Positions 1-51,778 of a stretch of DNA of 51,778 nucleotides are shown here, piece after piece (position 1 is the first letter of the stretch; the number at the start of each line of letters is the position of its first letter). The stretch is taken from NCBI GenBank assembly GCA_012031345.1, contig JAAUTS010000002.1, positions 1 to 51,778 on the forward strand, read 5' to 3'. Below the pieces are notes generated by a model. That model saw nothing but the letters and a program-made list of their open reading frames with translations. It did no database searches and was not told the origin of the DNA. The position numbers and the translations under genes were made by a program. Origin of the DNA: Blastochloris sp. (GTDB taxonomy: Bacteria > Verrucomicrobiota > Verrucomicrobiia > Methylacidiphilales > JAAUTS01).

Positions 1-317
1 GTAAAGCCTAACGTTCAATAATACGAACAAAATTTAATGTCAGAGAAATTTTAATCAGTGCTTTAGTCATGGCGCGCATCCTGAGCCTGACATATCCCCC
101 CAGTCAAAATTAAAGATAAAAGTTGTTCACAACTCCTTTTACCCTTTCGCAAAGACTTCAACATCAACACCTAACATGATGTGACAATCAGGTGAATTTT
201 TCGGGACGAGAATGACATGATGCACCCTGAACCTCTTTCACTCGCCTAACAGGGCGAACGCAGTTCATGTTGCTTGACAAGAATGGCTTGAATTGGGGTA
301 GCACTGGCATCTAACCC

Positions 318-485
318 GCAAGATCGTGCGTCCCGTCCTTAGGTTCCCGACCCACTGGATCACCACGTCGCGTTGCTTCTCACGATGACGGAAGAGGGGG
401 AGACACCCCTGCTACAGCTGAATTTTAATGCAGCTATCCTGTTAGTTTTGAAGTGGAGGGGAGCCTGGAGGAGGCTTTGTTTTGC
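318..485 (+). ncRNA. Structured non-coding RNA, 6S RNA-like candidate
   Basis: Intergenic ~168 nt whose ends pair: GCAAGAT(318-324)/GTTTTGC(479-485) and TCCTTAGGTTCCC..CCACT(336-356)/AGTGG.GGGGAGCCTGGAGGA(452-472). Three internal hairpins are enclosed. G-U wobbles favour the + strand. TTGACA lies at 274-279. The 6S identity is inferred from size and shape only. Confidence 0.45.
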
Positions 486-532
486 TCTCAGATAGCGGTG
501 TTTATGATGAGAACTGAGCTTGGCAGAGGGAG

Positions 533-1711
533 ATGGAAAGAGTTGGGCAAGTTGGAACTTGGGGGATTCGCGCTATGCTGGGCAGGATGAATTCATGGCG
601 TTTTTGGGCATTTTTTGGAATCCTGCTGAGTTTGTATGGGGCCTTGCATTGTTATGTGGGTTACAGGTTGTGGAGCACTTTGGGGCAGGAGGCTTGGGCC
701 CGAGTCGCTATCGTGGTGGTTTTGGTTCTGGGTTTTTTGAGTTATCCGCTGGGACGATTTTTGGAGAAGCAGGGCTGGATTGGGTTGGGAGAGGCGTTAG
801 GAATGCTGGGCGCCTTTTGGATGGCGGGAGTGGTGTATGCGCTGCTGGGTTTGGCTCTTTTACATTTGATGTATATGGGATTTCCTGGCTTGCCTAAAGG
901 CTGGGGGGAGCTTGGGATCGGGTTGAGCATTGGGGTGTTGCTGATTTGGGGGCATTGGAATGCCACGCAAGGGAAAGTGACCCGGTATGACTTGGAGTCG
1001 TCGAAGGCGTTGCCGGGGGGGCGTTTGAACATGGTGGTGGTTTCGGATATTCACATGGGAAGTCTGGTGAATCGGGAGAGGGTGCAAAGGTTGGTGGAGG
1101 AGATACGTGTTCTGGAGCCGGACATTGTGTTGATGCCGGGAGACTTGCTCGACGAGGATTTGGCGCCAGTGCTGAGGGGAAACCTGGGAGCTTTGCTTGG
1201 GGAGATCAAAGCACGTCACGGGGTGGTTGCTTCGACCGGGAACCATGAATTCATCGGTGGGGTGGAGGAGGGGGTGGCGTATCTGCGGAGCCATGGAGTG
1301 CGTGTGTTGCGGGATGAGGTGGCGGAGCTTGGGGATTTCATGGTGGTGATTGGGCGGGAGGATGTGGCGGCGAAACGATTTGGCTCGGAGCGGGAAGAGC
1401 GGAGTTTGCAGGAGCTGACCCAGGGCCTGGATCCGGGGAAGCTGTGGGTGGTTTTGGATCACACGCCCGTTCGACTGGAGGAGGCGGCGCGGGCAGGGGT
1501 GGATCTTTCGCTCTCGGGGCACACGCATCACGGGCAGTTTTGGCCCTGGAATCTGGTCACGAGCCTGATGTATGAAGTCAGTCGCGGCTACAAGCTCAAG
1601 GCGGGGACTCATGTGGTGGTCTCCAGCGGCTACGGAACCTGGGGACCTCCGGTGCGGATTGGCAGCAGGTCGGAGATTGTACAAATCATACTGAAAACAC
1701 GCACTGAATAA
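533..1711 (+). CDS. Membrane-anchored metallophosphoesterase (calcineurin-like, YkuE-type)
   Basis: N-terminal TM helices; motifs SDIH, PGD, GNHE, DHTP, GHTHHGQ. Confidence 0.9.
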   Translation: MERVGQVGTWGIRAMLGRMNSWRFWAFFGILLSLYGALHCYVGYRLWSTLGQEAWARVAIVVVLVLGFLSYPLGRFLEKQGWIGLGEALGMLGAFWMAGVVYALLGLALLHLMYMGFPGLPKGWGELGIGLSIGVLLIWGHWNATQGKVTRYDLESSKALPGGRLNMVVVSDIHMGSLVNRERVQRLVEEIRVLEPDIVLMPGDLLDEDLAPVLRGNLGALLGEIKARHGVVASTGNHEFIGGVEEGVAYLRSHGVRVLRDEVAELGDFMVVIGREDVAAKRFGSEREERSLQELTQGLDPGKLWVVLDHTPVRLEEAARAGVDLSLSGHTHHGQFWPWNLVTSLMYEVSRGYKLKAGTHVVVSSGYGTWGPPVRIGSRSEIVQIILKTRTE

Positions 1712-1762
1712 GCGTTCAGGGTTTGTTGCCAAAGGATGGACGCTGTGATATTCTCAACACTC

Positions 1763-3859
1763 ATGTCTAAAGACTCCAAAGCACCCAAGGTGCCCAAGTT
1801 ACCCAAAGCCCCTCAACGCAACCCGACGCCCGGCTCCAGCGATGGTCAACCTTCCGGCAACTGGAAAGGCTTGACCCTGTTTTTGATTGCCTCCTCCATC
1901 CTCTTGTTGGCCTTCATGGCCCATCGGATGCAAACCACGGGTTCGGTCAAGGAACTGACTTTCAAAGAGTTCCAGACCCAACTGGAGGAGGGGCAAGTCA
2001 AGTCCGTGCTTCTCTTTGCCGAACCTTCCACGGGAATGGTGCATCTCGAGGGTGAGCTGAAGCCGCTGGGTGCAGTTGATGGAGCGGAGCCGGTTTTGGT
2101 CAATGGGGAACCGCAGGGGCAGAAGTTTAAAACTTTTGTGGTGCTCAGTTTCCAGAAAAATCTGGATGAAATCCTGGCCAAGCACGGCTTCAGCAGCATC
2201 CCGCAAGCTTACAACAACAATCCGACCTGGCAGATCTTGAACTTTCTGCTGCCTTTTCTGCTTTTTATTTTGTTGATGTATTTCTTCTTCCGCCAACAAA
2301 TCAAAATGGCAGGCAAGTCCGCCTTCAACTTCGGCAAGAGTAAGGCCAAGATGATGAACAAGGACAAAAATAAGATCACCTTCAAGGATGTGGCCGGGGT
2401 GGATGAGGCGAAGGAAGAGGTCAGCGAAATTGTAGAGTTCTTGAAAGATCCCAAAAAATTCCAGCGTCTCGGTGGTCGTATTCCCAAGGGTATTCTGATG
2501 GTGGGTTCCCCCGGCACAGGCAAAACGCTGTTGGCTAAAGCTATCGCGGGTGAGGCGGATGTTCCTTTCTACGGCATCAGTGGTTCGGACTTTGTGGAGA
2601 TGTTTGTCGGCGTGGGAGCCTCCCGGGTTCGTGACATGTTTGAACAGGGACGCAAATCAGCCCCTTGCCTGATCTTCATTGACGAAATCGATGCGGTGGG
2701 TCGCAGTCGTGGCCATGGCCTGGGCGGCGGACATGATGAACGTGAGCAGACCTTGAACGCCATGTTGGTTGAAATGGACGGGATCGACACCCAGGAGGGG
2801 GTCATCATCATCGCCGCCACCAACCGCAAGGACGTGCTCGACCCGGCTTTGTTGCGTCCCGGACGCTTTGATCGTGAAGTCATCATCAGCCTGCCGGATG
2901 TCAAAGGTCGCGAGCAGATTCTTCGGGTTCATGCCAAGAAGGTGAAGCATGCCGAGAACGTGGATTGGGCGGTGATTGGGCGAGGCACACCGGGCTTTTC
3001 CGGGGCGGAACTGGCCAACCTGATCAATGAAGCGGCTCTGCTGGCGGCGCGGCGCGGGGCGGAAGCGATTGAGATGTCTGATCTGGAGGAGGCCCGCGAC
3101 AAGGTTCGTTGGGGTCGCGAACGTCGCAGCATGGCCATGACGGAGGAGGAAAAGAAAAACACCGCCTACCATGAAGCGGGACACGCCATTCTGAGTGTGT
3201 TGTTGGAAAACACCGATCCGCTGCACAAGGTGACCATCATTCCCCGCGGCCCATCCCTGGGCGTGACCATGTCGCTCCCGGAAAAGGATGCGGTGAGTTA
3301 TTATCGCAAGAAGATGTTAGATATGATGTGCATGATCATGGGCGGACGCGTGGCGGAAGAAGTCTTCCTGGGAGATGTCTGCAGCGGTGCCTCCATGGAC
3401 ATCCGCCAGGCCACCATGATCGCCCGGAAGATGGTTTGTGAGTGGGGCATGAGCGAGAAGCTGGGCATGGTGAACTACGGGGAGAACGACGACTACGTTT
3501 TCCTTGGACGCGAAATTTCCAAGTCCCGCAGCTACAGCGAAGCGACAGCCCAGGAAATTGACAGTGAAGTGAGAGGATTGGTTAGCGAAGCCCATGAAAA
3601 GGCCCGCAGCCTGATCTCTGAACACCGGGACAAGGTGCAGGCTATCGCCTTGGCCTTGATGGAATACGAAACTCTCGATGGCAAACAGGTCGAGGACATC
3701 GTGCGCACGGGTCGGATGAGCAATCCTCCGCCGAAAAACGTGAGTCCGCCCGCCACACCATTGCCGGATGAAACTTTGGATGCCGCGCCCAAACCGGAGA
3801 AGAAGAAGGATGACGACGGCCTTTTACCCGGATTGCAGGGTGCTCCCGCCGGAGCCTGA
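1763..3859 (+). CDS. ftsH: ATP-dependent zinc metalloprotease FtsH
   Basis: Two TM helices, Walker A GSPGTGKT, Walker [24 protein letters not shown] zinc motif; alternative start at 1736. Confidence 0.97.
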
Positions 3860-3923
3860 GTTTTGTTCTGAGAAAGGGTCCGCTCGGTTCCCTGGTTTTT
3901 GGACGGAGACTTGAGGATTCCTC

Positions 3924-4769
3924 ATGACATGGAAACATGCCCAAGGCCGCTTTGAGATGGGATCGAGTCCCCTGCTCATGGGGATCGTGAATCTGACGCC
4001 TGATTCTTTTTCCGACGGCGGCGTGTTTCATCAAGTGGACAAGGCTCTGGCTCGTATTGAGGTTTTGAGAGAGGAGGGGATGGATCTGGTGGATCTGGGG
4101 GCGGAATCGACCCGACCGGGGGCCTCTCCTGTTTCGTGGAGGAAGAGTGGCGGCGACTGGAGGCGGTGTTGAAGGGAACGCTGGCGCGTTGGCCGGATCT
4201 GGTGGTATCGGTGGATACCTACAAACGGAGGTTGCCCGGCGAGCCTTGGCGGAAGGGGCGGCGATTATTAATGACGTGGGGGAGGGTTTTGGGATGAGGG
4301 TATGGCGGAGTTGTTAGCTGAATACAAGGAGGCGGGATATGTCTGCATGCACAGCCAAGGTCGGCCCCAGACCATGCAGCAAAATCCCGTATATACCGAA
4401 CATGACGTGGTGGGAGAGTTGGAACATTTTTTTAAGGAACGCATCCGGGCCTTTGCTCAAAGATGCGGCAACTTGGAGCGATTGGCGATTGATCCGGGGA
4501 TAGGGTTTGGGAAAACCTTGTCCCATAACCTAGCAATCATCGGCGGGGCTCAACGCTTTCAAGAACTGGGTCAGCCCGTGGTCTGGGGCCTGTCCCGCAA
4601 GTCCTTTGTTTCTCAGGCACTGGGAGTGGGGGCCGGGGAGCGATTGATCGGCAGTCTGGGTGCCTCGGCCCGTTTACTTCACGCGGGAGGCTCTCAAATC
4701 TGGCGGGTTCACGACGTGGCGGCGCACCAACAATTTATCCGTATGTGGTCCGCTTGCTCCTCTGGCTAG
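3924..4769 (+). CDS. folP: Dihydropteroate synthase (split by indels, probably sequencing errors)
   Basis: [36 protein letters not shown] and RVHDV across ORFs 3924-4172 and 4302-4769; ftsH-folP synteny. Confidence 0.92.
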
Positions 4770-4772
4770 GGA

Positions 4773-4806
4773 GTCTTCTGGCACAGAAGGCCTAAACTTT
4801 CTTTTT
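4773..4806 (+). terminator. Possible intrinsic terminator after folP
   Basis: GTCTTCTG-gca-CAGAAGGC hairpin followed by a T-rich tract. Confidence 0.3.
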
Positions 4807-4950
4807 CAGATTAGTCAGCCTTGCTTCAGGGAGTGAGGCGCATGGACGGGAAGACTCAAGGCGGCAGGTGATCAACCAGCCGCAGCGAGCGAATTCCGTT
4901 TCGTTTTCCCAAGGGCAAGAGTTCCGTTGGGTTCAAGGTTTAAGCTTGAG

Positions 4951-6109
4951 TTAGGAAACGAACTTTTTGATGAGTTGCAGACCCTTTTCCAGATTCTCCA
5001 TGCTGGTGGCGTAGGAGATGCGGATGGTCTTGTCATCCCCGAAGGCGAGGCCGGGAACGACGGCGACTTTTTCTTCTTCCAGCAAGTCTTTGGGCAAACT
5101 TGGAGGAGGTCATGCCGGTGGCGGAGATGTCCACCAGGAAGTAGAAAGCTCCCATGGGTTTGACGTAACTGAGGGAGGAGATGCCATCGAGGATTTCACA
5201 AACCCGGGCGCGACGTTTGCTGTATTCTTTGAGCATGTCGCTGACGCAATCCTGGGGTCCTTTGTAGGCGGCCCAGGCACCTTTTTGGGCAAAGGAGGTG
5301 GGGTTGGAGGTGGAGTGGCTTTGCAGGGACTCAATCTTGGCCGCGATGTTTTTCGGTGCTGCGACATAGCCGAGACGCCAGCCGGTCATGGAGTAGGGTT
5401 TGCTGAAGCCGTTGATAGTGAGGACTTGTTCGTAGATGTCCTTACTGAAGCTGGCGATGGAGACGTGTTTGGCGTCGTCGTAGATCAGTTTTTCGTAGAT
5501 TTCATCGGAAAGGATGAGCATGTCTTCGTCCAGGGCCACATCGGCCAGAGCGGCCAGTTCATTTTCTGTATAGACGGCGCCAGTGGGATTGCCGGGGCTG
5601 TTCAGGATGAGCATTTTGGTCAGGGGGCTCATGTATTCCAGGAATTGGTCCGGGGTAATTTTGTAACCGCTTTCCGCCGTGGTGGGAACAATGACAGGTT
5701 CACCACCGACGAGTTTGACCATCTCCGGGTAGCTGGTCCAGTAGGGGGCGGGGATGAGCACTTCATCGCCGGGGTTGATGCTGGCCAGTAGGGCATTGTA
5801 ACAGGCGTGTTTGGCACCGCAGGTCACGATGATCTGGGAAGGGTCGTAATCCAACTGGTTGTCCGCCTTGAGTTTGTCGCTAATGGCGGCGCGCAGTTCG
5901 GGGATACCGGCGGCGGGGGTGTATTTGGTGAATCCGGCATCGAGAGAGCCCATGGCAGCGGCTTTGATGTGCTCCGGGGTGTCAAAATCGGGTTCTCCCG
6001 CGGCGAAGGCGATGACATCCAGCCCTTCGGTTTTCATGGCTTTGGCTTTGGCATCAATGGCCAGCGTCAAGGAGGGCGATAACTTTTCTGCGCGTTCTGA
6101 GATTTCCAT
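4951..6109 (-). CDS. PLP-dependent aminotransferase class I/II (aspartate aminotransferase-like); indel near 5090
   Basis: GEPDFDTP, NSPGNPTG, DEIYE, NGFSKPYSMTGWRLG; the C-terminus EEEKVAVVPGLAFG..RISYATS continues in another frame to the stop at 4951. Confidence 0.92.
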
Positions 6110-6264
6110 AGGGAGAAAAACGTACACAAGGCGATGGAATGAGGCGAGTTCTTTTCTCGAAAAAGTTCCGAGGGGGGGAGGGGGGAGTAGTTTCGGGTTT
6201 CGGGTTGAAAGGGGATTTCTGATTTCGAATTGAGGGAGTTACTACTTACGGAAAACTATCCCTC

Positions 6265-6298
6265 TTGACAAATTCACAACTTTCAGTATTATCTGAAA
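6265..6298 (+). promoter_or_regulatory. Sigma70-type promoter with overlapping palindromic operator
   Basis: TTGACA(6265-6270)-16 nt-TATTAT(6287-6292); inverted repeat TTTCAG-N6-CTGAAA (6281-6298) spans the -10. Confidence 0.7.
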
Positions 6299-6305
6299 AT
6301 ATAGT

Positions 6306-6830
6306 ATGAGTCAGGAGTTAAAAACCCCTCTGTCGCAGGCCAAAGATGACTTTGTCACCCAGTGGGGGGCGATTGGGAGTGCCTGGGGGATCAATCGCAC
6401 GATGGCACAGATTCATGCCTTGCTGATGGTCACGGCCCGGCCTCTGAGCACGGATGAAGTCATGGATGAGCTGAAGATCAGCCGTGGAAATGCGCACAGC
6501 AATTTACGCGAATTAATCGGCTGGGGTTTGATCCGCAGTGTGATTCGTAAGGGTGAGAGGAAGGAATATTTTGAAGCGGAAAAGGATGTCTGGAAGATGT
6601 TTTGCATCATTGTGCGGGAACGGAAACGTCGCGAGATCGACCCCGCGCTGGAGGTGTTGACCAGGTGCCGCCAGGCGACCAAGGGCTTGAAGGGGGAGGA
6701 GGCGGAGGTTTTCCAAAAGCAGATTGCGGCTTTGAGTGACTTTGTGGCGGTGGCGAACCGGGTCATGGACAAGGTGGCCAATGGCTCGGAAAGCCAGCTC
6801 ATGCCTTTGGCTTTGAAGATGATCAAATGA
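6306..6830 (+). CDS. GbsR/MarR-family transcriptional regulator
   Basis: WG..WGINRTMAQIHALL, winged HTH ISRGNAHSNLRELIGWGLI, GERKEYF. Confidence 0.88.
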   Translation: MSQELKTPLSQAKDDFVTQWGAIGSAWGINRTMAQIHALLMVTARPLSTDEVMDELKISRGNAHSNLRELIGWGLIRSVIRKGERKEYFEAEKDVWKMFCIIVRERKRREIDPALEVLTRCRQATKGLKGEEAEVFQKQIAALSDFVAVANRVMDKVANGSESQLMPLALKMIK

Positions 6831-6848
6831 AATCATTTTGCCATCAAC

Positions 6849-6866
6849 TTTCAAATTTTATTGAAA
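6849..6866. promoter_or_regulatory. Second operator-like palindrome
   Basis: TTTCAA-N6-TTGAAA, same geometry as the 6281-6298 site, located between the regulator and the next gene. Confidence 0.6.
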
Positions 6867-6890
6867 CTACAAAAAGAAAGGGAAATTAAA

Positions 6891-7286
6891 ATGAATGCGG
6901 TGGTTTGGACTTACATTGTTTATCTGGCACTGAGCCTCTTCCTGACGGTCTGGGTGGCTCACACTTTACATCGAAATGGCAGAGTCTTCCTGGTCGATGC
7001 TTTTCATGGGAACGAAACCCTGGCCGATTCGGTCAATCATCTTTTGGTGGTGGGTTTCTACCTGATCAATATCGGCTTTGTCAGCTTTGTCCTCAAGACG
7101 GGCGAAGCCATCACCACGGTGCAGGTCAGTTTTGAAATTCTGAGTGGCAAGATGGGCACGGTGTTGCTGGTTCTGGGGCTGATGCACTTTTTCAACCTCT
7201 TCCTCTTTTCGAGGCTACGTCGCCGGGCCCAGCTCGGAGCAGTGCCGCCTCCGGTGCCGCCGACTCAAAGAATTCCGGTGCTGTGA
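6891..7286 (+). CDS. Conserved hypothetical membrane protein
   Basis: Three hydrophobic segments; NGRVFLVDAF...LADSVNHLLVVGFYLINIG block; purine-rich RBS upstream. Confidence 0.75.
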   Translation: MNAVVWTYIVYLALSLFLTVWVAHTLHRNGRVFLVDAFHGNETLADSVNHLLVVGFYLINIGFVSFVLKTGEAITTVQVSFEILSGKMGTVLLVLGLMHFFNLFLFSRLRRRAQLGAVPPPVPPTQRIPVL

Positions 7287-7308
7287 TGTTGAAACCAGGG
7301 AATATCCA

Positions 7309-7797
7309 ATGAAAAAAATGACCTTACTTTATGACGCCAGTTGTGGCATCTGCCGTGAATCGCGGACCTGGCTGGAAACCCAGAATACCTGGATCCAACT
7401 GGAGTTCCTGGCCCTGCAATCGCCCGACTTGAGCATCCGTTTCCCTGGCATTGAGAAGTATCGACCGATGGAACAGTTGCTCGTGGTGGGAGAAGGGGGT
7501 GAACTTTATCAAGGGGCTGATGCCTGGATCATGGTGTTGTATGCCTTGGTGGAGTATCGCGAGCTTTCGCTCAAGTTAGCTCATCCGATTCTGAAACCTT
7601 TTGCCCGAAAAGCCTATGAAGCCGTGGCGCGGAACAGGCATGTCTTATCGGCTTTTCTTGGCAAAAGTGAAGGGGATGAAGAAGCCCTGAAGACGGTTTT
7701 GGAAAATCAGGACTCGGCCCGCTGGCTCTGTCAGTGTGATGGAGAATGCCATGTCCTGCGCCCTGGGGAAGCGGGACGGAATCGGAGGGCGGCATGA
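7309..7797 (+). CDS. DCC1-like thiol-disulfide oxidoreductase (DUF393)
   Basis: N-terminal YDASCGIC (DxxCxxC); YEAVARNRH. Confidence 0.85.
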   Translation: MKKMTLLYDASCGICRESRTWLETQNTWIQLEFLALQSPDLSIRFPGIEKYRPMEQLLVVGEGGELYQGADAWIMVLYALVEYRELSLKLAHPILKPFARKAYEAVARNRHVLSAFLGKSEGDEEALKTVLENQDSARWLCQCDGECHVLRPGEAGRNRRAA

Positions 7798-8291
7798 GCG
7801 GGGCTGTTCGTCGAGTCCGAAGGCCGTGGTGGCGACAAATCCTAGGGATCTTGGTTTCGTTGCTGGCGGGTTGGGTGACGGGATTGGGGGCTTTGGTTCC
7901 TTTTGCTTTGATTTTTTTCCAGCGTGAATGGAGAGGGGAAGCCTATTGGTTATTATTTTACTTCGCGCTGTTCAGTCTGCCCGTGATTCTGGCGGCGGGG
8001 CTGCTGGTGTTTACGCCTGTGTATTGTTGTTTGAGTGGAGAATCTTCATTTTGGAAAGTCAGCAATGCATGTTGGCTGGGCGCGGGCTCGGGTTTGGGGA
8101 TCATGCTTCTGCTGGTTTTGGGGACAGCCTGGGCCGCAGCTTGGAGAGAGGGAAGTGTTTTGAATTTCGAGGATCTCGCGGAACCGATGATTGGGATGAT
8201 GCTGGTGGGAGCCATAGGCACAGGCCTGGGTGCGGCTTGGGTGGCGGCCCGGACCCGATTTTATTTCAGGGAGCTGGAAGGAGAGCTGTGA
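7794..8291 (+). CDS. Hypothetical membrane protein
   Basis: About four TM segments; ATGA overlap with the upstream stop. Confidence 0.65.
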   Translation: MSGAVRRVRRPWWRQILGILVSLLAGWVTGLGALVPFALIFFQREWRGEAYWLLFYFALFSLPVILAAGLLVFTPVYCCLSGESSFWKVSNACWLGAGSGLGIMLLLVLGTAWAAAWREGSVLNFEDLAEPMIGMMLVGAIGTGLGAAWVAARTRFYFRELEGEL

Positions 8292-8854
8292 TGAAAGTTT
8301 TTTGGTGGGGTCTGACGGATTTCCGGACACAGGCGATTCAGTGGCAGAATCACGCATGGAGTTGGTCCGGGATTCCTTGGGCGGGCTGGACGGTGATGAG
8401 TCTGATGGCAGTGATGGGATCGCTGATCTATGGATATGCCTTGGTCACAACGGCGGGCCTGTCGATGGGTTGGGAGGGCGGTGTCCTGGTGGCGGTTCCG
8501 GCCGGGTTGGGTTGGTGTGTGCTGGGTTTGGCCTTGCTGGGGTTGACCAAGAGGCACCCTATTTTTCTGGCACAAGTCTGTTTGGTCAGCATGTTTTGGG
8601 GGGAAATCTGGTTGTTGTGTGGAGCGGTGCTGAATTTGGCGGTGATTGATGCGCTGGGCTGGTCCGATCGAGAGGTGTGGTTTTTTAATGGAATCTGGAT
8701 TTTGCTTTCCAATCTTTTGATGTTTTTCGTTTGGAGTGTGTCCTTGATTCAGGTGGGGGAATCCTGGAGGAAACTCCTTTTCCTTTGGCTGGTTGTATTG
8801 AATGGAACAGGGCTGTTGGCCTTTTTTCTGTTGCGATCCCTTTGGAGACTATGA
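8291..8854 (+). CDS. Hypothetical membrane protein
   Basis: About five TM segments from ATG 8291; coupled to both neighbours. Confidence 0.65.
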   Translation: MKVFWWGLTDFRTQAIQWQNHAWSWSGIPWAGWTVMSLMAVMGSLIYGYALVTTAGLSMGWEGGVLVAVPAGLGWCVLGLALLGLTKRHPIFLAQVCLVSMFWGEIWLLCGAVLNLAVIDALGWSDREVWFFNGIWILLSNLLMFFVWSVSLIQVGESWRKLLFLWLVVLNGTGLLAFFLLRSLWRL

Positions 8855-9582
8855 TGAACATCAAGCATCCCGTGGCCATGTGGGGAAGAATCCAGCGATG
8901 CTGGCTCCTGTCTTATCGGGCACCCAGGGAAGAAGTCGCCGCGCGTCTGCCTGAACCTCTGCAGCCAGTGACCAAGGAGGGTTTTGGTTTTTATAATGTA
9001 GTGATTTGTCAGATTCATAAGATGAGGCCCTGGCCTTTACCGCCGTGGTGTGGGTTCAGTTACTGGCATGTGGCCTACCGAATCCAGGCACAATTTCAGA
9101 GCTTGGATGGAAGCTGGGTGCAGGGACTTTATTTTCTCCGCAGCGACTGCGATCTAGCCTGGCTGGTTCCGCTGGGGAATTTTTGTTCAGATTTTCGTTT
9201 TCATCAGGCACGGATCCTGTGTGAAGAAGGTGGGGGCTCCACCCGGATTGAGGTGAAATCGCCTGGTGCCTCCATGTGTGTGGACATCCCGAACCGTGAG
9301 CCCCGGAAGCCTGTGGCGGGGAGTCCTTTTGCCTCCGTGGAGGAAGCAGCTCGTTTTCTCAAGTATCAGCCGAGGGGATTGGGCGAACCGAGAGGGGGTG
9401 TTGTGCCAGTGTTGCAGATACGTCGGAAGGAGGAGGCATGGAAATACTGCGTGAAAGAGCTGCGGATCGATAAAATGGAATTTTTAGAAGGATCCAAGGC
9501 CGTGCCGGAGTTGTGCACCCAGGTGGAAGCGATTGATTATGTCTGGGGCAGGGCGGAGATGCTTGCCTCGGCCCCTCGTTAA
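8851..9582 (+). CDS. DUF2071 / YqjF-like protein
   Basis: LLSYR..EEVAARLPEPL, HVAYRI, GLYFLRSD pattern. Confidence 0.7.
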   Translation: MMNIKHPVAMWGRIQRCWLLSYRAPREEVAARLPEPLQPVTKEGFGFYNVVICQIHKMRPWPLPPWCGFSYWHVAYRIQAQFQSLDGSWVQGLYFLRSDCDLAWLVPLGNFCSDFRFHQARILCEEGGGSTRIEVKSPGASMCVDIPNREPRKPVAGSPFASVEEAARFLKYQPRGLGEPRGGVVPVLQIRRKEEAWKYCVKELRIDKMEFLEGSKAVPELCTQVEAIDYVWGRAEMLASAPR

Positions 9583-9655
9583 AGCGCACAAGAAGGATTT
9601 TTACCAACTTTGTCTTTGTCACATGGTTGTGACATGGTGGGAATAGAGTTAGTCT

Positions 9656-11128
9656 GTGAGCGTGGATGCCATCAGCCCTGAAGTGTGGATCAAGGAACGA
9701 TATCGCGTGGTGCAGGCGATTGGGGCCGGAGGTTTGGGGCAGGTTTTTTACGGAATGGATGAGCAGTTGCAGCGTCCTGTGGCGATCAAACGTTTGAAGG
9801 AAGGGGGCTACATCCATGAGAAGTATCGGGATGGTTGGGTTGAGGCGCGGGCCCTGGCCAGTCTGCAGCATCCCAATGTTGTGACTCTCTTTGACTTCGG
9901 TGAAGATGAAGAAGGTGCGTATTTCATCATGGAATACATCGCGGGGGAGACCATTGAAAAACTGGCCACCATGACCCGCTTCACTGAGAAAGAGTTTGTC
10001 AACATCGCCCGGCAATGTCTGGTGGGAATTGCCGCCGCGCATGAGCTGGGTTTGGTGCATCGGGATATCAAGCCGACCAACATCATGTTGGTGCAAGGGG
10101 CGGCGGGGCAAACGCTGGTCAAGATTTTGGATTTCGGTCTGGCCAAGTTCCAAAAAGTCCCTGAGCCGCAAACGACGGATCATGACAACAACCTGCTCGG
10201 CTCGATTTATTACATGGCACCGGAGCAGTTCAGCCGGGCACCTGTGGATGGCGGGCGGACTTGTACTCGCTGGGCAATGTTTTTTATTATGCCATGACCG
10301 GGCGCATGGCTCATGCGGCGGATTCGGTGGAGCAGATTATTTTTTCACATCTCATGCACCAACCCCATTCCTGTCAACGAGTATCGTCCTGACTTGAATC
10401 CGGCCCTGGCTCTGTGGATTCATCAATTGATGAAAAAAGATCCCTTGGAACGTCCTCAAGATGCGGGGGAGGCACTGCGTTATCTGGAAGACTTGGAGAA
10501 TGCGGTGTTGACCCGGCAGGTTCAGGCCGCTCCGGCCACTCACAACCGTCAGGGGCGTTCGGGTTCGGGCGGAGGCAAGCCATGGATGCTGGGGCTGTGG
10601 ATCGGCTTGCCTGTTTTGTTAGTGGGAGCTTTGGCCGTTTGGTTTTTATCCCAGCCCAAGGCAGAGCAGCTGGAAGCTCCGGTCGCCGTGCCAATAGTTC
10701 CAGTGACGGAAACAGTTCCCCCCGAGCCTGAGCCTCCCCAGGTCATCAGTGATCCCCTGCCTCAACGTGTGGAGTCCGTGCCGGAGCCGATCCAGACGGA
10801 GCCGAAAGTGGAGGCAGCGTTCTTGGACCCCCTCGATACGGAGGCGGTCCGCGCTGCGGTGGGACAAACGAGGGAGGTGGAGGGGCGCCCGGTGCGCTTG
10901 GGGGAGAACAAGGCGGGGACGATTCTTTATTTGAATTTTTCAGAAAATTTCCGCAACACCCTGACCTTGGTTTTCTTCATCAAGGATCAAGCTCCGGGAT
11001 TTGGCCGGGAAAGTCTGGAGCCTTATCTGAACAAAAAAATCCGAATCAAGGCCGAGATCAGCGAATACAATGGTGCGCCTCAGATCAAAGTGGATTCCCT
11101 GGATCAAATGCAAATGGTGCAGGATTGA
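9656..11128 (+). CDS. Hanks-type Ser/Thr protein kinase with TM helix and C-terminal OB-fold-like domain (indels near 10255 and 10360)
   Basis: GAGGLG, VAIK, HRDIKPTN, DFG, YMAPE, then DLYSLG in a shifted frame; TM WMLGLWIGLPVLLVGALAVWF; Pro-rich linker. Confidence 0.88.
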
Positions 11129-11158
11129 TGCGATGGCTGACCCGGAAATGGGTGCGGT

Positions 11159-11491
11159 TCAGGAATGAGTGAATTTGAGACCGATGATGCCCGCGACGAT
11201 CAAGAAGAGGCAGAGCAGGCGCAGGGCGGAAGCACTTTCTCCATAATAATAAATTCCGATCAGGGTAGCTCCGACGGCACCGATGCCTGTCCAAATGGCG
11301 TAGGAAGTGCCGAGGGGCAGTGACTTGGTGGCCTGGGAGAGGAGAAAAACGCTGGTGACCATGAGCGCGAGATTGAGCACCACGGGGCCCGGACGGGTGT
11401 AACCTTCGGTCATCTTCATGGTGCCAGCCCAAGCCACTTCCGTGATTCCTGCCAGCAGCAGATAGATCCAGGGTAGAGTGGTCTGACTCAT
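11159..11491 (-). CDS. SMR-family small multidrug/guanidinium exporter (SugE/Gdx-like)
   Basis: 110 aa, four TM; WIYLLLAGITEVAWA and LPLGTSYAIWTGIG. Confidence 0.88.
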   Translation of the reverse strand: MSQTTLPWIYLLLAGITEVAWAGTMKMTEGYTRPGPVVLNLALMVTSVFLLSQATKSLPLGTSYAIWTGIGAVGATLIGIYYYGESASALRLLCLFLIVAGIIGLKFTHS

Positions 11492-11578
11492 GAAATGGAG
11501 TGCTGGTGGGGGAGAGCAAGACTCAGAGCCCCGCCCGGAAGGTTGTTCCGAGCGGGCCAGGTCAGCGTGGTTCTGAAG

Positions 11579-12678
11579 TTATTCGGGCGGGGCGGGGGGG
11601 GCTTTGCGGCTGGAGGGAATTTCGGCTCCATCATTCAGCTTGGCGATCACGGCGGTTTCCACCTTGGCGTAGAGTTCGGGGTTTTTCTTGAGTTCCTCCT
11701 TGGCGGCGTCGCGGCCTTGGGAAACCTGGGCACCTTCGAAGAAAATCCAGGCCCCTTTTTTCTCCAGCACATTCAGGTCGATGGCCAGATCCAGCAGGGA
11801 GCCGGTTTTGGAGATGCCCTCATTATACATGATGTCGAATTCCGCTTCGGTGAAGGGCGGGGCAACTTTGTTTTTGACCAGTTTGACCCTGGTGCGGTTT
11901 CCGATGACGGCACCTTCCGTGGCTTTGATGGCTCCGATGCGGCGGATGTCCACGCGCACGCTGGAGTAGAATTTGAGAGCCTTACCTCCGGGGGTGGTCT
12001 CCGGGCTACCGAACATGACGCCGATTTTTTCGCGGATTTGGTTGGTGAAGATGCAGACCGTTTTGGCTTTGTTGATCAAAGCGGTGAGCTTGCGCATGGC
12101 CTGACTCATGAGGCGGGCCTGGGAGCCGACCACGGCATCTCCCATGTTGCCGTCGAGTTCGTTTTTAGTCACGAGGGCGGCGACGGAGTCGAGCACGATG
12201 ACGTCGATGGCGTTGGAGCGGACGAGGGTCTCGAGGATGGTCAGGGCTTCCTCCCCGGAGTCGGGCTGGGAGACGAGGAGTTCGTCCATGTTAACACCGA
12301 GCTTGCGGGCGTAGCCGGGGTCGAGGGCGTGTTCCACGTCGATAAAGGCGGCGGTGCCGCCCTTCTTTTGAGCCTCGGCTACTACGGTGAGGGTGAGGGT
12401 GGTTTTACCGGAGGATTCCGGGCCGTAGATTTCGATGATACGACCGCGGGGGAAGCCGCCTACGCCCAGGGCGCGGTCATGGTGACACAGCCAGTGGGGA
12501 TGACGTCGATCTTCATCTTGGCGGATTCGTCGCCCAGACGCATGATGGAGTTGTCGCCAAATTGTTTGACGATGGACTGGATGGCCAGATCGAGATTCTT
12601 TTTATCGGCGCTGTTTTGAGCGGCGGTCTTGGGTTCGTTTCGGTCGATTTTTTCAGCTTTGTCAGTTTTGGCAGCCAT
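11579..12678 (-). CDS. recA: Recombinase RecA (indel near 12478)
   Basis: [16 protein letters not shown] read from the DNA; [38 protein letters not shown]. Confidence 0.97.
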
Positions 12679-12700
12679 AGTCTTGTGATGGGTGTGGGAT

Positions 12701-13963
12701 TCAGGTGGTGAGCGCGGAGTCTCGTTGGTTGTGTTTGAGCAAGGCCCGCCGGAACAAATCCAGCGCAGCTTGCGAGGCCATAGTTTTAAAGACTTCCCGA
12801 CGGGGCACAAGCCGCTTTTCCTCAGTTAGACAGGAAATTGTGCCATCGACAGTTTTTTCGGCCAGGGCCAAGAAGAGGGTGCCGACGGGTTTTTCCGGGC
12901 TGCCGCCCTCCGGGCCGGCGATTCCCGTGAGGGAGACGGCCAGATCGGCTCCGCTTCGCAACAAAGCACCGCGGGCCATTTCCTCGGCGGTGGCGGCGGA
13001 GACGGCACCGTGGGTGTCGAGGGTGACGGTTGGGACTCCGAGTTCTTCGGTTTTCGAGGTGTTGCTGTAGCTGACCCAACCGCGATGAAAGACAGCGGAG
13101 GCACCGGGGACATTGGTGAGGCGATGAGCGAGCAGGCCTCCTGTGCAGGACTCGGCGGTGCTGAGTTGTCGTCCCTGTTGTCGGGCGAGGTGAATGACGA
13201 CCTGCTCCATATTGTCCTGGCCCTGGGCGTAGATAAATTCCTGAAATTCGGACTGAACGAGCTGGGCCATACGATCAAGCAGAGCCGAGTCGGTGGAGAT
13301 GAGGCGGAGATCAACTTCTCGGTAACGGGCGCAATAACCGATCTCGACCTGACCGAGGGCCAGCAATGGTTCCTCCACCCTTTGTTGCACTTCGGACTCG
13401 CCCAAGCCATGGATTCGAAAACTGCGACAATGGATGGCGGCGGTCCGGGGGGAGAGTTGTTGGAGGAGAGGGATGACCTGTTCCTCGAACATGGGGTAGA
13501 GTTCGGAGGGGGGGCCGGGCAGACAGAAGAGGTGACAGTTTTGGTGGAGGAGATGAAATCCGGGAGCGGTGCCGTGGTGGTTGTCGAGGATTTGGGCGGA
13601 ACGGGGAATCTGGGCCTGAACTTTGACCGATGAGGGCGGGGTGATGCGTCGCCGGGCAAAGTAATCCATGATTTTGGCTTCGATCTCAGGATGATATTCC
13701 AAGGGGCAGTGACAGAGATCAGAGACCAGAAAGCGGGTTAGATCGTCCGAGGTGGGGCCGAGTCCTCCGGTGAGCAGGATGACATGAGAGCGCGAAAGGC
13801 TTTCGGCCAAAACGTCGCGGATGATGGGGCCATCGGGCAGAGTGTGTTGGCGTTGGATGCGGAGGCCGAGGGGGAGAAGGAGCTGGGAAAAGTAGCCGAG
13901 ATGAGAATTTTGGACCTGACCCAGCATGAGTTCGGAGCCAGTGTTGAGTACTTCGATGTTCAT
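12701..13963 (-). CDS. cinA: CinA family protein (MoCF domain plus NMN deamidase domain)
   Basis: TGGLGPTSDDLT, LPGPPSE, TAESCTGG, TGIAGPEGG; directly upstream of recA. Confidence 0.93.
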   Translation of the reverse strand: MNIEVLNTGSELMLGQVQNSHLGYFSQLLLPLGLRIQRQHTLPDGPIIRDVLAESLSRSHVILLTGGLGPTSDDLTRFLVSDLCHCPLEYHPEIEAKIMDYFARRRITPPSSVKVQAQIPRSAQILDNHHGTAPGFHLLHQNCHLFCLPGPPSELYPMFEEQVIPLLQQLSPRTAAIHCRSFRIHGLGESEVQQRVEEPLLALGQVEIGYCARYREVDLRLISTDSALLDRMAQLVQSEFQEFIYAQGQDNMEQVVIHLARQQGRQLSTAESCTGGLLAHRLTNVPGASAVFHRGWVSYSNTSKTEELGVPTVTLDTHGAVSAATAEEMARGALLRSGADLAVSLTGIAGPEGGSPEKPVGTLFLALAEKTVDGTISCLTEEKRLVPRREVFKTMASQAALDLFRRALLKHNQRDSALTT

Positions 13964-14080
13964 GAATCAGGGGGCAGCTTAACGCAAGGACGCCAAGAAG
14001 CAAAAGAGGCAAGTTGTGGGGGAAGGTTGGGGAATGGATGAAGTGTTGAGGTATGAGCAGAGGGTTGGGATGTTCATTAT

Positions 14081-15273
14081 TCAAGTATCGAGGGAACAAG
14101 GTTGGAAGCCCGGTATTGGTGGGTTCCGCCCAGGGGTTTGAGGTCTTGGGCCTCGACGAGGCTGCCGCGTTGCGTTTTGGTGAGGGTGCGGATTTGGGGT
14201 GCGGTCGAGATGGCGGGTGAGGATGTCGTATTCGGCGGCTTGGCCCAGGCTGTTGCAGCCGCTGGTGAGAAGTTTTCCGTGCATGGCCGCGATGGGGGCG
14301 ATGAGGCGGAAGGTGGAAGCGGAGGCGGGAAGGGATTGAGGAGCCTGTGGGCCCAGCATGAGGAAGCTGAATTTCAGATCTTCCAGGGTGAGGCGGAGAT
14401 GGTTGTTGATCATTTGCAGGCTGCGGGGGAGGGGCCAGGAGCGGACTTCGTGGCACCAATATTTTTTCTGGGCCAGAAGGGGGCAGGTTTCGCGGTGAAG
14501 GCAGGGCCCAGATGTTCCAGTCCGTGGAGAGGGCCACCATGTTGCGGAGTTCCTCCAAGCGTTCGCTGCTTTCTTTGAGTGCGGGTTCGAGGATGAGAAG
14601 AATGCCTCCGGGTTTGAGGCAGGAGCGGAGTTGGGTCAGCCAGTCGAAGAGAGCGGACAGGGGTTGGGCGGTGAAGGCTTCATTCAAGGCAAAGCTCAGC
14701 GTGATCAAGTCCCAGGTCTCGGATTTGGCTCTCCATGATTGGATCTGGGTGAAGTCCGCGTTGTGCTGGCTGAGTTGGAGTTGGGAAAAATTTTTGGCAA
14801 GAATATCGCGGTGCAGGTTCTCCGCCAGATGCAGAAGATGTTTCTCCTGATCCACCAATTTGAGATGGATGCGTTCCTTTGGAAACTGTTGATGCAGGCG
14901 TTGGGCGGCGGCGAATCCAGCGGCACCCGCGCCGGAACCTAGATCCAGGACTCGGATGCCGCCGGGGCTGGAGACGGGATTCCAGCGGCGAAAATCGAGC
15001 AGTTCCCCCAGGGGAAAAAGAGTGCGGACATAAGTCTGGGGAAAGAAGGTGATGCCGTAGGCCAATTGGTTTTGTTTGCTTTGGTAGAGAGTTCTGAAGT
15101 CGGCGGCTTCGCTGCTGCGCTCGTCGGTGTAGCGATGGCTGAGAGATTTGGCGTAGGGGGCGAGAACCTTCAGGGCGGCCTGGTCGGACTTGAGGTTGAA
15201 AACGTTGGAGGATTTGTTGAAGCCACCAGGCCTCTATTTCAGAGGGGTAGGCGGGAGTAAGAGATCGAAGCAC
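14081..15273 (-). CDS. SAM-dependent methyltransferase, Rsm22-like (several indels; start uncertain)
   Basis: VLDLGSGAGAA motif I, LSFALNE, LLILEP, LKFSFL spread over ORFs 14680-15273, 13719-15065 and 14081-14413. Confidence 0.65.
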
Positions 15274-15323
15274 AAGCGGAGCCTAGGGGAATATGCTTGG
15301 GAGCCAAGGCAAATGGCTTGGGT

Positions 15324-16409
15324 TTATTTTCCGGCAGTGCTCGCAACGGCATCGTTTTTGATGAATTGATAGCGGTCGGTCCAGGTCTGGGTTTCGCCGG
15401 GGGCCAGTTTGATGTTGAGGAAGGGTTCGACGCACATGGTTTTGTCATGGGCGTAGAAGACCAGCTTGCCGGGGCGATAGTCGATGGTGAGTTGGACGGA
15501 GAGTTGGGACTCCTGATGGGAGATGGTGTTGATCAGTCCTTTTTCAAAGCCGGGAGGGATATCGAGTTCGGCGTAGTAACCCTTGTTGGGCACGATGTTG
15601 TCGGTGAAGAGGATGGAGTTTTCCTGGATTTGAGCGTGATCCCGAAGGCGGCTGAGCAGGGGAGTGATGGGGAAAGGGAGAGTGAAGCGGTGCGCGGGGC
15701 CGACCATGGTTTGATTGAAGGTCAGGAGATTATGATTGTAGAAAACTGTCTCGATGGTTTTGCTGCCTGTGTTTTTCAGCGTGTAAACAATCGCCATCTG
15801 CTTGCCGGGTTCAAGGGTGATTCTTTTGGTGTAGGAGTAATTCCAGCCCCGCAGTTCGGGCAGTTCGTGTTGGACTTCGACAAAATTCTCCCCTTGTTCA
15901 AGTTTCCAGGTTCCGGGATGAGCCAGGGCATAGCCGTGGGCAAAGAAGTATTTTTTATCGTCCTTGCGGGTGAGGTGACCCACGCCGATTTTAATGAAAT
16001 TTTCGCCGGGTGCGGCTTCGTCATAACCGAGAGGGCTGTCCATGCCGAATTCACCTGCGGGGCCGGTTACGGAGTCGCCGCCGCCGCGTTTGAAACCGTT
16101 TTTCCAAGGGCCATAAAGGATGGTGCCGTCCACGGTGGCTTCGTAGATCATGCTGGAATGATCGAAGCGCGAGCCTCGATAAAAGCCTTTTTCAGGATCG
16201 GGCAAGGCGATGAGGAGGGAAAGTCCATCTTTCTCCAAGGTAAGCCGGGGCCAGTCCTGGGATTTGATGTCAGGTGCTTCCGTTTTTTGTGCGGGGGCCG
16301 CCGCAGGAGGGGTTTTGTTTTCCGGGGTTTGGGCTGGGAGTGGATCGGCATGGAGCGATAGCGCGAAAAAGCTCAGAAAGATCAGGAAGGATTTGTTCTT
16401 TGGAAACAT
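15324..16409 (-). CDS. Secreted hypothetical protein, possible galactose-mutarotase-like fold
   Basis: Signal peptide ending LSLHA; FYRGSRFD, YNHN and MCVEPF motifs. Confidence 0.65.
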   Translation of the reverse strand: MFPKNKSFLIFLSFFALSLHADPLPAQTPENKTPPAAAPAQKTEAPDIKSQDWPRLTLEKDGLSLLIALPDPEKGFYRGSRFDHSSMIYEATVDGTILYGPWKNGFKRGGGDSVTGPAGEFGMDSPLGYDEAAPGENFIKIGVGHLTRKDDKKYFFAHGYALAHPGTWKLEQGENFVEVQHELPELRGWNYSYTKRITLEPGKQMAIVYTLKNTGSKTIETVFYNHNLLTFNQTMVGPAHRFTLPFPITPLLSRLRDHAQIQENSILFTDNIVPNKGYYAELDIPPGFEKGLINTISHQESQLSVQLTIDYRPGKLVFYAHDKTMCVEPFLNIKLAPGETQTWTDRYQFIKNDAVASTAGK

Positions 16410-16514
16410 AAAAACAGAGTAAAGGGGTGTAAGTTCGAGAGCAAGAGTCACTTTTTCTGGAGCTTCCATTTAGAGTTGGTAATCCGTGGTATTTGCAGGC
16501 TTAATGATATCTGC

Positions 16515-17234
16515 ATGTCCGAACCTAAAGAATCCGCGCCTTTGATTTGGTTAAGAAACAAGTTTTTGACCGGCTTGTTTGTGGTCATTCCCTTGTTTGC
16601 CACCTTTTGGATTTTGAAGTTTCTCTACAAGGTAATGAGCGGCTTTGCCGAGCGCTTGGTCAAGACTTTGGTGGAGGTGTATCGGCCCTTGATTCCTAAC
16701 TTTTTGATTGTTGACGGCACGATCCCGTTCGCCGCGCTTTTTATCACCCTGGCCACGGTGATCGCGGTTGGGTTGTTAGCAACCAATGTTTTTGGCCGGA
16801 AGATTGTCGAGTGGATTGAGTCGGCCCTGCATCGTGTGCCCTTGGTCAATTTGATTTATCCTGTGGCCAAGCAGGTGGTGGAATCCCTGAAGGAACTGGG
16901 GAATGCTCAGACGGAGGAAAGCCGCAAGCCGGTGGTTTTTTTGCGGTATCCGGGGACTTTGGGATATTTTATCGGGTTTCAGACCGGAAGATTCAAAAGC
17001 GCGGAGGGGAAAAGAATGGTGACGGTGTTCCTGCCCACGGCGCCGAATCCGATCACAGGTTTTGTGTTGGCCTTTGAGGAGACGGATGTGGTCAACAGCG
17101 ACATCAAGTATGAGGATGCCTGGAAGATGATTGTTTCCGGGGGACTGGTAACGCCCAAGAACATCAGTTTCGGAACCACAACCACAGCAGCAGTCCCAGT
17201 CCCAATACCAGTCGATACCAAGCAAACGGGATGA
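16515..17234 (+). CDS. DUF502 family membrane protein
   Basis: FLTGLFVVIPL, RVPLVNLIY..AKQ, VFLPTAPNPITGF, IVSGG. Confidence 0.88.
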   Translation: MSEPKESAPLIWLRNKFLTGLFVVIPLFATFWILKFLYKVMSGFAERLVKTLVEVYRPLIPNFLIVDGTIPFAALFITLATVIAVGLLATNVFGRKIVEWIESALHRVPLVNLIYPVAKQVVESLKELGNAQTEESRKPVVFLRYPGTLGYFIGFQTGRFKSAEGKRMVTVFLPTAPNPITGFVLAFEETDVVNSDIKYEDAWKMIVSGGLVTPKNISFGTTTTAAVPVPIPVDTKQTG

Positions 17235-17960
17235 AGCTGTGGGTTCGTATAAAACCGAGCAGCCATTTGACCACGATGAAGGCTACGACCATGGAAACCA
17301 AGAAGCCCAGGGCGAAGTGTTGCCATTCCTCCTTGGGCAGATTGCCGTGGTCATGGATTTCTGAGAGCAGGCCATAGACGCTGGCGGCCAGCAAGGTGGG
17401 GATGCCGAGGAGAAAGGAAAACTCCGTGGCCATCATGCGGGAGCTGCCCATCATCATGGCGGCGATGATGGTGGTGGCGGATCGGGAACTGCCGGGAAAA
17501 ACAGCGGCCAGCACCTGAGCGAGGCCGATCACAATGGCCATGGGCCAGGTGATGTGGTCGCGGGGTTGATGTTTTTTCAAATGATGCTCGGCGGCGAAGA
17601 TTAGCAGGGCGCCGATCAAGACGGCCCAGGCTACGGGTGCGGGATCTTCCGGCAGTTGAAGACCGAGGAATTTACAGACCAAGGCAAGGATGACGGTCAG
17701 GAAAAAGCGGCGGCCAGTTTCAGGATATAATCGAGTTGTTCCGGTTGCCGCCAGTGTAGTGCGAGATGCACCAGTTTTTCACGATAGATCAAAACCACGG
17801 CCAGGACCGCTCCCGACTGGATGCCGATGTTAAAAAACTCCGAACGCAGATTTCCCATGAAGTATTCGGCTAAGAGAAGGTGGCCAGTGGAGGAAATGGG
17901 AAGAAACTCGGTAATTCCCTCGATGACACCCAAAAGAACGGTTTGCAACCAATCTGACAT
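17164..17960 (-). CDS. uppP: Undecaprenyl-diphosphate phosphatase (indel near 17700)
   Basis: GVIEGITEFLPISSTGH, PGSSRSATTI, EFSFLLGIP, FAWYR. Confidence 0.93.
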
Positions 17961-18100
17961 AAAGAAAGAGCATCGGGATTTGTCTGCGCTTGCCAAGAGC
18001 AGAGTTGGTGAGGGCCTGTCACTTTTTTGTATCGCTGCGGTGATTTGGTCAGAGATGGGAACTTGGGCAGTTCATGGATGCGCTGGGTGATATTTGACTT

Positions 18101-19036
18101 GTGCCGGGAGCGGGCTTGGGCTGGATTGGCGGCATGTTTTGTTGGCGCAGATCAAGGTTAAGTCAGCCGAGGGACGTCCTGCTTTTGGGGGTGTTGGTCT
18201 TTTTTGGTGGGAGCATTTTGTTGCAGGGGCGGGCAGGAGCGGAGGAGAAGGGATGGTTCAGGATCACGGCGGCGAATTTGACCAGTGGCAATCAACAATC
18301 CTATGATCCGGGGCATGGGAGCCGTATTTTGCAGGGCTTGCGTCCTGATGTGGTGTTGTTACAGGAGGCGCGCTTTGGGGACAAAAGTTTGGCTCAGTGG
18401 CTGGGTTGGGTGCAGGCGGTGTTGGGAGGTGATTTTGTTGCTTATCGGGAGAAGGCGGAGTTGCCCAATGCCATATTGAGCAGGTTCCCTATTTTGGAGT
18501 CAGGTTCCTGGGACGATCCCGAGCAGGTGAACCGGGACTTTGCCTGGGCGCGGCTGGAGTTGCCGGAGGGACGCAGGCTGTTGGTGGTTAGTGTGCATCT
18601 CTCAGCCCGCAGCGCGGAGAAACGACAGAATTCAGCCAAGGCTCTGGCCCGCGAAATTACGGAGGCACGGGTGCAGGAGGAGCTTTTGGTGATCGGGGGG
18701 GATTTTAATGTGCAACATCGCCATGAACCCGCGCTCAAGGCGCTGGACAGGCTGGTGATGACAGAGGGGCCTTATCCGGTGGATGAGCAGGGGAATGAAA
18801 ACACCAATCGCGGACGCAACAAGCCTTATGACGGAATTTATGTGAGTCGGGAACTTCATGGCCGGGAGAAAGCGGTATCGTTCGGAGGGGAGCAGTTGGC
18901 GGGGGTGACGGGTGGTTTTGTTTTCGACAGCCGGGTTTTTAAGGATTTATCGAGGGTATCACCCGTGCAAAGAGAAGATAGCGACGCGCCGCAGATGCAG
19001 CATATGGCGGTGGTGCGGGATTTTTCCTGGCCCTGA
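18101..19036 (+). CDS. Endonuclease/exonuclease/phosphatase family protein, probably exported (start uncertain)
   Basis: PDVVLLQE, NAILSRFPI, SVHL, GGDFN, D..Y, QHMAV. Confidence 0.82.
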   Translation: MPGAGLGWIGGMFCWRRSRLSQPRDVLLLGVLVFFGGSILLQGRAGAEEKGWFRITAANLTSGNQQSYDPGHGSRILQGLRPDVVLLQEARFGDKSLAQWLGWVQAVLGGDFVAYREKAELPNAILSRFPILESGSWDDPEQVNRDFAWARLELPEGRRLLVVSVHLSARSAEKRQNSAKALAREITEARVQEELLVIGGDFNVQHRHEPALKALDRLVMTEGPYPVDEQGNENTNRGRNKPYDGIYVSRELHGREKAVSFGGEQLAGVTGGFVFDSRVFKDLSRVSPVQREDSDAPQMQHMAVVRDFSWP

Positions 19037-19049
19037 AGCTAGACAGCCT

Positions 19050-20746
19050 CTAACGGAGTTTCTTTGGATCCAGGAGGAGTCGTTCCTCCGGAAGCAGGTC
19101 GGGAGAGGCGGCTGCCCTGGTCTCATGAAGCGCAGCCAACTCACTTTGACCTGTCGCCCGCAGGATGAGTGCGTAGTAGAGAGCTTTCCGGGGATCTTGC
19201 CAAGTCTCTGCCGGTAGCCGGTTCAGCAATTCCAGGGCTTCCTTGTATTGTTGTTTACGGTAGAGGGCGAAAGCTGCGGTCACGCGGATGGTGGGATTTT
19301 CCGGGTGTTCCCGGAGGAGGGTTTGGGCCAGGGATTGGCAAAATCGGGGTCATGTTGCAGGAGCAGACCGTAGCTGGCGGTGTTGTTGCGAATGACGAGG
19401 TTGCCGGGATCCAGGGTCAGGGCGAGGCGGGCGAAGTGGTAAAGAGCCAAGGTGTCCTGTTTGCTTTCGGCTTGGCGAAGAAGGGTGAGGAGCAATTTTT
19501 TGTCAGGCTCGAGCCGGTCGCAGAATTCGGAGAGAAGTTTTTGTTTTTCAGCCGCGCTCCAATTCCATGGACGAATCAAGGCGGAGAGTCGGGGATAATC
19601 CCAGGGATTTTTGAGCAGGGCGTCGAGCATTCGATCCCAGTAGTAGGGCTCCAGAGAGGCGCGCAGGCTGGAACTTTCGTGAAGAGAGGCCTGACGCAGA
19701 AAGGCAAAACGCAGATGGTTGGCCTTTCCCCAATCGGCCTCGTTAAGTTTGCTCACCAGGCGGGGCCATAAGCCCAAATGTGACAACATCTCCGCTTCTG
19801 CCAGAAGAACGAGGGTGGAGCGGCGTGAGTCGGCGGGCAGGGTATCAAACCACGGCAGGGCAGAGGCCAGGAGATTGTGCTGCTTGAACCAGGCCAGGGC
19901 GGCGTAGATCTCGGAGGGGCGACGGCAGCGCGCGCTGAGTTCCTCAAACCAATCGGGAGGCAGGCTCAGGCCTTGGGCGAGCAGGGCGTTCCCGGCAAGC
20001 AAGAGGTCGGGGAGGCTGGCATCGGGAGCTTTTCTGAGATGCTGGATCGGGGCTGCGATGTCGGAGAAGTTTTTTTCGGCCAAAGCCAGGTGGATCAGGC
20101 TGCGGCTGGTGGCGAGAGGCAGGAGTTGTTGGGTCCAAAGTTGTTTGAGCAAATTGCGGCCTTCCTCTCTTTGGCTGGGATTTCTGGAAGCAAGCAGGAG
20201 GTTGGCCAGGCTGAGCTGAAGGTGGGGATCAGAGGGGTTTTGGGTCAGGAGTTGACGGTGCAGAGACAAAGCGAGTTCCGGTTGATTCCGGGCCAGAGCC
20301 GTGGCGGCTTGGAGTTGACCCAGTCGGAGGCGGTTGACTCCCGGTAAGGTTTCCGTGCGGGTCAGAATTTGTGCGGCTTGATCCACCTGATTGGTTTCGA
20401 GGAGGGAGCCGACCAGATCGAGCTGGAAATCGGGATGATCGGGGCGGTTTTGAGCGCGGAGAAGTTTCCAGTAAAGAGTTTCCTGCGGGTTGAGGCTTGA
20501 GCTGAGTTCCACCAGGAGGTTTAAACTGCGATCACCCTGTGGGTTGGCCTGCCAGGCCAGTTTGGCATAAAAAAGGGCTTCCTGGTCCTGACCTTGCTTC
20601 TGGTGTTGTCGGGCCAGATAAAGAAAACGCTCATGCCGGAGCAAGGGGTAGGCCAGATGGATCAGCAGGGCGATCAGAAGAAGAAAGAGCAGGGCGAGGA
20701 CAAGTTTTTGTCGTGTGAAAATAGGAGGTTGGGTGGGAAGGCTCAT
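19050..20746 (-). CDS. Membrane-anchored TPR-like helical repeat protein (indel near 19330)
   Basis: N-terminal TM, Leu/Ala-rich TPR-like helices; ORF 19050-19283 appears to be the C-terminus. Confidence 0.65.
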
Positions 20747-20858
20747 TTCTCTGCATTCGGTCTGGGGACAAATCGCGTTGTTTTCCTGCTTGCCGCTGGA
20801 AAGGGAATGATGAAGGATCAAGCTCTCAGGACAACCCTCAAACTGGAATTTTTAAATT

Positions 20859-21803
20859 ATGAGCAGCACCCACCAACTGGATCAATTGAAGAGCTACACC
20901 AAAGTCGTCGCCGACACGGGAGACTTTGAATCGATGAAGGCTTATGCCCCCCACGATGCCACCACCAATCCCTCGCTCATTTTAAAGGCGGTGCAAAAGG
21001 ACGAGTACAAGCCGCTGCTGCTCAAGGCAGTGAAAGATCGGGCCGGGGCTTCCACGGATGAGATCATTGATTATCTGTTGATTCTGTTCGGGCTCGAAAT
21101 TTTGAAAATTGTGCCCGGTCGCGTTTCGACCGAGACCGATGCCCGTCTTTCCTTTGATACGGCGGGAACCATCGCCAAGGCGCATACCTTGATTGATTTG
21201 TATGCGAAGCACGGGATCGCCAAGGAACGGATTTTGATCAAGATTGCCTCGACCTGGGAGGGGATCAAGGCGGCGGAGGTTTTGGAGAAGGAAGGGATCC
21301 GCTGCAACCTGACTCTTTTGTTTGCCATGCCCCAGGCGGTGGCTTGTGCGGAGGGCGGGATTCAATTGATCTCCCCGTTCGTGGGTCGGATCTACGACTG
21401 GTATAAGAAGAATGAAGCCAAGGAATACAGCGGGGCGGAGGACCCCGGTGTGAAATCGGTCCGGGCGATTTACAATTACTACAAGAAATTCGGTTACAAG
21501 ACCGAGGTGATGGGAGCGAGCTTCCGCAACATCGGCCAAATTCAGGAGTTGGCGGGCTGCGATTTGTTGACCATCAGCCCGAATCTTCTGCAGGAGTTGA
21601 AGGACAACACGGAGCCGCTGAGCCGCAAGTTAAGTCCCGAGAGCGCGCAGGCCAGTGACTTGACCAAGATTCATCTGGATGAAAAGACCTTCCGCCTGAT
21701 GCTCAACGATGATGCGATGGGCACGGAAAAGTTGTCCGAAGGGATTCGGCTCTTTGCCGCGGATGCGGTGAAGTTGGAGAAGTTGATCGAGCAGAATCGC
21801 TGA
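20859..21803 (+). CDS. tal: Transaldolase
   Basis: [40 protein letters not shown]. Confidence 0.97.
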
Positions 21804-21823
21804 GCTGACAGTTTCGCCGGGGT

Positions 21824-22705
21824 TTACTCAAACTTGTAAACCAGGGCGGAGATTAGTGAGACGTCGTTCTGCCGTGTGCCGGGCGCGGGCAGATGGTCGT
21901 AACGATGTTTGCCGAAGACGCGCAGGGACAGAGCGCTGTTGAGCTTGGTTTCGACTCCGAGTTCGTTGGTGACAATGGCGTCCTCCGTGTCCTGAAAGTT
22001 GAAGAGAAGTTCAGTGCTTTGGAAGAGGGTGGCGGACTGGGTGAGTTTGAATTCAAAGCGATCTCCGATGCGTCCCCGGGCGCTGTAGTCGATGCTGTCA
22101 TCCGTAAATTTTTCAGCCACGAAGGCAGGGCCGGCCTCGAGGGAGAGTTTGACCTGGTCGCTGTCGAAGAAGCGATAGCCGACGCCGGGACCCACGGTGG
22201 CACGGAATTCGAGGTCGGCCAATTGATCGCGTTCGAGAGAACTGCCGAGGAGCCAATACCATTTTTTATCAAATTGACGGCGATAATCGGCGGAGGCTTT
22301 CCCTTTTTCCGAAGTTTTTTCCCCTTCGTTTTCGCCCAGATCGGCGTTGAGAGCCAGGACGAGTTCGTCGAGATCGGTTTTACGGACAGCTTTGGCACTG
22401 AGGTTGACTTGATAGGCGTCGTTGTTGCCCCGGGATAAGCTGGCACCGAGACCGACCTCTGCCTTCCAGAGGCTGGCGGACTGGGGGCTGAGTCCGGCTT
22501 CCGGGCTGAGGTCTCCCTGGAGTGCGGCCTGGTAGCGACGTTGATAGTCCAGTGATTCCTGTTGGTGGCGGATGACTTGCTCGCGCAGTTGGGCGTTTTC
22601 TTTTTCCAGGTGGTGAATGTATTCGGCCTGGATTTGCTCCGAAGTGGCGGCGTGAAGGTATGAGGAAAGGAGGAGCAGAGGGAGTAGGCGTAGGAAGATA
22701 GGCAT
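21824..22705 (-). CDS. DUF481 (YdiY-like) outer-membrane beta-barrel protein
   Basis: Signal peptide, coiled coil, GASLSRGNND, GPGVGYRF, terminal YKFE. Confidence 0.8.
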   Translation of the reverse strand: MPIFLRLLPLLLLSSYLHAATSEQIQAEYIHHLEKENAQLREQVIRHQQESLDYQRRYQAALQGDLSPEAGLSPQSASLWKAEVGLGASLSRGNNDAYQVNLSAKAVRKTDLDELVLALNADLGENEGEKTSEKGKASADYRRQFDKKWYWLLGSSLERDQLADLEFRATVGPGVGYRFFDSDQVKLSLEAGPAFVAEKFTDDSIDYSARGRIGDRFEFKLTQSATLFQSTELLFNFQDTEDAIVTNELGVETKLNSALSLRVFGKHRYDHLPAPGTRQNDVSLISALVYKFE

Positions 22706-22817
22706 GGTGGTGGGATTTGGTTTGAATGAATATAGAGGAGTGAGGGAATGAGACAAGTTTACAGAGATCGTCGCATTTTCGTGCTGACTTCCAGCGGTGG
22801 TGTTTTAGGTTCCGGAC

Positions 22818-23398
22818 ATGATTTTAAATGACAGGCAGATTACGAAACTGGCCAAAGGTGGAATGATCAAGCCCTTTGTGCCGAGTTTGTTGAGGCAGTC
22901 GGAGGGGCGGGCGGTGTTGTCTTATGGATTGAGCAGCTATGGGTATGATCTGCGGCTTTCGGGCAAGGAATTCAAAATATTCCGTCACATTCCCGGCACG
23001 GTGGTGGATCCGAAGGCGTTCAGTCCGAAGAATCTGGAATTGGCGGAACGGCATGAGGATGAGAAGGGGATTTATTTTATTCTGCCCGGACGAAGTTACG
23101 GACTGGGAGTGGCGGTGGAGCAGTTGCATCTGCCGGATAATGTCAGTGCGATTTGTGTGGGAAAAGCACCTATGCGCGATGCGGGATCATCGCCAACGTG
23201 ACGCCGGCAGAGGCGGGCTGGCTGGGGCATCTGACGCTGGAATTTTCCAACAGCAGCGCGGCGGATTGTCGGGTTTATGCGGGCGAGGGTGTGGTGCAGA
23301 TGATTTTCTTCCAAGGTGAAACCTGCGCGACAAGTTATCGCGCCCGGTCCGGGAAATATCAAAAGCAGACGCATCGGATCACGTTGCCCAAGGTATAG
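22818..23398 (+). CDS. dcd: dCTP deaminase (indel near 23165)
   Basis: [45 protein letters not shown]. Confidence 0.93.
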
Positions 23399-23450
23399 CG
23401 GTGTGGGTGGGGGGATGTTTTAACGCCTAGGGAAGGGAGTGAGGCAGGGT

Positions 23451-23898
23451 TCAGAGGAGGGGGAGGAGTTTCCATTGGGGAGGCTGGGATGCGGACAGGG
23501 TGAGGATGGCGCAGGAGGGTGGGGCGCCTTTGTTGGCTTTGCTGATGCAGCCGGGATTCAGAAAGCGTGTGTTGCGCAGGGTTTCGTCGCGTGGAACATG
23601 GGTGTGGCCGTGGAGGAGGAAGGGAGTGTTAGGCGGGGCTTGACGGGGAGGGATGTGAACGAGGTGGAAGAGATGTCCCGCTCTGCTCAGGCGCAGTTCC
23701 AAAGGCCAGGACTCATCGGAATCACAGTTTCCGCGCACGATGTGGGCGGTTGTCCAAGAAGAGGAGGGAGGTGAGGGTGGACGGGTCACAGACATCGCCC
23801 AAATGCCAGAACTCATCGCAGAAACCTAACTTGGTCAACACCAGATCCGGGAGCCGATCGTGGGTGTCGGAGAGAACCCCGATGCGATGAGGCTGCAT
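23451..23898 (-). CDS. YfcE-like metallophosphoesterase (indel near 23750)
   Basis: IGVLSDTH and HLGDV read from the DNA; then VRGNCD, HGHTHVP, LNPG. Confidence 0.82.
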
Positions 23899-23905
23899 AG
23901 GGGAT

Positions 23906-24481
23906 TCAGTTCAAGGCGGTCTTGCTGGGAAAAAGGAAGGAGGCGGACTGGCGACGTGAGGCGGCGAATTCCATGGAGCCGACGAAGATTGCGGTGAAGA
24001 GGAGGTCGCTGAAGAGGGAGTTGCGCAAGAAAACCCAGGTCTGGGGCTGGTGAATGAGGTCGCCCACGGTCAGGGCCTGGAGCCAGCCGCTGAGGTTGGG
24101 GGCGTAGATGGGGTTGAGGACGAAGGCGATGGTGTTGGTGACCAGGTAAAAGAACACGGTGGAGAGCAGGCAGGAGCCGAAGATGGTGATGAGGGATTTT
24201 TGGGAGGAGACCCAGAGACCGAGCAGGCCCACGAGCAGGTAGCAGGAGCTGGTGGCGATGAGGTAGGGTTGGAAGAGGGCAACTCCGTAGTAGGAATTAA
24301 GGAGGAGGTCGGAGAAGATGAGAGCGAGGAGAGGCAGGGAGAAGGCCCAGCGACGTGGCAGATAAATAGCAGCGCAGAGACTGATGGCCATGAGGGGCGC
24401 GAAATTTTCAAGTCCGTCCACTTGAGGGGAGACAAGACGATAAGCCACGGCGATGAGAACCAATGCAATCCAAAGTATCAT
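23906..24481 (-). CDS. DUF6580-like membrane protein (putative ECF S-component-like transporter)
   Basis: NFAPLMAISL, LIFSDLL, FYLVTN, FLRNSLFSDLLF; about six TM. Confidence 0.7.
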   Translation of the reverse strand: MILWIALVLIAVAYRLVSPQVDGLENFAPLMAISLCAAIYLPRRWAFSLPLLALIFSDLLLNSYYGVALFQPYLIATSSCYLLVGLLGLWVSSQKSLITIFGSCLLSTVFFYLVTNTIAFVLNPIYAPNLSGWLQALTVGDLIHQPQTWVFLRNSLFSDLLFTAIFVGSMEFAASRRQSASFLFPSKTALN

Positions 24482-24565
24482 GTCTGGAAATTAGAAGGGG
24501 TGGGGGGAAAGGCAATCTTAAAGAAGGTTAAGATGCGGGTAGAAGAATGGGCAGCTTGATGAGGA

Positions 24566-24614
24566 AAAAAATAATAAAGAAATCCCTTGCATCTTTTGGC
24601 CAAACTCGTAGAAC
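24566..24614 (+). promoter_or_regulatory. Putative promoter of the ribosomal superoperon
   Basis: A/T-rich UP-like tract, TTGCAT(24587-24592)-16 nt-TAGAAC(24609-24614). Confidence 0.45.
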
Positions 24615-24615
24615 T

Positions 24616-24825
24616 TTCATTCCCTTTCTCTGAAAAGAGATGCTGAAGTGATTCAGCAATGCAAAGGCGTGTGACGGCCAAAGTCGCGAAAAAGCAGGAA
24701 ACTGCGGATTCCAGACCCTGTTCGTCCTCCATGCGACTGGTGCGGGATGCTGTCTTCGGACGGTATCCACAAAAGCACGCATGGCCCTTTCGCCAGGCGT
24801 GCTTTTTGCATTTAGGGGAAATGAA
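24616..24825 (+). ncRNA. Highly structured leader RNA upstream of rpsL
   Basis: Hairpins capped by GAAA (24627-24640), GTGA (24641-24658), GAAA (24694-24705) and TTCG (24745-24768); AAAAGCACGC/GCGTGCTTTT stem; the 5' and 3' ends pair. Confidence 0.55.
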
Positions 24826-24862
24826 CGAACGAAAAATCGAGAATCAACGAAAGTTTTTTAAG

Positions 24863-25282
24863 ATGCCGACGATTAACCAGCTTGTCCGCAAGGGCAGAAC
24901 AGTGATCAAGAACAAGACCAAGGCGCCTGCCTTGGCCGATTGCCCGCAACGTCGTGGGGTGTGTGTTCAGGTCATGACCCGGACGCCGAAAAAGCCGAAC
25001 TCCGCTTTGCGTAAAGTGGCCAAGGTCCGCTTGACCAATGGGCAGGAAGTCATCGCCTATATCATGGGTGAAGGTCACAACCTCCAGGAGCATTCGATTG
25101 TGCTGGTGCGTGGGGGTCGTGTGAAGGATTTGCCTGGGGTGCGTTATCACATTGTGCGCGGAACCCTCGATTCCCTCGGAGCGGTTGGACCGAGCAACAC
25201 CAACAAGCTGAACCGTAATGTTTCCCGTAGTAAATACGGGGTCAAGAAGCCCAAGAAGGGTGACGCTGCGGCCAAGAAATAA
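24863..25282 (+). CDS. rpsL: 30S ribosomal protein S12
   Basis: [34 protein letters not shown]. Confidence 0.99.
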
Positions 25283-25334
25283 GCTGATAAGCTGAAAACT
25301 TTAAGAATTTTTTAACCCACAAACACATTTATAT

Positions 25335-25807
25335 ATGGCACGCAGACGTCAAGCAACCAAACGCACGATCCCGAATGATCCGGTCTTCGAAACGCCCATG
25401 GTGACCGCTCTGGTCAACACCGTGATGCGCGATGGCAAAAAGAACACCGCCCGCCGGATTGTTTACTCGGCCATCGACAAGGTGAACGAAGGCAAGAAGG
25501 AGGGGAATCCTCTGGAAATCCTCGAAAAAGCCATGGAAACGTGAAGCCTCGTCTTGAGGTTAAGTCCCGCCGGGTCGGCGGTGCCACTTATCAGGTTCCG
25601 ATGGAAGTGACTCCTGAGCGTCAATTGGCTCTGGCCGTCCGTTGGTTGGTGGGTTATGCCTCCGGTCGCAAAGGCACACCAATGCCCAAGGCGCTGGCCT
25701 TTGAAATCAAAGAAGCGGCGGCGGGGCAGGGTAATGCCATCAAGAAGCGCGACGACGTGCATCGTATGGCCCAAGCCAACAAGGCCTTTGCTCATTTGCG
25801 CTGGTAA
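25335..25807 (+). CDS. rpsG: 30S ribosomal protein S7 (indel near 25540)
   Basis: [36 protein letters not shown]. Confidence 0.97.
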
Positions 25808-25845
25808 GACATTTTCAAAATTTAAACATTTACTGACTCATTATT

Positions 25846-27981
25846 ATGGCTTCACCCACACGAGCGTATTCCCTGGAAAGAACCCGAAACATCGGTATCT
25901 GCGCGCACATTGATGCGGGTAAGACGACCCTGACCGAGCGTATTTTGTTCTACACCGGAATGATCCATAAGATCGGCGAAGTGCATGAAGGCACAACCGT
26001 GACCGACTGGATGGAGCAGGAGCGTGAGCGCGGCATCACCATCACCTCGGCGGCGACCACCTGTTTCTGGCCGGTCAAAGTGGAGCCGGGTTTGGTCAAG
26101 ACCTTTGAAGGCACCAAAAATCGCGTCAACATCATTGACACTCCCGGCCACGTGGATTTCACGGCGGAAGTGGAGCGTTCTTTGCGTGTGTTGGATGGTG
26201 CGGTGGCGGTGTTTTGTGGTGTGGCCGGGGTTCAGCCCCAGTCGGAAACGGTCTGGCGTCAGGCCACCAAGTATAATGTTCCCCGTATTGCCTTCGTCAA
26301 CAAGATGGACCGCGTCGGCGCGGATTTCAACAAGGCGGTGGGCGAGATGCGCGAAAAGCTCAAGGCCAATGCCTGGCCTGTGTTGATCCCCTTGGGCAAG
26401 GAAGACACCTTGAAGGGTCAGATCGACATCGTGAACCAGAAGGTCATTGTTTATAAAGATGACGCCGCTTTTGGATCCTCTTATTCCGTCGAGGAAATTC
26501 CGGCGGAACTGAAGGACATGGCGGAGACGGCTCTGGAAGAATTGATCGGAGCGGTGGCGGATAAGGACGATGAAGTGGCCACGCTTTTCCTAGAAGAGAA
26601 AAAGCCCAGCACCTTGGAGCTCAAGCAAGCCATTCGCCGTTTGGTGATTTCCAATCAAATTGTGCCAGTAGTGGGAGGCTCCGCCTTCAAGAACAAGGGC
26701 GTTCAGGGATTGATCGATGCGGTCATTGATTATCTGCCCAGCCCGATCGACATTCCTCCGGCCCAAGGCCAGGACCCTGATTCTCCCGAAGTGAAAGTGG
26801 AAGCTCCTTCCAACGACGACCACAAGTTCTGCGGTCTGGCCTTCAAGCTCTGGTCGGATCCCTTTGTCGGTAAGTTGATTTTCTTCCGGGTCTATTCCGG
26901 CAAGCTCAGCAAGGGCGACACCATTTACAATCCCCGCACCAACAAGCGTGAGCGCGTCAGCCGCATCATCCAGATTCAGGCGGATAAGCGTGAAGAAGTG
27001 GAAACCGTGTTCGCGGGAGACATCGCCGCTACAGTGGGAATGAAAGACATCCGCACCGGGGACACCTTGGTGGACGAAAGCTTCTCCATTGTTTTGGAAC
27101 CGCCTTCCTTCCCCGAGCCTGTCATCAGCATGGCGATTGAACCGAAAACCAAGGGTGACCGTGAGAAACTCAGCGGTGGACTGGGTCGTTTGGCGGAAGA
27201 AGATCCCACCTTCATGGTTCAGACCAACGAAGAAACGGGGCAGACCATCATCAAGGGGATGGGAGAATTGCACTTGGAAATCATCTGCGACCGTCTCCGC
27301 CGCGAGTTCAACGTGGAAACCAACGCTGGTGCGCCTCAGATTGCGTATCGCGAAACCATTCTCAAGCAGGCGCAGGGAGAAGGTAAATTGATCAAGCAGT
27401 CCGGTGGACGTGGTCAATACGGTCACGTGATCCTGGAAGTCATCCCGCTGGAACGGGGCAAGGGCCGCGTGATTGAAAGCAAGGTTGTCGGCGGTAACAT
27501 TCCCAAGGAATACATTGGCCCCTCCAAGAAGGGTGTCGAAGAACAGCTCGGCAACGGGATCATCAACGGCAGTCAGGTCATCGACATTGAGGTCAACATT
27601 CTGGACGGTTCCTATCACGACGTTGACTCCAACGAACTCGCGTTCAAGTTGGCGGCTTCCTTTGCGTTGAAGGATGCACTGGCCAAAGCCCAATCCATTT
27701 TGCTCGAACCCATCATGAAGGTGGAAGTGATCACCCCCGAAGAATATCAAGGTGATATCCTTGGTGACGTGAACCGTCGCCGCGGCAAAATCAACAGCAT
27801 GGAAACCAAGAACGGCGGCTGCGTGTTGCAGGCGGACGTGCCCTTGGCGGAAATGTTCGGTTACGTCAATACCCTGCGTTCGCTTTCCCGCGGACGTGCG
27901 GCTTACTCGATGGAGCCCTCGCACTTTGAGCAGGTGCCCGCGCAAATCCTGGCTCAGATTTTGGAACAGAAGAAAGGTTAA
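25846..27981 (+). CDS. fusA: Elongation factor G
   Basis: [34 protein letters not shown]. Confidence 0.99.
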
Positions 27982-27985
27982 TCCT

Positions 27986-28293
27986 ATGGCTGGAACACGC
28001 ATACGTATCCGTTTGAAAGGTTTTGATTACCGCCTGATCGACAAGGCGGCGCACGAGATTGCCGAGACCGCAGTCCGCACCGGCTCCCGCGTCAGCGGCC
28101 CCGTGCCCCTGCCCAGCAAGATCGAGCGCTACACCGTGAACCGCTCGCCTCACGTGGACAAGAAGAGCATGGAACAGTTTGAAATCCGCACCCACAAGCG
28201 TCTTCTGGACATTGTGGAGCCTTCGGCCAAGACCGTGGACGAACTGAAAAAACTCAACCTCCCGGCCGGGTGGACATCACCATCAAGATTTGA
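27986..28293 (+). CDS. rpsJ: 30S ribosomal protein S10 (indel near 28268)
   Basis: [37 protein letters not shown]. Confidence 0.97.
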
Positions 28294-28352
28294 GGAAAAA
28301 TTTCCCATTCCTGTTCTGAAAAGATCGGAAACAAGACAATACGGAGTTTGCT

Positions 28353-29000
28353 ATGAGCATTGGAATTTTAGGCAAGAAAGTCGGGATGACCCGGGTGTAT
28401 GACGACAAGGGCGCGGCCACAGCTGTGACCGTGATCGAAGCCAGCCCCAACATCGTGACCCAGATCAAAAAGGCGGCGGAGAAGGACGGCTACAACGCGG
28501 TGCAAATCGCGTTTGATGAGCAGCCTGAGCGCACGGTGAGCAAGCCTTTGGCGGGCCACTTTAAAAAGGCGGGCACCTCCCCCAAGCGGTTCCTGAAGGA
28601 ATTTGAATTTGCGGGTGAAGAACTCAACCTGGGTGATGCCGTCACCGTGACCCGCTTCGCCGTGGGTCAGATGGTGGATGTGATCGGCCTGTCCAAGGGC
28701 CGCGGCTTCCAAGGTGTGGTCAAGCGCCACAACTTCGGTGGTCAGCCGGAAACCCACGGTTCCATGATGCACCGCCGGGCGGGTGCCATCGGTTGCCGTA
28801 ACAAGCCCGGTCGTATTTTCAAGAACAAGCGTATGCCCGGTCACATGGGTCAGACCAAGGCCACCGTGCAGAATCTGCGCGTGGTGCAAGTGCGTGAGAG
28901 TGACAACCTGCTGGTCATCAAGGGAGCGATCCCCGGTGCCAACGGCAGCTATGTCATCGTTCGTCAGGCCGTCAAAGCCAAGAAGGAAGCTGCCAAATGA
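28353..29000 (+). CDS. rplC: 50S ribosomal protein L3
   Basis: [26 protein letters not shown]. Confidence 0.98.
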
Positions 29001-29609
29001 AACTCAAACCCCTCGATTTTAAAAGCGGCCGAACAGGCCTTGGACGTCAAGTTGATCGAAAACGGCAAGTCCACCCAGACGCTGCACGACGCTGTGGTCG
29101 GTTATCAGGCCAACCGTCGTGCCGGAACGCACCAGGTCAAAACCAAGGCCACCGTCGCGGCCTCCGGTAAAAAGCCCTGGCGCCAAAAAGGAACGGGTAA
29201 TGCCCGTGCCGGTTACGCTTCCTCGCCTGTCTGGACCGGGGGTGGTGTGGTCTTCGGGCCGCATCCCAGGGATTATTCTCATCGCCTTTCCAAAGGGGTC
29301 AAGCGTCGTGCTCTGACCAAGGCTCTGAGCGAAGCCGCCAAATCCGGACGTTTGCAATCCATTCCCGCGCTGGAGTTGAAGGATCACAAAAGCAAGCAGT
29401 TGTCCGAACTGATCAAGGCGAACAAGCTGGAAGGCAGCATCCTTTTCATCACCAAAGCGGTGGATAAGAATGCCCTGTTGGCCTCTCGCAACATGCCCAA
29501 GGTGGAAGTCATTGAAGCCGCCCTGGTCAATGCGGAACACATTTTAACCTATCGCCAAGTGATTTGGTCGGAAGATGCCTGTGAGGTTCTTTCCTCCCGT
29601 TTGAAATAA
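28997..29609 (+). CDS. rplD: 50S ribosomal protein L4 (indel near the 5' end)
   Basis: KKPWRQKGTGNARAG, GGGVVFGP; ATG overlaps the rplC stop. Confidence 0.96.
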
Positions 29610-29628
29610 GTCTGAACCGATACGAGCC

Positions 29629-29913
29629 ATGAAAAATCCTTACGACATCGTTAGAAAAGCCCGCGTGACGGAAAAGTCCGGCGCCCTCAAAGAGAAGCAT
29701 AACCAGTATGTCTTCGAAGTGGACACCAAGGCCACCAAGCAGGACATCCGTTTTGCTGTGGAAAAAATCTTCAATAAAAAAGTCGCCTCGGTCAACACCC
29801 TGCGGGTGACGGGTAAGAAGAAGCGCGAACGCACGGTCAATTTCGGACGCAAACCGAACTGGAAAAAAGCCATCGTCACCCTGCGTGAAGGCGAAACCCT
29901 GGAGCTTATCTAA
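29629..29913 (+). CDS. rplW: 50S ribosomal protein L23
   Basis: VTEKS, YVFEV, WKKAIVTL. Confidence 0.97.
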   Translation: MKNPYDIVRKARVTEKSGALKEKHNQYVFEVDTKATKQDIRFAVEKIFNKKVASVNTLRVTGKKKRERTVNFGRKPNWKKAIVTLREGETLELI

Positions 29914-29937
29914 TCCTCATTTAACTGGAACAGCACT

Positions 29938-30777
29938 ATGGCCATCAAAACCTTTAGACCTCTGACGCCGACCCTGCGCTTTACCGCAGGCCAAGATTTC
30001 TCGACCATCACGAAAAAGACGCCGGAGAAATCCCTGCTGCACCCCTTGAAGAAGAGTGGCGGACGTAACAACAACGGACGCCTGACCTCGCGTCGTCGTG
30101 GTGGTGGACACAAGAAGCATTATCGCGTGATCGATTGGAAGCGTTCCCGTCATGGGGAGGCTGCGGAAGTGATGGGCATCGAATATGATCCCAACCGCAA
30201 CGCACGCATTGCCCTGATCCAGTATGCGGACGGCACCAAGTCCTACATCGTTGCCGCCCATGGGTTGGCCGTGGGCAGCAAGGTCGTCTCCGGGGCGGGC
30301 TCCGCTCCTGAGTTGGGCAATGCTCTTCCCTTGAAAAATATCCCGCTGGGCATGGCGGTTCACAACATTGAACTCATCCCCGGACGCGGAGCGCAGATGG
30401 TTCGTTCGGCGGGTTCTTCCGCCACGTTGATGGGTGTGACGGGCGAATATGCCCAGTTGAAAATGGCTTCCGGCGAAATCCGCCAGGTGCATGGAACCTG
30501 CTACGCCACGATCGGGCAAGTCAGCAATCCCCAGCATGAAAACGTTATCCTGGGTAAGGCCGGGCGTAATCGCTGGCTGGGTCGTCGTCCCCGTGTGCGC
30601 GGTATGGTGATGAACCCGGTGGATCACCCGAACGGTGGGGGTGAAGCCAAGAGCAAGGGTGGTGGCGGACGCCAGCATCTCGTTTCGCCCTGGGGCCAGG
30701 TGGCCAAGGGACTCAAGACCCGCCGCAAACACAAGCCCACGGACCGCTTTATTTTGACCCGCCGTCCCAAGAAATAA
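29938..30777 (+). CDS. rplB: 50S ribosomal protein L2
   Basis: GRNNNGR, EYDPNR, MNPVDHPNGGGE. Confidence 0.99.
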   Translation: MAIKTFRPLTPTLRFTAGQDFSTITKKTPEKSLLHPLKKSGGRNNNGRLTSRRRGGGHKKHYRVIDWKRSRHGEAAEVMGIEYDPNRNARIALIQYADGTKSYIVAAHGLAVGSKVVSGAGSAPELGNALPLKNIPLGMAVHNIELIPGRGAQMVRSAGSSATLMGVTGEYAQLKMASGEIRQVHGTCYATIGQVSNPQHENVILGKAGRNRWLGRRPRVRGMVMNPVDHPNGGGEAKSKGGGGRQHLVSPWGQVAKGLKTRRKHKPTDRFILTRRPKK

Positions 30778-30801
30778 TCAATTAAAACCGGAAATTATCT
30801 T

Positions 30802-31080
30802 ATGCCACGCAGTTTGAAAAAAGGACCTTTCGTTGACGAGCATTTGGCCGTCAAGGTCGAGAAACAGATCAAAACGGACAACAAGAAGCCGATCAAGACA
30901 TGGTCGCGCCGTTCGATGATCACCCCGGATTTTGTGGGTCAGACCTTTTTGGTTCACAATGGCAAGGTGTTCAACTCCGTCTTCGTGACGGAAAACATGG
31001 TGGGACACAAGCTGGGTGAGTTTTCCCTGACCCGTATTTTCAAACGGCACGGGGGACATACCGAGAAGGTGACCAAGTAG
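30802..31080 (+). CDS. rpsS: 30S ribosomal protein S19
   Basis: [23 protein letters not shown]. Confidence 0.99.
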
Positions 31081-31083
31081 TTT

Positions 31084-31833
31084 ATGGCCCGGCCTGCCAA
31101 AATTGCGGGCTTGGTGAGTATTTTCGGCTTCAGCCTGGTGCTGAGCCTAGGGGGGCAAGACTCCCCGAAACGTTCTTTACAAGTTGGACAGAAAGAAAGC
31201 AATCGGGAGCAGCCGGGCAGTCAGGAGAGCCGGAGCAACGAGGAGCGTCTGCAGGAGCTGGAAGAAAGTCTGGCTCTGGCGCGGACGGAGTCGGAATACT
31301 TCCATGAGAAGTGGGTCGCGCTCAAACTCGAACACGAAGCGCTGGGTCTGGAAGCCTTGACCGCCAATGAACGGGCCATGCAGGAAAAGCTGGTGCGTTT
31401 GGTGGGAGAGGTTTACCGGAGCGAGAAAAGCAGGCTCAAGCTGCAGGCGGCGACAGAAAAACTGATCGAGGCCGGGCAGAGTCTGCAACAGGCGGGTCCC
31501 TTGGACCGCGCTCAGCGTCGGGCGGAATACGAAGTCGCTCTGCGTGATGTCAGGCAAGCCATGAGGGGTGAAACCAAAGTGGCCATCGCGAACGATTTGC
31601 AGTCCGGGATCATCCGCAGTGTGGATGAGTCCGGTCTGGCCATTGTGAATTTTGGACGGGCCCAGAAGGCCCGGATCGGAATGCCCTTCCGCATCTTGCG
31701 AGACAGCAAGGTGGTGGGTCGGGGCAAACTGGTTGAAATCAGGGAGTATGCAAGTGCTCTGCTGATTGAAGATGTGATTGAAAAAGAACAGGTGAAGGTG
31801 GGTGACCGCCTTCTCCTGGAAACAGTGAAGTAA
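31084..31833 (+). CDS. Hypothetical exported coiled-coil protein with C-terminal beta domain, inserted in the S10 operon
   Basis: Intact 249-aa ORF 3 nt after the rpsS stop and 4 nt before rplV; hydrophobic N-terminus, heptad region, C-terminal VNFG..GMPFRILRD..VKVGDR. Confidence 0.8.
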   Translation: MARPAKIAGLVSIFGFSLVLSLGGQDSPKRSLQVGQKESNREQPGSQESRSNEERLQELEESLALARTESEYFHEKWVALKLEHEALGLEALTANERAMQEKLVRLVGEVYRSEKSRLKLQAATEKLIEAGQSLQQAGPLDRAQRRAEYEVALRDVRQAMRGETKVAIANDLQSGIIRSVDESGLAIVNFGRAQKARIGMPFRILRDSKVVGRGKLVEIREYASALLIEDVIEKEQVKVGDRLLLETVK

Positions 31834-31837
31834 CATT

Positions 31838-32263
31838 ATGGAAGTTAAGGCAGTAACAAAGTATACGCGCATTTCCGCCTTCAAGGCGAGGAACGTGACA
31901 CGCCATATCCAGGGGATGCCCGCATTGGGTGCCCTGGAGATGCTGGAGTTCTATCCCCAAAAGGCAGCCCGTCTGATCTACAAGACGCTCAAGTCGGCCC
32001 TGGCCAACGCGGAGAACAACAATGCGCTCAATCCGGCCAACATGATCGTGAAAGAAGCGGTCGTGGGAGAAGGCAGGACGATCAAACGTTTCATGCCCCG
32101 CGCCCGTGGATCGGCTTCCCCGATCATGAAGCGCACCAGCCACATCCGCATCATTTTAACCGAACGGACCGAAGAGGTGGAGGAGACTCCCAAGCAGAAG
32201 TCCAAAAAAGAGGCGATTGCCCGGGGTAAAGCCCGCCGCCAGCAGAAGAAAGCACAGGAATAA
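31838..32263 (+). CDS. rplV: 50S ribosomal protein L22
   Basis: RISAFKAR, SALANAENN, PRARG, KRTSHI. Confidence 0.98.
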   Translation: MEVKAVTKYTRISAFKARNVTRHIQGMPALGALEMLEFYPQKAARLIYKTLKSALANAENNNALNPANMIVKEAVVGEGRTIKRFMPRARGSASPIMKRTSHIRIILTERTEEVEETPKQKSKKEAIARGKARRQQKKAQE

Positions 32264-32269
32264 CATCGT

Positions 32270-32910
32270 ATGGGTCAGAAAGTTCATCCCTTTGGGTTTC
32301 GTATCGCCGTCAAACGCAATTGGCGTTCGATGTGGTATGCCAACAAAAAAGATTTCCCGGTCTATCTGCATGAGGACTACGAGATCCGTCAGTTCTGCAG
32401 AAGCGTTTGAATGGTGCGGCCATTTCCAAGATCACCATCGAACGTGCCGCCAACCGTGTGCGTGTGAACATCTTCACCGCCCGTCCCGGTCTGGTCATCG
32501 GACGTAAAGCCTCCGAGCTGGACAAGTTGAAGGGGGAAATCAACGACCTGTTGCCGGGCCGTGATGTCCTGGTGGACGTGAAAGAAGTCAAAAACCCTGA
32601 AATCGACGCGCAGCTCGTGGCGGAAAACATCGCCGTGCAGTTGGAGCGCCGTATTTCCTTCCGTCGCGCCATGAAGAAAGCGGTGCAGACCGCCATGGAC
32701 TTCGGTGCCTTAGGGATCAAGGTGCGTTGCTCCGGTCGTTTGCAGAACGCGGAAATCGCCCGTTCCGAGCCTTATCGTGAGGGGAAAGTGCCGCTGCACA
32801 CCCTGCGCGCCAACATTGAATACGGATTTACTGAAGCCAACACCATCGCCGGAAAAATCGGGGTGAAAGTGTGGGTTTGTTTGAAGGAGGACGCGGCTCA
32901 GGCTGCGTAA
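32270..32910 (+). CDS. rpsC: 30S ribosomal protein S3 (indel near 32395)
   Basis: [11 protein letters not shown] from the DNA; [26 protein letters not shown]. Confidence 0.97.
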
Positions 32911-32918
32911 GTTGAACT

Positions 32919-33343
32919 ATGCCATTACTTCCAAAACGCGTTAAATATCGCAAAACACAGCGTCGCAGCCGCGCGCACGACGCCACACGGGGAACGACGT
33001 TGGCCTTCGGTTCCTTTGGTCTGCAGACTCTGGAGCGTCACTGGTTGACGAACATCCAGATTGAAGCGGCCCGTGTCGCCCTGACCCGCAACATGAAGCG
33101 CAAAGGGAAACTCTGGATCCGTGTGTTCCCTGACAAATCGGTCACGGCCCGTCCCCCGGAAACCCGAATGGGTAAAGGAAAAGGCGCGCCGGACAAGTGG
33201 GTTGCGGTCATTCGCCCCGGTAACATTTTATTGAATTGGACGGTCTGCCCGAATCGACCGCCCGTGAATCCCTGCGCCTGGCGGCTTCCAAACTGCCCAT
33301 GGGCACCCGGTTCATCAGTCGTGACAGGAAATTGAGCGTATGA
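32919..33343 (+). CDS. rplP: 50S ribosomal protein L16 (indel near 33228)
   Basis: [23 protein letters not shown]; C-terminus LRLAASKLP in a shifted frame. Confidence 0.97.
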
Positions 33344-33549
33344 AGATTGCCGAAGTTAACCATTTGAGTGACCAGGAGCTGGTGAACAAGACCCAGGACC
33401 TGAAACAGGAACGTCTGAACCTCCGCATCCAGCAACAGAGCGGCCAGTTGGAACGTCCCAGCCGCTTGAAAGAAATCCGTAAAACCATCGCCCGCATTGA
33501 GACGGTGGCCAGCCAACGCCGCATCAAGGGATCGGCCAAGGCTTCCTGA
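33340..33549 (+). CDS. rpmC: 50S ribosomal protein L29
   Basis: [19 protein letters not shown]; position in operon. Confidence 0.95.
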
Positions 33550-33583
33550 TCCGGCACAACCAGTGATCCAAAGGTAAAGAGAT

Positions 33584-33859
33584 ATGACAACCGCAGTAGA
33601 AAAAGCAGAGAAGCCCTCCCGCAAGGAAAAGACCGGCGAGGTCGTTTCCGACAAGATGCAAAAGACCATCGTGGTCAAGGTCGTGCGCCGTGTGCCTCAC
33701 CCCAAGTTCAAGAAGATCGTGAAGGTCTCCAACAAATTTTACGCCCATGATGAAGACGGCAAGGCCAAGGTTGGCGATACCGTCCGCATTGCCGAAACCC
33801 GCCCCTTGAGCAAACTCAAGCGTTGGGAGTTGGTGGAAGTCGTGGGTCAGAACCATTGA
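33584..33859 (+). CDS. rpsQ: 30S ribosomal protein S17
   Basis: [24 protein letters not shown]. Confidence 0.98.
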
Positions 33860-33870
33860 GATAAACGTAT

Positions 33871-34239
33871 ATGATTCAAATTCGTTCCTGGTTGGATGTT
33901 GCTGACAACACCGGGGCCCGCAAGGCCACGATGATCGGTGTGATCGGCAAGAAAAACACGCAGACGGCCCGCATTGGTGACATCATCACCTGCAACGTTA
34001 AGGAAGCTGCCCCCACGGGAGCGGTGAAAAAGAGTGACGTGGTCCGTGCGGTCATCGTGCGCACCAAGCAGGCGATCAAGCGCAAGGACGGCTCGACGCT
34101 GCGCTTCGACAACAACGCCATTGTCATCATCGACAAAGATCAGAACCCGCGTGGCACCCGTATCTTCGGACCGGTGGCCCGTGAGTTACGCGAGAAAAAT
34201 TTCATGAAGATCATTTCCCTGGCCCCGGAGGTCATATGA
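33871..34239 (+). CDS. rplN: 50S ribosomal protein L14
   Basis: [26 protein letters not shown]. Confidence 0.99.
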
Positions 34240-34538
34240 AGAAAACAGCAGATATCACCGTGCCCCGTCGGTATCACGTCAAGAAAAACGATCAAGTGCG
34301 GGTCATCAGTGGTGCCCATAAAGGTAAGGAAGGCAAAGTCCTCCAGATTTTGACCAAGAAAGCCCGTGTCATCGTGGAAGGCGTCCACATGATCAAGAAA
34401 GCCGTGCGCCCGACCCAGATCAACCCGAAGGGTGGATTTGAGGAGAAGGAAGGATCGATTCACGTCTCCAATTTAAAGGTGCTGGCCTCCGGTGAGAAGC
34501 CGGACAAGGCAAGCAAAGCCGCCAAGAGTAAGGAATAA
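34236..34538 (+). CDS. rplX: 50S ribosomal protein L24
   Basis: KOW motif [11 protein letters not shown]; IHVSNL. Confidence 0.97.
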
Positions 34539-34541
34539 ACC

Positions 34542-35102
34542 ATGAGCAGTGTCACCAGTTTGAAAGAAGAATACCTCCAGAAGGTGGTTCCCGCGTTGAA
34601 GGCCTCACGCGGTTACAAGAATGTCAACCAAGTGCCCAAGATCGAGAAGATCGTGGTCAATTGCTGCGTGGGCTCCGCTCAGGATGTGAAAAACGCGCTG
34701 GAAGACGCCATCCATGACGTGACCCTGATCACGGGTCAGAAGCCGGTCCGCACCATTTCCAAGACCAGCATCTCCAACTTCAAGTTGCGGGAAGGTCAGG
34801 AAATCGGCTGCAAAGTGACGCTGCGTGGCCGCGTGATGTATGAGTTCATGCTGCGCCTGACCCGCATGGCACTGCCGCGCATCCGCGATTTCCGTGGCAT
34901 TTCCCCCCGCGCCTTTGACGGACGCGGTGCCTACACGCTGGGCATCAAGGATCACACCATTTTTCCGGAAATTGAACTGGATAAAATCAAGCGCAACCTG
35001 GGGATGGACGTGACCATTGTGACCACGGCCACAAACAAGGAAGAAACCAAGGAACTGCTGTCCCTCATGGGCATGCCGTTCTCCGACCGTAAGGTTGCCT
35101 AA
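34542..35102 (+). CDS. rplE: 50S ribosomal protein L5
   Basis: [21 protein letters not shown]. Confidence 0.98.
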
Positions 35103-35145
35103 CACACGCATTGTAGAGATCGAACGTCAGAGGAAGAAAAAACGT

Positions 35146-35331
35146 ATGGCCAAAAAATCCTGGGTAGCCAAGCAGAAGCTCAAACCGAAATTCTCCAGCC
35201 GGAAATACAACCGCTGCAGCATCACGGGTCGTCGCCGCGCTTACATGAGAAAATTCGGCGTGAGCCGCATCCAATTCCGTGAAATGGCATTGCGGGGGGA
35301 AATCCCCGGCGTGACCAAAGCAAGCTGGTAA
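35146..35331 (+). CDS. rpsN: 30S ribosomal protein S14, short form without the zinc-ribbon cysteines
   Basis: 61 aa; [32 protein letters not shown]. Confidence 0.96.
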
Positions 35332-35354
35332 GCCCGTCCATCAGAAAGAACATT

Positions 35355-35747
35355 ATGCAGACTGACCCCTTAGCCGACTTTCTCACCATCATCCGCAACG
35401 CCAACAAGGTTTCCAAGGCGGAGATCATCGCCCCTTATTCTCGTTTGAAAGGGGATGTGGCCGATGTGTTGAAAAAAGAAGGTTTCATTGAAGATTTTGA
35501 ACTGACCAAGGAAGGCAAACTTCCCAAGCTGAAAGTGACCCTCAAGTCCAATCAGCGTCAGAAAGCGATCCGCGGCATCCGCCGTGTGTCCAAGCCCGGT
35601 ATTCGCATCTATGTGGGTGCGCGGGAAATTCCCAAAGTTTTGGGCGGCCTGGGCGTGAGCATCCTGTCAACTCCGAAGGGTGTGATGTCCGGTCGTGAAG
35701 CGAAGAAACAAAACGTGGGGGGCGAAGTGCTCCTTTATATCTGGTAA
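35355..35747 (+). CDS. rpsH: 30S ribosomal protein S8
   Basis: TDPLADFLTIIRNA, RVSKPG, STPKG, GGEVL. Confidence 0.98.
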   Translation: MQTDPLADFLTIIRNANKVSKAEIIAPYSRLKGDVADVLKKEGFIEDFELTKEGKLPKLKVTLKSNQRQKAIRGIRRVSKPGIRIYVGAREIPKVLGGLGVSILSTPKGVMSGREAKKQNVGGEVLLYIW

Positions 35748-35753
35748 ACGAGT

Positions 35754-36296
35754 ATGTCGAGGATTGGCAACAAAACAATTTTGATCCCGGACAAGGTGAA
35801 AGTCCAAGTCCAAGGCCGCCGTGTGAACGTGGAAGGCCCCAAAGGGAAGATGGAATACAACGCACCGGAAGGTGTGGATGTGGAGATCGTGGAGAAGGAG
35901 ATCCGTTTCAAGCGTAAGAGTGAGGAACGTGAAGTCCGCGCTTTGCATGGTCTGGCCCGCTCTCTGGTCAACAACATGGTGCAGGGGACCCTGAGCGGTT
36001 TCCAGAAGCGCATGGAGATCCAAGGCGTCGGTTTCAAGGCCGCCGTGCAGGGTAAAAACCTGAACCTCAGCCTGGGTTACTCCCATCCGCTGTTGTATCC
36101 CATTCCCTCCGACATCAAGATCACGGTCGAGGATCAGACCAAACTTTTAGTGGAAGGTGTGGACAAGCAGAAGGTCGGCCAGGTTTGTGCCGATATCCGC
36201 GCCTACTACCCGCCGGAGCCCTACAAAGGCAAGGGTGTCCGTTTCGCCGGGGAAAATGTCCGCCGCAAGGAAGGCAAAACCGCTCAGAGCAAATAA
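35754..36296 (+). CDS. rplF: 50S ribosomal protein L6
   Basis: MSRIGNK, LGYSHP, PEPYKGKG. Confidence 0.98.
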   Translation: MSRIGNKTILIPDKVKVQVQGRRVNVEGPKGKMEYNAPEGVDVEIVEKEIRFKRKSEEREVRALHGLARSLVNNMVQGTLSGFQKRMEIQGVGFKAAVQGKNLNLSLGYSHPLLYPIPSDIKITVEDQTKLLVEGVDKQKVGQVCADIRAYYPPEPYKGKGVRFAGENVRRKEGKTAQSK

Positions 36297-36340
36297 GCAA
36301 ACCCCGCCCCCCGGCAGCACTTCTCTTTTAGGAATCGACT

Positions 36341-36709
36341 ATGAAATCCGCACAAAAAACCACCAAAGCACGGCGTCAGCGCATGCACTTGCGTGTCCGC
36401 AAGAAAATCACCGGCACCCCGGCCCGGCCCCGCTTGAGCGTGGCCTTTTCCGGCCAGCATATCTATGCCCAGATTATCGACGACGCGGCCAGCAAGACCA
36501 TCGTGGGTGTGAGCACCACGGAAAAAGGTGTCGCCTCCAAAAAACTTTCCCCGAACGTGGCTGGTGCCGCGCAGGTCGGCAAGCTTCTCGCCGAACGCGC
36601 CAAAGCCAAGGAAATCAGTGCTGTGGTCTTCGACCGTGGCGGATACAAATACCACGGTAAAGTCAAAGCCCTGGCCGATGCAGCCCGCGAAGGCGGACTG
36701 AACTTCTAA
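36341..36709 (+). CDS. rplR: 50S ribosomal protein L18
   Basis: [26 protein letters not shown]. Confidence 0.98.
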
Positions 36710-36730
36710 GCCATCATCCCCTCCAATACT

Positions 36731-37495
36731 ATGTCAGAAGAATCCAAAGTTACTCCTTCTATCGAAAACACCGAGCCCGCTGTGGACACGGTTGTGGAAA
36801 CCGCAGCCGGGACGGAAGTCTCCGCTCCGGCTCCCCGTGCCAGCACGGCCAGCACCACCCAGGCGGGGGCCATCGCGGCCAACCGCGGCGGCACCCGTGG
36901 AGGCCGTGGTCGTGGACGCGGACGTGATGGGGAAGGTGGCGGAAACAGTGGCGGCGGCGGCGGTGGTGGCAACTACCTGGAAAGCTCCCGCAACAAAGGG
37001 GAGAAGCGCGACGAAGCGCCGGAATTTATTGAAAAAGTCGTGTTCATCAACCGTTGCGCCAAAGTGGTCAAAGGTGGACGCCGCTTCAGCTTCAGTGCTT
37101 TGGTGGTGGTGGGTGATGGCAAGGGCAAGGTCGGCATCGGATTTGGCAAGGCCAATGAAGTGGCGGAATCCATCCGTAAAGGCAATGAAGATGCCAAGAA
37201 GAACATGGAATTCATCAGCCTGAACAAAACTTCCATTCCTCACGAGGTTCTGGGTGAGTTCGGCGGCAGCAAAGTGTTGCTCAAGCCGGCTTCGGCTGGA
37301 ACAGGTTTGATTGCCGGTGGCGGCGCCCGTGCCATTGTGGAAGCGGTCGGGATCAAGGACATCCTGACCAAATCCCTGGGCTCCAGCAATCCTTCCAACG
37401 TGGTCAAGGCCACCTTGGCAGGTCTGCGTCAGCTTTCGCCCCGTGAAGAAATTTTCCGCGCCCGTGGCAAACAACTCGTCTCCAAGGAATCCTAA
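36731..37495 (+). CDS. rpsE: 30S ribosomal protein S5 with long N-terminal extension
   Basis: [39 protein letters not shown]. Confidence 0.97.
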
Positions 37496-37497
37496 TT

Positions 37498-37968
37498 ATG
37501 CAACTGCACAATCTCAAACCCTCTGTCGGTGCCAAGCATCGCACCAAGCGTCTCGGCTGTGGCGAAAGCTCCGGTCATGGAAAAACCTCCGGTAAAGGTC
37601 ACAAAGGTCAAAAGGCCCGTTCCGGTGGCTCGGTGCGTCTCGGATTTGAAGGCGGTCAGTGGCCCCTTTACCGTCGTCTGCCCAAGCGCGGGTTCAACAA
37701 CGCGGAGTTCACCACCACCTACGCTCCGGTCAATCTTTCCGCCCTCAACGTCTTCAATGACGGGGACACGGTCGATGAAGCCAGCTTGAAGGCCAAGGGG
37801 ATCGTCAATGGCAAATTCGACGGGATTAAAATCCTGGCTACAGGTGAGCTGAAGAAAAAGCTGAGCATTGCGGTCACGGCGGCGAGTGAAGCGGCTCAAG
37901 CCAAAATTCAAAAATCAGGTTCCACCCTCACCCTCAAACCTTTGGTGACGGTTCAAACCAGGAAGTAA
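37498..37968 (+). CDS. rplO: 50S ribosomal protein L15
   Basis: GKTSGKGHKGQKARSG, FEGGQ.PL.RRLPKRGF. Confidence 0.98.
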   Translation: MQLHNLKPSVGAKHRTKRLGCGESSGHGKTSGKGHKGQKARSGGSVRLGFEGGQWPLYRRLPKRGFNNAEFTTTYAPVNLSALNVFNDGDTVDEASLKAKGIVNGKFDGIKILATGELKKKLSIAVTAASEAAQAKIQKSGSTLTLKPLVTVQTRK

Positions 37969-38101
37969 GACGGCGGCATGATCGAACGGAAGATTTTCGT
38001 GGTCGGGGTCTTGACCCCGGAACTTCGGAAGCCTGGGCAGGAAGTCCGGGCTCTGTCCGGTCGCAGCCCCAGGTTGTAGTCTAACATTTGGTATATCATC
38101 C

Positions 38102-39598
38102 ATGTTCTCCGCTTTCATCAACTGTTTCAAAATTCCCGAGCTACGCTCCCGTATCCTCTTTACGCTGGCTCTGCTGGTGATCGTGCGTTTGGGCGCGGCC
38201 ATTCCTGTGCCTGGGATCAACCCTGAAGTTTTGGGTGAATATTTCCGCTCGGTGGTCGAGCAACAGTCGGGTGGATCGGTTCTGGGCATGTTCAACCTGT
38301 TCAGCGGTGGTGCTTTGCGGAATTGCGCCATCTTTTCACTGACCATCATGCCTTACATCAGTGCCAGCATCATCATGCAGTTGGCCACGGGGGTCATCCC
38401 GTCCTTGGGCAAGTTGGCCCGGGAGGAGGGGGGACGTCAAAAGATCACCCAATACACCCGCTTCGGCACGCTGATCCTGTGTTTGGTGCAGGGATATTTC
38501 CTGGCATCGGCCTTTCAAAATCCCGAACAAATTTTGCCGGGAATCACGGCGATCGCGAATACGATGGGATCGCCCTTGGTGGCGGTGACGGGTTGGTTTT
38601 TCATTCTGACCACGGTCATCACGCTGACGGCGGGAACCATGTTATTGATGTGGTTGGGAGAACAGATCACGGACAAGGGAATTGGGAACGGGATTTCCCT
38701 CATCATTTCCGTAGGGATTGTTTCCGAGCTGCCTTCCGCGTTGGTGGCGGGTTGGGATGTGTTTAATCCTCCGGCGGAAAGTGGTAAGGATGGTCTGAGT
38801 CCTCTGATTTTGGTGGTGATGTTGGCCTTTCTGCTGCTGGTGGTGGCGGCCACGGTGATGATCACCCAAGCCATGCGCAAGGTGAGTGTGCAATACGCCC
38901 GTCAGGTGCGTGGCAACAAAGTGTATGGGGGACAGAGTTCCTTCCTGCCGCTCAAAGTGAACTACTCCGGGGTGATGCCGATCATTTTTGCCAGTGCGAT
39001 TCTGCTTTTCCCGGCGGCCTTCATCAAGATGCTGGCTCCAGGTTGGCAGCAGGGTGCCAAGATTGCGGACATGTTAAGCGGCGGTTGGCTGCACTGGACG
39101 CTGTATGCGGTCATGATTTTCTTTTTCTCCTATTTCTGGGTCGCCATGGTGTTCAACCCGACGCAGATCGCGGACGACATGAAAAAGAACGGTGGGTTCA
39201 TTCCCGGAGTGCGTCCCGGTGCGCCCACGGCGACGTTTTTGGATTATTCCATGTCCCGCCTGACTTTTGCCGGAGCCATCTTTTTGACCGTGCTGGCCAT
39301 CCTGCCCATGATTATCAGTGAGGGCTTGAAAGTGCCCTTCATCACCGCCTCTTTTTTTGGCGGCACCAGTTTGTTGATTATCGTCGGGGTTATGTTGGAC
39401 ACCATGCGTCAGACAGAAACGCATTTGTTGCAACGTCACTACGACGGCTTTTTGAAAAAAGGCAAGGTGCGGGGACGCAACAATTTCAACACCAGCTCCG
39501 GTGGAGCACCCGTCTCGGAAGACAAGCTATTCTGGCTGCTTCTTTTGGTCGGGGTCATCCTATTGGGCGGCATTGTGGTCAGCCTGATCAAGCAGTGA
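38102..39598 (+). CDS. secY: Preprotein translocase subunit SecY
   Basis: IMPYISASII, GIGNGISLII, GVMPIIFA, FIPGVRPG, GGTSLLIIVGV. Confidence 0.98.
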   Translation: MFSAFINCFKIPELRSRILFTLALLVIVRLGAAIPVPGINPEVLGEYFRSVVEQQSGGSVLGMFNLFSGGALRNCAIFSLTIMPYISASIIMQLATGVIPSLGKLAREEGGRQKITQYTRFGTLILCLVQGYFLASAFQNPEQILPGITAIANTMGSPLVAVTGWFFILTTVITLTAGTMLLMWLGEQITDKGIGNGISLIISVGIVSELPSALVAGWDVFNPPAESGKDGLSPLILVVMLAFLLLVVAATVMITQAMRKVSVQYARQVRGNKVYGGQSSFLPLKVNYSGVMPIIFASAILLFPAAFIKMLAPGWQQGAKIADMLSGGWLHWTLYAVMIFFFSYFWVAMVFNPTQIADDMKKNGGFIPGVRPGAPTATFLDYSMSRLTFAGAIFLTVLAILPMIISEGLKVPFITASFFGGTSLLIIVGVMLDTMRQTETHLLQRHYDGFLKKGKVRGRNNFNTSSGGAPVSEDKLFWLLLLVGVILLGGIVVSLIKQ

Positions 39599-39605
39599 TC
39601 CGGCC

Positions 39606-40370
39606 ATGATTCCGATTAAAAAAGGGGTTGAGATTGAGGGGATGAGAAAAAGCTGCCGGGCGGTCAGCGAAATCCTGGATCATTTGATTTCAATGGTGGA
39701 GCCCGGAGTGACCACGGGAGATCTTGATCGAGAGGCGGCGCGCTTGATGAAAGAGCGCGGGGGCAAGAGTGCTTTTTTGGGGTATCGCGGTTTTCCCGGC
39801 CACATCTGCGCTTCGGTCAATGAAGAGGTGGTTCATGGGATTGGCGGTGCCCGCAAACTTTCCTACGGGGACATCATCAAATTGGACGTGGGGATTATTT
39901 TGGAAGGTTGGGTGGGGGACACGGCCACGACGGTGACGGTGGGAGCGGTTTCCCAGGAGACGAGTCAGCTTTTACAATGCACGGAAGCGGCACTTTACCT
40001 GGGTATTGAAAAGGTGCGTTCCGGTGCCCGCTTGGGGGATGTTTGTTCCGCGATTGAAAAACACGTGCACAAGGCGGGTTACTCGGTGGTGCGTGAGTTT
40101 GTGGGGCATGGGGTGGGCCGCAGTCTGCATGAAGAGCCGCAGATTCCGAATTTTGGCAAGGCGGGCACGGGTCCGATTTTGAAGCCTGGGATGACGCTAG
40201 CCATTGAACCGATGGTGAATATGGGCGGTTGTGATGTGAAGATTTTGAAGGATGGATGGACGGTGGTGACCCGGGATGGGCAGCCTTCCGCCCATTTCGA
40301 ACACACCGTATTGGTGACACAAGGAGAACCGGAAATACTGACATGCAGGAAAGCAGCCGTCTGCAAGTAA
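39606..40370 (+). CDS. map: Methionine aminopeptidase type I
   Basis: SVNEEVVHGI, GHGVG..LHEEP, AIEPMV, SAHFEHT. Confidence 0.97.
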   Translation: MIPIKKGVEIEGMRKSCRAVSEILDHLISMVEPGVTTGDLDREAARLMKERGGKSAFLGYRGFPGHICASVNEEVVHGIGGARKLSYGDIIKLDVGIILEGWVGDTATTVTVGAVSQETSQLLQCTEAALYLGIEKVRSGARLGDVCSAIEKHVHKAGYSVVREFVGHGVGRSLHEEPQIPNFGKAGTGPILKPGMTLAIEPMVNMGGCDVKILKDGWTVVTRDGQPSAHFEHTVLVTQGEPEILTCRKAAVCK

Positions 40371-40573
40371 AGGCCACGGTCATCGCTGCCATCTCGACCA
40401 CGCGTTATCGGGTGGAATTGGAGGATGGAAAACAGATGATTGTGACTTTGGCAGGAAAATTGCGGATGGACTTCATTAGACTCTTGCCAGCAACAAAAGT
40501 TTTAGTAGAATTCTCGCCCTATGACTTGTCCTCTGGCAGGATCATTGAGCACGAAAGCAACAAAAAAATATGA
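40343..40573 (+). CDS. infA: Translation initiation factor IF-1, divergent
   Basis: [31 protein letters not shown]; canonical map-infA-rpmJ position. Confidence 0.82.
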
Positions 40574-40686
40574 AAGTCAAAGCATCGGTCAAGAGGAGAA
40601 CATCAGACTGCCAAGTGGTTCGCCGCAAGGGCAAGGTTTATATCATCAACAAAAAAAACCCGCGTTTGAAGCAACGTCAGGGTTGA
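40570..40686 (+). CDS. rpmJ: 50S ribosomal protein L36, zinc-free type (not in the ORF track)
   Basis: Manual translation [38 protein letters not shown]. Confidence 0.96.
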
Positions 40687-40708
40687 TCGCAGTACAAAGA
40701 GAACGCAT

Positions 40709-41103
40709 ATGCACGAGTTTTAGGAGTAGATATCCCCGGAGAGAAGCGCATCGAAGCTTCGCTGCAATACATTTACGGAATCGGGTTGACCCGGGCCAAA
40801 CTGGTTTTGGACGAGGCTGAAGTGGACCCGAACACGCGGGCCAAGGAGTTGAGCGGCCAGCAGATCAACCGTCTCATCCAGGTCATTCAGGCTCATGGCT
40901 TCATGATTGAAGGGGATTTGCGCCGGGAACTGCAGCAGAATCTCAAACGTCTTCAGGGGATCAATTCCTATCGCGGCATCCGCCATAAAAAAGGTCTCCC
41001 CGTGCGTGGCCAACGCACCTCCACCAACGCCCGCACCCGCAAGGGTCCGCGCAAGACGGTCGGTGTGCAGCGCAACAAGGACGCCAAGGCCGGCAAAGTA
41101 TAA
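40709..41103 (+). CDS. rpsM: 30S ribosomal protein S13 (indel right after the start codon)
   Basis: (M)[39 protein letters not shown]. Confidence 0.97.
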
Positions 41104-41135
41104 TCAGCTAATCATTCAGATCAGGACCTATCATT

Positions 41136-41657
41136 ATGGCAGACGACACCAAGAAAAAATCCACCAAAGCCGCAGGCAAATCCGGCGGTGGATCGAAATC
41201 AGCCGCCAAGGAAGCGGCACCCGCCGCAGTTCCCGTGGAGAACCTCAGCCTCAGCCTGGATCCTGCCATGGATCCCAAGCCCAAGATTGTCAAGGCCAAG
41301 GGCAGCAAAAACATCAGCCAAGGCATCGCCCACATTCTCGCCTCCTTCAACAACACCATAGTTTCCATCACCGACAGCAACGGCAACCTCTTGGGTTGGT
41401 CCAGTGCGGGCAAATGCGGGTTCCGTGGTTCGAAAAAATCCACCGCCTATGTCGCCCAGGTCATCACCCAGGACGCTTGCCGTCAAGCCATGTCCCATGG
41501 TTTGAAGGAAGTGGAAGTCCGCGTCAAAGGTCCCGGCATGGGTCGTGAATCCGCCGTGCGTGCCCTCCAGGCCATGGGCTTGGAAATTAGCACCATCCGG
41601 GATGTCACCCCCATCCCTCACAACGGTTGCCGCCTCCGCAAGGCGCGCCGCGTTTGA
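41136..41657 (+). CDS. rpsK: 30S ribosomal protein S11 with N-terminal extension
   Basis: [33 protein letters not shown]. Confidence 0.98.
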
Positions 41658-41690
41658 TCGATTGACAGTTATTTATCAGGAATATTATTT

Positions 41691-42296
41691 ATGGCACGTT
41701 ATACAGGTCCCCGCAGCAAAATCAGCCGTCGTTTCGGCATGGACATTTTTGGTGGCTCCAAAGCTCTGGAGCGCCGCAACTATCCCCCCGGAGTTCACGG
41801 ACAGAAGCGCCGCAAAACTTCCGAATATGGCGTGGCCATGGCTGAGAAGCAAAAGCTCAAGCTGACCTATGGTGTGCTGGAAGCGCAGTTCCGTCGTTAC
41901 TTCGAGATGGCCGCTCAGAAACGTGGTGTGACGGGTGACATCCTGCTCCAGCTTTTGGAAACCCGTTTGGACAACGTGATCTACCGTCTCGGTTTTGCCA
42001 AAACCCGCCGTCTGGCCCGTCAGTTCGTCACCCACGGCCATGCCCGGGTCAACGGAGTCAAGGCCGCCATCCCCAGCTTCATCTGCAAGCCCGGTGATGT
42101 CATTGAAATCCGTAACAACCCCAAATCCAAACAGATCGTCACGGCCAGCATCGAGGCCTCCCAGCTCCGCACCGTGCCGGATTGGATGACGGTGGATAAG
42201 GACAACATGAAGGGCAGCATCGTCCGCGAGCCCACCCGTGAGGAAATCGGCGTCAACATCAACGAACGTTTGGTGGTCGAACTTTACTCGCGTTAA
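41691..42296 (+). CDS. rpsD: 30S ribosomal protein S4
   Basis: MARYTGP, EKQKL, LETRLDN, ARQFVTHGH, VVELYSR. Confidence 0.98.
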   Translation: MARYTGPRSKISRRFGMDIFGGSKALERRNYPPGVHGQKRRKTSEYGVAMAEKQKLKLTYGVLEAQFRRYFEMAAQKRGVTGDILLQLLETRLDNVIYRLGFAKTRRLARQFVTHGHARVNGVKAAIPSFICKPGDVIEIRNNPKSKQIVTASIEASQLRTVPDWMTVDKDNMKGSIVREPTREEIGVNINERLVVELYSR

Positions 42297-42400
42297 GCTG
42301 GTCTTGGTCCGATAAATATTTTAACGAACAAAACACTCCGTTGGTCCTGGCTCGCCTGCTGCGGGCTCAGGGTAACCCGGAATAAGGAAAAACACACACC

Positions 42401-43416
42401 ATGGCCCTCAAATTAGCACGGTTCGAATTGCCGAACCGCCTCGTGAAGGACGAAGACTCCGCCACACCCACCTACGCCAAGTTCATTGCCGAACCTTTTG
42501 AACAGGGTTATGGACACACACTCGGCAACTCCCTGCGCCGCGTGTTGCTCAGCTCTCTGGAAGGAGCGGCCATCACCTCGGTCAAAATCGAGGGAGCCTT
42601 GCATGAATTCGCCACGCTTCCCGGCGTGGTTCAGGACGTGACCGACATCGTTTTGAATCTCAAGAAGATCAAATTCAAAATGGCCAATCGCGATCCCCGC
42701 ATCCTGTTCCTGAACGTGAACAAGGAAGGCGACGTCACGGCGGGCGACATCACCCTGGAAACGGGAGTGGAAGTGGTCAACCCCGAGCAGATCATTTGCA
42801 CCCTCGACAAAAAAATGAAGTTCGAGGCGGAATTGGAAATCAAAGTCGGACGTGGTTACACCAGTGCCGATGAAAACAAGCCCGAGGCCCAGACCATCGG
42901 TGTGATCCCGATTGATTCCCTGTTTTCCCCGGTGAAAAGGTGAAATACAACGTGGAAGCCACCCGTGTGGGTCAGCGCACGGATTACGACAAGCTGGTTT
43001 TGGAAGTGTGGACGGATGGCCGTCTGAACCCTGACGAATCCTTGCTGCAGGCTTCGGCCATCTTGCGCCATCACCTCGATATCTTTGTCAACTTTGACAA
43101 GGAACCGATTGAGTTTGAAGAGCCCAAGCAGGCCACGGGCACCCAGGACAGTGCCCTCAAGAAACTGCTTAACATGAGCGTCAACGAGATCGAGTTGTCG
43201 GTTCGCGCCGCCAACTGTCTGAACAACGCCAACATCACCACGGTGGGTCAACTGGCCCTCAAGTCCGAGGCGGAAATGCTCAAGTATCGGAACTTCGGCA
43301 AAAAGTCCCTGAACGAAATCAAGGACAAGCTGACCCAGCTTGGTCTTTCCCTGGGAATGCATTTCGAACCCGGCCTGGTCGAGATCCCGGTCGATGTCAA
43401 TGCGGAGAACAAATAA
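42401..43416 (+). CDS. rpoA: RNA polymerase alpha subunit (indel near 42938)
   Basis: EPFEQGYGHTLGNSLRRVLLSS, HEF, TRVGQRTDYDKL, ELSVRAANCL, NFGKKSLNEI. Confidence 0.98.
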
Positions 43417-43890
43417 ATGAGACACCGTACGAAAACCGTCAAACTTGGCCGCAAGTCGCAGCATCGCGACGCCATGCTGGCCAACATGGCAGGAAGTTTG
43501 ATCCTGCATAACCGCATCAAAACCACCCTGCCCAAAGCCAAGGCGCTGCGCCCGATTGTGGAGAAGCTGGTGACTCTGGGTAAGAAGGGTGGCCTGCATC
43601 AGCGTCGCCTGGCCCTGGCCCGTCTCCTGGGTAACGAGGATGTGGTCAAAAAGTTGTTCGGTGAAATTGCCCCCCGCTTTAAAGAGCGTGCGGGCGGATA
43701 CACCCGTATTCTCAAGACCGGACCCCGCCGTGGGGATGCCGCCAGTATGGCTTTGATCGAGTGGGTGGATTTCCTCTCCTCGACCACGGACAGTGCTGCT
43801 CCCGAGGCACCAGCCGCGGAAGCTGCGGCCAAGCCCAAAAAAGCCAAGGCCGCCAAGTCCGAGAAAAAGACGGAAGAAGCCTCAGCCTGA
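43417..43890 (+). CDS. rplQ: 50S ribosomal protein L17
   Basis: [27 protein letters not shown]. Confidence 0.98.
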
Positions 43891-43922
43891 TCTGAATCCC
43901 GGATCCGAGCCCCAGGCTAAGC

Positions 43923-43960
43923 AAAGGCAGCGACCCCACAAAGGTCGCTGCCTTTTTGTT
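43923..43960 (+). terminator. Rho-independent terminator ending the ribosomal superoperon
   Basis: Perfect 13-bp stem AAAGGCAGCGACC/GGTCGCTGCCTTT followed by TTGTT. Confidence 0.92.
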
Positions 43961-44040
43961 GGGCAAGAGGTTTGGACAGGAAGGACAAGATGTAGACTGG
44001 GGAAGAAGGTGCTGATTTTGGGTGGGAAGTGTGCGTTTCT

Positions 44041-44556
44041 TTATGGGCGATAGCCACGACCCTTTTGCCATGTTTTGATCCGATCCGAACACAGCACTTT
44101 TGGCAGATAGCGGTCTTGAGCGAGGAGGGACTCGAGTTTTTCCGCAGCGTCTTTGGGTTTGAGTAAACCTTTTTCGATCAGACGATCGAAGATCCAGAGT
44201 GTGCCGTGCACTTCTACGCACCGGGCTTCGGCCAACAGGCGCAGTTCCTTGTCCCCGGTCAGTAGCAAGGCCCTAAGTGCCACCGCCAGCAGGTACGCCC
44301 CGGCATCCTCTATTTCCAAATCAGGATGGTCGAACAGGCATTGCGCCGACTCCGCCAGAATTTGTGGCGTGGTCTCATGGATGAACAGTCGTCTGGAAGC
44401 GGCGAAGGCCAGCACCCCCGAATGCCCTCCTTTCTGAATCTGGGCGAGGATCAAGTCGGTGGTGTGGGTCTCGATTCCCAGATCAAACCAGATGCCCAAA
44501 GTCCCGGAAAGTTCCAGGTCAATGAGGATGTTGGCGTCCTGAACGGCGATCTTCAT
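44041..44556 (-). CDS. PIN-domain protein (DUF3368/VapC-like putative RNase toxin)
   Basis: VQDANILIDL, EIED, LLTGDKELR, VHGTLW; ATGA overlap with the upstream gene. Confidence 0.85.
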   Translation of the reverse strand: MKIAVQDANILIDLELSGTLGIWFDLGIETHTTDLILAQIQKGGHSGVLAFAASRRLFIHETTPQILAESAQCLFDHPDLEIEDAGAYLLAVALRALLLTGDKELRLLAEARCVEVHGTLWIFDRLIEKGLLKPKDAAEKLESLLAQDRYLPKVLCSDRIKTWQKGRGYRP

Positions 44557-45632
44557 GAGAGCAGATCGTCGCCTTTCCGGATTTCAACCAGCGTCACGTT
44601 GAGGAGTGAGGCGGCCTTGGAACGGGTGACCTGCTGTTCCGCCACCGCCCGGAAGACTAGTTGGCGGAAGCGTTGGGAGCGTTCGCAGCCTCGGTAGTCG
44701 TCATCGCCCGGCTCCTTGGCCTTCCAGTTCTCCGCCTTGTAACGGTCCCAGAAGCGTCGGGAAAGCGCGGGGGTGATCAACTCCTGTTGTTTGGCTCGCA
44801 TCATGAGGGAGCCCAGGGAAATGCCCCAGGTGACTTTGATGCTGATCAGTTCTTTCAAGGAAAGGGTTTCCCGGAACCCGCCGAAAGCCTGCCGACAGGA
44901 CTCCGCAGGCAGGATGAAGGACCCGGCGAAGCGGGCGACGATCTTTTCCTCGTCCAGACCGGGAGCAAGGCGGTCCTTGAGCAGGACATGGCCAAGCTCG
45001 TGGATTGTGGTGTGGCGCTTGCGGGTCAGGCATTGGTCGTTGAGGTGTTTGCCGATGACCACGATGGGGGTCGAGCCGATCCAGCCGGAAAATCCGTCGA
45101 ACTCCGGTGGCGCGTCCACCTCACAAACTTTGATGCCGTTCAGTTCCAGCATTTCCATCAGGTTGCCGATGGGTTGGCGTCCCAGGTTCCAGGCATCACG
45201 CAGCTTTTCTGCGGCGGTCTCCGCGTCTTGAGGCGACTCGATTCGCAGCTTACCAAGCGGGTTGTGGAAGGGGTGCTTGAGGCCAAGGATCGATTCGATG
45301 GAGAGATAGCGCTCGAAGTAATCCTGAGCCTTGATTTCAAGGGTCTGGAACTGTTTGACGCCTAATGTGTCGTGTTTGGCGCGGTATTTCACACCCTGGA
45401 TGGCTGGCTCTGTCGGCCGGAAGAAGAAACCTGGAGGTTGGTTCAGGGCTTCCGAGAGGGCGATGAGGAGGGTGCCGTCGGGCATCATCTCGCCGCGTTC
45501 GTATTTGGCCAAGGCGTTGTGGGAGACGGCACCACCGATGCGGTCGGAGAGTTCGCGCAGGGAAAACCCCGCCATCTGCCGCGCCTGCCGCAGCCGTGTT
45601 CCGAAAAGTGAGGTATATTTGGTTTCGGTCAT
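44553..45632 (-). CDS. XRE-family HTH fused to ImmA/IrrE (DUF955) zinc metallopeptidase
   Basis: RLRQARQMAGFSLRELS..LAKYERG HTH; FDGFS; TIHELGH (HExxH); E..ARFAGSFILP. Confidence 0.92.
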   Translation of the reverse strand: MTETKYTSLFGTRLRQARQMAGFSLRELSDRIGGAVSHNALAKYERGEMMPDGTLLIALSEALNQPPGFFFRPTEPAIQGVKYRAKHDTLGVKQFQTLEIKAQDYFERYLSIESILGLKHPFHNPLGKLRIESPQDAETAAEKLRDAWNLGRQPIGNLMEMLELNGIKVCEVDAPPEFDGFSGWIGSTPIVVIGKHLNDQCLTRKRHTTIHELGHVLLKDRLAPGLDEEKIVARFAGSFILPAESCRQAFGGFRETLSLKELISIKVTWGISLGSLMMRAKQQELITPALSRRFWDRYKAENWKAKEPGDDDYRGCERSQRFRQLVFRAVAEQQVTRSKAASLLNVTLVEIRKGDDLLS

Positions 45633-45674
45633 GTTTACAAAATAGTTGACAAATTAAATATTGTAAACCATTAT
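45630..45674. promoter_or_regulatory. Overlapping divergent promoters with three GTT(T/G)ACAA boxes
   Basis: + strand TTGACA(45646-45651)-17-CATTAT(45669-45674); - strand TTTACA-17-TATTTT-6 nt-ATG; boxes at 45633-45640, 45645-45652 and inverted at 45661-45668. Confidence 0.72.
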
Positions 45675-45793
45675 GTGCTTATGAAACGAGGTTGCTAATT
45701 TACTGAAGGGGTGGCCCAGCGTGCTGTTATGGGCGACGGTAATGACCAAGCAACTTCGCTACACGGAACGGAACGCATAGAACAAATATCATC

Positions 45794-46754
45794 ATGAAGC
45801 TTACTGATACTCAGCTAAACGTTTTCATATCTAAGGTTCTTCATCTTGGGAAAGGAAAACGGAAGGAATTCCTTACTCAAGTAGATTTCCTTATTCAAAG
45901 TCTGGATAAGAAAATCAAGGAAGACGCATCCTTCAAGGTAAAGGGCTTCAAAAAAACCGGCTCAATCATGAAAGGCACGGTTCTCAAGCCCAGTGGTGAC
46001 TTTGGAGTTGATGCGGATATTGCGGTTTTCTTAGATGTTTCAGAATCTGAAAAAAATGACATCGAAAATCTCCACCAAATCATTCGCAATCTTCTTGTGG
46101 CAGTTTATCCAACTAAGAAGCCACAGGATTTCCGGGTTCAACCTAGGACGCTAGGCATTCACTTTCACACGTCGGGCCTAGATGTTGATCTTGTCCCAGT
46201 AATTCCAATCCCCAAGCAAGAGGGTTACGGATGGCAGCCATCGTCTCAGCGTGGACAGCCCGTTAAAACCTCAATCCAAGGCCAATTGGATTTCATTAAA
46301 AACCGGAGAGATGCGGACCCGAGATTTAAATCCATCGTGCGATTGTTGAAAAAATGGCGGAATGAGAATGAACTCGAGCGTTTCCGCTCTTTCACCATTG
46401 AACTGCTTGTCGCACACCTTTACGACCAAAACGGTGCAGCAACTTCCCTCGAAGACGGGCTCCAGCGGTTCTTCCTTTTTCGTTGCTCAAACTGGCCTTA
46501 CCAAGCCCATCACTTTTCCTGAGCTTGGCAAAGGAGTGAGCTTTCCGAGTGACCCAGTTGTGATTCTCGACCCCGTAAACAAGGACAACAATGTCGCGTC
46601 CCGTCTGACTGATGATGAAAGAAAAGAAATCGTGGGAGGTGCAGAAATGGCATGGTCCACGATAGAGGCAGCGAGCTGGAAGGGTGGGAAAGGCGACACA
46701 TTAGATCTTTGGAAGAAAGTCATGGGACGTTCCTTCACAATCGACCAAGAATAA
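45794..46754 (+). CDS. cdnC: CBASS CD-NTase, CdnC-like (+1 indel near 46478)
   Basis: TGS..KGT.L, DADIAVF, GLDVDLVP, SIVRLLKKW, RSFTIEL, ILDPVN.DNNVA, W.KVMGRSF; about 319 aa after repair; adjacent HORMA and TRIP13. Confidence 0.9.
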
Positions 46755-46756
46755 AT

Positions 46757-47272
46757 ATGAGTTCAACAGGCACACGCACCACCACCTACACAGTCGCTGA
46801 CATCCGCAAAGTCGTCGAAAACTTTGCCGCCGATTTCTCCATGATGGCACAAGCCACGGGATTGCGCACACGTGAAAGCGTCGCATCCGTGGTTTCCGAC
46901 CTGAACATTTTCGCAGAATATGGTTACCTAGTTTCGGTGACGCTGTTCTTGCTCGACAAGGACGGCAACAAACTTCGTGTCGCCTACTACAAGGTCGCGG
47001 ATTCCGCAGCGGGCTGGCAATCGGATGCGCCCGGCAACAACCTCTGGCCCAGAACCGAAGGAGGCTCTTTGTGGGTGCTCGGGACATTGACGGACGCGTG
47101 GTGGAACAAAACAGGTGCCGAAAAGGAAGCATTTATTAAAGCGAGGGGGTTGAATTTCCCATGGTCCAAAACTGATAAGGACACATCGCTCAGTGGGTTG
47201 ACTTCAAGTGCTGGCCAAAAATACGCCAGCAATGGATATGGTTGGGAGCGGACTAATTACAGTCGATTATAA
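46757..47272 (+). CDS. cap7: Bacterial HORMA-domain protein (Cap7-like)
   Basis: Thr-rich N-terminus TGTRTTTYTVADIRKV, YGYL..V.L.L, C-terminal YASNGYGWERTNY; lies between cyclase and AAA+ ATPase. Confidence 0.87.
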   Translation: MSSTGTRTTTYTVADIRKVVENFAADFSMMAQATGLRTRESVASVVSDLNIFAEYGYLVSVTLFLLDKDGNKLRVAYYKVADSAAGWQSDAPGNNLWPRTEGGSLWVLGTLTDAWWNKTGAEKEAFIKARGLNFPWSKTDKDTSLSGLTSSAGQKYASNGYGWERTNYSRL

Positions 47273-47274
47273 TT

Positions 47275-48189
47275 ATGAAAGAAGGAACCGCCGCGTTGTT
47301 TGAACTGGAAACCTCCCTGCCCGATGCCAGGCTTAAGACCCAAGCGGAAAGGCTGGTTGGATTCAAGGCCCGATACGACCGCATTCACCAGGACTTGCGC
47401 CTCCTAATCGACAAGGAAGGTTTGGAAAATTGGAGCAAGAAGCATTACCACAACCGCCTTCCATTGCTGGATTCGTTGTTCGACCGATACCCACTCGTTG
47501 TATTTCACGGAGATGTTGGAACGGGTAAAACAGCAACCGCTGAGGCAGTAACAAACGCACTCGCCGGGGAGCTTGGCAAGGGAGCGCTGCTCTTCAAACT
47601 GAGCACGCGTGTGCGAGGAAGCGGCAACGTCGGAGAAATGAGTTCCCTCATCAACCAAGCCTTCGATATTGTTGGCGAGGAAGCTGGGAAAGCAAAACTG
47701 TCCTTTCTTATCATTGATGAGGCTGACTCACTCGCAGCCAACCGCTCCGGTAGCCAAAGCCATCATGAGGATAAGGTTGCTGTGAACACGCTTATTCAAA
47801 AGATTGATGACGTTAGGAGATTCAACGGCCGTGTGCTGGTCATTCTTTGTACGAACCGATACGAGGCGCTCGATCCAGCAATTCTCCGACGTGCTGCATA
47901 CGTCGAAGAATTTCGACGACCTGATGACGGTGAACGGCGCGAGATTCTGAATCTGGATTGTGAAGGGCTGGGACTGACAGCATCCGCCATTGAAGAATTG
48001 GTACAGCTCACGGGAACGCACGGTCCCCACAAGCTTGGCTACACGTTTTCTGATATTCGCACGAGGCTACTTCCAGAGGCACTGGTACACGCTTACCCGA
48101 CGCGCAAAATTAACCATACTGATTTGATCGACGCAATTTCACGAGTTGCGCCATCACCGACAATCTTTACGACGGAAGATCGCGTATGA
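47275..48189 (+). CDS. cap6: TRIP13/Pch2-like AAA+ ATPase (Cap6-like)
   Basis: GDVGTGKT, RVRGSG.VGEMS, IIDEADSLA, HHEDKVAVNTLIQKID, LDPAILRRA. Confidence 0.92.
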   Translation: MKEGTAALFELETSLPDARLKTQAERLVGFKARYDRIHQDLRLLIDKEGLENWSKKHYHNRLPLLDSLFDRYPLVVFHGDVGTGKTATAEAVTNALAGELGKGALLFKLSTRVRGSGNVGEMSSLINQAFDIVGEEAGKAKLSFLIIDEADSLAANRSGSQSHHEDKVAVNTLIQKIDDVRRFNGRVLVILCTNRYEALDPAILRRAAYVEEFRRPDDGERREILNLDCEGLGLTASAIEELVQLTGTHGPHKLGYTFSDIRTRLLPEALVHAYPTRKINHTDLIDAISRVAPSPTIFTTEDRV

Positions 48190-49350
48190 ATCTTCGTGGT
48201 CGCCGAATTCACATCGTTGGGAGTGCTGATCCCACGGCTGATGAAGAGAAACTGGGATATGTCCATTCGCTTGTATCTGAACTGACAAACGCACTTGTGG
48301 CGGAGGGTGCTAATTTCGTTATACCGTTTGGTAAGGAGCCGTTTCTTACAGAACGGGAAGATGGGCTCTCTATCATCTTTGATTGGACCGTAGCTGAAGC
48401 GGTATCCAAAGCCCAAATCAAAGGAATTGCTAAGCCTTCTGGCCCCAATGGTTACCTGATTGCAACCTTGGCAACAAGTAAGACAGATTTCCAAATTCCA
48501 GCAGTTCGTCGCGTTATTTATGAACAACTTAGGGACACTAATTCCATCGGCATCGAATTCCTTGAACCTGGCTGGAGCGCGGGCGCCATTAGCCGTTCAC
48601 GGCTTGCCCAGCTCGGGGACATTCTGATTGCGATTAGTGGGGTCAAGGGGTTGAGCAACTTGCAATCGAATATTCCTCAAGGGTAAGCCGGTCATTCCGC
48701 TCGATATTAACGTGGGTTCTTCTTCGCGCGATGGATCTGGAGGGGCACCAAGACTCTTTGATCGAGCTCGCGCCAAGCCTGGAGACTTCTTTTCAGTAGC
48801 AGCGTCTGCATCCGCAGCTGATTTACTAGACCGAACCCAAACTCGAAATGGAGAAGTCAATGTCATGGTAGTCGTGGCTGCCATCCTTAACCTGATCCAT
48901 GCCCTCGTTCCCCCACGAGTTTTCTACGTCAGACTCCTGAATGACACGCTTCCCGAATATACATCTGTAGAGGAGTTTTTTAGAAAAACCGCCGACCCGC
49001 TTGTTCGAGAATTGGGCTATGAGCCGCTCCAAATGGGGCTTGGAAAGAACGAGTTTGTCTGGATGAATCAAGCCATTTTCGACTCCATGCACCACAGTAG
49101 TGTAGCACTTGTAGATCTGACAGGACTGAGGCCCAATTGCTTTATGGAACTGGGATATTCGCTCGGCAACAAGCAGCGAGTGATTGTATGTGCTCGTGAC
49201 GACACGCGAATTCCATTTGATGCGTTTGCGCTGGAGGCTTTTCAGTGGAAAGAATCTGAAGACCTAGGTAAGAGATTGGACAAGTTCCGCACACATTGGG
49301 AAAGAAATATCAACATGCCAACGCTTGTTCGACCAAAGGAGGCGAAGTGA
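48186..49350 (+). CDS. CBASS effector: Cap17-like (SLOG-like) N-terminal domain plus nucleoside 2-deoxyribosyltransferase-like C-terminal domain (two -1 indels near 48640 and 48681)
   Basis: IHIVGS, EP..IIFDWT, repaired IAISGGQGVE..GKPVIPLD..VG..DG.G; C-terminal VDLTGLRPNCFMELGYSLG..VIVCAR...IPFD; frame arithmetic fits one ~388-aa ORF. Confidence 0.75.
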
Positions 49351-49893
49351 AAGCTGAGTGCTATTTTTTCAGTAGATATTGAATCCGCAGGTCCGATACC
49401 CCGGCAAAATACAGCATGCTTTTCTCTAGGCGCGTGTGTGGTGGGTGATCCTACGGTATCGTTTTACGCCGAACTGAAACCCATCACTAAAGAGTTCGTG
49501 GCAGAAGCTCTTAAGATATCTGGGTTTAACCTTGAACGTCTTGAGCGCGAGGGTCAGGCGCCTGAAAATGTAATGAAGGACTTCCGCCGATGGGTTGAAA
49601 CAGTCACCGAGGAGTGCAAACCAGTCTTTGTCGGTTTCAATGGCTGCTTTGACTGGCAGTTTGTGAACTGGTACTGTGAATCGTTTGCCGGGGGCAATCC
49701 ATTTGGGTTTGGTGGAATAGACATCAAGTCGTATTTTATGGGCTTTAGTGGTGAGACGTGGGCGAGATCGACATCAAGCCAACTACCAGAGGAATTTAAG
49801 CCTGACATTCCACAAACCCACAATGCGCTTGATGACGCACGTGCCCAAGCATCGATCTTTCATAAATTATTTACTAAGCGGCGTTCAAGATAG
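49347..49893 (+). CDS. cap18: DEDDh 3'-5' exonuclease, Cap18-like (several +1 indels near the 5' end)
   Basis: Repaired start [52 protein letters not shown]; GTGA overlap with the effector stop. Confidence 0.82.
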
Positions 49894-50133
49894 ATAGCCG
49901 TAAATGTCAATTCGTTGTGTTGCGCGATCCAAGAACGGCGCCCAGCGGGTCGGTCCTCGAATTTAAGGGTCTAACGGCGTTATTGCCTGAGCAAGAGGTA
50001 ACACCCTTTCTGAGTGTGGGTCTCTTTCAACTGGCTTGGCCTGAGGTGACGGGGAGGTTTAGGAGTGAGGGATCATGGGCCATCAGCCTTTTACGTATCA
50101 ATCTTGCCCTCTTCCGTAATTTCCTGCTACTTT

Positions 50134-50322
50134 ATGAATATGACAACCGGGTATTCCAATTACACCAGAGCCGATGCACGCAAAGAAATTGGAGAAATGC
50201 GCAAATTTACCCAAGAGCTGGTGAAATCACCCGGCAAAGCGCAAAAGCTTTTGATCGAGGCGGGTATTCTTCGCAAATCGGGCAGGGGTTTGGCCAAAAA
50301 ATATCAATCGGCCAGCACTTGA
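50134..50322 (+). CDS. Small basic protein, putative antitoxin/partner of the downstream gene
   Basis: About 60 aa with A.KLLIEAGIL..SG..LAKKY; stop is 4 nt before the next ATG; alternative start 50140. Confidence 0.55.
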   Translation: MNMTTGYSNYTRADARKEIGEMRKFTQELVKSPGKAQKLLIEAGILRKSGRGLAKKYQSAST

Positions 50323-50326
50323 GCCT

Positions 50327-50959
50327 ATGCGTCACTCGGCTTGGATATTGGCATACCATGGATGTGATCGGTCTATAGGTGATCAAATCCTCCGTGGTGA
50401 CTCTGAAGTCAAGCCGAGCAACAACGAGTATGACTGGCTTGGGAAAGGTTCTTATTTTTGGGAAAACTCCTACAGCCGCGCCCTCAAGTGGGCTCAATTT
50501 CTAAAAGAGCACCCTTCCTACACTCATAAAGCGATCAAAGATCCGTTTGTGGTGGGCGCCATCATTGATCCCGGAAATTGCCTCGATCTGACAGAAGCCG
50601 AATGTCTCGATATCCTGAAGGAAGCTTACGCGCAATATGTTGATGTGATGCGTTTGGTGGCCAAATACTCGGGTGAGCCGACGGTCCTTCCGAAAAATGA
50701 GCCTGGTTTCAAAGGGGACGAGGATCTAGTCAAACGCAAGTTGGATTGCGCTGTCATCAACTGGCTTCATAAAACGAGAGAAGACCGGAAGCTCAAAAGC
50801 AAGGGACTACAACCCTTTGATACCGTGCGTGGCGCCTTTTCAGAAGGTGATTCGCTTTTTGAGAATTCGAAAATTGAATCCAGAACCCATATTCAATGGT
50901 CGGTGTTGGACCCTGCACGAAGTGTGGTGGCTTATTTCAGACCTCGAATCAGAAATTGA
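50327..50959 (+). CDS. ADP-ribosyltransferase-fold-like protein (putative toxin)
   Basis: AYHGC, KPS.N.YDWLG.G.YFWE, RALKWA, CLDLT, THIQ: H-Y-Q arrangement resembling H-Y-x ARTs. Confidence 0.6.
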   Translation: MRHSAWILAYHGCDRSIGDQILRGDSEVKPSNNEYDWLGKGSYFWENSYSRALKWAQFLKEHPSYTHKAIKDPFVVGAIIDPGNCLDLTEAECLDILKEAYAQYVDVMRLVAKYSGEPTVLPKNEPGFKGDEDLVKRKLDCAVINWLHKTREDRKLKSKGLQPFDTVRGAFSEGDSLFENSKIESRTHIQWSVLDPARSVVAYFRPRIRN

Positions 50960-50998
50960 TCTTTTACGGACATATGATCTTCGAGATGGGAACGCGTG

Positions 50999-51778
50999 AT
51001 GCTGGGTGTCACGACAACCGCCGATCTGTCTCTGGTGCGCTCGCGAGGAGAGGAATGGCGAACTCTCGCTTTCATGCCGGCGGCCGCGCTGTGGCGCGAG
51101 TTCCTCGACGCTGACGTGCTGCGCCTCTGGGACGGCTGGCTGAATCGCCCGCTGGTGGAAGATATCCGTTCAGCGGGACGCGAGATCTGGGTGATGAGCG
51201 GCAATCTGGGCTCCTACCTTCCGACGGGCGTCTTCGATCCGGCGCGAGTCGCGCTCTATCGCGAGCTTGGAGTCGACGGCGTTCTGGTGAACGAAGTCTC
51301 GCGATTTCGGCGGGTATTGGCGAGAGGTGGGTACCCGCGCCTGATCGCGCACCGCGGCCTCTGCCCTGGCTTGTGCCGAGAATTCGCTTCCCGCTTCGCG
51401 GCCGCGAAGGCCCTTGGTGCGGACGAGATCGAGCTGGACGTTCGAGGAACCGCCGACCGGCACCTCGTGATCTGTCACGACAGGGATCTCGCCCGCATTG
51501 CGGGAATCCCCGGCAGCATAGACGCTCTTGGCGTTGAGCAGCTTGCCGCAGCGAGGCTGCGTGGGGACATGGAAAGCGTCGGCCTCTGCACCCTTGAGGA
51601 GGTTTTTCGCCTGTTGGGTCAGAGCATCGGGTACAACATCCACATCAAGGAGGCCGGCGACGACGGATGGATCGTTGCTCGGACCATCCGGACCATTCGG
51701 GAGTACGCGTTGCAGCGTATCGCGTACATAGCGGGAGATGCGGAAGTGCTCGATTACGCGATGAGGATGGATCCGGAG
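50999..51778 (+). CDS. Glycerophosphodiester phosphodiesterase-like ORF, 5'-truncated and running off the window end (not in the ORF track)
   Basis: Manual translation is open from 50999 to the end: REIWVM..LGVDGVLVNE (end of a first GDPD barrel), then LIAHRG..ALGADEIELDV..TAD.HLVICHD, LEEVF, NIHIKE. Confidence 0.78.
   Translation, partial: MLGVTTTADLSLVRSRGEEWRTLAFMPAAALWREFLDADVLRLWDGWLNRPLVEDIRSAGREIWVMSGNLGSYLPTGVFDPARVALYRELGVDGVLVNEVSRFRRVLARGGYPRLIAHRGLCPGLCREFASRFAAAKALGADEIELDVRGTADRHLVICHDRDLARIAGIPGSIDALGVEQLAAARLRGDMESVGLCTLEEVFRLLGQSIGYNIHIKEAGDDGWIVARTIRTIREYALQRIAYIAGDAEVLDYAMRMDPE

Follow-up and report, generated by a model that had tools for sequence, protein, structure and literature searches.

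We identified, facing a type III CBASS operon, a two-gene cassette whose first product belongs to a widespread family of single-chain proteins combining an XRE-type HTH with an M78 peptidase, and whose second product is a PIN-domain nuclease. The cassette lies in what we call the window, that is, the whole 51,778-nucleotide stretch of Blastochloris sp. DNA under analysis. We consider it moderately probable that it encodes an autorepressing antitoxin that also holds CBASS low until a cue triggers its cleavage. The timing of a cell's commitment to suicide is set by transcriptional control of its abortive-infection systems, CBASS among them, and, to our knowledge, few types of CBASS regulator are understood, namely CapH/CapP, CapW, and CapK/CapS.

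A single-chain regulator and its PIN partner

The cassette consists of the following two genes:

44553-45632, minus strand: regulator, single-chain XRE-HTH plus M78 (ImmA/IrrE-type) zinc peptidase, 359 aa (Pfam, PADLOC, AlphaFold)
44041-44556, minus strand: PIN-domain (VapC-like) nuclease, 171 aa (weak Pfam DUF3368 match, PIN fold)

The regulator is presumed to act as both repressor and antitoxin, with the PIN nuclease as its presumed toxin partner. The sequence-only reading of this DNA had proposed that HTH and peptidase are one polypeptide, and this was borne out by Pfam, which placed HTH_3 at residues 14-69 and Peptidase_M78 at residues 166-280, with the HELGH motif at residues 211-215. Full-length XRE-M78 fusions on a single chain are indeed the norm in this family; of 671 matches, the 120 listed are all ~340-440 aa long, nearly all with both domains. 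The classic two-protein CapH plus CapP arrangement was ruled out, since HTH and peptidase share one chain and a separate small HTH gene is absent. Identity with CapW was likewise discarded, as scanning of ORFs from 42401 to 50959 revealed no WYL domain.

Comparison with PADLOC revealed that models of RmrA, the RosmerTA antitoxin, fit the regulator far better than those of CapP or CapH: 14 RmrA models matched it over its full length (residues 10-345; top 5e-44), whereas the capP model scored 5.7e-7 over residues 136-280 and the capH model 2.7e-3. The NCBIfam spr1629 repressor/antitoxin family scored 3e-31, with 108.8 bits falling below its cutoff of 335 bits. In the fold search with the AlphaFold model (pLDDT 93.3), the top Foldseek match was CapP (7t5t; 8.8e-4, TMq 0.30, 178 columns aligned) and IrrE (3dte) was also among the matches. 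A profile of the family scored 1.3e-3 against the PDB CapP chain, and ImmR and IrrE chains were recovered with the family by sequence or fold search. The same fusion architecture is named RmrA in the toxin-antitoxin literature and, judging by description, CapH-CapP fusion in the CBASS literature. Neither Pfam nor the AlphaFold model revealed a GAF domain in the regulator, residues 300-359 forming helices only, and no cysteine was invariant or nearly invariant among 35 aligned family members, as a CapP-type cysteine switch would have it; the activating signal may therefore differ from that of CapP.

The start of the PIN gene overlaps the regulator stop codon by 4 bp, an overlap shared by 35 of 71 such pairs in relatives. 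For the comparison of loci we used the 80 closest genomic loci (regulator identity 39-63%) and 18 plasmid homologues (31-37% identity) hand-picked from 75 records, and a PIN homologue directly followed the regulator in 70 of the former and 16 of the latter. Beyond the weak Pfam match to DUF3368, the PIN family profile matched VapC6 (2lcq, 3.2e-7) and other PIN chains, and Foldseek aligned the AlphaFold model (pLDDT 95.8) to VapC4 (5h4g) and to 1y82 with TM ~0.6 and probability 1.00. The fold is accompanied by conserved acidic active-site residues, D7 and D13 being invariant and D84, D102, and D124 nearly invariant among 53 sequences. None of the PADLOC RmrT models matched the protein, the sole hit being PDC-S70 at 1.1e-3.

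Modelling of the regulator:PIN complex yielded an ipSAE of 0.87 in three runs, the best of three controls reaching 0.00; in the calibration of the tool, 58 of 80 solved complexes and 2 of 110 mismatched pairs attained the mark. Partner pLDDT was at least 89, and at least 95% of the contacts agreed between runs. These contacts join regulator residues 2-9, 49-73, and 330-354 to PIN residues 7-12, 61-84, and 102-105, so that the regulator is predicted to sit over the PIN active site. In a more tentative reading, to which we assign a rather low likelihood, the toxin could also serve as a co-repressor, because the modelled contact uses the flank of the HTH; how strongly the neighbour is expressed would then depend on the toxin:antitoxin ratio. 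With its conserved PIN partner, to which the sequence-only reading had given no role, the unit is toxin-antitoxin-like in addition to being a regulator.

Both the superior fit of the RmrA models and the antitoxin-toxin binding favoured by the complex model lend weight to a rival explanation, which we regard as possible but doubtful: that we are dealing with a RosmerTA-like toxin-antitoxin or abortive-infection module that stands on its own and regulates only itself, its adjacency to CBASS reflecting the crowding of defence islands and CBASS being transcribed independently. The promoter region and the neighbourhoods of relatives bear on this explanation from both sides.

The operator and its promoters

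The regulator gene and the CD-NTase gene diverge from a 161-bp intergenic region with these elements:

45633-45640: box 1, proximal operator arm, GTTTACAA on the plus strand and TTGTAAAC on the regulator's strand; conserved in the family, abuts the start codon
45645-45652: box 2, middle half-site, GTTGACAA on the plus strand and GTCAAC on the regulator's strand; contains the -35 TTGACA of the plus-strand promoter
45661-45668: box 3, distal operator arm, GTTTACAA on the minus strand, which is the regulator's; contains the regulator's own -35
45646-45674, plus strand: CBASS-pointing promoter-like site, TTGACA-17-CATTAT (-35 at 45646-45651, -10 at 45669-45674; 10/12 consensus matches)
45639-45667, minus strand: promoter-like site of the regulator-PIN operon, TTTACA-17-TATTTT (-35 at 45667-45662, -10 at 45644-45639; 9/12 consensus matches)

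Our scan recovered the two divergent promoters and the three GTT(T/G)ACAA boxes that had been described from sequence, the latter as two plus-strand copies and one minus-strand copy within 45633-45674; both promoters are matches to the sigma-70 consensus and are predicted as such. The 7-nt cores of boxes 1 and 3 are 22 nt apart, within the 21-23 nt of the family. The entire window contains six box matches (2.6 expected; 6 of 100 shuffles reach six), three of which are packed within these 36 bp, and no further box with up to one mismatch occurs in 45560-45830. Promoter-like sites are similarly concentrated, with five in 43500-46500 against 1.4 +/- 1.4 in shuffles and four of the five inside 45634-45698.

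Boxes 1 and 3 together make up an inverted repeat, GTTKACA-N21-23-TGTMAAC. Of 79 regulators (from 78 loci and the window), 61 have an exact copy no more than 130 nt upstream; of 3869 random windows drawn from the same loci, 1 has it. Its fuller consensus, GGTTKACAAA-N16-TTTGTMAAC, spans the regulator's own -35 to +1, the same layout being evident in relatives, and the motif was also seen in most of the 18 plasmid homologues. Compared upstream of the gene with its closest relative (L001), the window shows similarity in the operator alone, including an exact copy of the middle element. A TCAA 11-16 nt before the proximal arm was found in 17 of the 61 loci, compared with 2.4 in shuffled spacers.

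In the window, the regulator -10 is followed by 6 nt (gtaaac) and then by the ATG at 45632-45630, the spacing from which a leaderless start had been proposed, and in 33 of the 61 operator-bearing loci just 0-2 nt separate the proximal arm from the start codon. Since the operator is family-wide and usually abuts the start codon, autoregulation and the leaderless start are both well supported as predictions, and regulator and PIN would be made from a leaderless bicistronic mRNA. The leaderless layout, as read from the sequences, is conserved in one clade; proteobacterial and Nitrospirota relatives have a leader with GGAGG instead.

On the CBASS side, the promoter-like site is embedded in the operator, and transcription from it would produce a leader of ~110 nt. 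No other plus-strand promoter-like site was detected up to the ATG at 45794, except an overlapping one at 45634-45662, so the only sites that point at CBASS in this consensus scan are within the operator, which argues that a bound repressor would keep CBASS low as well, and against a CBASS operon transcribed independently of the cassette. No known RNA element was found in the CBASS leader by an Rfam search of 43800-46000 at E<=1, which returned two sub-threshold chance hits.

The facing CBASS operon and the neighbourhoods of relatives

NCBIfam, Pfam, and PADLOC identified the facing operon as type III CBASS, with cyclase, HORMA, TRIP13, effector, and exonuclease genes:

45794-46754, plus strand: CBASS CD-NTase in two frames (45794-46522, 46362-46754); NCBIfam CBASS_cyclase_a, PADLOC cyclase PDLC00808
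46652-47272, plus strand: bacterial HORMA protein; Pfam bacHORMA_1 2.7e-33, PADLOC HORMA PDLC00886
47275-48189, plus strand: TRIP13-like AAA+ ATPase; PADLOC TRIP13 PDLC00914 4e-116, Pfam AAA
48186-49350, plus strand: CBASS effector with a Cap17-like N-terminal domain, in two frames (48186-48686, 48712-49350); Pfam Cap17-like_N 1.5e-26, PADLOC PDLC00733
49438-49893, plus strand: DEDDh 3'-5' exonuclease of the CBASS-effector type; PADLOC effector PDLC00753 4.1e-53, Pfam RNase_T

The true start of the HORMA gene is probably the ATG at 46757, since the Pfam match begins at residue 36 of the ORF. The split of CD-NTase and effector over two frames each could mean that the operon is a decaying pseudogene cluster and any regulation by the neighbouring cassette a functionless relic, and two plasmid loci (L092 and L093) document that CBASS genes beside the cassette can decay. 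We nonetheless judge such decay very improbable here. In each broken gene, both halves retain end-to-end matches to their models, with CBASS_cyclase_a divided over the two frames into positions 2-230 and 230-317, and PDLC00733 likewise into positions 5-159 and 181-382 of 388. Both breaks fall at homopolymer runs, near a TTTTT run at ~46475 in the CD-NTase and at G runs at ~48640-48652 in the effector, and the essential rpoA shows the same kind of split at ~42940, where a short G run lies beside an A run. Three homopolymer-run breaks within 7 kb indicate errors of assembly, which probably account for the frameshifts in the CBASS genes.

GC3 is host-like in the regulator (0.75) and PIN (0.65) genes, whereas it ranges from 0.44 to 0.58 in the CBASS genes; this difference suggests that cassette and CBASS were acquired separately, and is in keeping with a free-standing module. 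So is the absence of CBASS from the closest relatives. Searches with the eight CBASS ORFs of the window (phmmer and tblastn) detected CBASS at 0 of the 80 genomic loci, the sole hit being to an AAA protein in L077; Pfam revealed no SMODS or HORMA domain among the neighbours (299 plus 36 further ORFs), and PADLOC no CBASS among the 67 nearest upstream ORFs. These ORFs were co-directional with the cassette in 39 cases and divergent in 28, which indicates no orientation preference and, hence, no consistent placement as a divergent regulator. The neighbours are also heterogeneous, as self-contained regulation would have it, with type I restriction-modification at 13 loci and pAgo at 4, besides BREX parts, Wadjet, AbiE, HipA, and housekeeping genes, the last being the only neighbours at several loci. 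A 57-aa gene fragment upstream of L001 was considered as Cas3 and rejected for want of any Pfam or PADLOC match.

The plasmid homologues speak against mere crowding. Nine of the 18 face CBASS divergently, and a tenth (L093) retains a CD-NTase remnant. Three of them (L092, L094, and L095) match the cyclase, HORMA, and TRIP13 PADLOC models of the window in the same type III gene order, and one tight regulator clade, CBASS-facing in 7 of 8 rows, holds three different CBASS architectures. When 98 regulators were placed on a tree, the CBASS label required at least 4 changes (shuffled mean 8.3; 0 of 500 shuffles as low), and the pairing has accordingly arisen at least four times. In L094, an additional operator box is present in the part of the intergenic region nearer to CBASS, a further point for co-regulation; the sigma-70 consensus scan of CBASS-facing intergenic regions, with one site in L094 and none in L084, was uninformative. 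Six loci (L004, L039, L076, L088, L097, and L098) have neighbours of the kinds listed by Lau et al. (DISARM-like, DUF2188, 6a, 6e). Of these, L004 was examined as type II CBASS (E2-E1-JAB plus patatin) and rejected, its first gene being no cyclase and giving weak LmuA/MBL hits; the locus fits the '6a' kind.

The cassette is portable and docks beside many defence operons, and its pairing with CBASS in the window is an independent instance. An association of such regulators with CBASS, as envisaged at the outset, was absent from the closest genomic loci and present among the more distant plasmid homologues. Of the proposal that the regulator represses both itself and CBASS, the first part stands on the conserved operator; the second is plausible given the promoter within the operator and the divergent plasmid loci, but draws nothing from the 80 closest loci.

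Known relatives, proposed mechanism, and meaning

In ICEBs1 (ImmR/ImmA) and Deinococcus (DdrO/IrrE), DNA damage leads an M78 peptidase to inactivate an XRE repressor. The window shares this pair of domains with both systems; unlike in the window, repressor and peptidase are two separate proteins there, IrrE carries a GAF domain, and the targets are mobile-element or repair genes, with no toxin or defence operon.

The CapH/CapP systems are alike in having an HTH and an IrrE-like M78 peptidase upstream of and opposite CBASS, and CapP is the top structural match of the peptidase part. The accessible portions of Lau et al. 2022 (10.1101/2022.04.27.489752) list 15 CBASS systems in which capH and capP are apparently fused, which tells against a module that regulates only itself, and place CapH/CapP-like regulators beside DUF2188, 6a, and 6e operons and, at one DISARM locus, a vapC-like gene beside a fusion, so that the range of other partner operons is also shared. 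According to the same portions, Thauera CapP comprises a peptidase, an internal HTH, and a C-terminal GAF domain, and the cysteine-switch loop occurs in 33% of CapPs and is not strictly defining. The regulator of the window differs in being one chain with an N-terminal HTH, without GAF or conserved cysteine switch, in its weak PADLOC capP and capH scores, and in having a PIN gene as a nearly invariable third component.

The available text of the Millman et al. 2022 preprint and of Ernits et al. 2023 (PMC10440598) describes RosmerTA antitoxins that combine HTH and ImmA domains, and partners that are PIN-like, the latter paper naming these for the ImmA antitoxin node; pneumococcal spr1629/spr1630, or RipAB, is of the RosmerTA kind according to the excerpted account in 10.1101/2025.09.02.673660. 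The window resembles these in its antitoxin, with N-terminal HTH and ImmA-type zinc peptidase matched in full length by the RmrA models, and in its two-gene operon with an adjacent presumed toxin gene of a kind reported for the node. It differs in that its PIN protein matches no RmrT model, the spr1629 score is below the family cutoff, and the toxin function is predicted; conversely, the parts of the RosmerTA descriptions at hand assign no role in regulating a neighbouring operon. Makarova, Wolf and Koonin 2009 (PMC2701414), in the sections available, described Xre-COG2856 fusions in operons with PIN or RelE genes on mobile elements and predicted a stress-response toxin-antitoxin-like system with LexA-like logic. 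A fused Xre-COG2856 gene followed by a PIN gene is exactly the arrangement of the window, although those sections offer a comparative-genomic prediction without operator, leaderless start, or CBASS link.

In the mechanism that we favour, the regulator HTH would bind the inverted repeat GGTTKACAAA-N16-TTTGTMAAC over its own -35 to +1, with the third half-site in between, and would in this way shut off the regulator-PIN operon. Meanwhile, the regulator would keep the PIN nuclease inactive; in the modelled complex, the acidic site is covered by the regulator's HTH flank and its helices at the C-terminus. The bound repressor would also keep CBASS low, as the promoter geometry and the recurrent synteny in relatives suggest. 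By analogy with CapP/CapH, IrrE/DdrO, and ImmA/ImmR, a phage or DNA-damage cue may then activate the M78 domain, whereupon the repressor would be cut in cis or in trans, CBASS and cassette would be switched on, and the PIN nuclease would be freed. Release by DNA damage or infection, as the sequence-only reading had it, is likewise drawn from these analogues.

The kind of regulator is already known, and the locus is a well-documented new example that brings no new principle. Together with ~100 relatives it provides a precise operator consensus that is directly testable, a leaderless layout conserved in one clade, and a predicted regulator-toxin interface for the fused form, so far mentioned in passing. 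More tentatively, and with a rather low likelihood in our estimation, the XRE-M78 protein and its PIN partner may constitute a portable sensor-repressor-toxin cartridge that plugs in at the 5' end of numerous unrelated defence operons (CBASS of types I, II, and III; 6a/6e ubiquitin-like; DISARM-like; type I restriction-modification; pAgo; CRISPR I-U), one cleavage inducing the neighbour and releasing the nuclease. If so, the released nuclease would constitute a second layer of defence, the scatter of the pair through defence islands would be explained, and toxin-antitoxin biology would be tied to the induction of neighbouring defence systems.

Cassette layout and operator architecture

The regulator and PIN nuclease genes form a minus-strand cassette that diverges from a plus-strand CBASS operon, as follows.

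Features of the cassette, the intergenic region and the CBASS operon
44041-44556, minus strand: PIN ORF, 171 aa, whose start overlaps the regulator stop by 4 bp
44553-45632, minus strand: regulator ORF, 359 aa, with an XRE-type HTH (residues 14-69), a Peptidase_M78 (IrrE/ImmA) domain (residues 166-280) and HELGH at residues 211-215
45633-45793: divergent intergenic region, 161 bp
45633-45640, 45645-45652 and 45661-45668: three GTT(T/G)ACAA boxes (boxes 1, 2 and 3)
45646-45674, plus strand: promoter-like site TTGACA-17-CATTAT, a consensus match
45667-45639, minus strand: promoter-like site TTTACA-17-TATTTT, with the regulator ATG 6 nt after the -10
45794-46754, plus strand: CBASS CD-NTase (NCBIfam CBASS_cyclase_a; PADLOC PDLC00808)
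Remaining CBASS genes, plus strand: HORMA, TRIP13, an effector with a Cap17-like N-terminal domain and a DEDDh exonuclease

The two promoters, the 6-nt ATG spacing and the three boxes described in the sequence-only reading were all recovered within 45633-45793, and the plus-strand operon is a type III CBASS. The GTT(T/G)ACAA motif has six matches in the 51.8 kb, with 2.6 expected, and three of the six fall in this intergenic region.

To compare operators, the 130 nt preceding the regulator gene were aligned for 78 homologous loci and the window (n=79); loci are numbered L001-L080 if genomic and L081-L098 if on plasmids. An exact GTTKACA-N21-23-TGTMAAC precedes 61 of the 79 regulators, with spacers of 22 nt in 30, 23 nt in 29 and 21 nt in two, whereas of 3869 windows drawn at random from these loci a single one contains it; the two arms are 29-30 bp apart, and most of the 18 regulators lacking the exact motif retain one exact arm. 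Within the consensus, gGTTKACAAA ... tttTGTMAAC, the regulator's own -35 sits in the distal arm (box 3 in the window), and the end of the proximal arm (box 1) lies 0-2 nt from the start codon in 33/61 loci. This arrangement supports probable autoregulation and, in a clade rich in Verrucomicrobiota, a leaderless mRNA. Nitrospirota, Thermodesulfobacteriota and alphaproteobacterial relatives keep the palindrome and add a leader with GGAGG, 20-60 nt long in L004, L005, L007, L010, L017, L025, L027, L029, L037, L079 and plasmid loci L083-L095. With the start codon abutting the arm in the one group and a GGAGG leader in the other, the family therefore switches between leadered and leaderless starts.

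The middle box, proposed earlier as part of a triple operator, holds up as a third half-site: 17 of 61 loci have TCAA at a distance of 11-16 nt before the proximal arm, and shuffled spacers give 2.4. The closest relative, L001, has this half-site unchanged, and its similarity to the window upstream of the gene is confined to the ~42-nt operator core. On a Mesorhizobium loti plasmid (L094:2889-2899), the divergent intergenic region holds an extra GGTTTACAAAA box on its CBASS-facing side, ~75 nt upstream of the main operator.

The fusion regulator and its PIN partner

A homologue search across 5.8 billion proteins returned 671 matches to the regulator. All of the 120 matches listed are about 340-440 aa long and almost all contain both domains, so that in this large family the fusion is the usual form. 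PADLOC groups the regulator with RmrA, the RosmerTA antitoxin, of which fourteen models match (best 5e-44, full length); the scores for capP and capH are 5.7e-7 and 2.7e-3. The NCBIfam spr1629 repressor/antitoxin family scores 3e-31, under the family cutoff. Such arrangements have precedents: Makarova et al. 2009 (PMC2701414) described operons in which an Xre-COG2856 fusion is joined by PIN or RelE, RosmerTA was named by Millman et al. 2022 (preprint), the HTH of the ImmA antitoxin node and the PIN-like partners of that node were noted by Ernits et al. 2023 (PMC10440598), and the pneumococcal spr1629/1630 pair has been placed in the Rosmer family (preprint 10.1101/2025.09.02.673660).

The AlphaFold model of the regulator (pLDDT 93.3) runs from an N-terminal HTH through a long linker helix to the peptidase and a helical C-terminus, and contains no GAF domain. 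Its best structural matches, CapP (7t5t) and IrrE, cover the peptidase part only. CapP is activated by ssDNA via a cysteine-switch loop, as described by Calloji et al. 2026, whereas no conserved Cys was found among the aligned members of the regulator family. In two loci a second, paralogous M78 cassette lies a few kb off (L012:4148-5940, minus strand; L017:4127-5736, plus strand), its partner being a PADLOC RmrT toxin (1.2e-40) at one locus and a DUF4411 protein at the other.

The gene after the regulator codes for a homologue of the 171-aa protein in 70 of 80 genomic and 16 of 18 plasmid loci, and the 4-bp overlap recurs in 35 of 71 pairs. Profile and model identify this partner as a predicted PIN nuclease: its family profile matches VapC6 and other PIN chains, its model (pLDDT 95.8) matches VapC4 with a TM of about 0.6, and the acidic residues D7, D13, D84, D102 and D124 vary little or not at all. 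Prediction of the regulator-PIN complex scored 0.87 in three runs, compared with 0.00 for the best of three controls; calibration of the method had put 58 of 80 solved complexes, and 2 of 110 mismatched pairs, at or above the mark, counts that apply only roughly to this pair, since custom alignments were used. Partner pLDDT was at least 89 and at least 95% of contacts were common to the runs. The modelled interface joins the HTH flank (residues 2-9 and 49-73) and C-terminal helices (330-354) of the regulator to PIN residues 7-12, 61-84 and 102-105, that is, the acidic site, which the regulator covers; the peptidase centre stays outside. This model suggests that the regulator may bind the PIN protein. 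Comparison among relatives shows the domain make-up of the regulator, its operator, the leaderless arrangement and the conservation of the PIN partner.

Genomic neighbourhoods and base composition

Among the 80 closest of 138 confirmed genomic loci, type I restriction-modification genes neighbour the cassette in 13. Other loci show BREX parts, Wadjet, AbiE, HipA, SNF2/DrmD-like and DrmMI-like genes, a KAP/PifA NTPase, 6a and 6e ubiquitin-like operons, CRISPR I-U, transposases, or housekeeping genes only. A preprint by Lau et al. 2022 (10.1101/2022.04.27.489752) reports CapH/CapP-like regulators adjoining DUF2188, 6a and 6e operons, kinds of neighbour that recur here, as well as DISARM loci where a fusion is accompanied by a vapC-like gene, and an apparent capH-capP fusion in 15 CBASS systems.

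The cassette lies inside or beside type I restriction-modification operons in L010, L027, L032, L045, L048, L053, L055, L061, L067, L074 and L076, and on plasmids between hsdS and hsdR (L086) or ahead of hsdM-hsdS (L082, L089). In four Bacteroidota loci (L050:3398-5461, L055:5883-8003, L058:8288-10354 and L074:9553-11613), the PIN gene is followed at 9-38 nt by a co-oriented gene for a Piwi-domain protein (prokaryotic Argonaute) of ~690 aa, which looks like a third member of the cassette operon.

The main rival explanation is that the cassette is a free-standing toxin-antitoxin module adjoining CBASS by chance. Several observations count against a tie to CBASS: no CBASS turned up at any of the 80 closest genomic loci, and the nearest upstream ORF shows no orientation preference (39 co-directional versus 28 divergent). 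Of the 67 such ORFs scanned, 21-22 have a PADLOC match at E up to 1e-12, and no cyclase is among them. Base composition weighs in the same direction, with the cassette host-like (GC3 0.65-0.75) and unlike CBASS: GC3 is 0.62-0.75 over 38102-45632 (ribosomal-operon genes, PIN gene and regulator), 0.44-0.58 over 45794-50959 (all CBASS genes and a 210-aa ORF) and 0.74 again at 50996. This low-GC3 block of ~5.3 kb, directly downstream of rplQ, appears to have been acquired separately and later, next to the cassette. We consider the rival less likely than co-regulation of CBASS.

The 210-aa ORF at the end of the block (50327-50959, plus strand) has a weak PADLOC match to PD-T4-9_A (7.3e-5) and no match in Pfam or NCBIfam; it may be one more defence gene. 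Ribosomal protein L17 (43417-43890, plus strand) scored 152.5 bits, below the 280-bit cutoff, with the 'sunset domain variant' exception model of NCBIfam. By its SecY sequence the host falls within uncultured Verrucomicrobiota, and the best match that carries a name shares 74% identity. Three genes are split between two frames, namely rpoA (42401-43416; pieces at model positions 6-181 and 183-320), the CD-NTase (45794-46754) and the CBASS effector (48186-49350), each at a short homopolymer run. Because three homopolymer breaks occur within 7 kb, one of them in the essential rpoA, they point to indel errors of assembly rather than decay of CBASS.

Recurrent pairing with CBASS

Eighteen plasmid loci, each standing for one genus or plasmid group, were selected by hand among 60 rows listed of 75 records. 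A PADLOC-confirmed divergent CBASS operon faces the cassette in nine of them, encoding phospholipase, cyclase and E2 (L081), phospholipase and cyclase (L083, L098), TRIP13, two HORMA proteins and cyclase (L084), cyclase and a 2TM effector (L090, L091), or cyclase PDLC00808, HORMA PDLC00886 and TRIP13 PDLC00914 (L092, L094, L095), the last three sharing identical PADLOC models and gene order with the window. On two alphaproteobacterial plasmids the cassette is intact beside a damaged CD-NTase, broken in two pieces in L092:1867-2926 (minus strand) and, in L093:2505-2936 (minus strand), reduced to a remnant of its N-terminus with an IS3 transposase alongside.

On a tree of 98 regulators, from which only L035 was omitted (its regulator ORF runs off the contig), the CBASS label requires at least four changes, compared with a mean of 8.3 for shuffled labels, and none of 500 shuffles was as low. 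The window clusters with L001 and L002 (support 98), far from an alphaproteobacterial clade where CBASS, in three different architectures, faces the cassette in 7 of 8 rows. Pairing with CBASS has arisen repeatedly in relatives of the cassette.

The only promoter-like sites pointing at CBASS in the window lie inside the operator. Because of this position and the recurrent pairing in relatives, co-repression and co-induction of CBASS by the regulator, as the sequence-only reading had proposed, is the most likely reading, and one that we favor with some reserve. We infer that the regulator probably controls CBASS and may respond to an activating signal and cleave itself. The cassette belongs to a known kind of self-regulated XRE-M78 and PIN module, one that takes up positions next to many defence operons; this analysis adds an operator consensus, a leaderless clade, the near-constant presence of the PIN partner together with a model of its interface, and evidence that pairing with CBASS came about repeatedly and independently.

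Follow-up and report, generated by a model that had tools for sequence, protein, structure and literature searches.

The effector gene of the type III CBASS operon in the window (the whole stretch of DNA that was analysed, 51,778 nucleotides) probably encodes a member of a catalogued family in which a SLOG domain is joined to a domain of the TIR/NDT superfold, and its frameshifts are most likely errors of assembly. Assigned by sequence comparison, the effector is one of a large, already catalogued family of 388-residue proteins, and the predicted SLOG plus TIR/NDT architecture is not new. The operon was annotated with PADLOC and Pfam, which both gave the order cyclase, HORMA, TRIP13, effector, exonuclease (Table 1). 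In the window operon, PADLOC found a CD-NTase next to genes for HORMA and a TRIP13-like protein, together with an effector, which is the combination that defines type III CBASS. A preliminary description of this DNA had placed the gene in the effector slot of a cdnC-cap7-cap6-X-cap18 operon, and this placement was confirmed.

Table 1. Genes of the CBASS operon, the divergent neighbour and the two frameshift sites of the effector gene (positions in the window)
Feature	Position	Strand	Description
HTH_3 + Peptidase_M78 protein	44553..45632	-	divergent; Pfam HTH_3 E 8.1e-13, Peptidase_M78 E 1.8e-06
cdnC (CD-NTase)	45794..46754	+	two frames, one extra base at T run 46476..46480
cap7 (bacterial HORMA)	46757..47272	+	intact; Pfam bacHORMA_1 E 2.7e-33, profile positions 1-168 of 169; PADLOC HORMA E 1.8e-36
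cap6 (TRIP13-like AAA+ ATPase)	47275..48189	+	intact; PADLOC TRIP13 PDLC00914 E 4e-116, positions 5-298 of 302
Effector gene	48186..49350	+	~388 aa when read through; TPALS/Cap17-like_N at residues ~1-240, predicted TIR/NDT-superfold domain at residues ~243-385
Frameshift site 1	48639..48642	+	GGGG here, GGGGG in 3 of 4 loci; gap against L001-L004 (DNA alignment)
Frameshift site 2	48679..48683	+	AAGGG here, AAAGGG in two loci; gap against L001-L004 (DNA alignment)
cap18 (DEDDh 3'-5' exonuclease)	49347..49893	+	PADLOC Effector Exonuclease PDLC00753 E 4.1e-53, positions 33-180 of 184

The two cdnC ORFs were matched one after the other by the 325-position PADLOC Cyclase model PDLC00808, the first over positions 3-235 (E 2.4e-70) and the second over 235-324 (E 2.6e-24). 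With the protein of the intact homologous operon L001 as tblastn query, the two frames were found to join at 46476-46480, and cdnC carried one base more than L001 and L002 in the DNA alignment. cap7 and cap6 were each recovered in a single frame, at 94% and 93% identity to L001 (tblastn). The cap18 profile match begins at position 33, so the N-terminus is absent from the ORF. In the DNA alignment of seven homologous loci, the cap18 GTG start overlapped the effector stop (ATGA/GTGA junction), and a single surplus T within the run 49364..49369 shifted the cap18 frame. A reading of cap18 without a frameshift, suggested by a single-frame tblastn match, was dropped in favour of this overlapping start and extra T. 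The divergent HTH_3/Peptidase_M78 protein gave weak PADLOC matches to capP and capH and strong matches to RmrA. Relatives of it, encoded by one or two ORFs and in most cases placed upstream of the cyclase, were present in 26 of the 79 homologous loci, and it is probably the CapH/CapP-type regulator of the operon, fused here into one protein.

PADLOC CBASS model PDLC00733 ('Effector TIR', 388 positions) matched both effector ORFs in order: residues 2-159 of the first aligned with positions 5-159 (E 8.8e-28) and residues 9-207 of the second with positions 181-382 (E 3.6e-48). The intact homologue P0001 was matched over positions 5-382 of 388 (E 1.3e-86). In a protein search, at least 241 proteins of 372-2000 aa matched the effector at E <= 0.001; among the matches listed, 120 of 120 were 386-389 aa long with PF18178, with up to 88% identity to the window effector. 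At the same threshold, 400 representatives of 50% identity clusters were matched. Homologous loci were collected from species-representative genomes with a 12-sequence alignment as query. An effector relative was carried by 79 such genomes, which span many phyla of bacteria as well as several archaea and include cultured strains. The cyclase was present in 65 of the 79 effector loci and Cap18 in 68. The full five-gene operon (cyclase, HORMA, TRIP13 and Cap18 with the effector) was found in 47, in the same order as in the window. Cultured carriers of an intact five-gene operon include Plasticicumulans lactativorans DSM 25287 (L056), Zoogloea sp. LCSB751 (L063), Duganella flavida FT135W (L071) and Hyphococcus luteus (L078). 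Its proposal that the fusion was an unrecorded domain swap was abandoned: PDLC00733 spans both halves, PF18178 is described as 'TIR- and PNP-associating SLOG', and intact copies number in the hundreds. A literature search returned no paper characterising the TPALS-TIR/NDT effector; the supplementary tables of the Cap17 paper, which lay outside the search, may list the architecture.

The N-terminal half had been described as Cap17-like, and Pfam bore this out. PF18178 (TPALS/Cap17-like_N) matched the first ORF at 93.5 bits against a cut-off of 26.6, over profile positions 1-152 of 232; P0001 scored 156.3 bits over positions 1-232. 'TIR- and PNP-associating SLOG' is the older name of this family, and the SLOG families were reportedly defined in a 2015 paper. 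AlphaFold models with pLDDT of 91.6 and 92.6 were used for structural comparison. The N-domain model (residues ~2-244) aligned with the BcThsA SLOG domain at Z 17.1 (185 residues, rmsd 3.3), and with TM1055, the MoCo carrier protein and DprA at Z 12.3-13.8. As modelled, the TPALS/Cap17-like domain was shown to have the fold of the ThsA SLOG domain, a binder of signalling nucleotides.

The C-terminal domain was shown by its model to be flavodoxin-like, with five strands, and to belong to the TIR/NDT superfold. It contains the motif D-L-T-x2-R-P-N-C-F-x-E-L-G-Y-A-L-G with a nearly invariant glutamate, and an invariant F-D farther on. Across 65 family sequences, R316 and E322 were each at least 90% conserved, and D311, D346 and W355 were invariant. 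The glutamate aligns with that of Cap12, PycTIR, Rcl and NDT. PF01048 (PNP_UDP_1) matched neither the second ORF nor any of the 65 members, in agreement with the earlier statement that PNP motifs are missing from this half, and the PADLOC 'PN-superfamily' model PDLC00759 was confined to residues 2-240, in the N-half only. On the second ORF, no Pfam TIR model (PF13676, PF10137, PF01582) matched at E <= 0.01, and PF05014 gave no Pfam match. The whole-genome scan returned no PF05014 match and no PF10137 match at E <= 0.001; the sole PF13676 match in the genome sits on another contig. NCBIfam gave no match for the effector or P0001 at E <= 1. In the 65 family members, PF05014 (Nuc_deoxyrib_tr) matched weakly in 36 (best E 4.2e-05), PF10137 in 3 (best E 0.013) and TIR_2 in 1 (E 0.0015). 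Since the Pfam TIR and NDT models fell below significance on the C-half, the catalytic assignment relies on the fold, on weak matches to profiles and on conservation of the motif. In the ESM Atlas, queried with P0082, scores of at least 0.9 were confined to the effector family's own clusters; TIR-family clusters at 0.83-0.86 were treated as leads only.

Structural comparison of the C-domain with VIA-align gave Z 12.9 for MilB, 12.0 for BpNDT, 11.6 for the IL-1RAcPb TIR domain, 11.5 for the SARM1 TIR domain and 11.4 for the SfSTING TIR domain. On the model, NDT and TIR are inseparable by fold, with 12.9 and 12.0 against 11.6 to 11.4 counted as a tie. The C-half was folded separately for Foldseek, as the full-length query mixed two domains; NDT and MilB then ranked first. 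In hhalign, 23 sampled PF05014 domains scored 94.4% (E 9.3e-08, 79 columns) and a six-member subset 97.4% (E 1e-11, 86 columns), with the glutamates aligned in both; four of the six are PfkB-NDT fusions (PF05014 E 9e-15 to 8e-20). The remaining 17 domains scored 0.9%, and two TIR families scored 30.7% and 18.6%. The segment R-P-N-C-F-x-E-L-G aligned with R-D-N-x3-E-F-G of the Cap12 and PycTIR TIR domains, in alignments that were sub-significant; the same positions read D-x-G-T-x2-E in the NDT alignment. Positions 6, 4 and 3 before the glutamate are R, N and C in the family, R, N and V in Cap12/PycTIR, and D, G and T in NDT. The acidic residue that NDT has six positions before the glutamate is absent from the family, which has R-P-N-C-F-x-E there. 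In NDT enzymes this aspartate contacts the sugar.

That the C-domain is a true NDT/DNPH1/MilB-type enzyme, hydrolysing nucleoside monophosphates or deoxynucleotides and not NAD+, is possible but doubtful. The high profile-profile scores to PF05014 speak for it, but the other 17 sampled domains scored far lower; NDT and MilB head both structural searches, but at fold scores level with TIR. The PF05014 matches in the family, the name 'nucleoside 2-deoxyribosyltransferase' given to one member in a public source, and the NDT-like effector of retron Ec86, a defence precedent as far as the available description goes, point the same way. They are opposed by the residues before the glutamate, which resemble Cap12/PycTIR and not NDT, by the arginine in place of the sugar-contacting residue, and by curated resources that label the domain TIR. 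The NDT-like assignment of the preliminary description holds for the profile and Foldseek matches and gives way at the tied fold scores and the Cap12/PycTIR-like glutamate motif. It is a tentative suggestion that the 'TIR' domain of the databases is an NDT/DNPH1-type nucleotide N-glycosidase whose conserved arginine would hold the 5'-phosphate. If the domain were NDT-type, killing would proceed by base removal from NMPs, dNMPs or NTPs and not by NAD+ depletion. This would be a third CBASS N-glycosidase chemistry, in addition to the NADases of the TIR type and the ATP nucleosidase Cap17, and would suggest that NDT-type enzymes lie hidden under further 'TIR' effector annotations.

The effector is covered in the assembly by one ORF of 166 aa (48186..48686) and one of 212 aa (48712..49350), which lie on the plus strand in different frames. 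Three-frame translation ran in frame 1 to …LIAISG, continued for 14 residues in the second frame and passed into the third frame (GKPVIPLDINVG…). The stitched reading corresponds residue by residue to intact 388-aa homologues such as P0001. The gene of ~388 codons is thus interrupted twice by the loss of a single base, at sites 40 bases from each other, and a false stop TAA at 48684..48686 lies directly 3' of the second. One gene split by two single-base deletions had been proposed earlier, and both the frame analysis and the alignment to four intact loci support this. Both deletions had also been assigned to G runs. This was correct for the first; the base lost at the second could be an A rather than a G, and insertion of an A there gives back the Lys found in homologues. 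When read through, the window effector retained every family-invariant residue, had lost none of the conserved ones, and was free of in-frame stops and large deletions.

The frameshifts in the effector most likely reflect mistakes made at homopolymers during assembly rather than biology. The window's genome is a MAG of 236 contigs, 86.8% complete. In the window, rpsG, rpsC, rplP and rpoA each show one frame change, that of rpoA at a G run (42939-42940), and each is a single ORF in two genomes of the same genus. Split or partial Pfam matches were obtained for folP, uppP, dcd, a protein kinase and others. DNA alignments placed the frameshifts, insertions and deletions alike, all at or beside homopolymers. 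Because rpoA, rpsG, rpsC and rplP are essential and single-copy, frameshifts of this type in them cannot be real breaks.

It is unlikely that the operon is truly decaying, with real mutations in cdnC, the effector and cap18 and an organism left without working CBASS. Four frameshifts fall within the 4.1 kb of the operon, and the same number within the 19.3 kb of the ribosomal cluster, a background count that is a lower bound (binomial p = 0.036, Poisson p = 0.011). Homopolymer richness was ruled out as the cause of this excess, since runs are sparser per kb in the operon than in its flanks. Given the denser frameshifts and no excess of homopolymers, some real decay of the operon may have occurred. 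The operon is also a low-GC island (0.49 against 0.55) and is missing beside rplQ in two genomes of the same genus, and is therefore dispensable. Decay is opposed by the frameshifts of the same kind in rpoA, rpsG, rpsC and rplP on the same contig, and by the operon proteins themselves, which are 85-94% identical to those of intact operon L001, have no nonsense codon or deletion and keep all conserved residues. In a metagenome bin, moreover, an island that varies between strains may have lower coverage and a poorer consensus. The one public read run found contained 5% of the sampled words; aligned to the operon, its contigs were a ~90% relative, left 48595-48858 uncovered and thus bear no information on the breaks.

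Two truly separate genes for the SLOG sensor and the catalytic protein, as the two assembly ORFs and two-ORF effector matches in 4 of the 79 loci (L013, L047, L057, L068) might suggest, are highly improbable, a reading that the frame analysis already contradicts: the SLOG domain is itself cut by the break, the first ORF ending its PF18178 match at position 152 with the remainder in other frames, the 14 conserved inter-ORF residues are legible in a third frame only, and the homologues among the matches listed are all single proteins.

For the single, intact effector, the following mechanism is proposed. Phage infection would activate CdnC via HORMA, and the resulting cyclic oligonucleotide would bind the SLOG domain. 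Binding would switch on the C-domain, probably through oligomerisation; ThsA and TIR-STING are activated by forming filaments or oligomers. The C-domain would then cleave an N-glycosidic bond of a phosphorylated metabolite essential to the cell. The infected cell would be stopped by this cleavage, as abortive infection. We estimate the substrate as NAD+ with about half of the weight, as NMP/dNMP/NTP with roughly a third, and as something else with the remaining seventh or so.

The effector family is common, and its predicted catalytic domain stands at the border of TIR (NAD+ cleavage) and NDT (nucleotide base excision). The identity of the substrate would reveal which metabolite is depleted by a large branch of CBASS and would test the 'TIR' label. 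The main lesson of the window is a technical one, in that assembly error most likely explains the split gene, on a contig rich in similar frameshifts.

Among known systems, Cap17, as far as it is described in the available text of two preprints, is a TPALS-PNP ATP nucleosidase belonging to type III CBASS in E. coli KTE188 / upec-117 (bioRxiv 10.1101/2023.01.24.525353, 10.1101/2022.01.04.474952). It has the same N-terminal PF18178 sensor and the same operon type, with Cap18 in both, and by analogy the window effector would follow its logic of a signal-activated enzyme cleaving an N-glycosidic bond. In these accounts, the C-domain of Cap17 is PNP_UDP_1, which the window effector does not have, and the window gene order is not that of upec-117, where cap17 and the core genes are divergent.

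The NDT/DNPH1 (Rcl)/MilB family (PF05014) gave the best profile-profile match, the top fold match (MilB, Z 12.9, 138 residues aligned) and aligned glutamates in x-E-L-G-Y-A. It differs in that the best Pfam E of any window-family member was 4.2e-05, in the aspartate six before the glutamate where the window family has arginine, and in that its known members serve housekeeping or antibiotic pathways and are not signal-gated. For an NDT-like anti-phage effector domain, retron Ec86 provides a precedent (bioRxiv 10.1101/2023.08.16.553469); as the preprint's available text describes it, that effector is set apart by its gating through msDNA and reverse transcriptase, not a cyclic oligonucleotide, and by having no SLOG domain.

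Cap12 (TIR-STING) and PycTIR (PF10137) resemble the window effector in fold (SfSTING Z 11.4, 116 residues aligned, rmsd 2.8), in the R-x-N-x3-E-x-G and P-x-D common to both over a 60-residue alignment, and in a signal-activated effector role, which for the window effector is predicted; the window family is also labelled TIR in databases. The matches were, however, sub-significant (E 0.16 and 0.66; hhalign 30.7%), and the window sensor is a SLOG and not a STING or cyclic-nucleotide-binding domain. ThsA of Thoeris (SIR2-SLOG) provided the best structural match of the window N-domain (Z 17.1). In ThsA, as predicted for the window effector, a nucleotide-sensing SLOG gates a metabolite-destroying domain, whereas its catalytic domain is an N-terminal SIR2 and its signal is made by a TIR protein, not a CD-NTase.

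In the gene calls the effector appears as two ORFs, one of 166 aa and one of 212 aa. Translation in the three forward frames gave one protein with two frame changes within 45 bases, reading …LIAISG in one frame, 14 conserved residues in the second and GKPVIPLDINVG… in the third. The joined frames agreed residue for residue with intact 388-aa homologues, which bears out the preliminary description of one ~388-aa gene divided between two ORFs. Two single-G deletions had been proposed; DNA alignment with four intact loci located one missing base in a G run (48639..48642) and the other in AAGGG (48679..48683), where either A or G could have been lost. The effector was present as a single copy in its genome.

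Assignment of the gene to the effector slot of a cdnC-HORMA-TRIP13-X-Cap18 operon was correct. PADLOC models matched a compact + strand operon in the order Cyclase, HORMA, TRIP13, Effector, Exonuclease, in agreement with Pfam (table). The fused HTH_3/Peptidase_M78 protein (359 aa) encoded upstream of cdnC looks like a CapH/CapP-type regulator; in PADLOC it scored strongly as RmrA. It is followed by a DUF3368/PIN-like ORF, the pair occupying 44041..45632 on the minus strand, divergent from cdnC. Among the other loci, HTH and M78 were found upstream of the cyclase, either fused in a single ORF or as two ORFs.

Features of the window considered in the analysis
Feature	Positions	Strand	Basis
HTH_3/Peptidase_M78 gene	44553..45632	-	Pfam, PADLOC; divergent from cdnC
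cdnC	45794..46754	+	PADLOC Cyclase; Pfam
Bacterial HORMA gene	46757..47272	+	PADLOC HORMA; Pfam
TRIP13-like AAA+ gene	47275..48189	+	PADLOC TRIP13; Pfam
Effector gene	48186..49350	+	PADLOC Effector; Pfam
Cap18-type DEDDh exonuclease	49347..49893	+	PADLOC Exonuclease; Pfam
rpsG	25305..25804		Frameshift; two same-genus genomes
rpsC	32264..32907		Frameshift; two same-genus genomes
rplP	32919..33340		Frameshift; two same-genus genomes
rpoA	42386..43413		Frameshift; two same-genus genomes
folP	4275..4766		Split/partial Pfam
Protein kinase	9653..10294		Split/partial Pfam
uppP	17167..18071		Split/partial Pfam
dcd	22809..23198		Split/partial Pfam
Metallophosphoesterase	23454..23825		Split/partial Pfam

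The source assembly is a MAG in 236 contigs, with a completeness of 86.8%. By tblastn, rpsG, rpsC, rplP and rpoA each had one frame change in the window and were single ORFs in two same-genus genomes; rpoA was without one G at 42939-42940. Pfam matches were split or partial for folP, uppP, dcd, protein kinase, metallophosphoesterase and possibly recA. Since essential genes cannot be broken and yet change frame here, homopolymer indel errors are clearly present in the assembly and are the simplest explanation for the effector split too. Within the operon, cdnC had a single surplus base at a T run, cap18 one extra T and the effector its two missing bases. Frameshifts were denser there (4 in 4.1 kb) than in the ribosomal genes (4 in 19.3 kb; binomial p = 0.036), despite fewer homopolymers. 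This excess would fit early real decay or lower coverage of a strain-variable island; either reading agrees with the lower GC of the operon island (0.49 vs 0.55) and its absence beside rplQ in same-genus genomes. Publicly available reads gave no coverage of the frameshift sites. The split state of the effector is probably an artefact, and gene calls on this contig need frameshift-aware handling given the many single-base housekeeping frameshifts.

The whole region downstream of rplQ (43900..51778) was without a counterpart beside rplQ in two same-genus genomes. It has the lower GC content given above, contains the CBASS operon with its regulator as well as ORFs at 49917..50959, one with a weak PD-T4-9_A match (PADLOC), and looks like a variable defence island. 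Separately, a 250-aa ORF (31081..31830) without a Pfam match lies inside the S10 ribosomal operon between rpsS and rplV; ORFs of 66-67% identity hold the same position in two same-genus genomes.

The N-half was correctly described as Cap17-like: ORF1 matched Pfam PF18178 (Cap17-like_N, also called TPALS; E 1.5e-26). The C-half was equally correctly described as lacking PNP, the PADLOC PNP-type effector model matching the N-half alone. The PADLOC CBASS effector model PDLC00733 ('TIR', 388 positions) matched both ORFs in order (ORF1 on positions 5-159, ORF2 on 181-382) and aligned with P0001, an intact 388-aa homologue, over its whole length (E 1.3e-86). A search with the C-terminal ORF matched 241 longer proteins at E <= 0.001; the best 120 of these were all 386-389 aa and all carried PF18178, and the highest identity among the matches listed was 88%. 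An all-against-all HMMER search matched the representatives of 400 clusters built at 50% identity.

Effector relatives were encoded by 101 stretches in species-representative genomes, and 79 distinct loci were retained. Partners were detected with HMMs built from the proteins of the window itself; several loci were cut at contig ends and divergent partners may escape the HMMs. Cyclase, HORMA, TRIP13 and Cap18 all surrounded the effector in 47/79 loci. The cyclase was present in 65/79, cyclase and Cap18 with HORMA/TRIP13 undetected in 10/79, and none of the four in 3/79. Carriers are spread over many phyla of bacteria and include cultured strains as well as a few archaea. On this evidence the 'apparent domain swap' is a standard, catalogued TPALS-TIR/NDT two-domain architecture of CBASS effectors rather than a new fusion, and the effector adds a new member to a family that is already known and widespread. 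No paper testing the biochemistry of this family was found in the literature searched; supplementary material may mention it. Cap18 adjoined the TPALS effector in 68/79 loci, including 13 without detected HORMA or TRIP13; a 2025-26 preprint puts the share of CBASS operons with such an exonuclease at only about 4%. These figures suggest that Cap18 may go with the TPALS sensor and not with the CBASS type.

AlphaFold models of P0001 (pLDDT 91.6; 65 sequences) and the window's C-terminal ORF (pLDDT 92.6; 84 sequences) were both confident. The modelled N-domain adopts a SLOG fold, aligning over 185 residues with the BcThsA SLOG domain at rmsd 3.3 (Z 17.1). The modelled C-domain is a five-stranded alpha/beta domain for which two related groups tie as best structural neighbours, NDT-type (MilB Z 12.9; BpNDT Z 12.0) and TIR (IL-1RAcPb Z 11.6; SARM1 Z 11.5; SfSTING Z 11.4). 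Foldseek placed NDT and MilB on top (E 2e-05 to 1e-04), followed by SARM1, DNPH1, SPARTA TIR and TIR-STING (1e-04 to 6e-04).

No Pfam model matched ORF2 significantly, and whole-genome scans with PF10137, PF05014 and PF13676 did not match the effector C-domain. A separate TIR_2 domain protein was found on another contig of the same genome (C36:9068-9355, E 1.2e-9). Among 65 family members, 36 matched Nuc_deoxyrib_tr weakly (best E 4.2e-05), three CAP12-PCTIR_TIR and one TIR_2. The family profile gave only sub-significant matches to PDB sequences (Cap12 0.16, Rcl 0.45, PycTIR 0.66). Using domains from same-phylum genomes, hhalign gave a probability of 94.4% (E 9.3e-08) with NDT (PF05014, n=23), 30.7% with PF10137 (n=12) and 18.6% with TIR_2 (PF13676, n=20); controls of PF10137 against TIR_2 and NDT gave 73.5% and 0.8%. 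The NDT signal arose from a six-domain subset (97.4%, E 1e-11), the remaining 17 domains giving 0.9%. Of these six, four are fused to a PfkB kinase and score strongly with PF05014; PADLOC recognised none of the six as a defence protein. The nearest profile relatives of the catalytic domain (hhalign 97.4%) were four 418-452 aa proteins with a C-terminal NDT domain (loci L100-L103) and no PADLOC entry; a PfkB-type kinase domain precedes NDT in L100-L102 and was undetected in L103.

Beside the observed operon composition, two-domain architecture, folds and conserved residues (E322, D311, R316, N318, D346 and W355 in P0001), a mechanism was inferred by analogy with Cap17, TIR-STING and ThsA. The CdnC product would bind the SLOG domain, binding would switch on the C-domain, and the active C-domain would cleave an N-glycosidic bond in some phosphorylated metabolite that is abundant in the cell. 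The chance that this putative substrate is NAD+ is about even; a nucleotide is a possible but less probable candidate. The choice between TIR-like NAD+ cleavage and NDT-like nucleotide base excision is a testable question.

The 'TIR' database label and the earlier NDT call denote the same domain. The NDT call is defensible from the hhalign result and the weak Nuc_deoxyrib_tr matches; the structural tie with TIR and the Cap12-like motif count against it. R-D-N-V-V-F-E-F-G and P-T-D of Cap12 align with R-P-N-C-F-x-E-L-G and P-F-D of the effector family, and PycTIR aligns there likewise, whereas NDT has D-x-G-T-x-x-E in place of R-P-N-C-F-x-E; the active-site motif therefore points away from NDT. 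We read the C-domain as a predicted Glu-dependent N-glycosidase domain intermediate between NDT and the TIR families of PF10137 type, taken as a whole somewhat nearer to NDT but with a Cap12-like catalytic loop.
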